A stretch of DNA of 64,000 nucleotides from Scenedesmus sp. PABB004 (lineage: Eukaryota). Location: NCBI GenBank assembly GCA_014905635.1, contig JABVCE010000028.1, positions 1-64,000 on the forward strand, given 5' to 3'. Shown in pieces: positions 1 through 64,000 of this stretch (position 1 is its first letter; each line of letters begins with the position of its first letter). A model generated the notes under the pieces. The model ran no database searches. It was given only the letters and a program-made list of their open reading frames with translations, and had not been told where the DNA came from. The translations under genes and the position numbers were made by a program.

Positions 1-148
1 AACCCTAAACCCTAAACCCTAAACCCTAAACCCTAAACCCTAAACCCTAAACCCTAAACCCTAAACCCTAAACCCTAAACCCTAAACCCTAAACCCTAAA
101 CCCTAAACCCTAAACCCTAAACCCTAAACCCTAAACCCTAAACCCTAA
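1..148. repeat. Telomeric repeat array (CCCTAAA)n / (TTTAGGG)n
   Basis: About 21 perfect 7-mers from base 1, C-rich strand on +, i.e. a left chromosome end. Confidence 0.98.
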
Positions 149-249
149 AAACGAAACCTAAAACCTAAACCCTAAACCTAAAAACCTAAACCTAAAACCC
201 TAAAACCTAAACCCTAAACCTAAAACCTAAAACCTAAAACCAAAACCTT
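149..249. repeat. Degenerate proximal telomeric repeats
   Basis: Mix of CCTAAA, CCTAAAA, CCCTAAAA and CCCTAAA units. Confidence 0.9.
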
Positions 250-555
250 CAGCCAGCGAGTGTGGTCTGAACTGGGCAGCTGGGGTCAGCTGCCGCGTGT
301 GTGCGCATTGAGTGTCTGTGGTTTACAGGGCAGGGCAGCAGCAGCGGGCGATGAGCGCTCAAAGACAAGACAAAGATAGTTACACCACAGGCTCATCCGC
401 CACAGCGCTCATCCGCCAGGTCGCTCATCTCGTGCGTCACCTGCCGCCCCGCCGCGCCAGCAGCGTCGTCGTGCGGCGCGGGGCTCGCCGTCTCCCCCTC
501 GGCCAAGGCATGCCGCGCCTCCCCCGGCCGCGTCGTCGTGGGTCAAGCGGAAACA

Positions 556-560
556 TTACA
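556..560 (-). terminator. Putative TGTAA polyadenylation signal of the DNMT gene
   Basis: TTACA on + in an A/T-richer patch downstream of the stop at 1216; UGUAA is the chlorophyte poly(A) signal. Similar signals lie near 12644 and 38365. Confidence 0.5.
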
Positions 561-1215
561 AGCTTGCAAGCCCCGACCGACGCCGACCGATCAATAGCAC
601 CACGGGCGCCGGCGAGCTCGTGCGAAGCGGTCGTGCGACGCCGTCGCGCAAGCGGCTTGCTCGACACGCCACGTGCGACATCCTCCAGCTGAGAGCTCAC
701 AAAAATTCTTGACGCGCCGCCTGGCCCGCCGCGAGCGCAGTGTTTGGGAGCAGCGCAAGCGCCACAGCAACGCACAACGGTGTGCGGACAACCGTTGCGG
801 TCAAGAGCACAACCTGCCTGCCTCCTTCCTGCCTCCTGCTTCTGCCTGCTGTCACCGCGCAGCGCCCCCTGCGCAACGCCTCCTGCCCAGCGCCTGCCAG
901 TCTCGCGCCCACACCTGCCGCGCACACCGCACACCGCCTGCCGCACACGAAACGACGTTGCGCATGCCCCCCCCCCAAACAAGCTGAGCGGCCCGCCCCG
1001 CCATGCGGATCAATGCCCCCGCTGCCAGGCCACGCAGCGAGCCACGCGCGCCCGGGCCGCGCCTCACAACGCCGCGGCCCGGCGCCAAAGCGCAAGCCAC
1101 GAGCTCCCGCTGCGACCTCCGCCCGTGCGGCGTGGGCAGCCAGCCCGCCGCGGCGCCCGACACGCCGCCGCCCGGCGCCGCCAGCCCAAGCCGCACGCGC
1201 GCCGACGCGCCGTGC

Positions 1216-3492
1216 TCAGGCGCGGCGCTTCTTGGCGCCCTTGCCCGACTCGCGCAGCACCGTGATCTGGTCCTTGATCCGGAAGCCCGCGACCGCCGCC
1301 GCGGTGCGCCGGCCGCGGCCCTCGAGCTCGGGCCACCCCTCGTTGTCGGACGCGGGCCCGCTGCGCGGCGAGTCGGGCGGGCTCACAGAGTCGGGCGGGG
1401 GCAGCCGGGCCTTGCGCTTCTTGGGCGCGGAGCTGGACCCCGTGCCCGGGGCCTTGCGGCCGGCGGCGCCGGGCGCGGGCGTGGCGGGCGTGCCGCCCGC
1501 CGGCGCGGGCGTGGCGTCGCGCGAGCCGCCGGGCGAGGCGCGGCCGTCCATGATGCGCAGCATCTTCTCCCGGTTGCGCTGGATGTTGTCGAGCCGCTCC
1601 TGCTCCATCGCGCTCAGCGCCTCGCGCCCGCCCGCCACGTCCGGCAGGCCGCCCTGCGCCGGCAGGCACGGCGGCAGCGGCGCGGCAGTCGGGGCGCCGC
1701 CGCGGCGCGCGCCCGCATACGCGGCGCAGCCGCCGCCGCCGCAGCTGCCTGCCACAGCCCGCGGTCTCACCGCGCCCGCGACGCGCAGGCGCGCGGCCTC
1801 GATGTCGCGCATGGCCGAGTCGCGCAGCGCGCGCAGCTCGGCCGCCTTGGCCACCCACTGCGCGGGCTGGCTGCGGAGCTTGATGCGCTGCGACGCGAGC
1901 GCGGGCGCCGGGCGCGCGAGGCGGGCGCGGGGCGGTCAGGCGCGCCGGCGGCGACGCGGCGGCGGGCGCTGCCAGCGCAGGGCCCGGCCGGTCCGCGTGC
2001 CGCACGGTGGTGCACAGCCCGGGCGGGCCCCACCTGCTGGGGCGCCCAGAGCGGGATGATCTCCACGTCGCCGTCGGTGTAGCGCACCGTGTGCCGCACG
2101 CGCAGGTTGTCGTACGAGATGAGCTGCGCGCGGCGGCGCGCCGGGTCGGGGGCAGGCGCGCCCGCGCTGTGTGCTGCGGCGTCGAGCTAAGAGCTGCCTC
2201 TGCCGCGCGCCCCTGGACCCCCCCCCCCACACACACAACGGCGCCGCGGCTCACCACGCCCTTGTACCAGGTCTGGTCCAGGGGCCACCAGACGTCCACC
2301 TCCGCGCCCACGGCCTTGTCGCCCAGCACCGCGAGCTGCGCGCCGGCGTGCCCCGCAGCCGCGGCCGCGGTCGCGCGCACCAGCAGGCAGCGCCGGCGGG
2401 TGGTGGCAGAGGTCTGCGTGCACGCCTCGCACACCTTGCACCTGTGGGCGCGCGCGCGGCGTGAGTCGACGCGCGGCGTGCGGCGACGAGGGCGGCAATG
2501 GGCGCCCCCGCGCCGCGCAGCCCGCCGCACCTGGGCATGCGCGTGTTGACCGCCGCCGCCTGCTTGGCGGCGCGCCCGGCCGCAGCCGCGCGGTGGCCCT
2601 TGTCCTGCCCGTCCCTGTCGCTGCCGTCGCTGCTGTCGGGCTCGCTGCTCAGCTCAGCGGCAGCCAGGTGCACCGCGCTGGGGCCCGCAATGGCCGCCAG
2701 CTGCTCCGTGCGCGCGCGCAGCTTGGCGGCGCGCGCCACGATGGCCGCGCAGTGCTTGGCCTCGCGGTAGGCGCGGCGCCACTCGTGGGAGCGCTGCAGC
2801 TTGCCCGCCTCCATCAGCGAGCTCGCCTCGCCTGCAAACGGGCGCGGCGGCGGCGCGCTCAGCTCGCAGCTGCGCGGCGCGCGCCGCGCCGCGCGCCGCG
2901 GCTGCTGCGCCGCGGCACGCGTCGCGCTCCTGCCGCGCCGTGCGGCGCGCGCACCCTTGCAGCGGGCCTTGTGCTCCTTGAAGGGCAGCAGCTCGTCCTC
3001 AAAGCGCCACTCAAACGTGTCGTTGTGGAACCACACGAGCAGCACCTTGCGCGGCCCGCCCTCGGGCGGCGGCGCGCCCGGCGCGTCCTCGGACGGCAGG
3101 AAGCGCTTGCGGTCCGCCACGCCCAGCGCGAGCTTGTGCTCGGGCAGGAGCTTGAAGCCGCGCGGCGGGTCAAAGGGGTCGATCGCCTCGCACGGCCAGA
3201 ACACGCGCAGCAGGGGCGCGGACGCACTGGTCGACGCGCCCTCGCGCGCCGCCTGGCCCCACAGCGGCGCCCACACCAGGCGGCCGATGCTGCTGGCGGA
3301 GGAGGTCATGCTGTCGGGGCGCTGCGAGTCTGCGCGCGCCACGGGCAGCGGGCAGGTGAGCGGCAGCGGCAGCACTCTAAGCACTCGTAGAGCGGCGCGT
3401 GCGTGGCCCCCAGCGCAGTGAGCCCCGCACACGCTCACCCTGCATCAGGTCCTTCAGCACCGCGCGGCCGCCGCCACCGCCACCGCCGCCGG

Positions 3493-3532
<40 letters not shown>

Positions 3533-6532
3533 GGCGCCGCCTGCGCCCAGGCCCAGCCCCGCCACGCCGCACATGAGCATCTTGCGCTCGGTGCGGTCGA
3601 CGTTCCAGCCCTGCTCCTTGAGGCGCTGCAGGTACGTCACCAGCGCCACGTCCGGCGGCGCGGGGCCCACGCGGCGGATGAACTCGCCCAGCGGGATGAA
3701 GCGCGCCTGCAACCGCGCGGGGCGGGCTCAGCGGCCGCAGCGCTGCGCCGCGCGGCGCTGGGCGCGCGCACGGACGCGGCGCGCACGCCCCGCCCCTCCC
3801 TCGCGCACCTTGACCGGGCTGTCGCTGGCCTCGCGCAGGCCCCAGCGCCCGTGGCCGGCCACGTACCACGCGGCGCGCGGCCACGTGGCCGTCAGCCGCG
3901 CGGGCTTGTAGCGCTCCGACACCGTCTGCGCCGGCAGCTCCACGGTCAGCGCGGCGCGGCGGCGCAGCCCGCCGCTGCGCGGCAGCGGCCCGTCGGCGCT
4001 GCGGCTGCCAGGCCGCGGCGGCGCACCTTGTCGTTGCCCTGCGGCGCGTCCTTGTCCTCGCAGACCTCGCTCGCCTGCGCCTTGCCCGCCTGCTCCTCCG
4101 CCTCCTCTTCCTGCTCCTGCTCCTCGCCGCCGTCGTCCTCCTTGTCGCTGCCCCTCTCGTCGTCCTTGCCCAAGCTGCCCGCCGCCGCCGCGCCCTGGCC
4201 TGACTCGTCCGCGCCGCCTGCGCTCTTGCCCTGCTGCTGGCACTCTCCCGCCTCGTCCTCGCTGTCAGCCTGCCCCGCCTCCCACGTCGACGTGCGGGTC
4301 TTGCTGTAGCGCTTGGCCTGGCCGCCCGCCGCGCCGCCGCCCCTGCTCGCGTCCATGCGCACCTCGCGCAGGCGGTCCCACACCCTGCAGCCCGGCGCGC
4401 GGCGCGCACGGCAGTGAGCGCGCGCGCCGGCCCACGCACGCAGCGCTGTGCGCGCTGTCACCCGGCGGCCAGGGCGCGCGCGGCCGCGCAGCGGGCGCGG
4501 CCTCACTTGGTCGGCAGCGTCGCGGGCTGGTTGACGAGGCCGAGGGGCACGTCGTTGTCTGTGACCATGTACTTGAACGCGTACGGGTCCGCCAGGCGCT
4601 CGCCCAGCCAGCGCGCCACCTGCGCGCGCACCGTGCACGGGCGCGCGCGCTGGGCGGCGGGCAGATGCCGCCCAGCGGCGCGGAGCGCTGCCGCCTTGCC
4701 CCCTCCGCCCCCTCCTGGCGGGGGAGCCGCGGAGGAGGCCCGCGCCCGCGTCATCCCCGCCGCGCCTGCACGGTGACGGCGTTGCCGAGCAGCGCGAAGC
4801 GCGCGCGCGCGGCCGTGTCGGCGTCGCCGTCGCTGCGCGCGGTGGTCCTGTGCGCCCGGATGCCCGGCGCCTTCACGGGCCAGCACGCAGACGTGTGGCC
4901 CACGGGCAGGCCCTGCGGCGGCGCAGGCGCACTGCGTCACGGCGCGGAGCGCTGCGGCCGGGCGGCCGGCGGCGGTCAGCCGCGCGCGCGCGCGTCCTGC
5001 GCGTGGGGGCACCTGGAGCCGCTCCGCGTCCTCAATGCGCAGCGCGCCGTAGCGGCCGTTGGAGAGGAGCAGGCAGATGCGGGCGTTGCTCGTGGTGAAG
5101 GTGGGCACGACGTCCACGCCGGCAGAGCTCCTGCGGGCGGCAGCGGCGCCACGCAGGCGTCACGCGCTGCGCCGGCGAGGGCAGCAGGCGGCCGGCCTCA
5201 GCTCGCCGCTCGCGGGCGCCGCCGCACCGCGCGTTGCCGAGGTCGAGGGCGTACGAGCAGCGGTGCATGGCCGTCTCGCTCTTCGCGCCCGTGACTGGGT
5301 CGTCGTCGGGGTCGAAGCACTCCCAGCAGTCCCCGCCCACCGCCGAGAGGCACCCGCCGACGCAGCGCTGGAGGCCCTGCGGCAGCGCCGCCGCACGGGC
5401 GTGGCGGCGGCGGCGTGGGGCGTGGCCCGTGCGCAGCGCGTGCCCGCGGCAGCCGCGCCGTGCGCCAGCCCTGGACGAGGTCTGACCGCCAGCATCGGCG
5501 CAGCGCCCACCTGCCCCAGCAGCACGTCGCGCGCGTCGCCGTGCATGGAGGCCAGGATGAAGGTGCGGCGCCGCCGGTTGGGCACACCAAAGCCTGCGGT
5601 GCAGACCACGCGGTGCGCCCAGCTCTTGTAGCCGAGGCGCTCCAGCTGGTCCACCACCCACGACACGAGCGGCGGCCCGCCGTGGCAGCGGTCCAGCAGC
5701 GCCTCGACCTGCGCGCGCACGCCGCACCGCGCGGCACAGCGCACACTCAGCGCCGCGTGCGTGGCAGCGCCGCCTCGGGCGCAGGCCGGCCGGTGAGGGC
5801 GCGGCGCGGCGCAGCTCGCTCACGTTCTCCAGCAGCACCCAGGGCACCGGCCGCGCGTCGCCCTTGGCCTGCTCCAGCAGCCGGAACACGTGGCGCACCA
5901 GGCCCGTGGACTGCGTCGCAGGCAGGGGCGCAGGGGCTCAGCTCAGCTGCGGGCGCGCGCGCGCGGTGGACCAGCACGACGCCCGACCGCACGGCGCGGC
6001 GGCAGCAGCTGCGGCGCCGCCCAGCCGGCAGCGCTCACCGGGCCGTCCAGGCCCTGGCGCAGCCCCGCCCTGCTGACGTCGATGCAGGGGAAGCCGGCCG
6101 CCACCAGCTCCGTCTCCTGCGCGGCGGGGCGGCGCGGGCGAGCAGCGCGGTCGGCGGGCCGCCGGCTGCGCGCGCCGCGGCCGCGGGGGCGCTCTGCGCT
6201 CGCCGCACCTTCGGCAGGCGCTCGAGGCCGCAGATGTCGGGCACCAGCAGCGTGCCGGAGAAGGCCTTGCGCAGCACCTGCGCCGCGGCGCGGGTCGGCG
6301 CGCGGGCGCCAGCGCGGCGCCGCCCCCGCCGTTGGCCGCCGCCTGCGCCGCACCTGCTGCGCGCCCGGGTCGCACTCGCACTGCAGGATGATCTCGTGGC
6401 CGGCCTGCGCCACGGGGCGGCTCAGCGGCCGGGAGCGGGCGCGCCATCAGCAGATCGGCCTGCCGGAGCGCCCACCTGGTGCAGCCCCAGGTCCAGGCCG
6501 CCTATCCCGGTGAATAGGCTCACGACCTTCAT
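1216..6532 (-). CDS. DNA (cytosine-5) methyltransferase with C-terminal PWWP-like, CXXC and Tudor-like domains (~18 exons)
   Basis: Spliced exons give motif [65 protein letters not shown]; then [33 protein letters not shown] and [25 protein letters not shown]. Confidence 0.9.
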
Positions 6533-6778
6533 CGCGGAAGCGGGCCGGCGGGCCGTGCACAGGCGCAGCCGCGGGACGCCAGCCGCGGGCCGGCGCCAAG
6601 GGCCGCGTGTGAGCGACACGGCGGCAGACACCGAGCCCAGTATCGGTCTGGCACGCGGGGAGCGCGCCGTGGCGCCTCTCCGGGCTTTACCAGCTGGTGG
6701 ACCGCGCCCCGGCCAGCGCGGTCAGCGCTCGCGCTGCCGCGGCCGCCGCCGCCGCCGCGGCCGCGGCCGCCGCCTCCC

Positions 6779-8962
6779 TCACTCGTCGTCGCGCGCGCTG
6801 CGGTTCCAGTAGGCCGCCAGCAGGCTGCCGACCGTCGCGTGCGTGCACGCGGACAGCACGCAGGGCGCCACGATGAGGGGGTCGTGGGGGAAGTGGATCT
6901 TGGCCAGCACTGGTCAGCAGGAGGCGGGCAGCAGGAGGGCGGACCGGGGGCGGCGGTCAGCTCTGCGCGCGGCGCTGCGCGCCAGCGGCAACGCCCAGAC
7001 AGCGACCAGCGCGCGATGCGCGCGCTGCGGCGGCCGAGGCGCGCACCTGCCGCCAGCGCGCTGCTCTGCATGCCGACCTGCAGGCAGGCGGCACGCAGGC
7101 AGGCGGCGCATGAGCGCGGTAGCCTAGCGGGCGGGGCGGGCCCTGTCGCGCGCGTCTGCCTGGCCGCTCCACCAGCCTGCCAAGAGGCTGCCGAGCGTGG
7201 CATGCGTGCACGCTGACAGCACGCACGGCACGACGGCCATGGGCTCCGCGGCAAAGTGAATGCGCGCGAGCACACCAGCGAGCGCGCTGTTCTGCATGCC
7301 CACCTGTGCGCGCAGGTGCGGCGCGCGCGCGCGCCATCAGAGCCGCCCCTGCGCGCGCCCACCCCGCGCGCGCGCGCGCCGCCGCCGCCCGGGGCGCCGC
7401 GACCGTGGCACCCCGTCTCGCGCCGCGCACCTCGATGGAGTTGGTGCGGCAGATCTTGTCTGGCAGGCGCAGCGCCTTGCTGATGAAGTAGCCCAGCGCA
7501 AAGCCGCAGCCGTGCAGCGTCAGCACCGCGCTGATGATGTTGAGACCGCTCGACCCCACCACGCCCACGTTGGTGCTGCGCGGCGGGCGCGCGGGGGCGC
7601 GCGGTTAAGGCGCGGGCGTCAGGGCGCCGCGCGGCGCGGCGCGGCGGCGCGGCGGCGCTGTGCAGGCTGGCCCGGCCGGTGCGTGTGGGCCGCGGTGCGC
7701 GCCTGATCATGGAGCCCACGATCATGACGACCAGCAGCGTGGCAAGGAAGGGCGTGAAGACGCGCAGCCGCGCGACGCCGCGTGGGAATGCCTGGTTGAG
7801 CGCTGTGCCGAGGATGACGGGCGCGAGCACGAGCTGCACGACGCTCAGGAACATGGCCTTGGGGTCGACCGGCACGAGCGTGCCCACGAGCAGGCTGGTC
7901 AGCAGCGGCGTGGTGAACACCGCCATGAGCGTGCTCGCGGTGGTCATCATGATGCTCAGCGGCATGTCGCCCTTGGCGATGAACGCAACGATGTTGCTCG
8001 CTGCGCGCACGCGCGCGCCGGGCGGCGCGCGGGTCGGGCGGCGCGCGCCGGGCGGCGCGCCTGGCGGGCGGCGCGGGGCGAGCGGGCGCGGCGCCGTGGG
8101 CCCGCGGGCGCACCCGTGCCGCCGGGCATGCAGGAGACGAGCGCGACGCCGATGGACAGGCTTGGGGAGAGGCCCCAGTGGCGGCTGATGGCCCAGCCGA
8201 TGGCCGGCAGCACGCTGTATTGCAGCACCATGCCCAGCAGCAGCAGCTGCGGGCTGCGCGTGAAGACGCCGGTGATCTCCTCAAACGTCAACGTCAGGCC
8301 CTGACCCCGGCGGCGCGCGTGCACACCAGGGGGGGGGGGGTGCGAGTGTGTGTGGGGGAGGGGGAGGGGGGGGGGCTAGGGAGGGCGAGCGCGCGCTTCC
8401 GCGTGCGGCGTGGCGCTGCGCTGTCGCCGCGTCACCGCGCCGCACCATGGCGAGCATGCAGAGCACGAGGCTCCAGGTCACGTAGGCGTCGGTGAACCAG
8501 TTGAACACGGGCGGGTGGTGGAAGCCCACCAGCGCGGCGAGCACCACCCACAGCGGAAAGAGCGTCGTCGCCGTCTTGCACAGCGCGCCCAGCCGCTGCT
8601 CAAACGCGCTCAGCACCAGGCCCCCGCCGCCGCCGCCGCTGCTGCTGCTGCCACCGCCCGCCGCCGCGCCGCTTGCGCTGGCGGCGCACGCGAGCGGCCG
8701 CCGGCCTGGCCCAGGGCGCGGCGCAACTGCGCCCGCCGCTGCCGCCGGCCAGTGGCGCAGCTGCGACCGCAGCGCGTGCGCGCTCCTGCGGGGACCCGGC
8801 GCGGTGTGCGGCTCGCCGCCAGCCGCGCGCGCGACAGGCGACGCCAGCCGCGGCGGCGGCAGCGCACCTGGCAGCGGCGGCGCTCGGCCGCGCGGCGCGG
8901 CGCGGCGCGGCGCCGCAGGCGCCCGGCGCAGCGGGGGCGCAGCGTGCGATCGCCGCCGCCAT
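6779..8962 (-). CDS. Plastid bile acid:sodium symporter family (BASS) transporter
   Basis: TATTLFPLWVVL, QYSVLPAIG, LVSCMPGGTASNIVAFIAKGD, LHGCGFALGY, RTNSIEVGMQ(N/S)SAL; transit-peptide-like N-terminus; two alternative C-termini. Confidence 0.9.
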
Positions 8963-9350
8963 CCCGTGCTGCGGCCGGATGTGTCGCGTGGCCAGCACGG
9001 CGCTGGAGCGCTGGCGCAGAGTGCTCGACCTGGGGCGCGCGCTGCCGGGCCCGTGGCGCGCGGCCGATGATGGCGACGCGTTGTGCGCGAGGCGGGTGTG
9101 CGTCTGGGCCGGGCTGTGGCATCACGCGATCTCCAGGGCTCGCGGGCTGAGCTCGGGTCCGCCCGGAACCCCGCGGCGCTTCAAAGTCGGCACTCAGCTC
9201 GCCCCGTCAGGCTGCGCAGGGCCGTCCGACCAGACCACCGCGCCGCAGGCGGGCAGGCGCCGCGCGCCGGGCGCCTCACAACGATTGTTGCCCTCGCCCG
9301 CCAGCGCTCCACAGAGGCGACGAGCGGCGCTGCGGCCGCGCCCACCGGCC

Positions 9351-10392
9351 ATGATCGGCGCCAAGCGGCGGCGCGAGGCCGGCGGCGGCGACGCGCCGGC
9401 GTCGCGCGCGGCGGGGCGCTTGCAGCTCGACACCACGGTCGACCAGGGCGACCAGGACGCGCGGCCGCAGCAGGTGAGCGGGTCTGGGCGGACCAGGGCC
9501 GCCGATCGGCGCGCGTGGGGAGCCAGGGCCGCGCCGGCCACCAACAACGCCCGCCGCCGAGCGCGCAGGCGGCCGGCGGCGCGCAGCCGCGCGCGGCGTG
9601 GCACGAGCGTCCGCAGAAGATGCTGCGCAAGCTGCTGGGCATGGTCGGCCTCGCGCCGCAGCGCAGCAGCGAAGGCAGCGCACCGAACACCGGCGGCGGC
9701 ACGGCGCCGCTCGACGAGGGCGCCGCCGCGGCGGCCGCAGACGATGCGGCGGCGGCAGACGCAGGCGCGGCCGAGGCAGAGGCAGCGGCCGCGGGCGCGG
9801 GCACAGCGCGTAGGCAGCGCGATGAGCAGCCCGCCGCCCTCAGCAGCAGCCCGCCGCCCTCAGCAGCGCCGCACGGCGGCGCTGGCGCTGGCGGCGCCGT
9901 TGGCCCGAGCCGCACAGGCACGGACGCCGGTGCCGCCGCAGCGCCCAGGCGCGGCGCAGCTCGTGCACCTGCGCGGAGCAAGTCCGAGCGCTTGCAGCAG
10001 CTGCTGCTGGGCGCTGCGGGCAGCACGGGGGGCGCAGCTGCACCCTGCGGGCTGGCCAGCGGCAGCGACTCGCGGCAGCGAGGCGCCGGCCCCGCGGCAA
10101 TCTCGGCGCCCAGCTTCGGCAGGAGGCGGCTGCTGCCCCCCAGCCCCGTGCCGCCCGCCAAGCAGGCGGTGGCCTGCTGCGGCAGCGCCGCCGCACCCCG
10201 ACCGCAGCCCGAGCAGGCGCAGCCGGAGCAGGCGCAGCCAGAGCTGGCGCAGTCGGAGCTGGCGCAGCCGGAGCTGGCGCAGCCGGAGCTGGCGCAGCCG
10301 GAGCCGGAGCTCATGCAGCTCGAACGGCTGGAGCAGCTGGCGCAGCCCGAGCAGGCGCAGCTGGACCAGCCGGCGCGCGAGGCGCAGCTGGG

Positions 10393-10426
<34 letters not shown>

Positions 10427-12493
10427 AAGCCGCCAGACCACGAGCGGCCGCCCGGCAGCTCGCCCGGCAGCTCGCCCGGCGGCTCGCCCGGCGGCTCGCC
10501 CGGCGGCAGGCCCGGCAGGACGCCGGTGCCGCTGGGCGCGGGGCGGCGGCTCAGCGCCGGCGAGGCGCCCATCGGCGCCGCAGCGCTCGGCTGCTGCAAG
10601 AGCCCAGGCACGCCGGAGCTCGGCTCGCCGGTCGGGGGCCTGCTGGGCCTGGCGGGAGCCAGCGAGCAAGAGCAGGGCACGCCCGTGGCGGCGCAGCCGG
10701 CAGCTGGGGCGGTGGCCGGCACCCCGCTGCTGGTCCACGCCGGGGGTGGTGCTGCGCCCGCGACCCCTGCCAGCAGCGCGCCCCCCTCGGCGCCCAAGTG
10801 GCTGATGGTCACACCACCGCACGGGGCCCTCGCCGGCGGCAGCGCGGGCAGCACCCCGGTGGCGGGCGGCAGCGGCTGCAGGGACGACACGCGTGGGCAG
10901 GACCAGCGGCAGGGCAGCGGCGTCGCAGCGGGCAGGCCTGCGCGCCGCACGCCTGCGGAGCCGCGCCAGGGCCCGCGCGCGCGGCGGGCGCAGCTGCTGC
11001 TCGGGCTGGGCGCTGGCAGCGGCTTGCTGGACAGCTGGCTGCAGCAGCAGCACCAGGAGCTGCTCAGCGCCAGCGACCCAGGGCAGGCAGTGCTGCCAGA
11101 GTCGCCGCACTCTGCCCTGCACGAGAAGCAGCAGTGGCAGCACCAGGCGGCGGCGCAAGGAGGGCAGCTGCAGGCGGCAGCTGCAGCGGTCGGCGGCGAC
11201 GACACGCAGCAACACAGGGACAGCGAGCTGGCCGGGCTCGATGCGCAGCCGCAGGCCTGCCTTGTGGCGCGGCCTGCAGGAGCGCGCCGCACGGCGGCCG
11301 AGCCGCGCCAGGGCCCCCGCGCACGGCGGGCGCAGCTGCTCCTGGGGCCGGGGCCGGGCGCTGGCGGCAGCTCGCAGGACACAGAGCAGGCAGGTCCAGA
11401 CGCGCCTCAGTGCCCCGCCTCGCCCCAGGCTCAGGCTGACCCGGCCGCGCCCGAGGAGCAGTCGAAGCCGGAAGAGGCGGCAGCGGCAGCTGCCTGCAGC
11501 GACGGCGCGCAGCAGCACCGCTACGGTGAGCAGGCGGCGGCCGAGGAGCGCGGCAGCGGTGACGGCGAGGGCGCCGCAGCTCTCGAGCCAGACGCCGCGG
11601 CCGAGGCGGCGGCGCTGCAGGAGCAGGGCCCGCTGGTGGGCGTCACACGGCCAATGGCGTACGTGCGGGGCGTGCGGCAGGCGGCGCCCGGGCAGGCAGG
11701 GCCCGGGGGCAGCAAGATCGCGGGCACTGCACGCCAGGTGAGGAGGCGAGGGGAACGGGGGTGGGGGCGGCTGCTGGCGGCCCAATCACGCTCACGCTGC
11801 CGACCCGCGTTGCGCCCTGCAGGCGCGCGCCATGGCAGCTGAGAGCGCCTGCGGCGCGGACGGTCAGTTTCCGGCCTGGCGACCCGACCCCGCGACCGGC
11901 GGCTGCGCGCCGCCGGGAGCCGCGCGCCCCGATGGCGCTGGCAGCGCGCCGCTGACCGCCACGCTGGAGACGCAGCTCCGCCTGGCGTACCTGGGCCTGC
12001 AGCTCACCAGCGCCGCGGCGCACGGCGCGCCCTGGGCGGCGCTGGACCTGGCTGGCAGGCCCCTTGCGGCGAGTGGCGAGGCGGTCAGCCAGCGCAAGGA
12101 GGAGTGAGTGGCCGCACGGCGCTCAAAGCGGCCAGGAGCCTGCCGCGCCAGCTGCTCACGCGCGCGCGCTCACGCACCGCCTGCCCCCGTGCCTGCGCCA
12201 GGTACGCGGAGGTGCACGGCCGCCTGGCTCGCTGCCGGTCGCCCGGCGAGGTGGCCAAGCAGGAGGCGCTCATGGCCGCCGAATGGGAGTGGCTGCGCGG
12301 CGTGCGCACGCGCGCCAGCGCCGGCCCCCGGCAGGGCATCCTCAGGCGCTCCCAGACGGCAGGGAGCGACTGGCAGCCCGTCGCGCGGCCCCGCGCGCCG
12401 CCGCCCGCGGCAGCGTCGGCCGGCGTCGGCGCCGCGGGCGCGCAGCGCAGGCGCGTGCGCTTCAGCGGCTCGCCGCGCGCCGCGGCGCCCTAG
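9351..12493 (+). CDS. Hypothetical, largely disordered protein (4 exons)
   Basis: In-frame GT-AG splicing from ATG 9351 to TAG 12493; QPELA and (S/G)SPG repeats, polyQ, duplicated ARRTxAEPRQGPRARRAQLLLG; C-terminal GILR/RVRF. Confidence 0.65.
10204..10510 (+). repeat. Coding tandem repeats (15-bp QPELA, CAG run, 12-bp SSPG/GSPG)
   Basis: gcagccggagctggc repeats, (cag)n, gctcgcccggc repeats. Confidence 0.8.
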
Positions 12494-12877
12494 CATCTGG
12501 TGCCAGTGACGTGGCAGCCGGCCAGCGTGCGCGTTGCTGCTGTGACGAGGTTGTGTTGCACGCGGGCGTGTGAGGGTAGGCAGTGGGGCGGCGGGGCTGG
12601 TGAGTGCAGAGCTGGCACAGCCGTTGGCGGCGCGGCTCCAGAGTTACATGCTGCCCGGCCGCAAATCAAACACGCACTCACAACCCCGGCGCCTGCAGCC
12701 GCTGGGATCGCCCAACGCCGCTGCGCGGCCAGCCAGCCTGCACGCGCAGGCCGCCATGCTGCCGCCGCCAGCCGCTGCGCCCGCCGCTGGCTCTAGCTAC
12801 AGTGTCGGCACCCCGCTGTGGGTGCTCGCTGCCGCTGCTGCTGCCGCCGCCGCCGCCGCTGCCTGCGGTCAGCGCGC

Positions 12878-14096
12878 TCACGCGAGCGCCTCCAGGATGG
12901 TCTCCGCGCTCGACACGGTGAAGGCGCCGCCCTCCTCCAAGTTGAGCACCTTGACCACCTGACACCCCCGCCCGGGCGGAGCAGCGCGGCTGGGCGGGCG
13001 CGCCGCGCGCCGCACACGCGCGGGGCTCCCCCCCCTCGGGCCAGAACCCCCCCCCCCCCCCCCTGGCGCGCCGCGAGCGGGCGCTCGCGGCCCACCTGGT
13101 CGTCGGCCAGCAGCGCGTAGCGCCTGCTGCGCACGCCGAGGCCCTTGTCGGTGAGGTCCAGCTCCACGCCCAGCGCCTTGGTGAACTGGCCGTTGCCGTC
13201 GGCCAGCATCAGCACCTGGGCGCGGCGACGCGGCGGCGTTGGTGAACTGGCCGCGTGCCCGCGTGCGCTGCGACGCCTCGCCCGCGCCTCTCACCTTGTC
13301 GCCCGCCGCCACGCCCTTGCCCCACGCCTCCATCACAAACGCGTCGTTCACGGAGACACAGGCGATGGTGTCGACGCCGCGGGACTGGCGCGCGGAGCGG
13401 AGCGGGCGGCGCGGGTGCGCGTCGTGCCGTGCGCGCCCGCCGCCGCCGCGTCGCCGCCGCGCACGCGGCGCGCCGCTGCTGGCCCCCGCTGCGCGCACCT
13501 TGATCTCCTCCGCCTTCTCGATGAAGCCGGGCAGGTGCTTCATGCTGCAGGTGGGCGTGAACGCGCCCGGCACGGCGAACAGCACCACCTTCTTGCCCTT
13601 GCACAGCTGCTCCGTGCCCATCTCCTTCATGTTGCCCTCGCTGTCAAAGTACCTGAACTTGGCCTCCGGCAGCTTGTCGCCCACGGCCAGCGCGTACGTG
13701 CGCACGCTGGCCGCCCGGGCAGGGGCCCGGGGTGCCATGGTGGCCGCCCCAGCCAGCCGGCTGCTCCTGCGACGCAGCAAAGCGCGGTGTGGGACGTGGA
13801 AGCGCTGATCAGCACGCCGCACGCCACGCCTGGGCACGCCGGGCACCGTGCAGGGCGGGCGGGGCGCTGCTGCCAACGAGCGCGGCCCCACGCGCACGCG
13901 GCACGAGCCGCCCTGCAGCTGCCGCCGTCCGGCCCCAGATCGCGCCGATCACCGCCCGCGCGCCCGCGCAGGCGGCTGCAGGGCTTGTGCACGCGGCGTC
14001 GGCGCTCGCTCCGCTCGCGCCCGCCCCGCCGCGCAGTCGCGCGCCCGGGCCGCCCGCACACCTGACGCAGGTGCGGCTCACGCTCTGGGCGAGCAT
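12878..14096 (-). CDS. PRXII: Type II peroxiredoxin, plastid (PrxIIE-like)
   Basis: [57 protein letters not shown]; transit peptide [16 protein letters not shown]. Confidence 0.93.
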
Positions 14097-14307
14097 CGTG
14101 GCACGGCTGCTTGCAAGCACGCAGAGGGGGAGGGAGAGCAGCAGCAGCAGAGCGGCAGGTGCCGGCCGAGCGTGGCTGCGTGGCTGCGTGGCTGCGTCGG
14201 TGTGCGTGCGGGGCCTGGGCGCACAGCGGGAGCGCGCGCGCGCGTCGATCGAGCGGGCACACGCGGTTCAGCTCTGTGCCCCGGCCGCACCGCACGACGC
14301 CCGCCGC

Positions 14308-17300
14308 TCACGCCGCCTCCTCGCGCACCGGCGGCATGCCGCCGCTGCCGCTGCTGAGCCGCCGAGCCACGCACGGCAGCAGGCCCGCCTTGCCCAGCGC
14401 CGAGGCGCCGCCGCCGTCGTCCACCGCCTCGAGCTCCTCGAGCGCCGGCGCCTCGCCCTCCTCGCAGCCGCTGGCGCTGCCATCCGCCTCGCCGTCGTCG
14501 GACGAGCAGCTGTAGCGGTGCCTGCGGCGCAATCAGGGCCGCCCGGTGAGCCCACGCGGGAGGCGCAGGGGGGGTGGGAGCAGCCCGCCCCCCCCCCCCC
14601 CCCCCCCCCCCCCCGCGCCCGCCCCTCCCCCGGTCGACTCACGGGCCGTGCTCGCTCGCGCCGGAACGCCGGCTGCTGCCCCCGCTGACCCCGACGTCCA
14701 CGTGGCTCCCCCAGCCCGCCAGCCGCTCCGCACTGCCGGCGCTGCTGCCTGCACCGCCGGCGCGCGGCGGCTGGCTGCGGCCGCTCGCGCTGTGCCAGCT
14801 GCTGCCCGCGGCCTGGCCGCGCGCGTCGGACAGGCTGCCCGGCTGCGACGCCCTGCGTTGCGCCGCCGCCACGGCAGCCAGGTGGCCGCTGGGGCACGGC
14901 CGCGGCAGGGCAGCGCTGCTGGCCGCCAGGCGCACGAGCGGCGAGTCGTGCGGGTGCTCCGCGCGCCGGGCCGCCAGGCGGCCAGCCAGGCCCAGGCCGG
15001 GCGGCGGCGAGCCCTGCGGCCAGGGACGCGAACGGTAAGCGGGCGCTGAGCCCGGGCCGGGGCGCCAAGCCCCGGCAGCGCCGGGGGCGCGTGCCCGTCA
15101 CCCACCTGCTTGCCCTGCGGGCTCTGGTCGCGCAGCTGCTTGCTGGGGCTGCAGGCGCCAACGCCCTTTGCGGCCCCCTGGCCCGCCCGCGCGCCGGCGC
15201 TGCGCTGGTCAGCAGCGCCCCCGTCGTCAGCCTCGCTGCCGCTCGCGGCGCTGCCGTCGCTGGTGTGGCTCGCCAGCAGCGTGCGCAGCGCCTCCGACCC
15301 GTGGGGGCTGCGTGGTGCGCAGGCGGCCGCGTCAGCGGCAGCGGCATCGCGGCGCGCAGCGCGGCGGCGCGCCTGCGCACCTGGCGTGGTCCGCCGCGAC
15401 GGGCCCCTGGCCCGCAGCGAACTGCGCGACCGCGGCCTGCAGGTCTGCGATGCTAACCAGGTCGAGCGAGGCGCGGTCGAGGCGCGTCGCGCGCGCGCTG
15501 CCGCACATGAGACGCTGGATGTCACGCAGCGCGCGGTCCAGCCGCGCCGCCTGCGCGGTGAGGGACGCGATGCGCTCGTCCTTGGCCACCAGCGCGCCCT
15601 GAAGCTGCCGGCGGACCTCCACCTGGCAGCGCAGGAGCAGGGCCCGGCGGGGCGCGCTCAGCGCCGCACGCGCCTGCCGCGCGCCGGCGCCGGCAGCCCG
15701 CGCGCACCCAGTGCTGCGCCTGCGCCTCGTGGCACGCCGCCAGCGCGCCCAGGCGGTCGTCGTGCTCGGCTTGCAGCGCTTCCAGGCTGGCCACGTGCGC
15801 GGCGGCATCCCTGGGTGCCCGTTGGCGACCGTTGGTCAGGTGTGTGGGCTGGCGGCGGCTGCATGCCGCCGGCGCCCCTGCCGCCGCCGCTGCGAGCGCC
15901 CCCCGCCGCACCCACCGTGCCGCGGCGCCCTGCAGCAGCTCCTCCCCCTGCGCGGCCGCCTGGCCGGCCTCCGCCAGATGCTCTTCCAGCACGGCAATGC
16001 GCGCATAGGCGGCCGACAGCTCTGCCTCCGCTTTCTGCGCCGCCCCGCGTGCGCGCGCGGTGCACCGCTCAGCTCGCAGCGCGCATGGCAGCGCCGCCGC
16101 GCGCCGCACCCACCTTTGCGACGTCCGCCATCTCGGCCACGCAGCGCTCCATGCCGGCCATGGTCTCGTTGCGCTCGCGCGCCTCGGCGTGCAGCTGCCG
16201 CGCCGCCGCGCGCGACGCGCTGAGCTGCCCCAGCAGCGCCTCGACCTGCAGCCGTGCAGAGAGCGGCGGGCGACGGGGCGGCGCTCAGGCGTGCCGCCTG
16301 CGGCGCGCAGCGCCCGCCCGCGGCGCAGGCGGGGCTGCGCGCACACGCGCGCGCGTGCGCGCACCTGCTCCGCGTGCTCCCTGCGCGCAGTGCAGAGCTG
16401 CGTGGTGACGTCCTGCAGCGTTCGGTCCACGCCCCTCCCGGCCGCCTCTGCCGCCGCCGCGCGCGCCTTGGCGGCCGCCAGCAGCGCGTCGTAGCTGCGT
16501 TCGGCCGCCGCCAGGCCGTCCTCCAGCGGCACCACGCGGGCCTCGTGCACTGAGAGCCCCAGCCGCTTGTGGCCGTGCGCCACGTTGACCAGGCCGGCGC
16601 TGCTGACGCGCCACTGCGCCGCCGGCGTGATGCGGTGGCAGTCCAGCAGGGGCGGGTGGTCGAGGTCGCGGTGCGCCGCCAGGTAGCGGCCCTCCGCCCT
16701 GCGGCGCGGTCAGGCCAGCGGCGGCAAGCAAGCACCGTCATCACCCCCGCGGCTGGGGGCGCTCCGCCGAGCGCGCCTGGCAGGCGCCCCCGCCGCCCTG
16801 CACGTGGAGAGGAAGGCCGCCCCCCCCCCCTCCCCCCGCTGCCACACCGCCCCTCGCCACGGACGCATCCGCCCGCCCACTGCCTCGCGCGCCCAGCGCG
16901 CGCCCAGCTCACCCGAGGCTCCTGAAGGCAAACACGCTGCCGGCGCCCTCCACGCCGCACACCTGGAAGACCGAGTCTGGCGCGAGCGTGGGAACGCTCA
17001 CCGCGCCTGCGGCGGCGGCGCGCACGCTCAGCGCTGCAGCGGCTGCCCCTGGTGCCTCCCACCACGAGCGCGCGCGCCTCGCCCACACCCTGCGAGAGCC
17101 GCACGACGCCGCCGGTCGCGCACGTCGCGCCGGTCGTGCCCCGCCCCGACCCGGTCGGCTGCACCAGCGCCACGTGCCCGCGCCCGTCCTGGAAGCAGAC
17201 AAGCACTCCCGGCTTGAGCAGGGCGCCCAGCCGCTGCGGCCGCAGCTTGGCGGGCGAGCCCGGCGGCGCGGGCGCGAGCGCCGACCCCGCGCCGTCCGAC

Positions 17301-17371
17301 GGCGGCGCGCCGCCGCGGCGCGCAGCGGCCTGCAGGGCCCACAGCCCCGCGAGGCCGGCGGCGGCGAACAT
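14308..17371 (-). CDS. Hypothetical multi-exon protein: beta-rich N-terminal region, coiled coil, low-complexity tail
   Basis: Exons GVLVCFQDGRGHVALVQ, DSVFQVCGVEG, heptad-like segments (AELSAAYARIAVLEEHL; KDERIASLTAQAARLDRAL) with canonical splice sites. Confidence 0.6.
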
Positions 17372-17764
17372 CGGTGGGTGGGCGGCGGGGTGCGGGCCGC
17401 CGCGATGGGGGTTGGCGGCGCGCAAGCGTTGTTGCCTCGCCGGCGCGCGCGGCGCGCGCGGGGCGGCCGGCCTGGGGGAGTGCAGGGAGCGCCCCGGCTG
17501 CCTCCGGGGTCGGTGCGGGAGGCCCGCGTGGGCGGGAGAGGCGAGCTGTCGCGAGTTCGTGTGCAGGGACCCGAACCCCGACCGCTGACCTGCAGCGCTC
17601 TGATCCGCTGCAACGCGCAGCCGCTGCCACAGCCAGGCCGCGGCGTGGGCGCTGCTGCAGCGACGCAGCGGCGGCGGCGGCAGCAGCAGCAGCAGCGCAT
17701 CAACCTCCCCTGCCCCGCCGCACTGGGCCCGCCAGCGGCGCCGCCCGCTGCCCAGACGCGCGCC

Positions 17765-19038
17765 ATGGCGGATCCGGGGCAGGGAGCGCACCTGCCCGCG
17801 GCGTTCCAGACGTTCATTGAGCTGATGAACAAGGAGGCGGCGAAGGACCTCGTGCGCAGCATCAACACGTTCATGAAGGACTTCAAGGCCCGCGCCCCCG
17901 ACGCCGAGGCCGACAGCGCCGCCGTGCAGGTGCGGGCGGCGGCCGACCGGCGCGCGCCGCAGCGGCCGCGGTCGCGCTGCGGCGCGTGCGCTGCCGACGC
18001 CGACACCGTGTGGCGGCCGCGGCGGGCGTGCGCGCGCAGGCGTTCCTGCAGCAGATGGAGACCGCGATGGCCAAGCACCCGCTGTTTGCCGACAGCACGC
18101 CGCAGGAGCAGGACGCGGCCACGGAGGTGCGCCCACGCCGGTGCCGGGGGCGGCGCGGCCGGGCGCCGCGACGCCGGCGCTGCGGCGCCCCAACACCCCC
18201 CCTTTCCCCAGGCGCTGGAGAAGTACCTCCTTACCAAGCTGCACGAGCGCACGTTTGGGACGGCGCGCGAGGACGTGGAGCGCGACGCCGCGCTCGCGCT
18301 GCGCTGCGGCGCGCTCTCGTTCGTGTCGCCCGCCAACCTCGACATCCCGCCGGGCGTCGTCGACGACGCCGCGCTCGCGCGCGCGGGCGCTGAGCTGGCG
18401 CGAATGAACGCGTTCAAGGCGCCCCGCGACAAGCTCGTCTGCGTGCTCAACGCCTGCCGCATGCTCAACAGCCTGCTCGCCGCGCGGTCAAAGGCCGACG
18501 GCATCGGTGAGCCGCAGCGCCGCGCCGCGCCGCGCCGCACGCGCCGCGCGCACACGCCGCGCCGGCGCGCAGCGCGCCCGCCAACGCGCGCCGCCCGCCC
18601 GCCCGCCCGCCCGCCGCCCGCCCGCCCGCCGCCCGCCGCGTGCCCCGCCCAGGCGCTGACGAGTTCACGCCGCTGCTGATCTTCCTCGTCCTGCGCGCCT
18701 GCCCGCCCGCGCTGGGCAGCAACCTGGGGTTCATCGAGCGCTACCGCTACGCGCCCAAGCTGGGCGGCGAGGCGGGGTACTACTTCACCGCCCTGCTCGG
18801 CGCGGCGGCGTTCATCGAGGCCGCCGACGCGACCAGCCTGCGCGTGCACCCCGACGAGTTCATCGCCCACATGCTCGCCGCGGGCGCGCTCAGCGAGGAG
18901 CAGCTGTCGCTCATGCAGCACAGCGCGCCGCCACACGCCGGCGCGCCGCCCGACGGCGGGGCGCGGCCGCCCGCGCAGCCGGAGCAGCCACTGCAGATGC
19001 AGGCACTGCCGGGCGCGGGCGGCTGGGGCGGCCCGCAG

Positions 19039-19073
<35 letters not shown>

Positions 19074-20268
19074 AGCGTACGGCGCGGCATACGAGCCGCC
19101 GCTCGTCTACCAATACCAGCACCAGCACCAGCACCAGCACCAGCCGCCACCGCGGCCGCCGCCGCCGCCACCGCCGGCGCCGCCGCGGCCGCTGCCATCG
19201 GCGGCCGAGCTCGAGGCGGCTGGGTCGCGCCTGCTGGCGGCACAGGGGCCCGGCGTGACGCGGCAGCTCGCGGCGCGCCATCCGTTTGCCTGCTCGTCCC
19301 TGGCCAGCCTGAGCCTGGGCGACGTGGGCCGGCTGCTGGAGGCTTACAAGGAGCTGGTGCTGCGGCACGAGGCGCTGCGCGCGGGCCTGGAGGCGCACGC
19401 GGCGGCGGCCGGCGCGGCGGCGCCACCGCCGCCGCCGTCGCCCGCAGTGCCGCCGCCGCCGCCCGCAGTGCCGCCGCCGCCGCCGCCGCCCGCAGTGCCG
19501 CCGCCGCCGCCACCGCCGCCGCCTGCAGCAGAGCCAGTGCAGGCAGCAGCGGCTGCAGCGGCGGTGGCGGCGGCAGCAGCAGCGGCAGAGGAGGCGGCAG
19601 CAGCCGAGGCAGCAGCGGTGCCGCCCCCGCCGCTGCCGGCTCCGGCCGCGCCAAGCCACGCGGCGCCGTCAGCCGTGCCGCCGCCGCCGCCGGGTGAGCC
19701 GGCCCCGCCGCCGATCGCAGTCGCGGCGGCGGGGCCCGAGGCGCAGCAGGAGGCGGAGCCGCGGCCGCCCGGCAGCCCCGCTGCGGCCGGCGAGGCAGCG
19801 CCGCCGGCGCAGGATGCAGCGGCAGCGGACGCGCCGCCGCCGCCCGCGGCTGTCGCCGGTGCAGTGCCTGCAGGCGCAGCAGACGCCATGCCGTCCACCC
19901 CGACGGCGGCGGAGGCGCCCGCGGCCGGCGGCTCGCCCCGGGGCGCGGCGGACGCCGCGGCTGGCGGCGAGCGCGCGGCCGGCAGCGACGGCGGCGCGGT
20001 GGACGCGCTGCTGGACGAGCTGCTCGAGCAGCAGCAGCAGCCGCCACAGCCGCCGCAGCCTGATGACGGCGACCTGTTTGGCGGCCTCGTGGTCCTGCCG
20101 GCTGGCGCAGCGCAGGCAGCAGCGGGCGAGGGCGCCCCCCAGGCCGGCGGCGCCGCGGACGACGACCTGTTCGGGCTCTTCCAGGCGGCGCATGCCCCGC
20201 AGCCGGGCACGCCCGGCGCAGCGCCCGGCAGCAGCCAGGCGGGCGCGCCGCCCGACCTGCTCGACTGA
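17765..20268 (+). CDS. VPS9: VPS9-domain Rab5 guanine exchange factor
   Basis: KDLVRSINTF, LEKYLLTKLH, MNAFKAPRDKLVCVLNAC, GADEFTPLLIF, GEAGYYFTAL; DDLF motifs in a Pro/Ala tail. Confidence 0.92.
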
Positions 20269-20447
20269 CGCGGCTCCGCCGCCGGCGCTGCGCGTGAGCG
20301 CTCGGGGACGCGTGACTAGTGCGGCGCCGTGTTGGCACGCGCTGGCAACGATGAAACCGTGTTGTCACGCTGTCACAGCACCCCCCTCACTGCGTGGCTG
20401 GGGCGCGGTCTTGCAGCGCCCTGCCTGCGCCACCCATGTTGCAGGGC

Positions 20448-22403
20448 CTAGGTGCCGTCAGCCTCGCTGCCGCCGCCCTGCTCGGCACCGCACAGCGAGG
20501 CCAGCGCGCGGCTTGCACGCTGCGCAGCGTGTGGCGCCTCGTCTGCCGCCTCGAGCACGGCCAGGCGACTGGCCAGCGCCTCCCGCAGCGCCAGCGGCAC
20601 GCCCTGCCCCTGCAGCGCTTCCAGTGCCGTCGCCGTCGACGCGAGGCTGCCAGCCGGCATGCGCGGCGCCAGCTCCGCGAGCCGCGCGGCGGCTGGCTCG
20701 AGCCATGCGCGCGGTGGTGGCGCCCCCAGCGTCGCGCAGGCGTGCAGCAGCATGTTGAGCTCGGGCGCGCTCGCCAGCTCCAAGGACGGGACGCTGCCGG
20801 CCAGCCAGGCCTCCAGCCACGCAGCGCTCGGCCGGCAGCCCACGCCCACCGCGCCCCACAGCGCGAGCGCCAGGCCCGCGCGGCTCAGCCGCGGCCGCAT
20901 CGCGCCCAGGCACTCCAGCGCGGCGTCGCGCGCGGGCGGCGGCAGCCGCGTGCGCAGCAGCGCGGCGGCGTGCAGGCAAGCGGGCACGCGCACTTGCGCC
21001 AGCGGACCGCCGCCGCCGCAGGCCAGCGCCGGCGGCAGCCACGCCGCGCCGCACGCGGCCGCCATCGCTGGGTCGAGCTGGCGCCGCAGCCCCGCGAGGC
21101 CCGTGAGCAGCTGGTGCAGCTGCTTGGCAAGGGCGTGCGCCTGCACGGCGTCCAGCGCGGCAGCACGGACGACGCCGCCGCTGCCGTCGGCGCCCTCGAG
21201 CTCGCCGCCGCCGCCGCCGCCACCGCCGCCGGGTGCGGCGGGGGCCCCCGCCGCCTCGAGGGCGGGCTTGAGGCGCACGTGCGCGTACGCGAGCAGGCGC
21301 TCGAGCAGATCGCGCGGCAGCGCGACGAGGCGCAGGCGGCCCGCCGCCCAGACCACGGCCGCGAGCTGCCGGGGCGTGAGCTGGTCCGTAGTCCAGTAGA
21401 GCTGGTCCCACACCTCCAGCAGCCACGGCCCCGGCGGCACGTAGCCCAGCCGCGCGACGCCCACCAGCAGCGCGCACAGCTCGCGGCAGCTCGCGCCCGC
21501 CAGCAGCGGCCTGCTCGCCGACAGCGCCGCCGCCAGGAACGCCGGCGGCGGGCGCAGCCGCAGCGGCGCCAGCGACCACACCAGCAGCGCGAGGTCCAGC
21601 GGCGCCATGCCGCGCAGCGCCGGCTCCAGCGCCGCCAGCACCGGCGCCGCCGCGCCGGGCGGCAGCCGCGCACGCAGGCGCACGCTCGCGTGCAGCAGCG
21701 TCACCAGGCTGCGCGGCGGGAAGGCGGGCAGCGCCGCGCCGTGGGCGTCGAGCAGCTGCTGGAACCAGCCGGCGGGCATGGGCGGCGCGAGGCGCGACAG
21801 CGCCCACGCCAGCAGCGCGAGGTCGCGCGGCGACAGCTCCTGCCCCGTCGCCGCCACGCGCGCCAGCAGCGGCGGCCACACGGCGTCCGGCAGCGCCGCG
21901 CGCAGGCGCGCGAGCGCCCACAGGCTCGTCGCGAGCTCGTGCGCGTCAAACGCGGCGACCGGCGGCGCCGCCGGCGTGCCGGCGGCGCCGGGCTGCTCCT
22001 GCGGCTGTGTGAGGGCCGCCAGGCAGCGCCGCAGCTGGCGCCAGCCGTCCGCCGAGAGCTGCTGCTCGCCGTCCGCAACCAGCGCCGAGAGGTGGCACAG
22101 CGCGGTCACCCAGAAGCGCGGGCTCGCGCCGCCGTCGTCGCGGGCCCGCGCCATCAGGCGGACCACCGAGGCCGTGCTGCGGCAGCGCCGCACCACCGAC
22201 GGCCGCGGCGGCGGAGCGGGGAGGCTCTCCGCCGGCGCGGCGGCCGCTGCTGCTGCCGCCGCTGCCGGCCCTGCCGGGGCTGCGGCGCCCCATGCCCAGC
22301 GCACGCGGCGGGGGCCTGCCCGCACACCAGGTTGTTGGCGTGCCGATGACCGCGCGCTGTCGGGCCGCGTGCCTGGCTGCTGGGCGCGCCAGCACGCCGG
22401 CAT
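20448..22403 (-). CDS. Octotricopeptide repeat (OPR)-like organellar RNA-binding protein, single exon
   Basis: Repeated helical units such as LSPRDLALLAWALSRL-PP..W, FPPRSLVTLLHA, PPGPWL, PPPRAWL. Confidence 0.75.
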   Translation of the reverse strand: MPACWRAQQPGTRPDSARSSARQQPGVRAGPRRVRWAWGAAAPAGPAAAAAAAAAAPAESLPAPPPRPSVVRRCRSTASVVRLMARARDDGGASPRFWVTALCHLSALVADGEQQLSADGWRQLRRCLAALTQPQEQPGAAGTPAAPPVAAFDAHELATSLWALARLRAALPDAVWPPLLARVAATGQELSPRDLALLAWALSRLAPPMPAGWFQQLLDAHGAALPAFPPRSLVTLLHASVRLRARLPPGAAAPVLAALEPALRGMAPLDLALLVWSLAPLRLRPPPAFLAAALSASRPLLAGASCRELCALLVGVARLGYVPPGPWLLEVWDQLYWTTDQLTPRQLAAVVWAAGRLRLVALPRDLLERLLAYAHVRLKPALEAAGAPAAPGGGGGGGGGELEGADGSGGVVRAAALDAVQAHALAKQLHQLLTGLAGLRRQLDPAMAAACGAAWLPPALACGGGGPLAQVRVPACLHAAALLRTRLPPPARDAALECLGAMRPRLSRAGLALALWGAVGVGCRPSAAWLEAWLAGSVPSLELASAPELNMLLHACATLGAPPPRAWLEPAAARLAELAPRMPAGSLASTATALEALQGQGVPLALREALASRLAVLEAADEAPHAAQRASRALASLCGAEQGGGSEADGT

Positions 22404-22860
22404 GGCCCCCACAGGCTGCTGCTCCCCGGGCGGGCGGGAGCTCAGCCCAGCTGGCTCCTGCAGCCGTGCGCGGTCTGTTGTTGCGATCGGCAACGGCGCA
22501 GCGCCTTTACAGGCCGGCGGCGCCCCCGCGGCTGCCGCCGCTGCGCTTCAACTCCCGCCCTGCTGTCGTTTGCCGCCACCACCGTCCCCCCTCCCGCCGA
22601 CTGCAGTCGCATCACTGCAGCTGCCCGCCCTGGTGACACGCCAGCGCGCGCGCCGCCGCGCCCAGCGCGGCGGCTGCCTCTGCGCCGCTGCGCGTGCGGC
22701 GTTGCGAGTCGCAGCCTGCGACTGGCTGCCGCGCGCCGCGCAGCTCGGCGCGGCCCGTGCCGCTCGGGAGTTTAGTCCACGGCCATGGAGCTCCCTGCGG
22801 GCGTGCCCCACGCGGGCGCACGGCACGGAGCGGGGCTTGCGTCAGCGGCGGCGCTGCGCA

Positions 22861-22921
22861 GCGCGCCCCTGCCGCTGCGCGCCCCTGCCGCTGCGCGCCC
22901 CTGCCGCTGCGCGCCCCTGCC
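22861..22921. repeat. 16-bp tandem repeat (gcgcgcccctgccgct) x~3.8
   Basis: Direct inspection. Confidence 0.85.
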
Positions 22922-22959
22922 ACGCGTGCTGCGCCCCTGCGTGCTGCCCCCCCCCCCCC

Positions 22960-23385
22960 CTACCCCTCCTCTGCGGCCGCGGCCCCTCCTGCGCGCGGCG
23001 CTATCGGCGCACCCGCGAGGATGCGCTCGATCTTGGCAAACTCCCACTCCTTGTTGCAGAGCGGGCACGCGGAGCGCGTCTTGAGCCAGCGCTGGATGCA
23101 GTCGAGGTGGAAGACGTGCCCGCAGCAGCCCCACGCGATGGAGAGGCCCGGGTGGTCGGGGTCGCCCGTGGGGTTGGCCTGGTACTCGATGCTCGGCTCG
23201 TAGAGGTTGTTGCGGCAGATGGCGCACGTGTCGGTGCAGATGGCCCACGACCACATCGCCACAGCGTTCCACTTCTTGATCTCGAACCGCTTGCCGCCCT
23301 TGGCGCCCTTGGCCTTGGCGCTCGGGCCCGCCTCGCCGCCGGGCTTGGGCGCCGCCGCCTCGGTCGCCATCTCCGCGTCAGACAT
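22960..23385 (-). CDS. RBX1: RING-box protein, RBX1/ROC1-like
   Basis: KRFEIKKWNAVAMWSW..CAICRN..AWGCCGHVFHLDCIQRWLKTRSACPLCNKEWEF; exact 3' end uncertain. Confidence 0.88.
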   Translation of the reverse strand: MSDAEMATEAAAPKPGGEAGPSAKAKGAKGGKRFEIKKWNAVAMWSWAICTDTCAICRNNLYEPSIEYQANPTGDPDHPGLSIAWGCCGHVFHLDCIQRWLKTRSACPLCNKEWEFAKIERILAGAPIAPRAGGAAAAEEG

Positions 23386-24230
23386 GGCGCGCGCGCGCCC
23401 TGCCGCCTGCGGCGTGGGTGTGGACCCGGCGCCGCGGGCCGCGGGTCGGGGCGGGCGCCGGGGGCCGGGGGACCGGCCCGCGCGCCGCGGCGGCGGCGCC
23501 GCTGCTGATGCTGCGCCGCGCGGCGCCGCGCCGCGCCAGGGAGCGCATGGGCCCGATCTGCGCTCCCAGGGCGCGGCCCATGGCGCAGCACCGTCGTGGC
23601 CCAACAGCAGGCCACGCCCCGCGCGGCGCCGGGGGCAGCGCAGCACGGCGCGCGCGGCGATGGCCAGCTGCCGCGCCCACCTGCCGCGGGGCGTGCGCCG
23701 CTCGTCGCCGGGGCGGCTCCCACGCTCTGCCCGCTGTCGTGAAGGCGCTGGGCGCTACGGCAGCAGGGGCAGCTGGCGCGCGGCCTGGGCGGGCCCGACG
23801 AGCGGCGGGCGCGCACGCGAGCGTGCCTGGGGGCGCTGCCGGGTGCCGAGTGCGGGCGTGACGGCACGGCGGGCGGGCGGCACGCCAGGAGACGAGGTGT
23901 TCTGCGAAAAAACCCGCCTAACAGGCTGCCGCCGTCGCTCGCGCCCCTCACGCCCCGCCCACGCGCCCCAGATCGACGCTGCGACTGACGCACCGCCCGC
24001 CGCACGCCGGCGAGCAGCAGTCGCCGTCGCCGCGCCGCCGCCGGCAGCAGCCGCTGCCGCGCGCCAGCCGCCGCACGCGCGCGCGCGGGCCGCAGGGCAG
24101 GCGCATCAGGCGCGTCGTCACCGGCAGCACCTTCTCGGGCGCCACCCAGGCGCAGGGGCGGCAGCGCGCAGCGTGCGCGCAGGGGCGACCAGCCGCCGGG
24201 CCGACCGACGGGCGCGAGCCGCCGGCGGCC

Positions 24231-26778
24231 ATGAGCGGCAGCGACAGCGACGATGAGCGCGCGCTGGCGGGCCTGGCGGGCGGCGGCGGCGACGCCGACT
24301 GGGAGGAGTGGGGCGGCGAGGGCGAGGGCGAGGATGACGCGTGCGCGAGCCTCTTCAGCGACGCCGTGCTGCCCAGCCCAGAGGCGGCCCTCGCGCACGA
24401 CGCCGCGACGCACGGCTTCGACCTGCGCGCCTACAAGGCACACGTGCGGCCGCCGCACCTGCGCACGCGCACGCGCGCGCGCGCGCGCCGCCCGGCGGCG
24501 ACGGGCGGCGGCGCGCCGGCCCGCGCGCCGGCCCGCCTGCCGCGTGACGCCTGCGCCGCCTGCCCCCTGCCCCCTGCCCCCCCCTCCCCCGTGCCCGTGC
24601 GCGCGCCGCAGCGCGGGCTGGGTCAGTACGAGGTGATCCAGCTGGTCAACTACATCCGCGCCGCGGTCAAGGCGGGGCGCGACCCGCGGCCCGAGCTCGA
24701 CCCGCCCGACGCGGCGCCGTGGGCGGGCGACGAGTGGCTCACACCGGTGCTGCCGGACGACCCGCTGCTCACGTACGACTACGGCGACGGCGACAGCGAC
24801 GACGGCGACGGCGGCGAGCAGCAGCAGCGCGCGGGCGCAGCGGCCGGCGGCGGCGGCGACGCGGCGTCGCTGGCGGCGCGCGTGGCGGCGCTGGCCAGTG
24901 AGAACCGGGAGCTCAAGCTGCGCGTGGCGGCGCTCATGGACGCGGCGCTGCCGCGCGACGTGCGCGACGAGATGGCCGCGGCCGCCGCGGCCGACAGCTC
25001 GCCCGAGACGACGGCCGCGGCGGCGGCGGCGCTCGCAGAGGCGGCGGCGGCGGCGAGCATCAGTGAGCGGGCGGGCGCGCCGGCGGCGGCGCGCGCGGCA
25101 GCAGCCGCCCGGCCCAGCTCCCGCTGACGCGCCCCGGCTGCTGCGCCCGCGCGGCGCCGCAGGCGTGCCCGGCGGCTGCCCCGCGACCAGCAGCGTCGGC
25201 TTCACCGCGGTCGGCGCGGGCCGCCTCGCGGGCGGCGCGTCGGCGGTGAGCGCCGCGGTTGACGCGCAGTACTACGACTCATACGCCGCGCTGGACATAC
25301 ACCACGAGATGCTGTCCGACAGGGTGCGCGCCGCGCGGGGTGGGGGCGCGCGCGACAGCGCCCCACGCCCGCTGCGCACGCTCGCCGGCGTGCTGCGCGC
25401 GCTGCCCAGAGCAACACCGGCCCCCACCCGCCCGCCCGCCCTCCCGCCCACCCGCCCGCCCTCCCGCGCCCCGCGCCCCGCAGCCCCGCACCGACGCGTA
25501 CCGCGACGCGCTCACCCGCAACCCGGGGCTGCTGCGCGGCGCGGCGGTGCTGGACGTCGGCTGCGGCAGCGGCATCCTCTCCATGTTTGCGGCGCGCGCC
25601 GGCGCGGCGTCGGTGGCGGGGCTGGACGGCAGCGCGCGCATCGCGCGCCTCGCGCGCGAGGTGGTCGCCGCCAACGGCCTCGACGCGCCGCGCGGCCCCG
25701 TGGCCATCGTCGCGGGCAAGGTCGAGGAGCGGCCAGACATCGGAACAGACAAGGCGCGGCGCCGCGCCGGCCCGCGCGCAGCGACCGCGCCACCGCCGCC
25801 GCCGCCGCCGCCGCCCGGCCCCCGCGCCCGCTCGCCTGCGCGCCCCTGTGTGCGCCGACGCCGCCCCGGCACGCGCGCGCGCGCGGGTGCGCTGCGCAGG
25901 TTGACGTGCTGGTCAGCGAGTGGATGGGCTACGGGCTGCTGTTTGAGAGCATGCTGGACAGCGTGCTCGCCGCGCGCGACGCGTGGCTGCGCCCCGGCGG
26001 CGCGGTGCTGCCCGACCTCGCGCGCATCTACGCGGCGGGCGCGAGCGAGGAGGCGCTCGCAAACACGGCCTTCTGGCAGGCGCGCAGGGGGCGCTCTGCT
26101 CAGCGCAGCGCGGCGCGGCGCGCGTGGGGGCGCGCCGCGGCCTGCCGCCGCCCAGCGGGCGCTGCGCGCGCCCCTGACTAACTCACCCCTGGGCGCGCGC
26201 AGGAGGTGTATGGCTTCACCATGGCGCCCATCGCGGCGGAGCTGGTCGCGTCGGCGGCGGACGAGGCGCAGGTGCTGGTGCGCCCGGTGGAGGCGCGCGC
26301 GCTCGTGACGACCACCGCGTCGCTCGCCTCGCTCGACCTCGCGACCATGGCCCCCGGCGACCAGGACTTTACCGCCACCTTCACGCTCGCGCCCGCGCCG
26401 CCCGGCGGCGAGGAGGCCAACCCGCCGCTGCCGGCCGGCGGCGCGGGCGCCGGCGCGAGCGTCGCGGCGGTCGTGGTGTGGTTTGACGTCGAGTTCAGCC
26501 CCCGCTTCTGCCCGGAGTGCCCCGTCACGCTCTCCACCTCGCCCGCGGCGCCGCCGACGCACTGGGCGCAGGCGGTGCTGCCGCTCGCCGCGCCGGTCGC
26601 GCTGGCGCCGGGGCAGGGCCTCGCGTGCCGGCTGAGCATGGCGCGCAGCCGCGCCAGGCACCGCAGCCTCGACATCAGCCTCGAGACGCGCCTCGGCGAC
26701 GGCCCGGCCGCGACGCGGCTCTACAGCATGGAGGTCACGCCAAAGGCGGCGCCGGCGGCCGCGCCGGGCGGCGCGTGA
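24231..26778 (+). CDS. PRMT3: Protein arginine N-methyltransferase 3-like
   Basis: N-terminal HDAATHGFDL..YEVIQLVNYIR..PVLPDDPLL; YYDSY..IHHEMLSD; VLDVGCGSGILSMFAARAGA; SEWMGYGLLFESML; THW loop. Confidence 0.9.
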
Positions 26779-27069
26779 CGAGGCTGGGGCTCTGCGCGGT
26801 GAAACGCGCCGACCGCACGTCGCCGATCGCGGCTGACACTTCACCGCACCCAGCCACCGGCGCCCCCGAGCCCAGCCGCACTGCGCTCGTCGCAGCGACG
26901 CCACCGCGCACACCGCGCCGCCGACTCGCTGCTCTGCTGCTCCATGCTCTGCGCGCCGCGCAGCATTAGCATCCGCCCCACGCACCCCCGCGTCGCCGCA
27001 GCCCCGGCCCGCGTCGCCCCGTGCTCGGCAGGCGTCCGCGCAGCCCACGTCGCCGCCGCCGCTGCAAAC

Positions 27070-29169
<2,100 letters not shown>

Positions 29170-29396
29170 GCCGCGGCGGCCGCGGGCCAGCGCATGGCGC
29201 GGCGCGGCGGATCGGCGCGGCAGATGGGCGTGCGGGCGAACGTTGCAGCGCGCGGCCGGCGGCGCTCGGGCGGCGGTACGGCAACGTCGTGCGCAACAGA
29301 GCGGCCCGCGTGCGCTCGCAGCCTGCTGTCAGTGTCGCTCCTCTCCCACGCCTCCTCCCTCCCCTGCTGCCCGCGCTCGCTCCTGCTCGCGTGAGC

Positions 29397-31595
29397 TCAC
29401 TGCTTGCCAGCCGCTGCGCCGACCGCGGCGGGCTCGGTTGCGGCCGCGCCGCCGCCAGCGGGCAGCGCCGGGCTCGAGGTGATGGCAAACTGCAGCCCTG
29501 CGGCGCGGAGGCGGTTGACCAGCACCAGCCCCATAGCACTTGCGGGCGTGAGCACGCCGCCGGGCTTGCAGCCCGCCTCGGCGCATGCCGCGCTGTCCAG
29601 CGCCAGGCAGAGCCCCGCCTCGAGCAGCATGCGCGCGGTGCCCCAGTAGCCCGGGTCGCGCGCGGGGTCGGCCACGCGCGCCACGATGACCTGCGGCGCT
29701 ACGCCGGGCGCCTCCTCGGTGAGGCCGACCATGTCATGCTTCCAGTAGCCACCCAGCATCGTGGACCGGCTCGGGCCCTCCCCAGGCTGCGGCAGCTTGC
29801 TGCGCTCGCGCGTGGCGGCGCGGCCGGCGGCGGCGCGGGGGCGGCTCGGTGCGCGGCGCGGCGCGGCGCGGGGGCGGGGGCGGCTCGGCGCGCGGCGCGC
29901 AGGCCCGCGCCGCCCCGCCGGGCGCGCGCGCACCGCTTGGCGAGGTTGCGCAGCGGCGCGAGCGCAAACATCGCGCCCACGCCGACCATCGCCGCGCTCA
30001 CGCCCGCCGCGCCGAGCAGGCCGCCCGCGCCGGCCGGCAGGGCCATCGCCTCGCGATATTTGAAGTCCTCCCCATAGCCGCCCGCCAGCCAGCTGCTGCG
30101 CTGCACGATCCTGCGGCGCGCCCGCGGCGGCGGCGGCGGCGCGTGAGCCGCGTGAGCCACGCGAGGTGCGGCCAGCGGCGCGCGGGCCGCGGCGCGTCGC
30201 AGCACGCCCGCTCTGCGTGGCCGCGCCGCGGCGCGCGCTGTTGTCACCGTGCGTTGATGGGCTCCATGACAAAGGGCGCCATCCACTTCTTGGCCACCGC
30301 GTTCCACTCCGGCAGCAGCCCCGGCGGCGAGTCGGAGCCGCGCCTGCGCGCGGCGCCGCGGCGGGGGCCGGGTCGCCGCGGCGCCGAGGCGCTCCGGGGA
30401 CGGGTCCCTGACCCGACCCTCCCCCTCGCGCCCCGGGTCCCTCCACCTCGCGCGCCGGCGCGCGCGCGCGCGCTGGCCCGCGTGCGCTCACGGCGCGCCG
30501 CTCGGCAGCAGGTAGTACTTGTCCCGCATCATGGCCGCCACCTCGGCGCCCTCCTCGGCCTCGGCCTGGTGAAACCCGCTCGCGATGGTGCCGCCGCTGA
30601 AGCCGCCGCGCGCGTCGACGCTGAGTCCGTACGCCTGCGACAGCCCCCTGCGACCCGGCGCGGCGCGCAGGCGGGGGGCGGCCGAGCGCGTCGGCCGGGC
30701 CGCGGCGCGCGCGCGCGCTCCAGGGCGCAGGCGGACGCGGGCGCGCCTGCCAAGCTGTGTGCGCGCGTGGTGCGAAAGGAAGGCGACGCCGAGGTCAAAG
30801 GGAATGCTGTCATAGCCGCAGCAGTGGACGATGCGCACGCCCTTGGCCGCCGCGGCCGCGTCGTGCGCGGCGATCATGCGCTTGACCCACAGCAGCTCCC
30901 CTGCGCGCGCGGGGCGGGGCGGGGCGGCGCAGCTGCAGCCAGGGGCCGCGCGCCGCGGCAGCTGCAGCCAGTGCCCTCCCCCGCGCGCACCTGTGATGTC
31001 CACGTAATCGGCGCCGTGCTCCACCGCCGCCGCGACGACCTTGCTGCCGTACTTTGCAAAGGGGCCCGCCGTCGCGATGAGCACCTGGGTGTCCGCCGCC
31101 ATGCGCCCGAGCGCCGCCTCGTCGTCCGCGTCGGCAATCACGTACGGCACCGACTCGAGCGCGGGGTCGATCTTGACCAGCTCCGCCTTGACCGCGTCCA
31201 GGCGCTCGCGGCTGCGCCCCGCCATGGCCCAGCGAATGCCCGCGCCCTGGAGCGCCGGCGTCGGCAGCGGCGGCGGTCGGTGGCTGGCGCAGAGCTGCTT
31301 TCCTCGAGCGCCGGCAGCGGCGGCGGTCGGCGGCTGGCGCAGAGCTGCTGCGCGGTCTCGCTGCGGCTGCCCATGGCATACCCTCGAGCTCAAGAGCGCG
31401 ACGCGCCGCCGCGCGGCAGCTGCGGGGCCGCGTGAGCGCGGGGGCGCCGCCGGCGCTGCTCATGGCGGCGCGCGCTGGGTCGAGCACCCCCACCTTGTAG
31501 CTGGTCGCCAGGTGCTCACATACTAGGCGCCCGGTGAAGCCCGAAGCTCCCCACACCGTGATTTGGTAGGGCCTCGCCGCCCCCGTCGCCGCCAT
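29397..31595 (-). CDS. Saccharopine dehydrogenase-like oxidoreductase
   Basis: VWGASGFTGRLVCEHL, TAGPFAKYG, YVDITGE, CCGYDSIPFDLG, SGGTIAS, DPGYWGTARML, GGVLTPASAMG. Confidence 0.9.
31262..31349. repeat. Intronic direct repeat (38-bp core, 50-bp period)
   Basis: cggcagcggcggcggtcgg(t/c)ggctggcgcagagctgct twice. Confidence 0.8.
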
Positions 31596-31731
31596 CTTGT
31601 GTGGCTCGCTGCGCTCGAGCGTGCGGCGCGCGCGGGCCGGGCTGGCACTCGGGGCGGGGAGCGCGCAGGTGACGGGAGGACTGCTGGAGCTGGGGCGGGA
31701 GCGGGCGGGCGCACGGTGGAAAGAAATGGCG

Positions 31732-32328
31732 TCACCCGTCGGCAGTTGCGCTTCTGCTGGCGGCGCCGCCGCAGCCGCCCGCGCCCCCGCCGCCCGCGCC
31801 GCCGCCCCCGCCGCCCGCGCCGCCGCCCCCGCCGCCCACGCCGCCGCCGCCGCCGGCGTCGTCGTCGACGACGTAGCGCGCAAAGAGGTTGCCCGGGTGC
31901 ACCATGGCCTTGAACTCCAGGCTGTTGCCGCTCGGGTCCTTGAAAAACATCGTCCACTGCTCGCCCGGCTGGCCTCGGAAGCGCAGGTGCGGAGGCAGGA
32001 CAAACTCCACTCTGCCCGCGGCCGTCAGGCGCGCGGCGAGGGCATGGAACTGCTGCACAGACAGCGTGAGGCCGAAGTGGGGCACCGGCACGGGATCGCC
32101 GTCGACCGAGTTTTCCGACGCCGCGGCGGCATAGCCGTCAACTTGGTGCGCGACGAGCTGGTGGCCGAAGAAGTTGAAGTCCTGCCAGCGCGCCGAGCTG
32201 CGCCCCTCGCTGCAGCCGACGACGCGGGTGTAAAAGTCGCGCGCCTCGGCGACGTCCCGCACAGGCAGCGCCAGGTGGAACGGCGCGAGCGCGGCGCAGC
32301 AGTCGGCGCCGTCGTCGGGCGCCGCCAT
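31732..32328 (-). CDS. VOC / glyoxalase-bleomycin-resistance family protein
   Basis: PFHLALPVRDVAEARDFY, EGRSS..WQDFNFFGHQLVAH, VPVPHFG, GEQWTMFFKDPSGNSLEFK; domain is intronless; a start further upstream is possible. Confidence 0.88.
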   Translation of the reverse strand: MAAPDDGADCCAALAPFHLALPVRDVAEARDFYTRVVGCSEGRSSARWQDFNFFGHQLVAHQVDGYAAAASENSVDGDPVPVPHFGLTLSVQQFHALAARLTAAGRVEFVLPPHLRFRGQPGEQWTMFFKDPSGNSLEFKAMVHPGNLFARYVVDDDAGGGGGVGGGGGGAGGGGGGAGGGGAGGCGGAASRSATADG

Positions 32329-33035
32329 GGCGGCGAGTGGCGCCGCTGCTGCTGCGCCTGCTGCCCCTGCCTCAGCTGCTCCTGGGCTACAGGTGCTGCT
32401 GGCGCGAGCGGTGAGGCGGCGAACGCCGGCCACACCGCTGCTGCCGCTGCTGCTGCCGCAACGTGCGGGTGCCGGTGACGCTGCTGCGCGCGGAGGGGAC
32501 GGCGGAGGTGGAGCGGGAATGATGCTGGGCAGGGAGAGCGCCGAGCGGGCAGCCGAGAGCGCGCCGCCGTCGTTTGCCGGCGAGCCCCAAACCGCGCCGC
32601 CGCGCCGCGCCGCCGCTGCCGCCGCCGCCCCCCACGACGCTCGAGAGCCGCGCGACGGGGCCCTGCTAAGCGCCAGGCGCACGGCAGCCGTGAGGAGCGC
32701 GGCCTGACTCGCGCAGCAGCCCGTCGACGCTGCGTCCGCTGCGCAGCGATGGGAGCTGCCATCGCTCTCTCGAGGGAGCGCGCGCGCTGGGTGAACGCGC
32801 GCGGGTTGCTCGCCGCCGCAGGTAGTACCAGCCAGCGCCAGGGTCAGTCAGTCAGGGTCAGAGTCAGAGGCGGGGCGACCGCAATTGCGGGCGCCGCCGC
32901 CAGCATCGCCGCGCGCAGGTCAGATCACACGCTGGAGCTGCTTGCCCCCCGCCCCCCACCACCACCACCCCCACCACCACCACAAAAACGGAATCACACA
33001 CACCTGCGCTCGCTCCCTCGCCCTGCCGCCGCGCC

Positions 33036-35054
33036 TCAGCGCGCGCACTGGTCGACGTTGGCCTGCGAGCCGGCCACGCTGAAGGGCGCCGGCGGCAGGC
33101 GCTTGCTGTTGGTGGTGCTGCCGCCGCGCGTGTAGTGCCGCGCAGGGCGGCCAATGGGGCTCACCGAGCGCGGCGGCACGTAGCCGGCGTCGCCGCCCAC
33201 GCGTCGCGGGCCAGGCGCGGGCGCCGGTTGCTGCGGGAGGGGCGCCGGCGCGTGCGCCGCGCTGCTGGGCTGCTGCTGCCGCACGGGCTGCAGCAGCTGG
33301 CGGCTGGGCGGCTGGGCGCCGCCGGCGCTGGCGCTGCCGCCGTCGCAGGGCGCCGGCCTGCTGCCGGCGGCGTTGAACGACATCAGCGGCGTGAGGTGGG
33401 GGTCGCCCAGCAGGCCGGCGATGCCCGCAGCGCTGCCGCGCGTCAGCCCCGCCGTGGGCGGCACGAAGCCCCGCCCCGGCGGCGGCTGGTGCTGGTGCTG
33501 CTGCTGCTGCTGCTGCTGGTGGTGGTGCTGGTGCTGCTGCTGCTGCTTGGCGGGCGAGCTGCCCGCCCCGTCCAGGGGCTCGTCGATGCTCACAGCCACG
33601 ACGCCGTCTGCCGGCGCCGCCAGGCCGCACGCGCCGCCGCGTCCCCAAGCTGGGCCCGGCTCCCCGCCCGCGCGGGGCGCGGGCCAGCTGCTCCGCTGCC
33701 CAGCAGCCGGGCTGCGCAGGCGGCTGCCGGGGCGCTCGGCGGACGGCTCCTCCTGCGTGCCCGCCCCGTCCTCCTGGCCGCTCTCGCCGCCGCTGCCGCC
33801 GCCACCGCTGTCGCCGCTGCCGACGCCGCCGCCGACGCCGCCGCGCCCCGGCAGCACCGCGAGCGACTGCGTCAGCCGCGGGCTGCCGGTGCCCCGGCCC
33901 GCGTCAACACTGCTGCTGGCCGCCAGGGCCTGGAACAGCTGCCGCGACTGGCGCACACGGCCGCACGTGCCTGCGGCGCGAGGGCGGCGTGGCGGGCGGC
34001 GGGTGAGCGGGCGCCGGAGAGTGGGCTGCGCTGCAGGCAGCGCCCCCGTGCTGCGCGCAGGCCGGCGCGCCCCGCGGCCGCGCCCACCTGGCGACACGAC
34101 GGCGCGCGCGCGGGGCGAGCGCCTGCCGCCCACGCCGTGCGCCGGCGTGGCGCCCGCCGCCGCGAGGCCTCCGGGGAAGCTCGCGGTGCTGCGGAGCAGC
34201 ACGAACTCGTGCCCGCTGCTGTGGTGCGCGAGGAAGGCCATGATGGCGGCCTTGAGCTCGCCGCTGCAGAGCACGTGCACCTCGGCGTCCGCGCCGCCCG
34301 ACGCTGCGTGCGCCGCGGCGCGCCGCGTCGGGCTGCCCGCCGGCAGCGCGTGCGCGGCGCCCCAGCAGGGGCTGCGGGGGCTGCTGAGGCTGAACTCGGG
34401 CGCCATCGCGGGCTGCCGGCTCGGCAGCGCGACCTGCAGGCACGAGTGGCTGCGCAGGCGCACCGCGCCAAACAGCAGGCTCACGCAGCTGACCAGGCGC
34501 GCCGAGAGGCGCGCGCCCGGGTCGTCGACGTCGTCGTTGGTGCTCAGCCGCACCTGCACGCTCACCAGCTGCGCCAGCAGCCGCGACGCGGCGCGCCAGG
34601 CCGCGAGCGCCGCGGCCGCAAGCGCCGCGCCCGCCGCCAGCGGCAGCCCGCCCGCGTGCCGCGCCAGCCAGGCGCGCAGCCAGGCGCCGGCGGCCAGCAG
34701 GCCGCGGACGTAGAGCCGCAGGCCCGTCGCGCCGTGCCGCAGCAGCGCGAGCGCGACCGCCGCGGCGCAGCGCCGCGCGCGCGCCAGCGCGTCGCCGCCG
34801 CTGCTCCTTGTGCTGCTGCTGCTGCTGCTGCTGCGCGGCCTGGGCGCCCCCGCATCATCATGACAGCTGCGGCGCGCGGCGCCGGCGTTGTGGTGCGTGC
34901 GCAGCGGGCCACGGCGGCGCCCGCCGCCGCGCGCCGCCTGCACGCCCTGGAGCTCGCTCTGGCAGCCTCACCTCTGTGCCTCCGAGCGCTCTGGGACTGG
35001 GGCTGGGCGGAGCAGGCTGCCCTGCGACGGTGAGGGCTCTCCAGGCGCGGCCAT
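33036..35054 (-). CDS. Hypothetical protein with a hydrophobic segment and disordered tail
   Basis: ATG 35054; GT-AG splice puts exon 2 in the 33036 ORF frame; VHVLCSGELKAAIMAFL..HEFVLLRS. Confidence 0.55.
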
Positions 35055-35420
35055 GCTGCTCCCGCCGCGCGCGCGTGCCGCCCGAGCGCGGCGCCGCCTC
35101 CGTGACAATTGATCGAGTGAGTGCGGTTGTTGGGCGGAAGCTGCGGCCAGGCGGCGACCTGTCGAGCTCTGCTGTTTGCGGCGCGCTGTCCACCAAAATT
35201 GCACAGCAAGCGCGGCCCTGCGCGCTTCCCGGCCAGGCGCCTTCAACGCTCGGTGTGGACGGCGAGGCAGCACGGTGTTCGCCTGCTCGAGCCCTGCGCC
35301 CTGGAGCGCTGCGCCGCCGCCGCGCGCCGCGCCACGCCGCCGGCTGGCCCGCGCCCGCCAGCCGCGCCCCAGCAGCACGGTGCAGTCGCTTGCCATCCCA
35401 CCGCGCCCGTTGCCGCCCTG

Positions 35421-36991
35421 ATGGCGCCCCCCGCGCCCGCGCGGCTGCGCGGCCCCCGGGGCGCGGCTGCCCTGGCCGCGCTTCTGGCGCTGGCGGCCTG
35501 CGGAGCGGCTGGTGAGATCGGGCGGGAGCTGCCGGCCGCGCCGAGCCGGCAGCCGCGATCGCGGAAGGGTGGCAGCTGCTGTGCTCGCGCGCTCGCCCCG
35601 CGACAGCGCGCGGCCGCGGCGCAGTTTGCGGGCCACGGCGCAATTCGCCAGGAACAGGCATAGCTGGATCTCCCCTCCCAGCGCTCCGCGCCCCGCCGCG
35701 CCGCCGCGGTGCTGCCGGTGACGCCGGCGGCTGGTGACGCCTGCTGCTCTCTCTCTCCTCTCTCTCTCTCTCCGCGCAGGCCAGTCCTACGCGGTGAGCC
35801 GGCCCTCGGTGGTGCTCTTCGGCGACTCGATCACCGAGTTTGGCTTTGCCGGCCCCAGCGGCTGGGCGTCGTCGCTCGCGCAGCTCTACAGCCGCAAGGT
35901 CCGCGCCGGGGCGCGCGCGGCGCCCGCGCCGAGGCCCCGCCCCGGGCCCGCGACGCGCCGCCGCCGCCGCCTCCTCCGCGCGCAGGCGGACGTGGTGAAC
36001 CGCGGCCTGGCGGGCTGGAACACGCGCTGGGCGGCGGCGGTGCTGCCGCGCGTGCTGGCCGACCTCGCGCCCGCGCGCGAGGCCGCGAGCAAGGCCGGCG
36101 CGGCGCCGTGGAGCCCGCGCGTGCAGCTGCTGGTCATCTGGTTTGGCGCCAACGACGCGGTGCTGCCCGGCGGCAAGGAGTGAGCGCGCGCGCGCTGCCC
36201 CGCGCGCCCGCGCCGCCGCCGCGCCCGGCGCGCGCCGCGGCGCCGAGCACGCGCGCTGCCCGCCCCGCTCCGCAGCGGCGCGCTTTCGGTGCCGCTGGAC
36301 GAGTTCCGCAAGAACCTGGCCGCCATGGTGGCCGCCGCGCGCGCCGCGGGCGTGCCGCACGTCCTGCTCGTCACGCCGCCGCCCGTGGACGAGGCGGCCT
36401 GGGCAAAGACGGTGCGCGCCCCGCCGGCCCCAGCCACGCGCTGGCGCCGCTGCCGACGCCACCGCTGACCCCGCCGCCGCGCCGCGGCCGCCCCCCCCCC
36501 CCCCCCCCCTCCCCGGTCTGCGGTCAGAACAACCGGAACGCCTCTGACCGCACCAACGCCCAGGTCGCGGCGTATGCCGCGGCGGTGCGCGCCGTCAGCG
36601 CGGGTGCGGGCGTGCCGGTGCTGGACGTGCACGCCGCGGTCAGCGCGCTGCCGGCGGCCCAGCGCGCGGCGTGGACGTACGACGGCGTGCACCCGAGCGC
36701 GGAGGGGCAGGCCATGGTGTTTGGCCTGCTCAAGGCCGCGCTGGAGGGCACGCCCGCGCTCGCGGCCGTCCGGTGAGCGTCGCGCGCCGCCGGCCGCCCG
36801 CTGCGAGCCGCCTGCACCGCGCGGGGGCCGCTGGCTCACGGCCGCACTCCCGCTCCGCTCTGGCGCGCTGTATGAACAGGCCTGGGTCGCTGCCGCTGCA
36901 CCTCCCCGCCTACAACCAGATCAACGCCACGGCGCCGCGCGCGACGTTTGACGAGCTCTTTGACCGCGGCCTCGTCACGCGCGGCACCTGA
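35421..36991 (+). CDS. SGNH/GDSL hydrolase (IAH1-like) with signal peptide
   Basis: VVLFGDSITE, NRGLAGWNTRW, WFGANDA, LLVTPPPVDE, DGVHP; hydrophobic N-terminus. Confidence 0.9.
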
Positions 36992-37264
36992 ACTGACGCA
37001 CGCGCGCGCGGCGCTGACCGCCCCCGCGCTGATCCCGTGCGCCGCGCCGGCGTGGCTGAGACACGCCACCCCCGGCGCCGGCAGCTGCCGGCGCCCCTGC
37101 AGGGGCGCGCGCCGGGGCCTGAGGCAACCGACCGGGGCCGTGACGCGCGGGCACCGGTTAAAGCGGTCCGCGGCGGTCAACGAGCAACTCCTGGCACACC
37201 AACAACGTCAGGCCGCGCGCGGGGCGGCCGTGCGCGGGGGCAGCAGCCACGCGGCGCCGCGCGC

Positions 37265-38050
37265 TCAGGCCTTGTCGGGCATGGTGCTGGTGCCCTCGGG
37301 CACGCCGGCCGCGGTGAAGACCTCCTGCGCCTCCGTCTCGTCCCGGCTCGTCGGCACGACGTCCACGGGCGCGCCGTCCTTGGCGGCCGTGCTCACGTCC
37401 TCCGCCGGCCCCGCGCGCAGCTCGGCCACGTCCTCCGCGAGCGGCACGTCTGGCGGCGGCGGTCGGCGTGGGCGCAGCGCAGAGTCCTCTCGGCGCGCGC
37501 GCGCCCGCGTGCACGCACGTGCGCGCGCCGCACCCCGCCCCCGCGCCCCCCGCGCGCACCCGTGGCGGGCTGCTCCGCGGCGGCCGCGTCGGCGGCGCGG
37601 CCCTCCGCGGCAGACACGGTGAAGTCTGGGTCGGCCGCCTTGTCGTCGGGCGCGGCGCCCGCGTCGACCTCCTGGTCCACGCCCACGTCGCCAAATCCCG
37701 CGTCGGCCGCGGCGTAGTAGGCGTCGGTGTTGTACGCGCCCTCCTTCTTCAGCGGCGCGCCGCGCTCCTGCGCGCGAGTCTGCGGCCGGCGCGGCGCGGC
37801 CGCGAGCGAGCCCCGGGGGGCCGTCAGGAGCGCGGCTGCCGCGCCAGGCAGCGCGTCACAGCAGGGGGCTGAAGCCGATCCCCCCTGGCACTGCGCCCGC
37901 AGCGCGAGCGAGCCTCGCGCGGCCGGGCGGCTGCGCGGCGCGGCGTTGGCGGCGGCGCGCGCCGGCAGCGGCGCTGGTGGCGGCGGGGGCTGGAGGGTGC
38001 AGCGCGCGCCGCTGCAGCGCGCTGGCGGCGCGCCGACGCGCCTCGACCAT
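37265..38050 (-). CDS. Small acidic hydrophilic hypothetical protein (3 exons)
   Basis: MVE|TRAQERGAPLKKEGAYNTDAYY...|DVPLAEDVAEL...MPDKA*, all junctions in frame. Confidence 0.6.
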
Positions 38051-38371
38051 GTTGACGTCGGCGGCGCGGCGGCTGCTAGCGGTGGCGTGGGCGCGAGGGA
38101 GGGGGCCGTGGCGCGCTGGCGAGCGTGATGTGCGTGGGCGGAGGGGCGCTCGAACGCCCAGCTGCTCGGGCGGCCGCCGCGGGCGACGCGTGACGCGTTT
38201 GTGGCGGGCGCGTCCAATCGATCGAACGCCGCTTGCTGCCCATCACGCGGCTCCGGATGCGCATTGGAATGGTCTGCAGCCCGCGGTGCGGCCGGGCCGT
38301 GCGGCCGCCGCGGCGCCTCGAGCGCAGCGCTCGCGCGGCGCCGATCGACCCTGCGCTTCGCGCTTACATTC

Positions 38372-38743
38372 TTACCGCGGCGCGAGCACAATAAGACTGT
38401 ACGCTAGCAGGCCGACCACGGCGACGAACGCGAGGTTGAGCCCCCACTCGTCGCCGAAGAGCGCGAAAGGATGGACGGCCGCCTGGAGCGCGCCCGCCGC
38501 CGCGCCGCCGATCTGCGCCACCGCGTCTTGCGCGGCCGCGAGGTCTGCTGCATCCAGCTGCGCCAGCGCGTCCGCCGCCGCCGCCGGCAGCGCGTCCAGC
38601 GCCGGCGCCGCCGCCGCCCCCGCCGCGACGCGCCCACGCGGCCTGCTGCTGCTGCTGCTGCTGCTGCGGTGCCACGGCCGGCGTGCGCATGTGCGTCGCG
38701 GCAGCGCGACCGCGCGGGCGCTGGGGCAGGCGGCGGTCTGCAT
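38372..38743 (-). CDS. Small putative plastid single-pass membrane protein
   Basis: Arg/Ser/Ala-rich transit-like N-terminus; C-terminal TM LNLAFVAVVGLLAYSLIVLA; TGTAA just after the stop. Confidence 0.65.
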   Translation of the reverse strand: MQTAACPSARAVALPRRTCARRPWHRSSSSSSSRPRGRVAAGAAAAPALDALPAAAADALAQLDAADLAAAQDAVAQIGGAAAGALQAAVHPFALFGDEWGLNLAFVAVVGLLAYSLIVLAPR

Positions 38744-38916
38744 TGCGCGGGCGCGGGTCCGCTGCTGTGGTCCGGGGCTGCCGCGCGCGCGCTGCTCCTC
38801 CGCCCGGTGCAGGCGCGGCGCTCACAGTGCAGGGCACTAGCAGCAGCAGCAGCAGCAGCAGCGGCTGAGGGTCACAACCGCCGCCCGGCGCGCGCGGCCG
38901 CCGCAGAACCGCGCTG

Positions 38917-42324
<3,408 letters not shown>

Positions 42325-42779
42325 CGCGGGCGGGCGCCGGCCGGGCGATCAGGGGCCGGGCGAGGCGCGCCGCAGGGCCGCGAGCGCACGCGCCGGCGCT
42401 GCCCCGCCGCTGCGCTCGCGGGCTGGGCGCGCGCGGCTGGCGACCCAGGAGAGCTGATGCCCAGGACAGGTCGGCGCTGAGCGCTGCGACGACGGACTGC
42501 TCGCTCGGCTCGAGCAGCGGCAGAGGTTGCGCTGCAACCGCTGCTGTCGCGGGCGCGGCGCGGCGTCGGTGCGGCGGTGTGTGCCCTTGCCACGCCGCCG
42601 CAGCGGCGGCGGCGAGCGACGGCGCGCGGCGGCGGTGCAGCCCGGGCCCTGCGCCCTGCCCGTTCACGCCGGCCGCAGACCCCCTGAACCTGGCCTGCCT
42701 GCCTGCCCTGCCTGCAGCCTGTCTGCCTGCCACACCGAGATAAAACTCACAAAGCTGAACACGCCGCCGCCGCCACGCC

Positions 42780-44845
42780 TCACGGCCAGCCCGCCAGCGC
42801 CGCGAGCGCCGCGGCGTCGTCGGCGTCAAGGAACGTCGCCCCCGCCAGCAGCGCCGCGTCGACGCCCGGCGGCGCGCTGACGCCCCCGCCGAGCGGCGGC
42901 TCAGGCGCGGCGCTGACCGCCGCGGGCGCGGGCGCCGGCGCCGGGCCGCCCTCCCCGTCGCCGCCGCCGGCCTCGCCCTCGCCGCCGCCCTCGCCCGCGC
43001 CCTCGCCGCCGCGCTCGCCCGCCAGCGGCGGCGTGCCGGGCGCCGGCGGCGCGCGCGGCGCGCCGTGCGGGCGGCCCAGCGTGGCCCAGGGCGCGCCAGC
43101 CGCGCTCCAGCGCGCCGCGACCAGCGGCGCGGCGCCGGCGTCCATGACCCAGCGCAGCGCGACCGCCTCGAGCGCGACGCCGTGCTTGTCGGCGATCGCC
43201 CGCAGCACCGCGAGCAGCGCCTGCAGGCGCGCCCAGCCGCCGTACCGCCGCACGAGCGCCAGCCCCGCGGGCAGGTTGTCGGGCCCCAGCGCGGCGCCGC
43301 CGCCGGCCAGCGGCGCGCCCGCCGCGGGGTCAGGCTGCGCCGCGCCCAGCCAGGCCTCCGCGATCAGGCCGTGCGCGAGGGCGCCCTCGGCAAACACCGT
43401 CACGCCGTGCGCCGCGGCGAGGCGCAGCAGGGGCGCGGCGGTGGTGTCGAGAATGCTGAACCCTACGCTCACGGCCGACAGCGGCACGCCGCCGCGCAGT
43501 GCGGCCTCCACCGCCGCGTGCGGCGCGCCGACCAGCCCCACCGCCGCGACGCGCCGCCCCTCGGCCAGCAGCCGGCCGCCGTCGGGGCCGGGCTCGTAGC
43601 GGTCCTGCGCGAGGCGGGCCAGCGCGCGCAGCGCGGGCAGGCAGTCGCCGTCCTGCAAGGCACGCGGCGCGGCGGGGACGGGGTGACAAGGGACGAGGGC
43701 CGGCGGCGGCGCTGGCGGCAGGAGGGCGGGGCACGGCGCGGCGCGCGCGCCTGGTCGCCGAGCCAGTGCAGCTGCACCAGGTCCAGCGGCGCGCCCGCCG
43801 CGGCGGCCTCGGCGCCCAGCAGCGCCGCGCGCGCGCGCTCCACCGCGCCCTCCACCGCGTCCGCGACCGCCTCGGGCGGGTCGCCGCTGAAGTCGCTGGC
43901 CGTGATGCGCGTGAACACGCTCAGCCGCCCGGGGCCGCGCTCGGCCTCGTACCTGCGGCGAGAGCGGGCGCGCGTGGCTCGGCGCAGCCCAGCGGCCCGC
44001 GTTCGGGCTGCGCGAGCGCCCGCTGCGGCGCGCCGGCGCGCGCCGGCGTCCTGCCGCCCTCCCCACCAGCACGCGGGGGTCACCTTCGCTTGAAGGCCCC
44101 CAGCAGCCGCTCCGCGCCGCCGTGCCACGCCGCGGCCGGGCCGCCCTGCGCCAGCAGCTCCGCCAGGGGCGAGGCGCCCGGGCGGGTCGGCGGGAAGCCG
44201 CCGCCGCCTGCGTCAAAGCTGGTGCAGCCCGCGTCGGCGAGCGCAAAGAGCGCGCACATCCAGGGCGTAAGGGCGAGCGGGTCCTGCGCAAAGCTGGCCT
44301 GCAGCTCCGCCAGCGCCACCTGGGCCTCCACCAGCTCCGCCTGCGCGGCCTCCAGCTCCTGCGGGCGGCGACGGTGGTCATGACGTGGTGCTGGATCCGG
44401 CACAGTCACTCCATGGAGTGACTGACCGGCCGCGACCGTCCGCGGTGCAGGCTGATCGACCAGCCTGCGCGGCCCGATATCGGGCCGCGCGCGGCCGCCG
44501 CACCTCGGGCTTCTTCTCCCGCTCCAGCTGCTTCACGCGGCCGGCGAGCTCGTTCCAGCGCCGCATCGCCGTCGACGCGCTCAGGCGGCGGGGGAGCTCG
44601 TTGTACAAGGGCGACGCGGGGTCAAACGCCGGCGGCGCAGCGGGCGAGCCGGTGCCACCGGAGCTCGCGGCAGTCCAGCTCTCGGCCAGCAGGGCCTGCG
44701 GGCGACCGGGTGTTCACGGTTTGGCGTGGTGCGCCCTGCACCGCGGTGCAGCAGTTGCTCGCGCCTTGGCGTCCGCCGCCGCCAGGCTGACCACCACCGG
44801 CGCGAGCGAGACTGCCGGCGCAAGAGAGAACCCCGCGAGCTCCAT
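42780..44845 (-). CDS. Aldo-keto reductase-like protein with N-terminal coiled coil
   Basis: GCTSFDAG, AERLLGAF, LDLVQLHW, FSILD, GALAHGLIAEAWLG, RRYGGWARLQALL, IADKHGV..VALRWV. Confidence 0.75.
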
Positions 44846-45257
44846 CGTGCAGGAGGCAGCGCGCGGGTGCCGCGGCGCGGAGCAGCGGCAGGTCAACGGC
44901 GGGGCGCAGCCGCGTGCCTGCCTGCGCGAGCGCCTGCCTGCGCGAGCTTCCCGTCCCCGCCCTTTGCCCTTGAAAGTGGAGCGGCCTGGGGAGCGGAGAG
45001 CGGAGAGCGGGGCGGGGAGCGGGCAGCGGCGACGGGCTGAACCGCTCGGCGGCGCGAACTCGACAGACAGGTCACAGCAGCAGCGTGCGTTCGCAGCACG
45101 GGTGCTTGGGACTGCTGCTGCACCGCGACCGCGACCACAACCAACAGCGGCATGCAAACACAGACGGGTCAGCGTCGTTGTCGTCGTGCGCGCGCCGCGG
45201 CCTCCCCGGGGTTGGAGCTGCGCAGCCGCCACGCCCCGCCGCGTGCGTGCACGTGAG

Positions 45258-45303
45258 CCCTACGCTAGCGTCGTCGTACGCCCTACGCTAGCGTCGTCGT
45301 ACG
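45258..45303. repeat. Perfect 23-bp tandem duplication
   Basis: ccctacgctagcgtcgtcgtacg x2. Confidence 0.85.
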
Positions 45304-46525
45304 CCGCCCGTGCACGCAATCGCCACGTGCGCTGCTGCTGCTGCTGCTGCGTCAAGGGCGCCGCCGCCGCGCCCGCCGGCTGCAAAGATGGCAGCCCGCG
45401 TGTGGCGGCGCGGGGGTCAACAACTCTCGCACCAGCGCCAGGTGGGCTGACGCCTGGGCGCGCTGCCGCGAGCGGCGCCGTTCTGCCCGACCGCCCAGGC
45501 GCAGCCGCAGCGCCACGCCGTGTGCAGGCCGCGCGCTCGCCGGCACGACGAGGGCCGCCGCCCGCCGCGGCGCCAGGGGCTGGGAACATTCACCGGGCCC
45601 CCGCGCTGCGCGCGGCGGGCGCGCGCGCCTCGCGCCGTCTGCACCTGCCGGCGCCCATGAGTGGTCCGGCGCATCAAATGCAGCGGCGGCGCCGCCCTGC
45701 ACCTGCTCTGCATGCCTGGCTGCTGCGCGCCGGCCGGCGCTGTGCAGGGGCGGCGGGGCGGCGGCGCCCCGCGCCTGCCGGCCGGCGCGCCAAACGGCAC
45801 CACACGCAACCCTAGCCTACCCTGCCCTGCCCGACACGCAGCGCAGCAGGCAGCACATGTGCACAGGGCCGCCGCCTCTCCTCCCTGCCCGCCCGCCTGC
45901 CCTGCCTCGTGCCGCGCCCTGCCGCGCGCAGCGCCCGATGAAATCGGCCCTCCCCGCCCGCCGCCCGGCCCGCGTGTGCCCTGCGTCGAGTGCCGCGCTG
46001 CTGCTGCTGCCGCCTGGGCGCATGAATGGACCGCCCGGTGTGTCACGCCGCGGCAAGTGAGTGATGATGACCCTGCCTCGCAAGCTAGGCCGCCCCCCGC
46101 CCCGCCTGGCCTGCTACCTCTGCTCATCCTGCACCAACGCCGCTGCCTGGGGAGGCGCTGCCCCGCGCGCCGCCCGGGCCACGCCGCGGGCGAGCGCTGC
46201 AGGCGGCAGCGCGCCGCGCCGCGCCGCGCCGGCCGGCTGCGCCTGCAGCCGGCGGCGGCGGGCGCTGCCCCGGCGCGCGCGCGCCTCCCGAGCGGCTGCG
46301 CGGGAGGCGCGCGGGCCCGACGCCCACGGGCGCCACCCGTGGGCCCGCGCAGGCGTGCATGCTGCTGCGCCGCCTGTCATGCGTGGGGCCGGCGCGTTTT
46401 TGTTGTTTTTCGAACAAGCTTCTTCGAATGCAGTGCTGACTGCTTGTCCGCGGCCGGCCGCCGCTCCAGCTGCTGCTGCTGCCGCTCGCTCCCCGGCCGC
46501 CCCTGCGTGCTGCTGGCGCCGGTGC

Positions 46526-49500
46526 TCAGCCAACGTTAAACATGAGCTCCCGTGCGACTGCGGTGCGTGGCGCGGGGGGCACGGGCGGCTGAGCGCAGCG
46601 CGGCGCGGCGCCGGCGCGCTGCTGCGGGCGCGCCCGCACTGCGTGGCTGCGGCCGCCGCTCGCTCACCCGAGCTGCTCAGGCCGCCGCCGCCGCTGCCGC
46701 CGAGGTCGAACGGGTGCGCCCCCGCCGCGACGGCGTCGCCGCCGGGGTCGCTGCCCATGCTGCCCAGGGGCGCGGGGCCGGCGCCGGGCAGGGCCGGCAG
46801 GCTCATGCTGCTGAGGCCGTCGGCCACGGCCGCGAGCTCGCTGCCCGACACGCTGCCCGCGCCGCCGAGCGGCGTGGCGGCGGGGCTCGGCCCGCGGCTG
46901 CCGCCGAGCGCGGGGCCCGGCGTCGCCGCGCCCGGCGGCAGGCCGCCGCCGGTGCTGCTCGGCCCGCTTCCGGGCGCGCCGCCGCCGCCGGGGGCGCCCG
47001 GCCCCGCCGGCGGCGGGCCGCTGCCGACCGCGCCGAGCGCGCTGCCGCTGCTGTGCGCCGACGCGAGCGGGCCGCTGCCCGCGCGCGCGAGCGCGCCCAG
47101 CTGCCCCGCGCTCGGCGTGCGCAGGCTGCCGCGGCTCGAGCTGCTGCGCAGCAGCCCGCCGCCCGGGCCGGCGCCGCCGGGCGCGCTCCCGCTCCCGCTG
47201 CCGCCGCTGCCGCCGCCGCCGCCGCCGCCGGTCATGATCTCCGCGTACATGACCTTCAGCCGGTACCCGCTGCCCAGGGGGAACTCAATGCCGTTGAGCT
47301 CCGCGACGGCCGCGGCCGCGGCGGCGGGGGTGGAATAGTTGACGTAGCAGTAGCCCTTGCTCTTGCCGGTCGCCTTGTCGCGCTTGAGGTCGCAGTACTC
47401 CATGCCCGGGTAGGCCCGGAACAGCAGGCGCAGCGCCTCGTCGCCGACGCTCTTGTGCACGACCACAAACAGGCGCTGGCTGCTCAGCGGCGGCCCGCCC
47501 GGGCCGCCGAGGCCGTCGGCGCCGCCGAGGCCGGCCGCCTGCTGCTGCGCGGCCGCGGCGGCGGCCGCCGCGGCGGCCATGTGCCCCGCCACGAGCGCGC
47601 TGCCGGGGTGCCCCCCGGGCTGAGGCCCATGAAGGGCGCGAGCGGGAAGTTGACCGCCGTCACGCTGCTGCTGCCGCTGCCCATGCTGCTCGTGTGCCCC
47701 GGCGACGACTGGAACTGCGCGCCCGCGCCCGCGGCCGCCGCGGCCGCCGCGGCCGCCTGCTGCCCGAGCGCCGCCATGCCGCCGTGCCCCGGGTCGGCCT
47801 GCATGTGCTGCATCAGGCCGGGCCCGAGCCCAAACCCGAGCCCGCCAAAGCCCTCCATGCCGCCCGCCGCCGCGGCGGCCGCAGCCGCGGCCGCGGCCAG
47901 GCCCGACGCGTTGTTGAACCCCACAAAGCCCTGCAGCGCCGCGTAGTCGCCGCCCAGCGCCGCCTGCTGCGCCGCGAGCACGCTGCTCGCCGCCGCGCCC
48001 AGGCCAAACGCGCCGTAGCCGCCAGCGCCGCCGGGCAGCCCGCGCATGGCGCCTGCGGGGGCGCGGCCGCGGGGCGGGGGCGCGCGTGAGTGCGCTGCTC
48101 GCTCGTTCCCGCCGCCCGCTGCCGCCGCCGCTCGCTGCTGCCGCTCGCTGCCGCTCGCTGCCTGCGGCGCGGGCGCGCGCGCGGGGCGCTCACTCGCTGC
48201 GTCGAGGCCCAGCGGCGGGAGGTGGCCGAGCGGGCCGCCGGGGCCAAACAGGCCCATCGCGGCGCTGAGCTCGGGGCGCTGGCGCTTGGTCTTGGGCTCC
48301 GCGAGCATGACCTTGACCTTGTACGACCCGACCTGGCGACGCGCGGCGCGGAGCGCGTGGGCGCACGTCGGCGCGGCCCGCTGCTGGCTGTGCCCCGCGC
48401 TGTGCCCCGCGCCGCGCTGCACGCCGCGCCGCGCCGCACCGTGCCCTTGGCCGCGATCTCCTCGAGCGCCGCGAGCGCGGAGGAGGCCTTGGCGTACTTG
48501 ACAAACACCACGCCCTTGGAGGCGATGAGGTCGGTCTTGCAGTACTCGAGGTCGGGGTAGCGCCCCAGCTCGTCCTGCGAGACGGGCGCAGCAGCGTGAG
48601 CGCCGCCGCGTGAGCGCTGCCTGGCGCGCGCCACGCGCACGCTGCCCGCCGCGCGCCGCGCGCGCCGCTCACGAGGATGACGCGCGCCTCCGCGGTCTTG
48701 GGCACGACCAGGAACAGCCGGCTGCGGGGCGGGACGTTGTCCGGGTCCGCCGGCGCGGCGTCCTCCGGCAGCAGCAGCTTCGGCGACGCCTGCGCGCCCC
48801 TGCGCCGCGGCGAGCGCGGCCGGGCGGCGCCGCGTCGGCCGCGCCGCGCGGGGGCGCCCGCCGCGGCGGCGCCGGGCAGCTGGGGCAGCTCCGCGCCGCG
48901 TGCCAGGGGCGGCGCGGGCGCGCGCTGCGCGCCGCGCCGCGCGCCGCCGCGCCGCCCGGGGGCGGCGCGCGCGCCGCCGGCAGCTGCCACGGCGCCGGGT
49001 GGAGCCGTGGCGCGCCCGAGCGCGCGCCCGCGGCCGCCGCGGCGCGCGCAGGGGCGCGTGCGGGGGCTGCCTCGCCACGCGCCGGCCTGGCCCGCGCCGG
49101 GGGGCCCCGCCGCGCCCCGCCGCGGCGCGCCGGGCGTGGCGGGGACGCCGACGCAGCTGCTGGGTGCCGCGCGCCGGCCATCCGGGGCGCGGCCGCGGCG
49201 TGGCGGGCGCCGCCGTGCGCGCACCTGGGCGTGGGGGCCTCCGCGAGCAGCACCTTGAGCTTGGGGCCGCGCCCGTTGTTCAGGACGGCGCCGTTGAGGG
49301 CCTCCATCGCCAGCGCCGCGCTGCTGGCCTTGTCGAACTTGACGTAGGCCACTGCGGCCGGCGATCGCGGGCGGGTGGGCGCCCGGCCACAGCGGCCCGC
49401 CCGCGGGCCGACCCGCCCCACGCGGCCGCCCAGGGGGGCGTCAGGGTCGGCGTCACCGCCAAGGCGCGGGGATTGGGCGCCCCGGCGCCCCAGGCGCGCG

Positions 49501-49937
49501 CGGTGACCGCGCGAGCGCCGCGCCCGCCAGATCGTGCAGCCCGGGCGGCGCGCCGCGGGGGCGCGAGGCGCCCGGGCGGTGCCCACTCCGCCGACGGCGC
49601 GGTCGGGCCGACCGCGCCGGTGCGCGGGGCGCGCAGGGGCGCGCAGGGGCGCGGCGCGTGCACGCGGTGACTGCTGCGGCCCCACGCGCGCGGCGCGGCG
49701 CCGGAACTCACCGCCCTTGTCCTTGATCAGTTTGACCTGCTGCACATTGCCATAGGGCGCGAAGGCGCCCGACAGGACGCCCTCCTGCGGCGGGGAGCAC
49801 GCCATCAGCTGCTGCTCTGCCCCCTGGCGGCGCGGCCCGCGGCCCTGCGCGCCCGCCGCCGGCCTCACCTCCACCGCCCGACCGCACACCACGAAGAGGC
49901 GGCTGCCGGGGGGCGATTCGCTGCTGTCCTGCTGCAT
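46526..49937 (-). CDS. Multi-RRM RNA-binding protein, RBM45-like
   Basis: PPGSRLFVVCG, KDKGVAYVKFDKASSAALAMEALNG, PPRSRLFLVVPK, QRLFVVVHK..KSKGYCYVNY..YRLKVMYAE; apparent frameshift at 47611-47616. Confidence 0.8.
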
Positions 49938-50820
49938 GGCGCCGCCCGCTCACGCGCAGCGTGCTAGTTGGCGCGTGGCCCTGCTTCCATGGTGCGCGTG
50001 CGGTGCAGCCTGGGACGGTCCGGGCCGCGGGCAGGCGGCGCGGGGCGCGGGCCGCCTCTGAAGGGCACGCCAATGTGCCCCGAACCCTCCCTGCTCCACA
50101 CCACGCGCGAGGTCGCCCCGCCGCGCGCCACACCGCGTTGAACGCATCGCGCAGCCCGCCAGCGCCTGGGCGGCCGGCCGGGCCGCCGGCCACCGCGGGT
50201 GGGGTGGGAGTTGGCCGCGGGCGGTGCGGCGCCGCGCCGCTCGGCGCCCGGCGCGCCGCCGCGCCGGCGGCGCGCGCTGGCTCAGCCGCGCGGCCTCTGC
50301 TGCTGGAAACCCGACGCGCACGCCCACCGCGCGGCCTGCGCTTGTAAAGCGCCACGAGGAGGGCGGCGCCGGCACGCCCGCTGCGCTCGGTGCGCCAGCG
50401 CCGGGTCGGCGCGCTGGCGGCCTGCGCAGCGGTGGCGCCCGCCACAATGCGCAGGACTGCCTGGCCCTTGGGCCGCGGCGCGGCGGCGCGCGGGGGCTGG
50501 CCGGCGCGCGGCGGCGGCGAGGGAGCGCGACGCGCCCGCTGCCCGTTGCGGCTCGCCCACGCCCGCGCGTGTGAAACGTCGAGTTCCGGGCCCGCGCGAG
50601 CACGCGCCGTAGCCTGCGCGCGCGCCGACTCGCCCACCGCCGCCGCGCTGGACCGCGGGAACTGACCGCCCCCGCGCAAGCTGTGGTTGGCCCCTCCCGG
50701 CCGGCCCGCGCGCTGGAGAGCGCCTCCTGCACTCACACGCCCCCCTGGCGCCTCGCAGCGGCGCGCCGCTGCTGCTTCACAGTCTGCGGGCCGCCGCCGC
50801 AGCGCTCGCGCCGCTGCAGG

Positions 50821-51044
50821 ATGCCTGCAGCGATGCCCAGCGGCGCGCCGGAGACGCTGCCTCTGCAGGCGCTGCTGGAGCAGCTGGGCGCTGCTCAGGC
50901 GCGCGGCGCGGCAGGCGGCGCACAGCTCGCGGCCGCCGTCGCGGCGGTGTGGGCGCAGGTGCTGCAGAGCGATGCAAAGGTGCGGCGGCGGCGGCGGCGC
51001 GGCCAGGACCTGCCGCCGACGCGGCCTAGGCGGCCGGCGCGGCC

Positions 51045-51078
<34 letters not shown>

Positions 51079-52576
51079 CCGCCCGCAGCGCGACGAGCTG
51101 CTCAAGCTCGGCGGCGCGCCGCGCCTGCTCGCGGTCGCGGAGGCCGGCGACGCCGACGCAGCGGCCGCGCACGCGGCGGCGGGGTGCCTCGCCGGCCTGG
51201 CGCTGCACCCGCGCTGGCTGGCGGAGCTCACCGGCAGCGGCGCGCTCGTGAGCCGGCTGGCCGCCTGCTGCCTGGCGCTGCTGCGCGGCCGGCACGACCG
51301 CAGCCGGCTGCCCGCGTGCCAGCTGCTGCTCGCGCTCTCGCGGCAGCCGGCGTGCGTGGCGCGGCTCGCGCCGTGCCTGCCCGTGCTGCTGGAGCTGCTC
51401 GCTGGCGGCGCGGGGGGCGGGCCCGGCTGGGCGGGCCGGCGCGAGCTCGCCACGGCCGCGGCGGGTGTGCTCGCGGCTCTCCTCGAGCCGAGCGAGTGGG
51501 AGCCGCAGGAGGCCAGGCAGGTAGATTCGCGCTCGCCGGCGCGGCAGCAGCGGCGGCCGAGGCGCGCGCCGCGCGCTGCGCGCCGCGCGCTGCGCGCCGC
51601 GCGCCGCGCCCGGCGTGACGCACCCGCCGGTGCCGTCCGGTGGGGCCCGCAGGCACGCCGCGCCGCGTGCCTCGCGAGCGGCGTCACGCAGGGGCTGCTC
51701 GCCCAGCTCCCGGGCGCGAGCGGGGCGATGAGGCTTGCGGCCGCCGCCTGCCTTCGCTTCGTCGCCCTCGCGCCGGGCGCCGCCGACGCACTCGCGGGTG
51801 AGGGCGCCGCGCCGCGCACGCCGCCCCCGTGGGCCGAGCCGGCCATGGCTGCTGGCCAGCAGCTGACCGCCGCCGCGCCGCTGGCCAGGCGACCCAGGGG
51901 CTGCGCGGCAGCTGCTGGCGCTGCTGGGCGACGCCGGCGGTGGCCAGCTCGGCGTGCACGCGCTGGTCTCCGGCATGTGCTTCGAGCTGTCGGTCGTGCC
52001 GCGCGCCGCGCAGCAGCTGCTCGCGGCGGGCGCGGTGCCCGCGCTGCTGGCGGTCGTGGTCGAAACCGCGGCCGCCGCCGGAGTGCGGCCCGGCGGCGGC
52101 AAGCGGGCGCGCAAGGGCGCGGCCAAGCAGGGTGCCAAGCCCGCCGCCGGCGCACAGGATTCTGGCGCGAGCGCGGGCGCGGCCGCCGCGGCGGGGCGGC
52201 CCGGCAGGGGGCCGCCGCGTCCGCGGCCGCGCCCGGCTCGCGGCCGGTGCTGGAGCTGCTGCGCGACGCCGGCGCGGCGGCGGGCATCGCGCTGGCCAAC
52301 GCGAGCGGCGCGCTGCACCACCTCTCCTTCCTGGACGGCGCCAAGGCCGAGCTCGGCGCCCACGCCGACGGCCTGTCCGCGCTCGTGGGGCTCCTGGCGG
52401 GGGCGCCCGGCGGCGCGTGCGACAACGCGCGCAGGGTGCTCTGGAACGCGGGGCTGCTGCTCGACAACGGGGCGGCCCTCGCGCGCGCGGGCGCGCCGCG
52501 CCACATCGCGCAGCCCGTGCCGCCGCGGTGGGCGTGCGCGGCGGTGGGGCCGACTCAGCCTGAGTGCGGGAGCTGA
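50821..52576 (+). CDS. Armadillo-repeat protein
   Basis: Helical repeats LLKLGGAPRLL, LLAAGAVPALL, NASGALHHLS, LSALVGLL..DNARRVLWN; apparent frameshift at 52207-52211; 3' end uncertain. Confidence 0.65.
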
Positions 52577-52651
52577 CAACTTTGTCATCCCGCGGCACCC
52601 TGGGGCCGGCTGAGTGCGGGAGCTGACAGTTTTGTCCGCCCGCGGCACCCT
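52560..52651. repeat. 50-bp-period direct repeat, each copy a hairpin
   Basis: ctgagtgcgggagctgaca..tttgtc..cccgcggcaccct twice. Confidence 0.8.
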
Positions 52652-53017
52652 CGCCGGCCCCCGTGGCCGCCGCCGCCGCCGCGCCGCCGAGCGACAAAGC
52701 CGCGGTGACGTGCGCCCGCCGCCGCCCCGAGCGCTGCTACACGAGGCGGAGGCCCAACGGTGCTTCTGCCGCGACTGCGCCGCCCCTCTTTCCCCGCTCA
52801 GCCGCTTCATGCGCTGCTGCTGCGCCGCCCGCGCCGCTGCTGCGCCGCGCCAGCTCCTGCGCAGGAGCGCGGGAGCGCGGTCTCCCGCGCCAGGTGAGGC
52901 CAGCACGTCGTCGTCGCTTGTGGCGTGGCGCGGGCCCCCCGCGCCAGCTGTGAAGCGCGCGGCAGCGGCCGCTGCAGGCGCTACCGCAGCGCGCTCCTCG
53001 CTGCCCGCACCTGGGCG

Positions 53018-53150
53018 GCCGCCAGGCCGTGCCCCGCCGCCAGGCCGCGCCTCACCGCCAGGCCCCACCGCCAGGCCGCCATGCCGCCCACCCGCCAGGC
53101 CGCGCCCCGCCGCCAGGGCCCACCGCCGGCCCACCAGGCCGTGCCCCGCG
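53018..53150. repeat. Degenerate ~17-20-bp tandem repeats (ccgccaggccg..ccc)
   Basis: About 6 ccgccagg(c/g) units upstream of glyoxalase I. Confidence 0.6.
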
Positions 53151-53169
53151 GCGCAGCACGCCGGTCGCC

Positions 53170-54256
53170 ATGGCGGGCGTGAAGGAGCTGCACGCGACGC
53201 CTGGCGTGTGCTCCAGCCGGCCGGAGGAGACGCGGGGCTTCATCTTCCAGCAGACCATGCTGCGCGTGAAGGACCCGGTGAAGAGCCTCGACTTTTACAC
53301 CCGCGTGCTGGGCATGACGCTGCTGGCAAAGCTCGACTTCAAGGAGATGAGCTTCAGGTGTGACCGCACGTGCCGGGGCCGCCGGGGTCGGGGCGCACGA
53401 AGCGAGCGACGCGGCGGGGCGGCCTCGCGCGCCGCGCCGCACACGCAGCGCGGCCCGCCGCCGCCGCGCCCGCCCGCGCTCCACGCTGCGCCGCTGCGCG
53501 CAGCCTCTTCTTCCTGGGCTACGAGGCGCCGGAGGACATTCCTGAAGACCCGGCGGAGCGGGCGCGCTGGATGTTCTCCCGCCCGGCCGTGCTCGAACTC
53601 ACGCACAATTGGCGCGTACCGCGCGCCGCGCGCCGCGTGCCGCGCGCCGTGCGCCGCGGGCGGGCGGGCGTGCCCGCGCGAGAGCTCACGCCGCCGCCGT
53701 CGCCGCCCCTCGTGTTGGCGCAGGGGGTCGGAGGCGGACGACAGCGTGAGCTACCACAGCGGCAACGCGGACCCCCGCGGCTTTGGGCACATCGGGCTGG
53801 CGGTGCCCGACGTCTATGCGGCGTGCGAGCGCTTTGAGAAGTGAGCGAGCCCGGGCGATCCAGGCCCGGGGGGGGGGGGGGGCGCAGTGCGGCGCGGGGG
53901 CCGCCGCGGCGCGGCGCGCCGGCGCGCGACCGCGCGACTGCCCCTGCCGCCGGCGCCGCCAGGCTGGGCGTGCCGTTCGTCAAGACGCCCGACGGCGGCA
54001 GCATGAAGGGCCTCGCCTTCATCAAGGACCCAGGTGGGTCGCGGGCCGGGCGGGGCGTGGGTGCCCACGCCCCGGGGGGCTTGCGTGCTGCGCGCTGCGC
54101 GCAGGCGTGCGCCCTGACAGGTCCGCTCGTCCCTCCCCCGCTCCGCCCCGCCCCGCGCGCGCTTGGGGGCCCGTGGCCCGTGGCGCGGCAGACGGCTACT
54201 GGATTGAGATCCTCAACCCCTACGCCTCGAGCCGCTTCGGCGACGCACCGGCGTGA
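53170..54256 (+). CDS. GLO1: Glyoxalase I (lactoylglutathione lyase), Zn-type
   Basis: [65 protein letters not shown]; an upstream targeting exon is possible. Confidence 0.95.
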
Positions 54257-54503
54257 CCGCCGACGGGCGGCGGCCAGGGTCAACAATGTTGCAGCGCGCG
54301 GCCGACGCCGTCGTGACGCGTGGGCGCGGCCTCCGCTCTGCGGCGACGGCGGCACCAGAGCGGGGACGGCAGCGAGCCCAAGCGGGCTGCGCGGCGAGCG
54401 AGTTGAGGTTTGATCGAGGCGAGTGGTTGCGGGGGCTGGGGATAGAGCAGACAAGGCAACGCGGGGGCCAGGGGCAACTCGTCACCGCGCGGCGGCCGCG
54501 CCC

Positions 54504-57500
54504 TCACTTGGCCGCGCGCGCGCGCTTCGGCCGCCCGCCGCCCGCGGCCTGCTGCGCCGGCGCCTTGGCCTTGCCCTTGCCGGCGGCAGGCGCCTCTGCG
54601 AGCGCCGCCGCGCGCGCCTCGAGCGCGGCCACGCGCTCCGCCTTGCCCGCGATCGCGCGGTTGATGCGCCCGTACAGCTTCCGCGTGCGCCGCGTCATCA
54701 TGATGTCAGCCAGCGCCCCGCCCTCGTCCTCCTCGCCTCCGCCCGCCGCGGCCGCGGCGGCGGCGCGCTTGGCGCCGCGCGTCGCCGGCGCGGCGCCGGC
54801 CGCGGGCGGCGCGTCGTCGCCGTCCGAGGCGTCGCCGTCCGAGCCGCTGCTGCTGTCGGCGTCGGCGTCGGCGGCGTCGGCGGCGCCGCCGGCGCCGGCC
54901 TGCTGCGCGGCGCGCAGCTCGCGCGCCAGCTCGCGCGCGTACGCCGCCTCGGCCGCCGCCGCGTCCTCCGCGCCGTCGCCGCCCGGCGGCGCGCCTGCCG
55001 CCGCGCCGCCGGCCGTGCCGCCGCCCTGCAGGAAGGCCGCCTCGCTCGCGTGCCCCGCGGCGGCGCGGCGCGCCGCGCGCGCGGCCTCCTGCAGCGCCAC
55101 GATGGTGCGCGCGTACTCGGGCGTGTAGCCCTCGGCCTCGTTGTCCACAAACGGCGACAGGTGCGGCGGCGGCGGCGCGCCCGGGGCGTAGGCCTCGGGC
55201 GGCAGCAGCAGGCGGTGGTTGAGCGAGTCAAAGAGCCACTGCGGCTGCACGTAGCACCGCGACAGGAACCTGCGGCGCGCGCGGGGCGGCGAGCGGGGAG
55301 TGGGCGGGGTGAGCGGGGCGAGTGGGGGCACGCACCGGCGGCGCGCGGCGCGCCTGTGGCCCTGCGTCGGCCGGTCCACGATCTGGTGCGTGATCGCCTC
55401 GTCGCCCTCCGCGTACGGCGAGCCGGGGCCCTCCCAGCCCGCGGCGCCGCCAAACGCCCTGCGCGGGAGGGGCAGTGGCGGGAGCGGCGTGGGCGCCGGC
55501 GCCGGCGCGGCGCTGCCAGCGCGCGGCCGGCCCGGGTCCGCTGCCGCTGCTGGCGCCGCTGGCGCAACTGGCGCAACTGGCACCGGTGCCCCCCCCCCCC
55601 GCTCACTTGATCATGAACAGCAGCGGCTCCCGCGGCACCTCGCGCGCGAGCCAAAACACGCAGCCCCGCAGCAGCACGCCGCACAGCCCCGCGTCGTCGT
55701 CCGCGTCCACCTCGCCCAGCCCGCCGCCCGCGACCGCCGCGCCCGCGGCGGCGGCGCCGGCAGCCGCTGCTGCTGCGTCGCCGCCCGCGGGCTCGCGCGC
55801 CGGCGCCGCCGCGGGCGCCTCGTCGCCGCTGCCGCCCGCCAGCTGCTCGCTGGCGCCGCCCTCGTCCTCCTCCTCCTCGTCCTCCTCCGCCTCGCCGCCC
55901 TCCTCGCTGCTGCTCTCGCCGCCCTCCGCCTCCTCCTCGCTGCCGGCGCCGGCCTCCGAGTCGGGCTCCTCCTCCGAGTCCGACTCGCCGCCGCCCGAGT
56001 CAATGTCGGGCATCAGCTCCGAGTCCGACCCGCCCTCGCCGCCCGCGGCGGCGCCGCCGGCCTCGGCCGCCTGCAGCTCCCGGATCTTGCGCCCCAGGCT
56101 GCCCAGCCGCGCCACGACCTCGGGCGCCGGCGCCGCCGCGGCGCCACCCTCCAGCTGCTGCTGCTGCTCCTGCCCCGGCTGCCCCGCCTGCTGCTTCCCC
56201 TGCTGCGCCTGCTGCTGCGCCGCCGCGTCGTCGGCGAGGCCGGACATGTCAGCCATGACGCCCGCCAACCCCGCCGCCGCCTCGTCCAGGCGCCGGTCCA
56301 GCAGCGGCGGGTAGCTGCGCCGGCACGGCGGTGCAGCGCGGCGCGGGTGCGTGAGCGCGTGAGTGCGCGAGCGCGCGGCGCGGCGCGGCGCCCCCAACAC
56401 CACCGCCGCCGCGCCCTCCCGCCCTCCTCTCGCTGCGCCGGGCTGCGCGGGGCTGCTGGCGCGCGGGCCTCACGTGAGGCCGAGTGCGTGGTAGAGCTTG
56501 AACAGCACAAACTGGAGCAGCGTGGCGTAAAACTCGAGGAAGGTGAGCATGACGGTGAAGTCGACGTCCCCCGGCAGCACCTGCGACAGCTGGTGAGGGA
56601 CCAGCCACGTCACCGCGGTGCCCGCGATCTCAGCCTGCGGCGGCGCGGCGGCGGCGCGGGGCGGCGGGGCGGCGCGTGGGCGCAGTGCGGCGCGCGCCCG
56701 GCGGCGCCGGTGCGGTGCCGCGCCGCCGCCGTGGCCTCAGGGTGTCAGTTCTCGTCCGCGGGCCTGGTGTCTAGGCAGGCCCTACGCAAAGATTAAGCCT
56801 TGTTGAAACAGGGATCGTCACCGGCCACATGCTGCTAGCTTAGGGGCTTAGGGGCCGCCCGCAGCCCCGCAGCCCCGCAGCCCCGCCCCGCCTAAACCCT
56901 GCCCAGTGAACTCCCGCACCTGGTAGTAGAAGCCCTTGACGCTGACAAAGACCTTGCGCAGCGCGTGCGTGCGCGCGACGTACGCGCTCCACTCGAGCAC
57001 GAGGCGCCGGCAGCGAGACACGACCTGGGGCGCGATGCCGCGCGTCGCCTCGGCCGGCAGCGTCGCAAAGAGGTGCACGAGCGTGAGCGGGTCGTCGAGG
57101 TCGCGCAGCGCGTCCACAAACGACGGGTACCTTTGAAGGGGGGGTGGGGTGGGGGGCGCGGGCGTGGCGCGGGCGCGGGTCTGGGCGAGCGAGGGGGAGG
57201 GAGGGAGTGGCAGCGAGCGGCGCGCGCCGGCGCAGCTGGCGCCCTCGCAACGCCCCCGCTCCCCCTCTCAGGGCCCCCCTGCCCCACACTCACCGCTCCT
57301 TGACCAGGTGGTCCAGCTTGTAGCCCGGCTTGGCCGCCAGCAGGCGCCGCGCGAGCGCGATGTTGGACTTGGCCCGCGCCTTGCGCACGCGGCGCTCGTG
57401 CACCTTGACCGCCCTGAGGCGCGCGGCGACGCGCCGCGTCAGCGCCAGCTGCGCGCCTGCGCGTCCGGGCGCCGCCGCCGCCATCCACCGCTGTCGCCGT

Positions 57501-58105
57501 CGCTCGCCGCCGCTGCCGCTGTCCCCCGCTGCTGCTGCCGCTGCCGCGTGCGCGCCGGCACGCGCACTGCGGCCGCGCCTGAAGGTGGCGATGAGCGGCT
57601 CGTGCGCGAGCCAGTTGATGTCCTTGACGTGGTAGTACGTCTTGTTGGCGCCGCGGACCTTCTTCTTGGGCTCGCGCGGGTGCACGCCCTTGAGGATGCA
57701 TAGCCGCCTGCGACAGGCGCGGCGGGCGGCGCAGCGGCGGTAAGCCGCCGCCGCCCGCGGCAGCCGCCGCGCGCGGCCGCGCCCCGCCGCGGCCGGCTGC
57801 TGGGAACGCGGCTGCCGTGGCCTGGCGCGCCCGCGCGCCGGGCGGCGCGCCGGGCGCGGGCGGGCCGGCGGCAGCCGCCGGCGGCCGCGCGCCGCCGCTG
57901 CCGCGCCGCGCCGGCGCGCACCTGAACTCCGACAGGCGCAGCTGCAGCTTCTTGATGGCCTGGTTGCGCGTGAGGTACTGCGCCGCGTTGCCCGCCTTGC
58001 CCTGCGGCGCGGAGGACGTGCGGCGCGGCGCGATGGGGCACGGCCGCGCGCCAGCAGCGCCGCGCGTCCGCGCGCGCGTCGCACCCGCTTCATACGCTTC
58101 CCCAT
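54504..58105 (-). CDS. PES1: Pescadillo homolog (PES1/Nop7)
   Basis: [99 protein letters not shown]. Confidence 0.95.
56731..56828 (-). ncRNA. Candidate intronic box C/D snoRNA
   Basis: GTGGCC-G-GTGACGA (C box) ... CTGA (D box)-GGCCAC terminal stem; GGCTTAATCTTTG is antisense to the conserved 18S segment CAAAGATTAAGCC. Confidence 0.8.
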
Positions 58106-58658
58106 GGCCCCCCGCCGGGAGGGACCCCGCGACTGCGCTGCGCGCGGGCGCCGCGGTCGCAGGCGGCGAACGCGCGGGCGGCGCGCCCTGGGCGCGTGTG
58201 GCGGCGCGGGAGGGCGCGCGCGGAGGAACAGGCGTCGGCACTGCTGCGGCGGCGACCGCGCGACGCGGCTGCGCGCGCGCCGGCGGCTGCGCCCTGCACC
58301 GCCGGCGGCGGGCGCCCACGCCCGCCCTGCGCCGCCGCTCGTGGCTGCGGCGGCCCACAGTGCGCCGCGCCCGGCACTGCGCCCACGCAGCTCAGCGCCG
58401 CTGCGCGAGGCGCAACCGCCGCTGCTCCGCGCTGCGCGGCGGCGCCGGCGCCGCGCGGGCCAGCGCCCTCTGCAGCCCCAGGGCGGCGAAAGAAGCAGGC
58501 GGCGGGCTCGCGCGGGGGCGTGCGGCGGGTGCGGCGCGGCGCCCCGCGAGCAGCGCCGCTGTCGAGCCGCTGCGCGGCGCCGCCGCCCACGGCGCCCACG
58601 CCGCTGCCGCTGCCGCCTTCACCGGCACGCCGCCGCCGGCGCCGCAGCGCGTGCGCCC

Positions 58659-60575
58659 ATGTCTGGGGGCCACGCGCCGCCGGGGTGGGGCGCCGACCTG
58701 GGCTTCCCCGCGCGCGTGATGGTTAGCCACCCGGCCGAGGGCGACCCGTCCGACCCCTACCGCGCCGTCTTCTACCGCGCCCTGGTCACCTCGGTGGACC
58801 GACACGCGCGACGCGTGCGCGCGCCGCGCCGGCGCGGTGCAGGGACAGCGGCGCAGCGCGGCGGCGGCGCGCAGCGCGCAGCGCGCGTCGACGCCGCCCG
58901 ACACGCCGCCGCGGCCGCGGCCGCGCCCCCAGGTGACGCTGCGGTGGGACTGGGTCGAGATCGAGCCGCGCACCTTCACGCTGCCGCTCGACTCGCCGCG
59001 GCTCTGGCGCTGGACGTGCAGCCAGGCGTGGTGGCGGCTGCTCTCGCCGACCGCGCCGACCAAGGACGGGCAGTGCCTGCACAAGGGCGGCTGGCGGCCG
59101 CTGCGCGGCGCGCGGCGCTACCCCTGGAGCGCGCTGGGCGAGGCGAGCCGGCAGCCCAAGCCGCGCGCGCTGAACCGGCTGGCGGCGTCGCGCGGCGCTG
59201 CCTCGCTGGCGCCGGCCGGCGATGCGGAGATGCCCGACGCGCAGCAGGCGTGCGCAGCCGCGGCCGCGGCGGCGGCGGGCGAGGCAGCCGCGGCCGCGCC
59301 CGAGGGCGCGGCGCCGGCGCCGTCGTCGTCGGGCGCCAAGCGGCGGTGGACGTTTGCCGCGAAGATGGCGGCGGCGCTGGCTGGCACGCTGCCGTCGGAC
59401 AGCAGCGACGACGAGCAGCAGCAGCACACCCCCGCGCCCGGGCCGCCCGGCGAGCCGCCGCCAAAGCGGCCCCGGCCGGGGGCGCTGCCGCCGCTGCCGC
59501 CCGCGCGGCCGCCGCAGCGTCAGCAGCCGGGGGAGGCTGCGGAGCCCCGCGGCGAGGCGCAGCGCCACCCGACGACCTTTGTCGTGCACAGCACCCCTGG
59601 CACAGTCTTTCCCTGGTCGGGCGGTGCGGCGGTGCCGGCGGGGTGGTGGTGGTCGACGGCGTGCCCATGGTCGCGCTGGGGCAGCTGTGCGACGCGACGC
59701 TGGCGGCGCCCGAGTGGGCGCCCGGCGACAGCGGCGACAGCGGCGGCGGCGGCGGCGGCGGCACGCCCTGGCCGCGGCCCAACGCCGTCGCGCTCTCCGC
59801 CGCGCTGCGCAGCCGGGGGATGATTGCGAGCGCGGCGCTGCGGGACGCGCAGGGGCGGCCGTCCCTGTGGGAGGCGTTGAAGCACGGAGGGCTCGTGCCG
59901 TACCGCTCAAAGCACGTCAAGCTCGCCAGCCTGGAGCACGTGCGCGCCGCGCTCGAGAGGAGCGCGGCCGGCTCGGCGGCCGCCATGGCCGTGGTGGCGC
60001 GCGTCGTCGACACGCTGGCGCTGCTGCCCGAGACGATCGCGGCGGCGGGAGCGCCGCCGTCGTCGTCGCAGGGCCAGGGCCAGCAGTCCGAGGCATCCGC
60101 CGCGCCCGACTCGTCGGGAGGCCGGGACCGGCCGGCGGAGGCCGACGCCACGACAGACGCGGCAGCGGCAGGGCCGGCAGACGCTGCAGCGGCGGCGGCG
60201 GCAGACGCTGCAGCGGCGGCGGCGGCAGACGCTGCAGCGGCGGCGGCGGCAGACGCTGCGGCGGCGGCGGCGGCAGACGCTGCGGCGGCGGCGGCGGCAG
60301 ACGCGGCGGCAGCTGCGGCGGCGGCAGCTGCTGCTGCGGCGCCGTTGACGCCGGCAGCGGCGCCGGCGACGCCGGTGCCGGCGGCGGCGGCGCCTGTGCC
60401 CGTTGAGGCCCACGCTGTCGCTGCGCAGACGGCGGCCGCGCTGCCCGCAGCCATGGCCGGGCCGTGGTGGCCGACCAGCGCCGTGCTGAGGCAGCCCAAG
60501 CAGGAGGGCGCCCCGCCCCGGGGCCGTGCCGTCGGCCCTGACTGCGTGATCGACCTCACGCTGGACGACGACTGA
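58659..60575 (+). CDS. Hypothetical nuclear protein: Tudor/Agenet-like N-terminus, C-terminal SIM
   Basis: VFYRALVTSVD..VTLRWDW..LDSPRLWR; PPKRPR; ends CVIDLTLDDD*; apparent frameshift at 59640-59643. Confidence 0.6.
   Translation: MSGGHAPPGWGADLGFPARVMVSHPAEGDPSDPYRAVFYRALVTSVDRHARRVRAPRRRGAGTAAQRGGGAQRAARVDAARHAAAAAAAPPGDAAVGLGRDRAAHLHAAARLAAALALDVQPGVVAAALADRADQGRAVPAQGRLAAAARRAALPLERAGRGEPAAQAARAEPAGGVARRCLAGAGRRCGDARRAAGVRSRGRGGGGRGSRGRARGRGAGAVVVGRQAAVDVCREDGGGAGWHAAVGQQRRRAAAAHPRARAARRAAAKAAPAGGAAAAAARAAAAASAAGGGCGAPRRGAAPPDDLCRAQHPWHSLSLVGRCGGAGGVVVVDGVPMVALGQLCDATLAAPEWAPGDSGDSGGGGGGGTPWPRPNAVALSAALRSRGMIASAALRDAQGRPSLWEALKHGGLVPYRSKHVKLASLEHVRAALERSAAGSAAAMAVVARVVDTLALLPETIAAAGAPPSSSQGQGQQSEASAAPDSSGGRDRPAEADATTDAAAAGPADAAAAAAADAAAAAAADAAAAAAADAAAAAAADAAAAAAADAAAAAAAAAAAAAPLTPAAAPATPVPAAAAPVPVEAHAVAAQTAAALPAAMAGPWWPTSAVLRQPKQEGAPPRGRAVGPDCVIDLTLDDD
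60180..60323 (+). repeat. 24-bp coding tandem repeat (DAAAAAAA) x~6
   Basis: gacgctgc(a/g)gcggcggcggcggca units. Confidence 0.85.
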
Positions 60576-60749
60576 TGACCGGCTGCTGGCAGAGAGTTGG
60601 GGCGGCTGTTGCGGCACACAGACCCGGAGCGTTGCGCGGGGCGCCGTGTGAGGCGAGGGGGGCAGGCAACTCGGCCGGCTCGTTGCAGCCTGCGCTGAGC
60701 GTGGGGGCCCTCGCGCAGGTGCAGCGCGCGCGCAACGCGGCGCCGCCAG

Positions 60750-62974
60750 CTACAGCCGGCTGCGCGGCAGGAGCGCCGCCAGGCGCTCGTCCATGCGCGC
60801 CAGCGCCCCGCCGCCGCCGCCACTGCTGCTCGCGCCCTCCTCGCGCGGCGGCGGCAGCAGCCCCCACAGCGCGTTGCCCGCGGCGTCACGCACGTCCAGC
60901 GCGCGCAGCTCGCGCAGCGCGCCTGCCGCACCGGCGCCGGCGCCGTGCCGCGCCGCCCACGCCCACAGCGGCCGCAGCTCGTCCGCGGCTGCGCAGAACG
61001 CAAAATGAGGGAGGGTGGCGCCGCTGACGTGCCGCGAGTTGCTCGTGACGAGGCCCACCAGCCGCCCCGACGCGTTCACAAGCGCGCCGCCGCTGGCGCC
61101 GGCATGCACCCCCGCGGTCGTGATGACCATCGACGCCCGCGACGCCTGGCCGCCGCCACTGCCGCCTGGCGCCGGCAGCGCGACGACGCGCGCCGCGCAG
61201 CCGGCGGTCACCGCCGGCGGCCAGCCCGCGCCCGGGCCCATCAGGCCGTGGCCAAGCACCGCCACATCCTCGCCGGGCAGCAGCGGCCCCGGCTCCAGCG
61301 CCAGTGGCGCCAGCGCCGGCAGCGGCGCGCCCGGCACCGCCGGCTGCAGCTGCAGCACTGCCAGGTCGGCGTGGCCGCCAAAGGCCGTCAGCAGCGCCGC
61401 CGGCAGCCAGCCACCGCCGGCGCCGGCGCTGCGGCTGCCCTGCGGCGCCGCCAGGCGCACGCTCGCGGTCTGCGGTCGCCGCGCCTGCTGGCCGCCGGCC
61501 GCGGCGGAGGGCTTGAACAGGTGGGCATTGGTCAGCACCAGGCCCCCCGCGCCACACATCACCACGCCGCTGCCCCAGCTCGCGCCCACGCGCACCATGA
61601 CGACGCCCCGCGCCGCTGCCTGCAGCGCCCCGGCGCTGGCGCAGGGCGCCGCGGTGCCGGCGCAGGCGCTGCTGCCGGCCAGCTCCTGCGCGGCTGCCCC
61701 ACACGCCGGCGAGTGCCGCAGCGCTGGCTGCGCGCCGACCGCTGCGGCGGCCTGCGCTGCGATGCCACCCCCACCTGGAGGCTGCCCGCCGCACGGCGCC
61801 GGGTGGTCCGGGGCCGCCAGGGCGAGCAGCGTCAGCGCGCCGCCGGGCGGCACGCCCGCCGCCGCCAGCGCCGGCGCCAGGGCGCCAGCGGCAACGCCGA
61901 GCGGCAGCTCCACTCGCGACGCTGTGTTGGCGAGCGGCACCGCCAGCAGCCCCAGCAGGCGCCCGCAGCACCTGCGCACGGCGGTGGCGGCGGCGCCGGC
62001 GTCGCGCGCGGCGCTGCGCGGCGGCGCCAGGGCGCTTGCCCCCGCTGCCCCTCTGCCGGCAGCGCGCGGCGCCCGCACCTGCAGGTGATGGGCCCGCCCT
62101 CCATGCCGGGCAGCGCGCGCGCGTCCACCACAAACAGGGCGCCGCCGCCGCCGCCGGTGCCCAGCGGCGCGACGACGGTCGACACCACGCCTGTCACCAG
62201 GGCGCCCTGGAACTGGTGCGCAGCGAGGCAGCCAAACGGCGAGCCGTGCGCCACCAGGGGCAGGCCCGGCCCCAGCGCGCAGCAGCCGCAGGCCGCCGCC
62301 TGCCGCGGCGCGCGCTCCGCCGCGGCCGCCGCCCGCCGCATCGCCTGCAGCAGCGCCTCGGCGCCGGCGACGCCGGGCTCCAGCTCCAGCACCGCGACGT
62401 GCGCCAGCTGCGTTGGGGTGGCCGCCTCGGCCGGCTGCCCCTCCGCGAGCGCCCAGCCGAGCTTCCAGGCGCCCGCAGCGCCCGCCGCGTTTGCGTCGCG
62501 CAGCAGCGCCTCGGCGCCCGACAGCGCGGCCGGCAGCGCTGCGACGCGCGCGAGGCGCGCCGGCGCGCGCAGCAGCCGCCCGCCGCCGCCCGGCTCGCGC
62601 GCGAGCACCTCCAGGCGCGTGCCGGGCGCGAGGCGCGTGCCGTCCGCCTCGGCGGGGCGCCGCCGCGCGTCCGGCAGCAGGAACGGGTGCAGGCAGCTCA
62701 GCGGCGCGAGCACGGCGATCGGCGCGCCCGCGCCCGCGTCCCGGCCGGGCGGCGGCAGCAGCGCCAGCCCGCTCGCCGACAGCGCCGTGCGGCCGGGGCC
62801 GTCGGCGGCGTGGAACGGCACGCCGCCCGCCCGTGCGCGCTTGGCGTCGGGGCCGCGGACCTCCACCTGCACCGCCAGCGCGGGCGTCGGCGGCGGGCAC
62901 GCGTGCGTCGGCGGCGGGCGCGCGCGCGCCTCCACCTGCGCAGCGGCCGGCTGACGCTGCGCGTCCGCCGCCAT
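60750..62974 (-). CDS. DEG15: Peroxisomal processing protease DEG15/TYSND1-like
   Basis: VRGPD..PFH..GRTALSASG, GSPFG, DARALPGMEGG, WGSGVV..LTNAHL, DLAVL, VHAGASGGALV; C-terminal PTS1 SRL. Confidence 0.9.
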
Positions 62975-63213
62975 CGGGCACGCTGGCATGCACGCTTCGC
63001 CGGCCGGCACGCACGCCGACACGGCGCCGGTGTGTGGGGAGACGTGCGGCGGGCGACTGGGCAGCCCCGCGAGCGGTGGGGTCCAGGGCGCAGCGGCGGC
63101 GCCCGCGGAACTGCCGCCGCGGCGCGCACGGCGGTCGGCGGCGTCGCCGCGCCATCCCAGACACCGCCCGCGGCGAGGTCTCCACGCACGGCGCGGCGGC
63201 GCGGCGGTCCGCG

Positions 63214-64000
63214 ATGGCGTCGTCGTTCAAGGCCACCGAGAAGTACCGGTGCACGCTCCTCTCGCCCGACGGCGGCTCCGAGCGCGTCACGGTGCAGCTG
63301 TCCATCGAGGGGCTGAAGATTCTGAACGCCGACGCCAGCCGCACGATGCGTTCCTACAACCTGCGCAACGTGGCGCGCTGGGAGCTCATGGACACATCCA
63401 CGGTCATCTGGACCAAGACCGACGTGGACCTCGAGGAGCGCCCGCTCACGCTCTCCAGCGACCCCACCACCATCCGCAACGTCGTCGACACGCTGGCCTG
63501 CTGCTGCATGCAGTGAGCGGCGCGCGGCGGCGGCGCAAGCACGCGCAGCAGCGGCGGCGCCGCTGCTCGCTGCCCGCCCCGCCGCGCCGCGCCGCGCCGC
63601 GCTGCGCGCCCACCGCCCCTGCGCCGCCGCGCCGCCAGGCTGGCGGAGTTCATCAAGGACAAGGAGGCCGACCACGCGGCGGCCAGCAACCTGGAGGAGC
63701 TGGCCGCGGGCGGCGGGCGCACGCGGCGCGCGGCCAAGGTGCGTGCGCCACGCCAGCGGCGACGCCGCGGCGCCAGCCCCGCGCGCCAGCGGCGGCGGCG
63801 GATCGCGGCGCGCCGCGCGCGCCGCCGGGCGCCGGCCCCGCCGCAGCGGCCGCGCCGCGCCGGGCGCCGGCCGCGCTGCAGCGCGCGGCGCGCGTCCATG
63901 CGGCCAGCTGCCGGCGGGCGCGCGCGCGCCGACGCCGCGCCGCCCGCGGCCGCAGCTGCCGTCGGTGGACAGCGTTGAGTACTGGCGGTCGCCGGAGAAG
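63214..64000 (+). CDS. PH-domain protein, truncated by the window edge
   Basis: Exon 1 resembles the FREE1-type PH-like domain (LSIEGLKIL..SRTMRSY..WTKTDVDLE); exon 3 VEYWRSPEK resembles the start of plant PH1-type domains. Confidence 0.7.

Follow-up and report, generated by a model that had tools for sequence, protein, structure and literature searches.

A candidate intronic box C/D snoRNA in a green algal pescadillo gene, a probable counterpart of the Ostreococcus 18S-G42 guide Ot-CDsno92

A sequence of about 98 nt within the pescadillo gene of Scenedesmus sp. PABB004 is probably an intron-encoded box C/D snoRNA whose D' guide directs 2'-O-methylation of 18S rRNA at G42, and which is thus a counterpart of Ot-CDsno92 from Ostreococcus tauri. 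It was found in a stretch of 64,000 nucleotides, referred to here as the window. The candidate is a further 18S-G42 guide of a kind already known from Ostreococcus, and not the new guide that an earlier, sequence-only reading had considered possible, since an 18S.G42 guide with the same core has been described in O. tauri and is reported to be conserved across Mamiellophyceae (PMC7671301).

Host gene and anatomy of the candidate

The placement of the snoRNA in a pescadillo intron is borne out by the neighboring exons, which match Pescadillo_N (PF06732); they cover profile positions 118-185 and 186-238, which join without gap or overlap at the host intron. Within the intron, 91 nt separate the 5' splice site from the snoRNA and another 96 nt follow it up to the 3' splice site. 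The snoRNA is sense to pescadillo, a ribosome-biogenesis gene. In O. tauri, 72 of 131 snoRNAs are intronic, and one third of the intronic set lies within ribosome-biogenesis genes. The host intron had been described as enlarged, which holds only modestly: it measures 285 nt, compared with 148-214 nt for the five other pescadillo introns mapped in the exon model drawn up here.

All features named in the sequence-only reading, namely the stem, boxes, hairpin, 13-mer, and low-GC island, are present on the minus strand where it had located them (Table 1). The C and D boxes stand near the ends of the molecule and are closed by a 6-bp terminal stem, within the 4-8 bp typical of the class; a potential seventh pair (U.G), formed by flanking bases, was counted by the pattern scan described below. 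Read from the sequence, the gap between this stem and the GA dinucleotide is 3 nt (G G U), which is K-turn spacing. Directly upstream of the D' position lies an antisense element of 13 nt to 18S, where at least 10 nt are expected of the class. The arms of the internal hairpin (56782-56776 and 56766-56760) form 7 bp around a 9-nt loop, and the gap between the hairpin and the first GA of the C'-like box, again by reading of the sequence, is 3 nt (GCG). The degenerate D' box is the sole unusual feature of this snoRNA. Because CGUA agrees with CUGA at two of four positions and lacks the G of the second sheared pair, the methylation competence of the D' half is uncertain.

Table 1. Features of the candidate snoRNA and its host intron, in window coordinates
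Feature	Position	Strand	Basis or remark
Upstream pescadillo exon	56920..57130	-	PF06732, E 1e-27; 87% identity to protein P0002
Host intron, 285 nt, GT..AG, phase 0	56635..56919	-	Pfam junction; tblastn with algal pescadillo proteins
5' half of terminal stem, GUGGCC (snoRNA nt 1-6)	56823..56828	-	pairs with 56731-56736
C box GUGACGA (nt 8-14)	56815..56821	-	one deviation from RUGAUGA (U5 to C)
Spacer UCCCUGUUUCAACAA (nt 15-29), C box to antisense element	56800..56814	-	contains the 8-mer AUCCCUGU
13-nt antisense element GGCUUAAUCUUUG (nt 30-42)	56787..56799	-	complement of 18S nt 50-38
D'-like box CGUA (nt 43-46)	56783..56786	-	agrees with CUGA at 2 of 4 positions
Internal hairpin GGGCCUG / CCUAGACAC / CAGGCCC (nt 47-69)	56760..56782	-	MFE and centroid folds
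C'-like box CGGACGA (nt 71-77)	56752..56758	-	both GA dinucleotides retained
D-side spacer GAACUGACACC (nt 78-88), possible second guide	56741..56751	-	last 8 nt complement 28S GGUGUCAG
D box CUGA (nt 89-92)	56737..56740	-	read from sequence
3' half of terminal stem, GGCCAC (nt 93-98)	56731..56736	-	partner of GUGGCC
Downstream pescadillo exon	56474..56634	-	PF06732, E 7.7e-21; tblastn

The candidate shares the general C/D architecture of the Rfam C/D families. Within the window, no Rfam family reached its gathering score, and the Rfam search that had been proposed for the candidate returned no known family on it, even with E values up to 10. Weak Rfam matches at 56837-56878 reflect a hairpin of high GC content that lies upstream of the candidate.

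Composition and statistical tests

The 98 nt of the candidate have a GC content of 60%, compared with 79% for the window, and the intron flanks reach 72% and 94%. Within the snoRNA, the guide is 38% and the spacer 40% GC, and their position amid such GC-rich flanks suggests that the guide is kept AU-rich in spite of the composition of the genome. Five other low-GC islands occur in the window, and in none of them does a C box precede a D box at a snoRNA-like distance; by eye, four of the five read as coding sequence.

Both strands of the window were scanned for RTGAYGA followed by CTGA 45-140 nt downstream, with a terminal stem of at least 5 bp. This pattern gave one match, the candidate itself (stem of 7). 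In dinucleotide-shuffled windows, at least one match was obtained in 22 of 200 shuffles at a stem of at least 5 bp, and in 10 of 200 at a stem of at least 6 bp. The exact 13-mer GGCTTAATCTTTG (56799-56787) occurs a single time in the window; given the base composition of the intron flanks, its expectation is about 3e-6 per 128 kb. When up to two mismatches were allowed, a match to the 13-mer appeared in 4 of 100 shuffles. The predicted guide:18S duplex has an energy of -19.5 kcal/mol, a value matched by none of 1000 shuffled guides, and the fold z-score of the candidate is -1.15.

The 18S target and its register

Complementarity was judged against the conserved (yeast) 18S sequence, and G42 follows yeast numbering. 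The 13-mer is identical to the core of the yeast 18S probe CATGGCTTAATCTTTGAGAC (rDNA 753-734) and complementary to the universal primer 18S-42F, which supports the proposal that it is antisense to 18S nt 38-50. Its last nucleotide directly adjoins the D'-like box, and the +5 rule therefore selects 18S G42; as C38 pairs with the nucleotide adjoining the box, the +5 position is G42 and not C38. The register suggested by the sequence-only reading is further supported by the two relatives described below, both of which carry CUGA exactly at the position of CGUA in the candidate.

Other guides address the same stretch of the 18S 5' domain but act on other nucleotides, among them Arabidopsis AtsnoR66 (18S Cm38) and U27/SNORD27/snR74 (18S Am28); in O. 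tauri, Ot-CDsno70 is predicted for both A28 and C38 (PMC7671301). Neither register fits the candidate. A snoR66-like C38 guide would need its box 4 nt further 3', and CGUA, read against the yeast probe, pairs with 18S at one of four positions, while a U27-like guide is discounted because the antisense element stops short of A28. An accessory pairing between nt 15-25 and 18S UGAAACUGCGA was also considered and set aside: aligned by hand it comprises 9 of 11 positions, is not significant, and is weaker in both relatives.

The portions available of the Arabidopsis, tomato, and tobacco maps, together with their human and yeast columns, give A28, C38, and then U123 for this part of 18S. Gm42 is absent from them, in agreement with the earlier remark that G42 is not a standard methylation site. 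Searches of the literature found no experimentally mapped 18S Gm42; text matches to "gm42" referred to other sites, and the only whole-word match to G42 was an LSU residue.

Relatives in Ostreococcus and in a metagenome

The closest described system is Ot-CDsno92, a 75-nt, uncapped, intronic C/D snoRNA of O. tauri that is present at 532 to 9369 TPM over six libraries (PMC7671301 Table S1). Two targets are predicted for it, 18S.G42 and 5.8S.G35 (PMC7671301 supplementary Tables S1-S6 and sequence file), and its sequence contains GCTTAATCTTTG followed by CTGA (PMC7671301). The antisense core GCUUAAUCUUUG, a 12-mer, is common to Ot-CDsno92 and the candidate and lies 0 nt from the D' position in both; this placement immediately upstream of D' gives the two RNAs the same predicted target, G42. 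Both are intronic and sense to their hosts, and in both a single G separates the short terminal stem from the C box. Each also has UUCA a few nucleotides upstream of the guide, by eye the only sequence shared outside it. Ot-CDsno92 has a canonical CUGA as its D' box where the candidate has CGUA, shows no visible counterpart of the 7-bp hairpin, and carries a different D-side guide; its host encodes an RNase H-like exonuclease instead of pescadillo. BLASTN homologues of Ot-CDsno92 fill six of six Mamiellophyceae columns and none of the Trebouxiophyceae and Chlorophyceae columns (PMC7671301), whereas the alga that hosts the candidate appears to be chlorophycean. In the text-form portions available of the PMC5122169 supplements, neither GCTTAATCTTT nor GCUUAAUCUUU is present.

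A second relative was obtained by scanning metagenomes for the 13-mer pattern, which occurs in at least 117 stretches. Among the matches listed, a D'-like box follows the 13-mer in five, and the full C/D architecture is found in just one of these, contig L013, a eukaryote-like sequence of 65% GC. Its nt 66-147 contain, in order, UGAUGA, the same 13-mer, CUGA, UGAUGA, a 13-nt spacer, CUGA, and a 4-bp stem. The 5' halves of L013 and the candidate align through the stem, the C box, TGTT..TCA..AAGG, and the guide, with the box directly after the identical 13-mer, whereas their 3' halves do not align. All four boxes of L013 are canonical (UGAUGA, CUGA, UGAUGA, CUGA), in contrast to the CGUA of the candidate. 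Its D'-C' gap is 5 nt, so that it has no internal hairpin, and its D-side guide CCCUAUUUUGCGU differs from GAACUGACACC. By reading of the sequence, a likely 3' splice site follows the L013 snoRNA at a distance of about 110 nt. In Rfam it gave sub-threshold matches to many C/D families, such as snoR20a (25.1 bits against a cut-off of 42); its two putative exons gave no Pfam families and no matches in a protein search. Two other metagenome sequences, L040 and L053, were rejected as chance long stems with no D' box. In viral contigs, the guide combined with a C box gave 12 matches, none snoRNA-like by eye, and the guide combined with CTGA gave 16, none with a C box within 50 nt upstream. The relatives found are two, L013 and Ot-CDsno92, and more homologues may exist beyond the metagenome matches listed. 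Their likeness to the candidate lies mostly in the guide, where the target imposes the sequence, so an independent origin of the candidate is possible.

Proposed function and alternative explanations

In the proposed mechanism, once the pescadillo pre-mRNA has been spliced, the RNA would be freed from intron 4 and its ends trimmed as far as the terminal stem. Members of the class are stable RNAs of 60-150 nt bound by fibrillarin, Nop56, Nop58, and Snu13; here, a K-turn formed by the C and D boxes would recruit the core proteins, among them the methyltransferase fibrillarin. By sequence, the 13 nt directly upstream of the D'-like box pair with 18S nt 38-50, a part of the 5' domain that is conserved universally, and the fifth paired position upstream of D' faces G42, which would then be 2'-O-methylated. 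Such methylation would make the candidate the functional counterpart of Ot-CDsno92. The boxes have drifted in this alga of about 79% GC, where C reads GUGACGA, C' CGGACGA, and D' CGUA. In a model built on this one sequence, the 7-bp hairpin may hold C' and D' together as a variant K-turn with the pairs G73.A46, A74-U45, C75-G44, and G76-C43.

As an alternative, a genuine C/D snoRNP with a broken D' box might bind 18S nt 38-50 and no longer methylate, acting instead as an antisense clamp or chaperone in folding of the 5' domain. In favor of this, D' reads CGUA where both relatives have CUGA, the guide is still preserved within a GC-rich intron, and the predicted minimum-free-energy fold pairs CGU with GCG, which lengthens the internal hairpin and would abolish the K-loop. 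Yet the guide of the candidate and those of the relatives stop at the same point with respect to the box, the C'-like box keeps both GA dinucleotides with a hairpin-to-GA spacing that fits a K-turn, and neither relative has any demonstrated non-methylating role. Degenerate D' boxes are, moreover, common among functional snoRNAs. A clamp of this kind is considered unlikely. Slightly less credence still is given to the stricter proposal that the D' half has lost methylation competence, with CGUA locked in the extended helix, and that the RNA, once a methylation guide, is kept as a pure 18S clamp in early folding of the 5' domain, possibly with LSU contacts in addition. It is improbable that the sequence is the relic of a decaying snoRNA gene that has lost both processing and function. 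Three of the four boxes depart from consensus, and not even a weak match to a Rfam C/D family was obtained, but the 13-mer is still perfectly complementary to 18S, the guide and spacer keep their low GC content against the flanks, and nothing has been lost from the terminal stem of 6 bp, the D box, or the GA dinucleotides critical to C and C'.

The sequence-only reading had also drawn attention to two 8-mers, ATCCCTGT and CTGACACC, and to a possible bipartite chaperone contact with LSU rRNA. The matches themselves stand: as reverse complements, the 8-mers correspond to ACAGGGAU and GGUGUCAG, two stretches of human 28S with 10 nt between them. On this basis, AUCCCUGU beside the C box and CUGACACC beside the D box, each directly adjoining its box, would clamp the ends of GGUGUCAG-N10-ACAGGGAU, a segment that, by hand-derived indexing, spans the conserved sites listed as yeast Gm2793 and Gm2815. 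The contact itself is not supported: neither 8-mer is kept in Ot-CDsno92 or in L013, which has AGGAUGUU and CCCUAUUUUGCGU instead. Pairings of 8 bp are shorter than usual guides, and by the arithmetic used here about 7 exact 8-mer matches would arise by chance between a 98-nt RNA and roughly 5.5 kb of rRNA, while roughly 0.3 pairs of 8-mers would be expected to lie no more than 30 nt apart. Applied to the D-side pairing, the +5 rule leads to a U for which the available parts of the compared tables give no mapped methylation. An LSU clamp is thus a very improbable role for this RNA. Mere random resemblance in intron sequence is the least credible account and can be regarded as extremely improbable: shuffled windows do yield C/D-shaped matches with stems of at least 6 bp and the fold z-score is unremarkable, but the very low expectation for an exact 13-mer placed precisely where a guide belongs, and the recurrence of this arrangement in two further eukaryotic sequences, argue strongly against it.

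Significance

The methylation guide favored here extends the predicted 18S-G42 guide from Mamiellophyceae to an apparently chlorophycean alga, a class with no BLASTN homologue of Ot-CDsno92 in PMC7671301. This suggests that the guide, and presumably the modification too, could have a long history among green algae, even though the land-plant, yeast, and human maps compared here lack it. The candidate also illustrates how a snoRNA can be detected as an AU-rich island in a 79% GC genome, where the target would freeze the guide while the boxes drift; here, D' has changed to CGUA, a C-G pair may compensate for the change, and the closing helix is new. While the candidate reveals no new kind of biology, it provides a concrete site, 18S G42, for RiboMeth-seq in green algae, and its combination of guide and box pattern offers a search recipe for snoRNA families missed by sequence similarity. 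Concerning nomenclature, no paper on "snoZ159" was found in the literature; an entry named "snoZ159.3" stands beside Ot-CDsno92, and a plant compendium lists Z159a as a synonym of U59.

Architecture and rarity of the candidate snoRNA

Read from its sequence, the candidate RNA in the pescadillo intron presents a box C/D frame with K-turn spacing and, at the D' position, a 13-nt element antisense to 18S rRNA. All the elements listed by an earlier sequence-only reading were found where it had placed them, which confirms the observation. The RNA is 60% GC, compared with 78.9% for the window and 72% and 94% for the two intron flanks, while the guide and the spacer preceding it reach only 38-40%. 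Its global fold stability is unremarkable (z -1.15); C/D snoRNAs are generally without strong global structure. No Rfam family match to the candidate was found.

Elements of the candidate snoRNA and its host intron (RNA elements in 5' to 3' order)
Feature	Window position	Strand	Description
Candidate snoRNA	56828..56731	-	98 nt, read 5' to 3'
Elements 1-3		-	GUGGCC, G, GUGACGA
Element 4		-	15-nt spacer UCCCUGUUUCAACAA, after GUGACGA
Element 5		-	antisense guide GGCUUAAUCUUUG, then CGUA
Hairpin after CGUA		-	GGGCCUG / CCUAGACAC / CAGGCCC
After the hairpin		-	GCG, GACGA, 11-nt spacer GAACUGACACC
3' end		-	CUGA, GGCCAC
Host intron	56919..56635	-	285 nt, GT..AG, phase 0

Both window strands were scanned for RTGAYGA with CTGA 45-140 nt downstream and terminal pairing of 5 bp or more; the single match was the candidate, whose stem reaches 7 pairs when a flanking U.G is counted. 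Matches with stems of at least 5 bp arose in 22/200 dinucleotide shuffles, and those with at least 6 bp in 10/200. The 13-mer occurs once in the window; with up to two mismatches allowed, a match appeared in 4 of 100 shuffles, and 128 kb of intron-flank composition should contain the exact 13-mer some 3e-6 times.

The host pescadillo gene

Both flanking exons match Pfam Pescadillo_N (E 1e-27 and 7.7e-21), one at profile positions 118-185 and the other at 186-238; these positions abut across the exons, placing the host intron to the residue. The remainder of the gene was recovered on the same strand by tblastn with two algal pescadillo proteins. The five other introns that can be delimited in our own exon model measure 214, 165, 163, 159 and 148 nt, so that the host intron, at 285 nt against 148-214, exceeds them by about the length of the candidate RNA. 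Intron sequence of 91 nt separates the RNA from the 5' splice site, and 96 nt separate it from the 3' splice site. Among named records, a 70-aa pescadillo exon finds its top matches in Chromochloris zofingiensis (80% identity), Tetradesmus obliquus (79%) and Raphidocelis subcapitata (77%), with 87% identity to a transcriptome record; Chromochloris and Tetradesmus belong to the Sphaeropleales, class Chlorophyceae. Judged from these 70 residues, the source is probably a chlorophycean green alga, one of very high GC content.

The second mapped intron of the gene (57414-57578, - strand, 165 nt) appears to be GC-AG, starting GCGCGG and ending CCTCAG, since by hand reading no other boundary keeps the 11-residue frame of the homologues. 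Just upstream of the snoRNA, the host intron contains three copies of GGGGCTGC followed by two of CCCCTAAG (56837-56878, - strand). These repeats could form a GC-rich hairpin and give weak, sub-threshold Rfam matches (mir-8934, sno_ZL63); they may be mere intron filler.

Pairing with 18S rRNA

A standard yeast 18S northern probe, printed as CATGGCTTAATCTTTGAGAC at rDNA 753-734 (oligo 008 in another listing), has the candidate 13-mer as its core. With a yeast 5' ETS of 700 nt, a length that agrees with the coordinates tabulated alongside for the A0 probe, the probe lies at 18S nt 53-34; the 13-mer thus pairs with 18S nt 50-38, a stretch also targeted by the "universal eukaryotic" primer 18S-42F. 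The predicted duplex comprises 13 contiguous pairs at -19.5 kcal/mol, an energy reached by 0 of 1000 shuffled guides (best -14.9). In C/D guides, counting upstream from D or D', the fifth guide nucleotide faces the residue that is methylated. Because the guide ends directly at CGUA, this rule predicts G42 of the conserved 18S sequence as the target.

An accessory pairing was also considered. At snoRNA nt 15-25 (56804-56814, - strand), UCCCUGUUUCA could form 9 of 11 pairs with a conserved segment of 18S, UGAAACUGCGA, which lies mostly within a common 18S primer. By our own arithmetic this pairing is not significant, and it was rejected. It is weaker in two compared snoRNAs, the metagenome locus L013 (about 5 pairs) and Ot-CDsno92 of Ostreococcus tauri (about 4); UUCA is the sole motif common to the three in this region.

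Relatives and known guides

A metagenome scan for the guide and C box returned at least 117 stretches, most of those listed being plain chance matches in prokaryote-like DNA. A D'-like box followed the 13-mer in 5 of the 117 listed, and a D box and terminal stem were also present only in L013. At nt 66-147 this locus reads UGCC GA UGAUGA ... CACAAAGGCUUAAUCUUUG CUGA ACUCC UGAUGA CCCUAUUUUGCGU CUGA GGCA. It is a C/D RNA of textbook form: its D' is canonical and stands at the exact position of the candidate's CGUA, and it has sub-threshold matches to many Rfam C/D families. Long low-complexity runs, GGAGGGAG and CCCTCCCT, lie on opposite sides of this snoRNA (nt 1-60 and 225-260) and could pair with each other across it.

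Ot-CDsno92 is described as an uncapped C/D snoRNA of 75 nt, counted at 532 to 9369 TPM in six libraries and encoded in an intron of a gene for an RNase H-like exonuclease; its predicted targets are 18S.G42 and 5.8S.G35 (PMC7671301). BLASTN homologues are given there in 6/6 Mamiellophyceae columns and in no Trebouxiophyceae or Chlorophyceae column (PMC7671301). Its printed sequence contains GCTTAATCTTTG followed by CTGA (PMC7671301), which places the antisense core in one register across the candidate, L013 and Ot-CDsno92, whereas D-side guides and host genes differ among the three. Its plant-column entry is "snoZ159.3" (PMC7671301); Z159a is another name for the 25S guide U59.

On sequence grounds, the candidate is the putative chlorophycean representative of this Ostreococcus-described 18S-G42 guide, with a drifted C'/D' motif. 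The sequence-only reading was right about class, host and target (box C/D, pescadillo intron, 18S 38-50), but wrong in suggesting a new guide, since one of this kind had already been described as Ot-CDsno92. Of the neighbouring known guides, U27/snR74 acts on A28 and AtsnoR66 on C38, and O. tauri Ot-CDsno70 has both as predicted targets (PMC7671301). In the consulted passages of three papers, two of them RiboMeth-seq maps of Arabidopsis and the third a review with a table that also covers tomato, tobacco, human and yeast, only A28, C38 and then U123 are given for this region, and G42 is absent. The guide core does not occur in the text-form supplements of a plant snoRNA compendium (PMC5122169), and a published chlorophycean counterpart may exist.

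Proposed mechanism and alternative contacts

The candidate would most likely be released from the spliced pescadillo intron, assemble with the core snoRNP proteins and direct fibrillarin-catalysed 2'-O-methylation of 18S G42. The weak point of this methylation reading is D' (CGUA). The box deviations are patterned, C and C' both having GACGA against the consensus GAUGA, and C' and D' could form a K-turn with the 7-bp hairpin as its closing helix and GCG as its 3-nt bulge. Its pairs would be G73.A46, A74-U45, C75-G44 and G76-C43, keeping the first sheared pair, turning the second into A-U and replacing U.U with Watson-Crick C-G. Natural K-turns with A-U at the second sheared-pair position exist. 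The MFE fold instead pairs CGU with GCG, lengthening the hairpin, which would favour a non-methylating clamp; between K-turn and extended hairpin, one sequence cannot decide.

The sequence-only reading had also taken two 8-mers as a hint of a bipartite, chaperone-type LSU contact. Human 28S as printed contains GGUGUCAG AAAAGUUACC ACAGGGAU, so the 8-mers are true complements of the segment's two ends, and ACAGGGAU covers a conserved site listed as yeast Gm2815 / Arabidopsis Gm2816 (by our own indexing, a coincidence). A functional contact is nevertheless most improbable: neither 8-mer occurs in L013 or Ot-CDsno92, eight pairs are short for a guide, and the D-side +5 position is a U for which the methylation tables consulted give no mapped methylation. 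By our own arithmetic, a 98-nt RNA compared with some 5.5 kb of rRNA yields about 7 exact 8-mer matches by chance; pairs of such matches up to 30 nt apart would number about 0.3.

Other features of the window

The window opens with (CCCTAAA)n telomere repeats (1-245), which keep their regularity as far as about nt 150 and give way to degenerate variants (CCTAAAA, CCTAAA) up to about nt 245; the window thus begins at a chromosome end with a TTTAGGG-type repeat. A T-rich, non-coding-looking island, GCGCGTTTTTGTTGTTTTTCGAACAAGCTTCTTCGAATGCAGTGCTGACTGC, lies amid very GC-rich sequence at 46398-46440 and has no C/D architecture. Three further low-GC islands (13577-13666, 29036-29125 and 53267-53356) resemble conserved coding exons and, on visual inspection, look peroxiredoxin-like, alcohol-dehydrogenase-like and glyoxalase-like, respectively.
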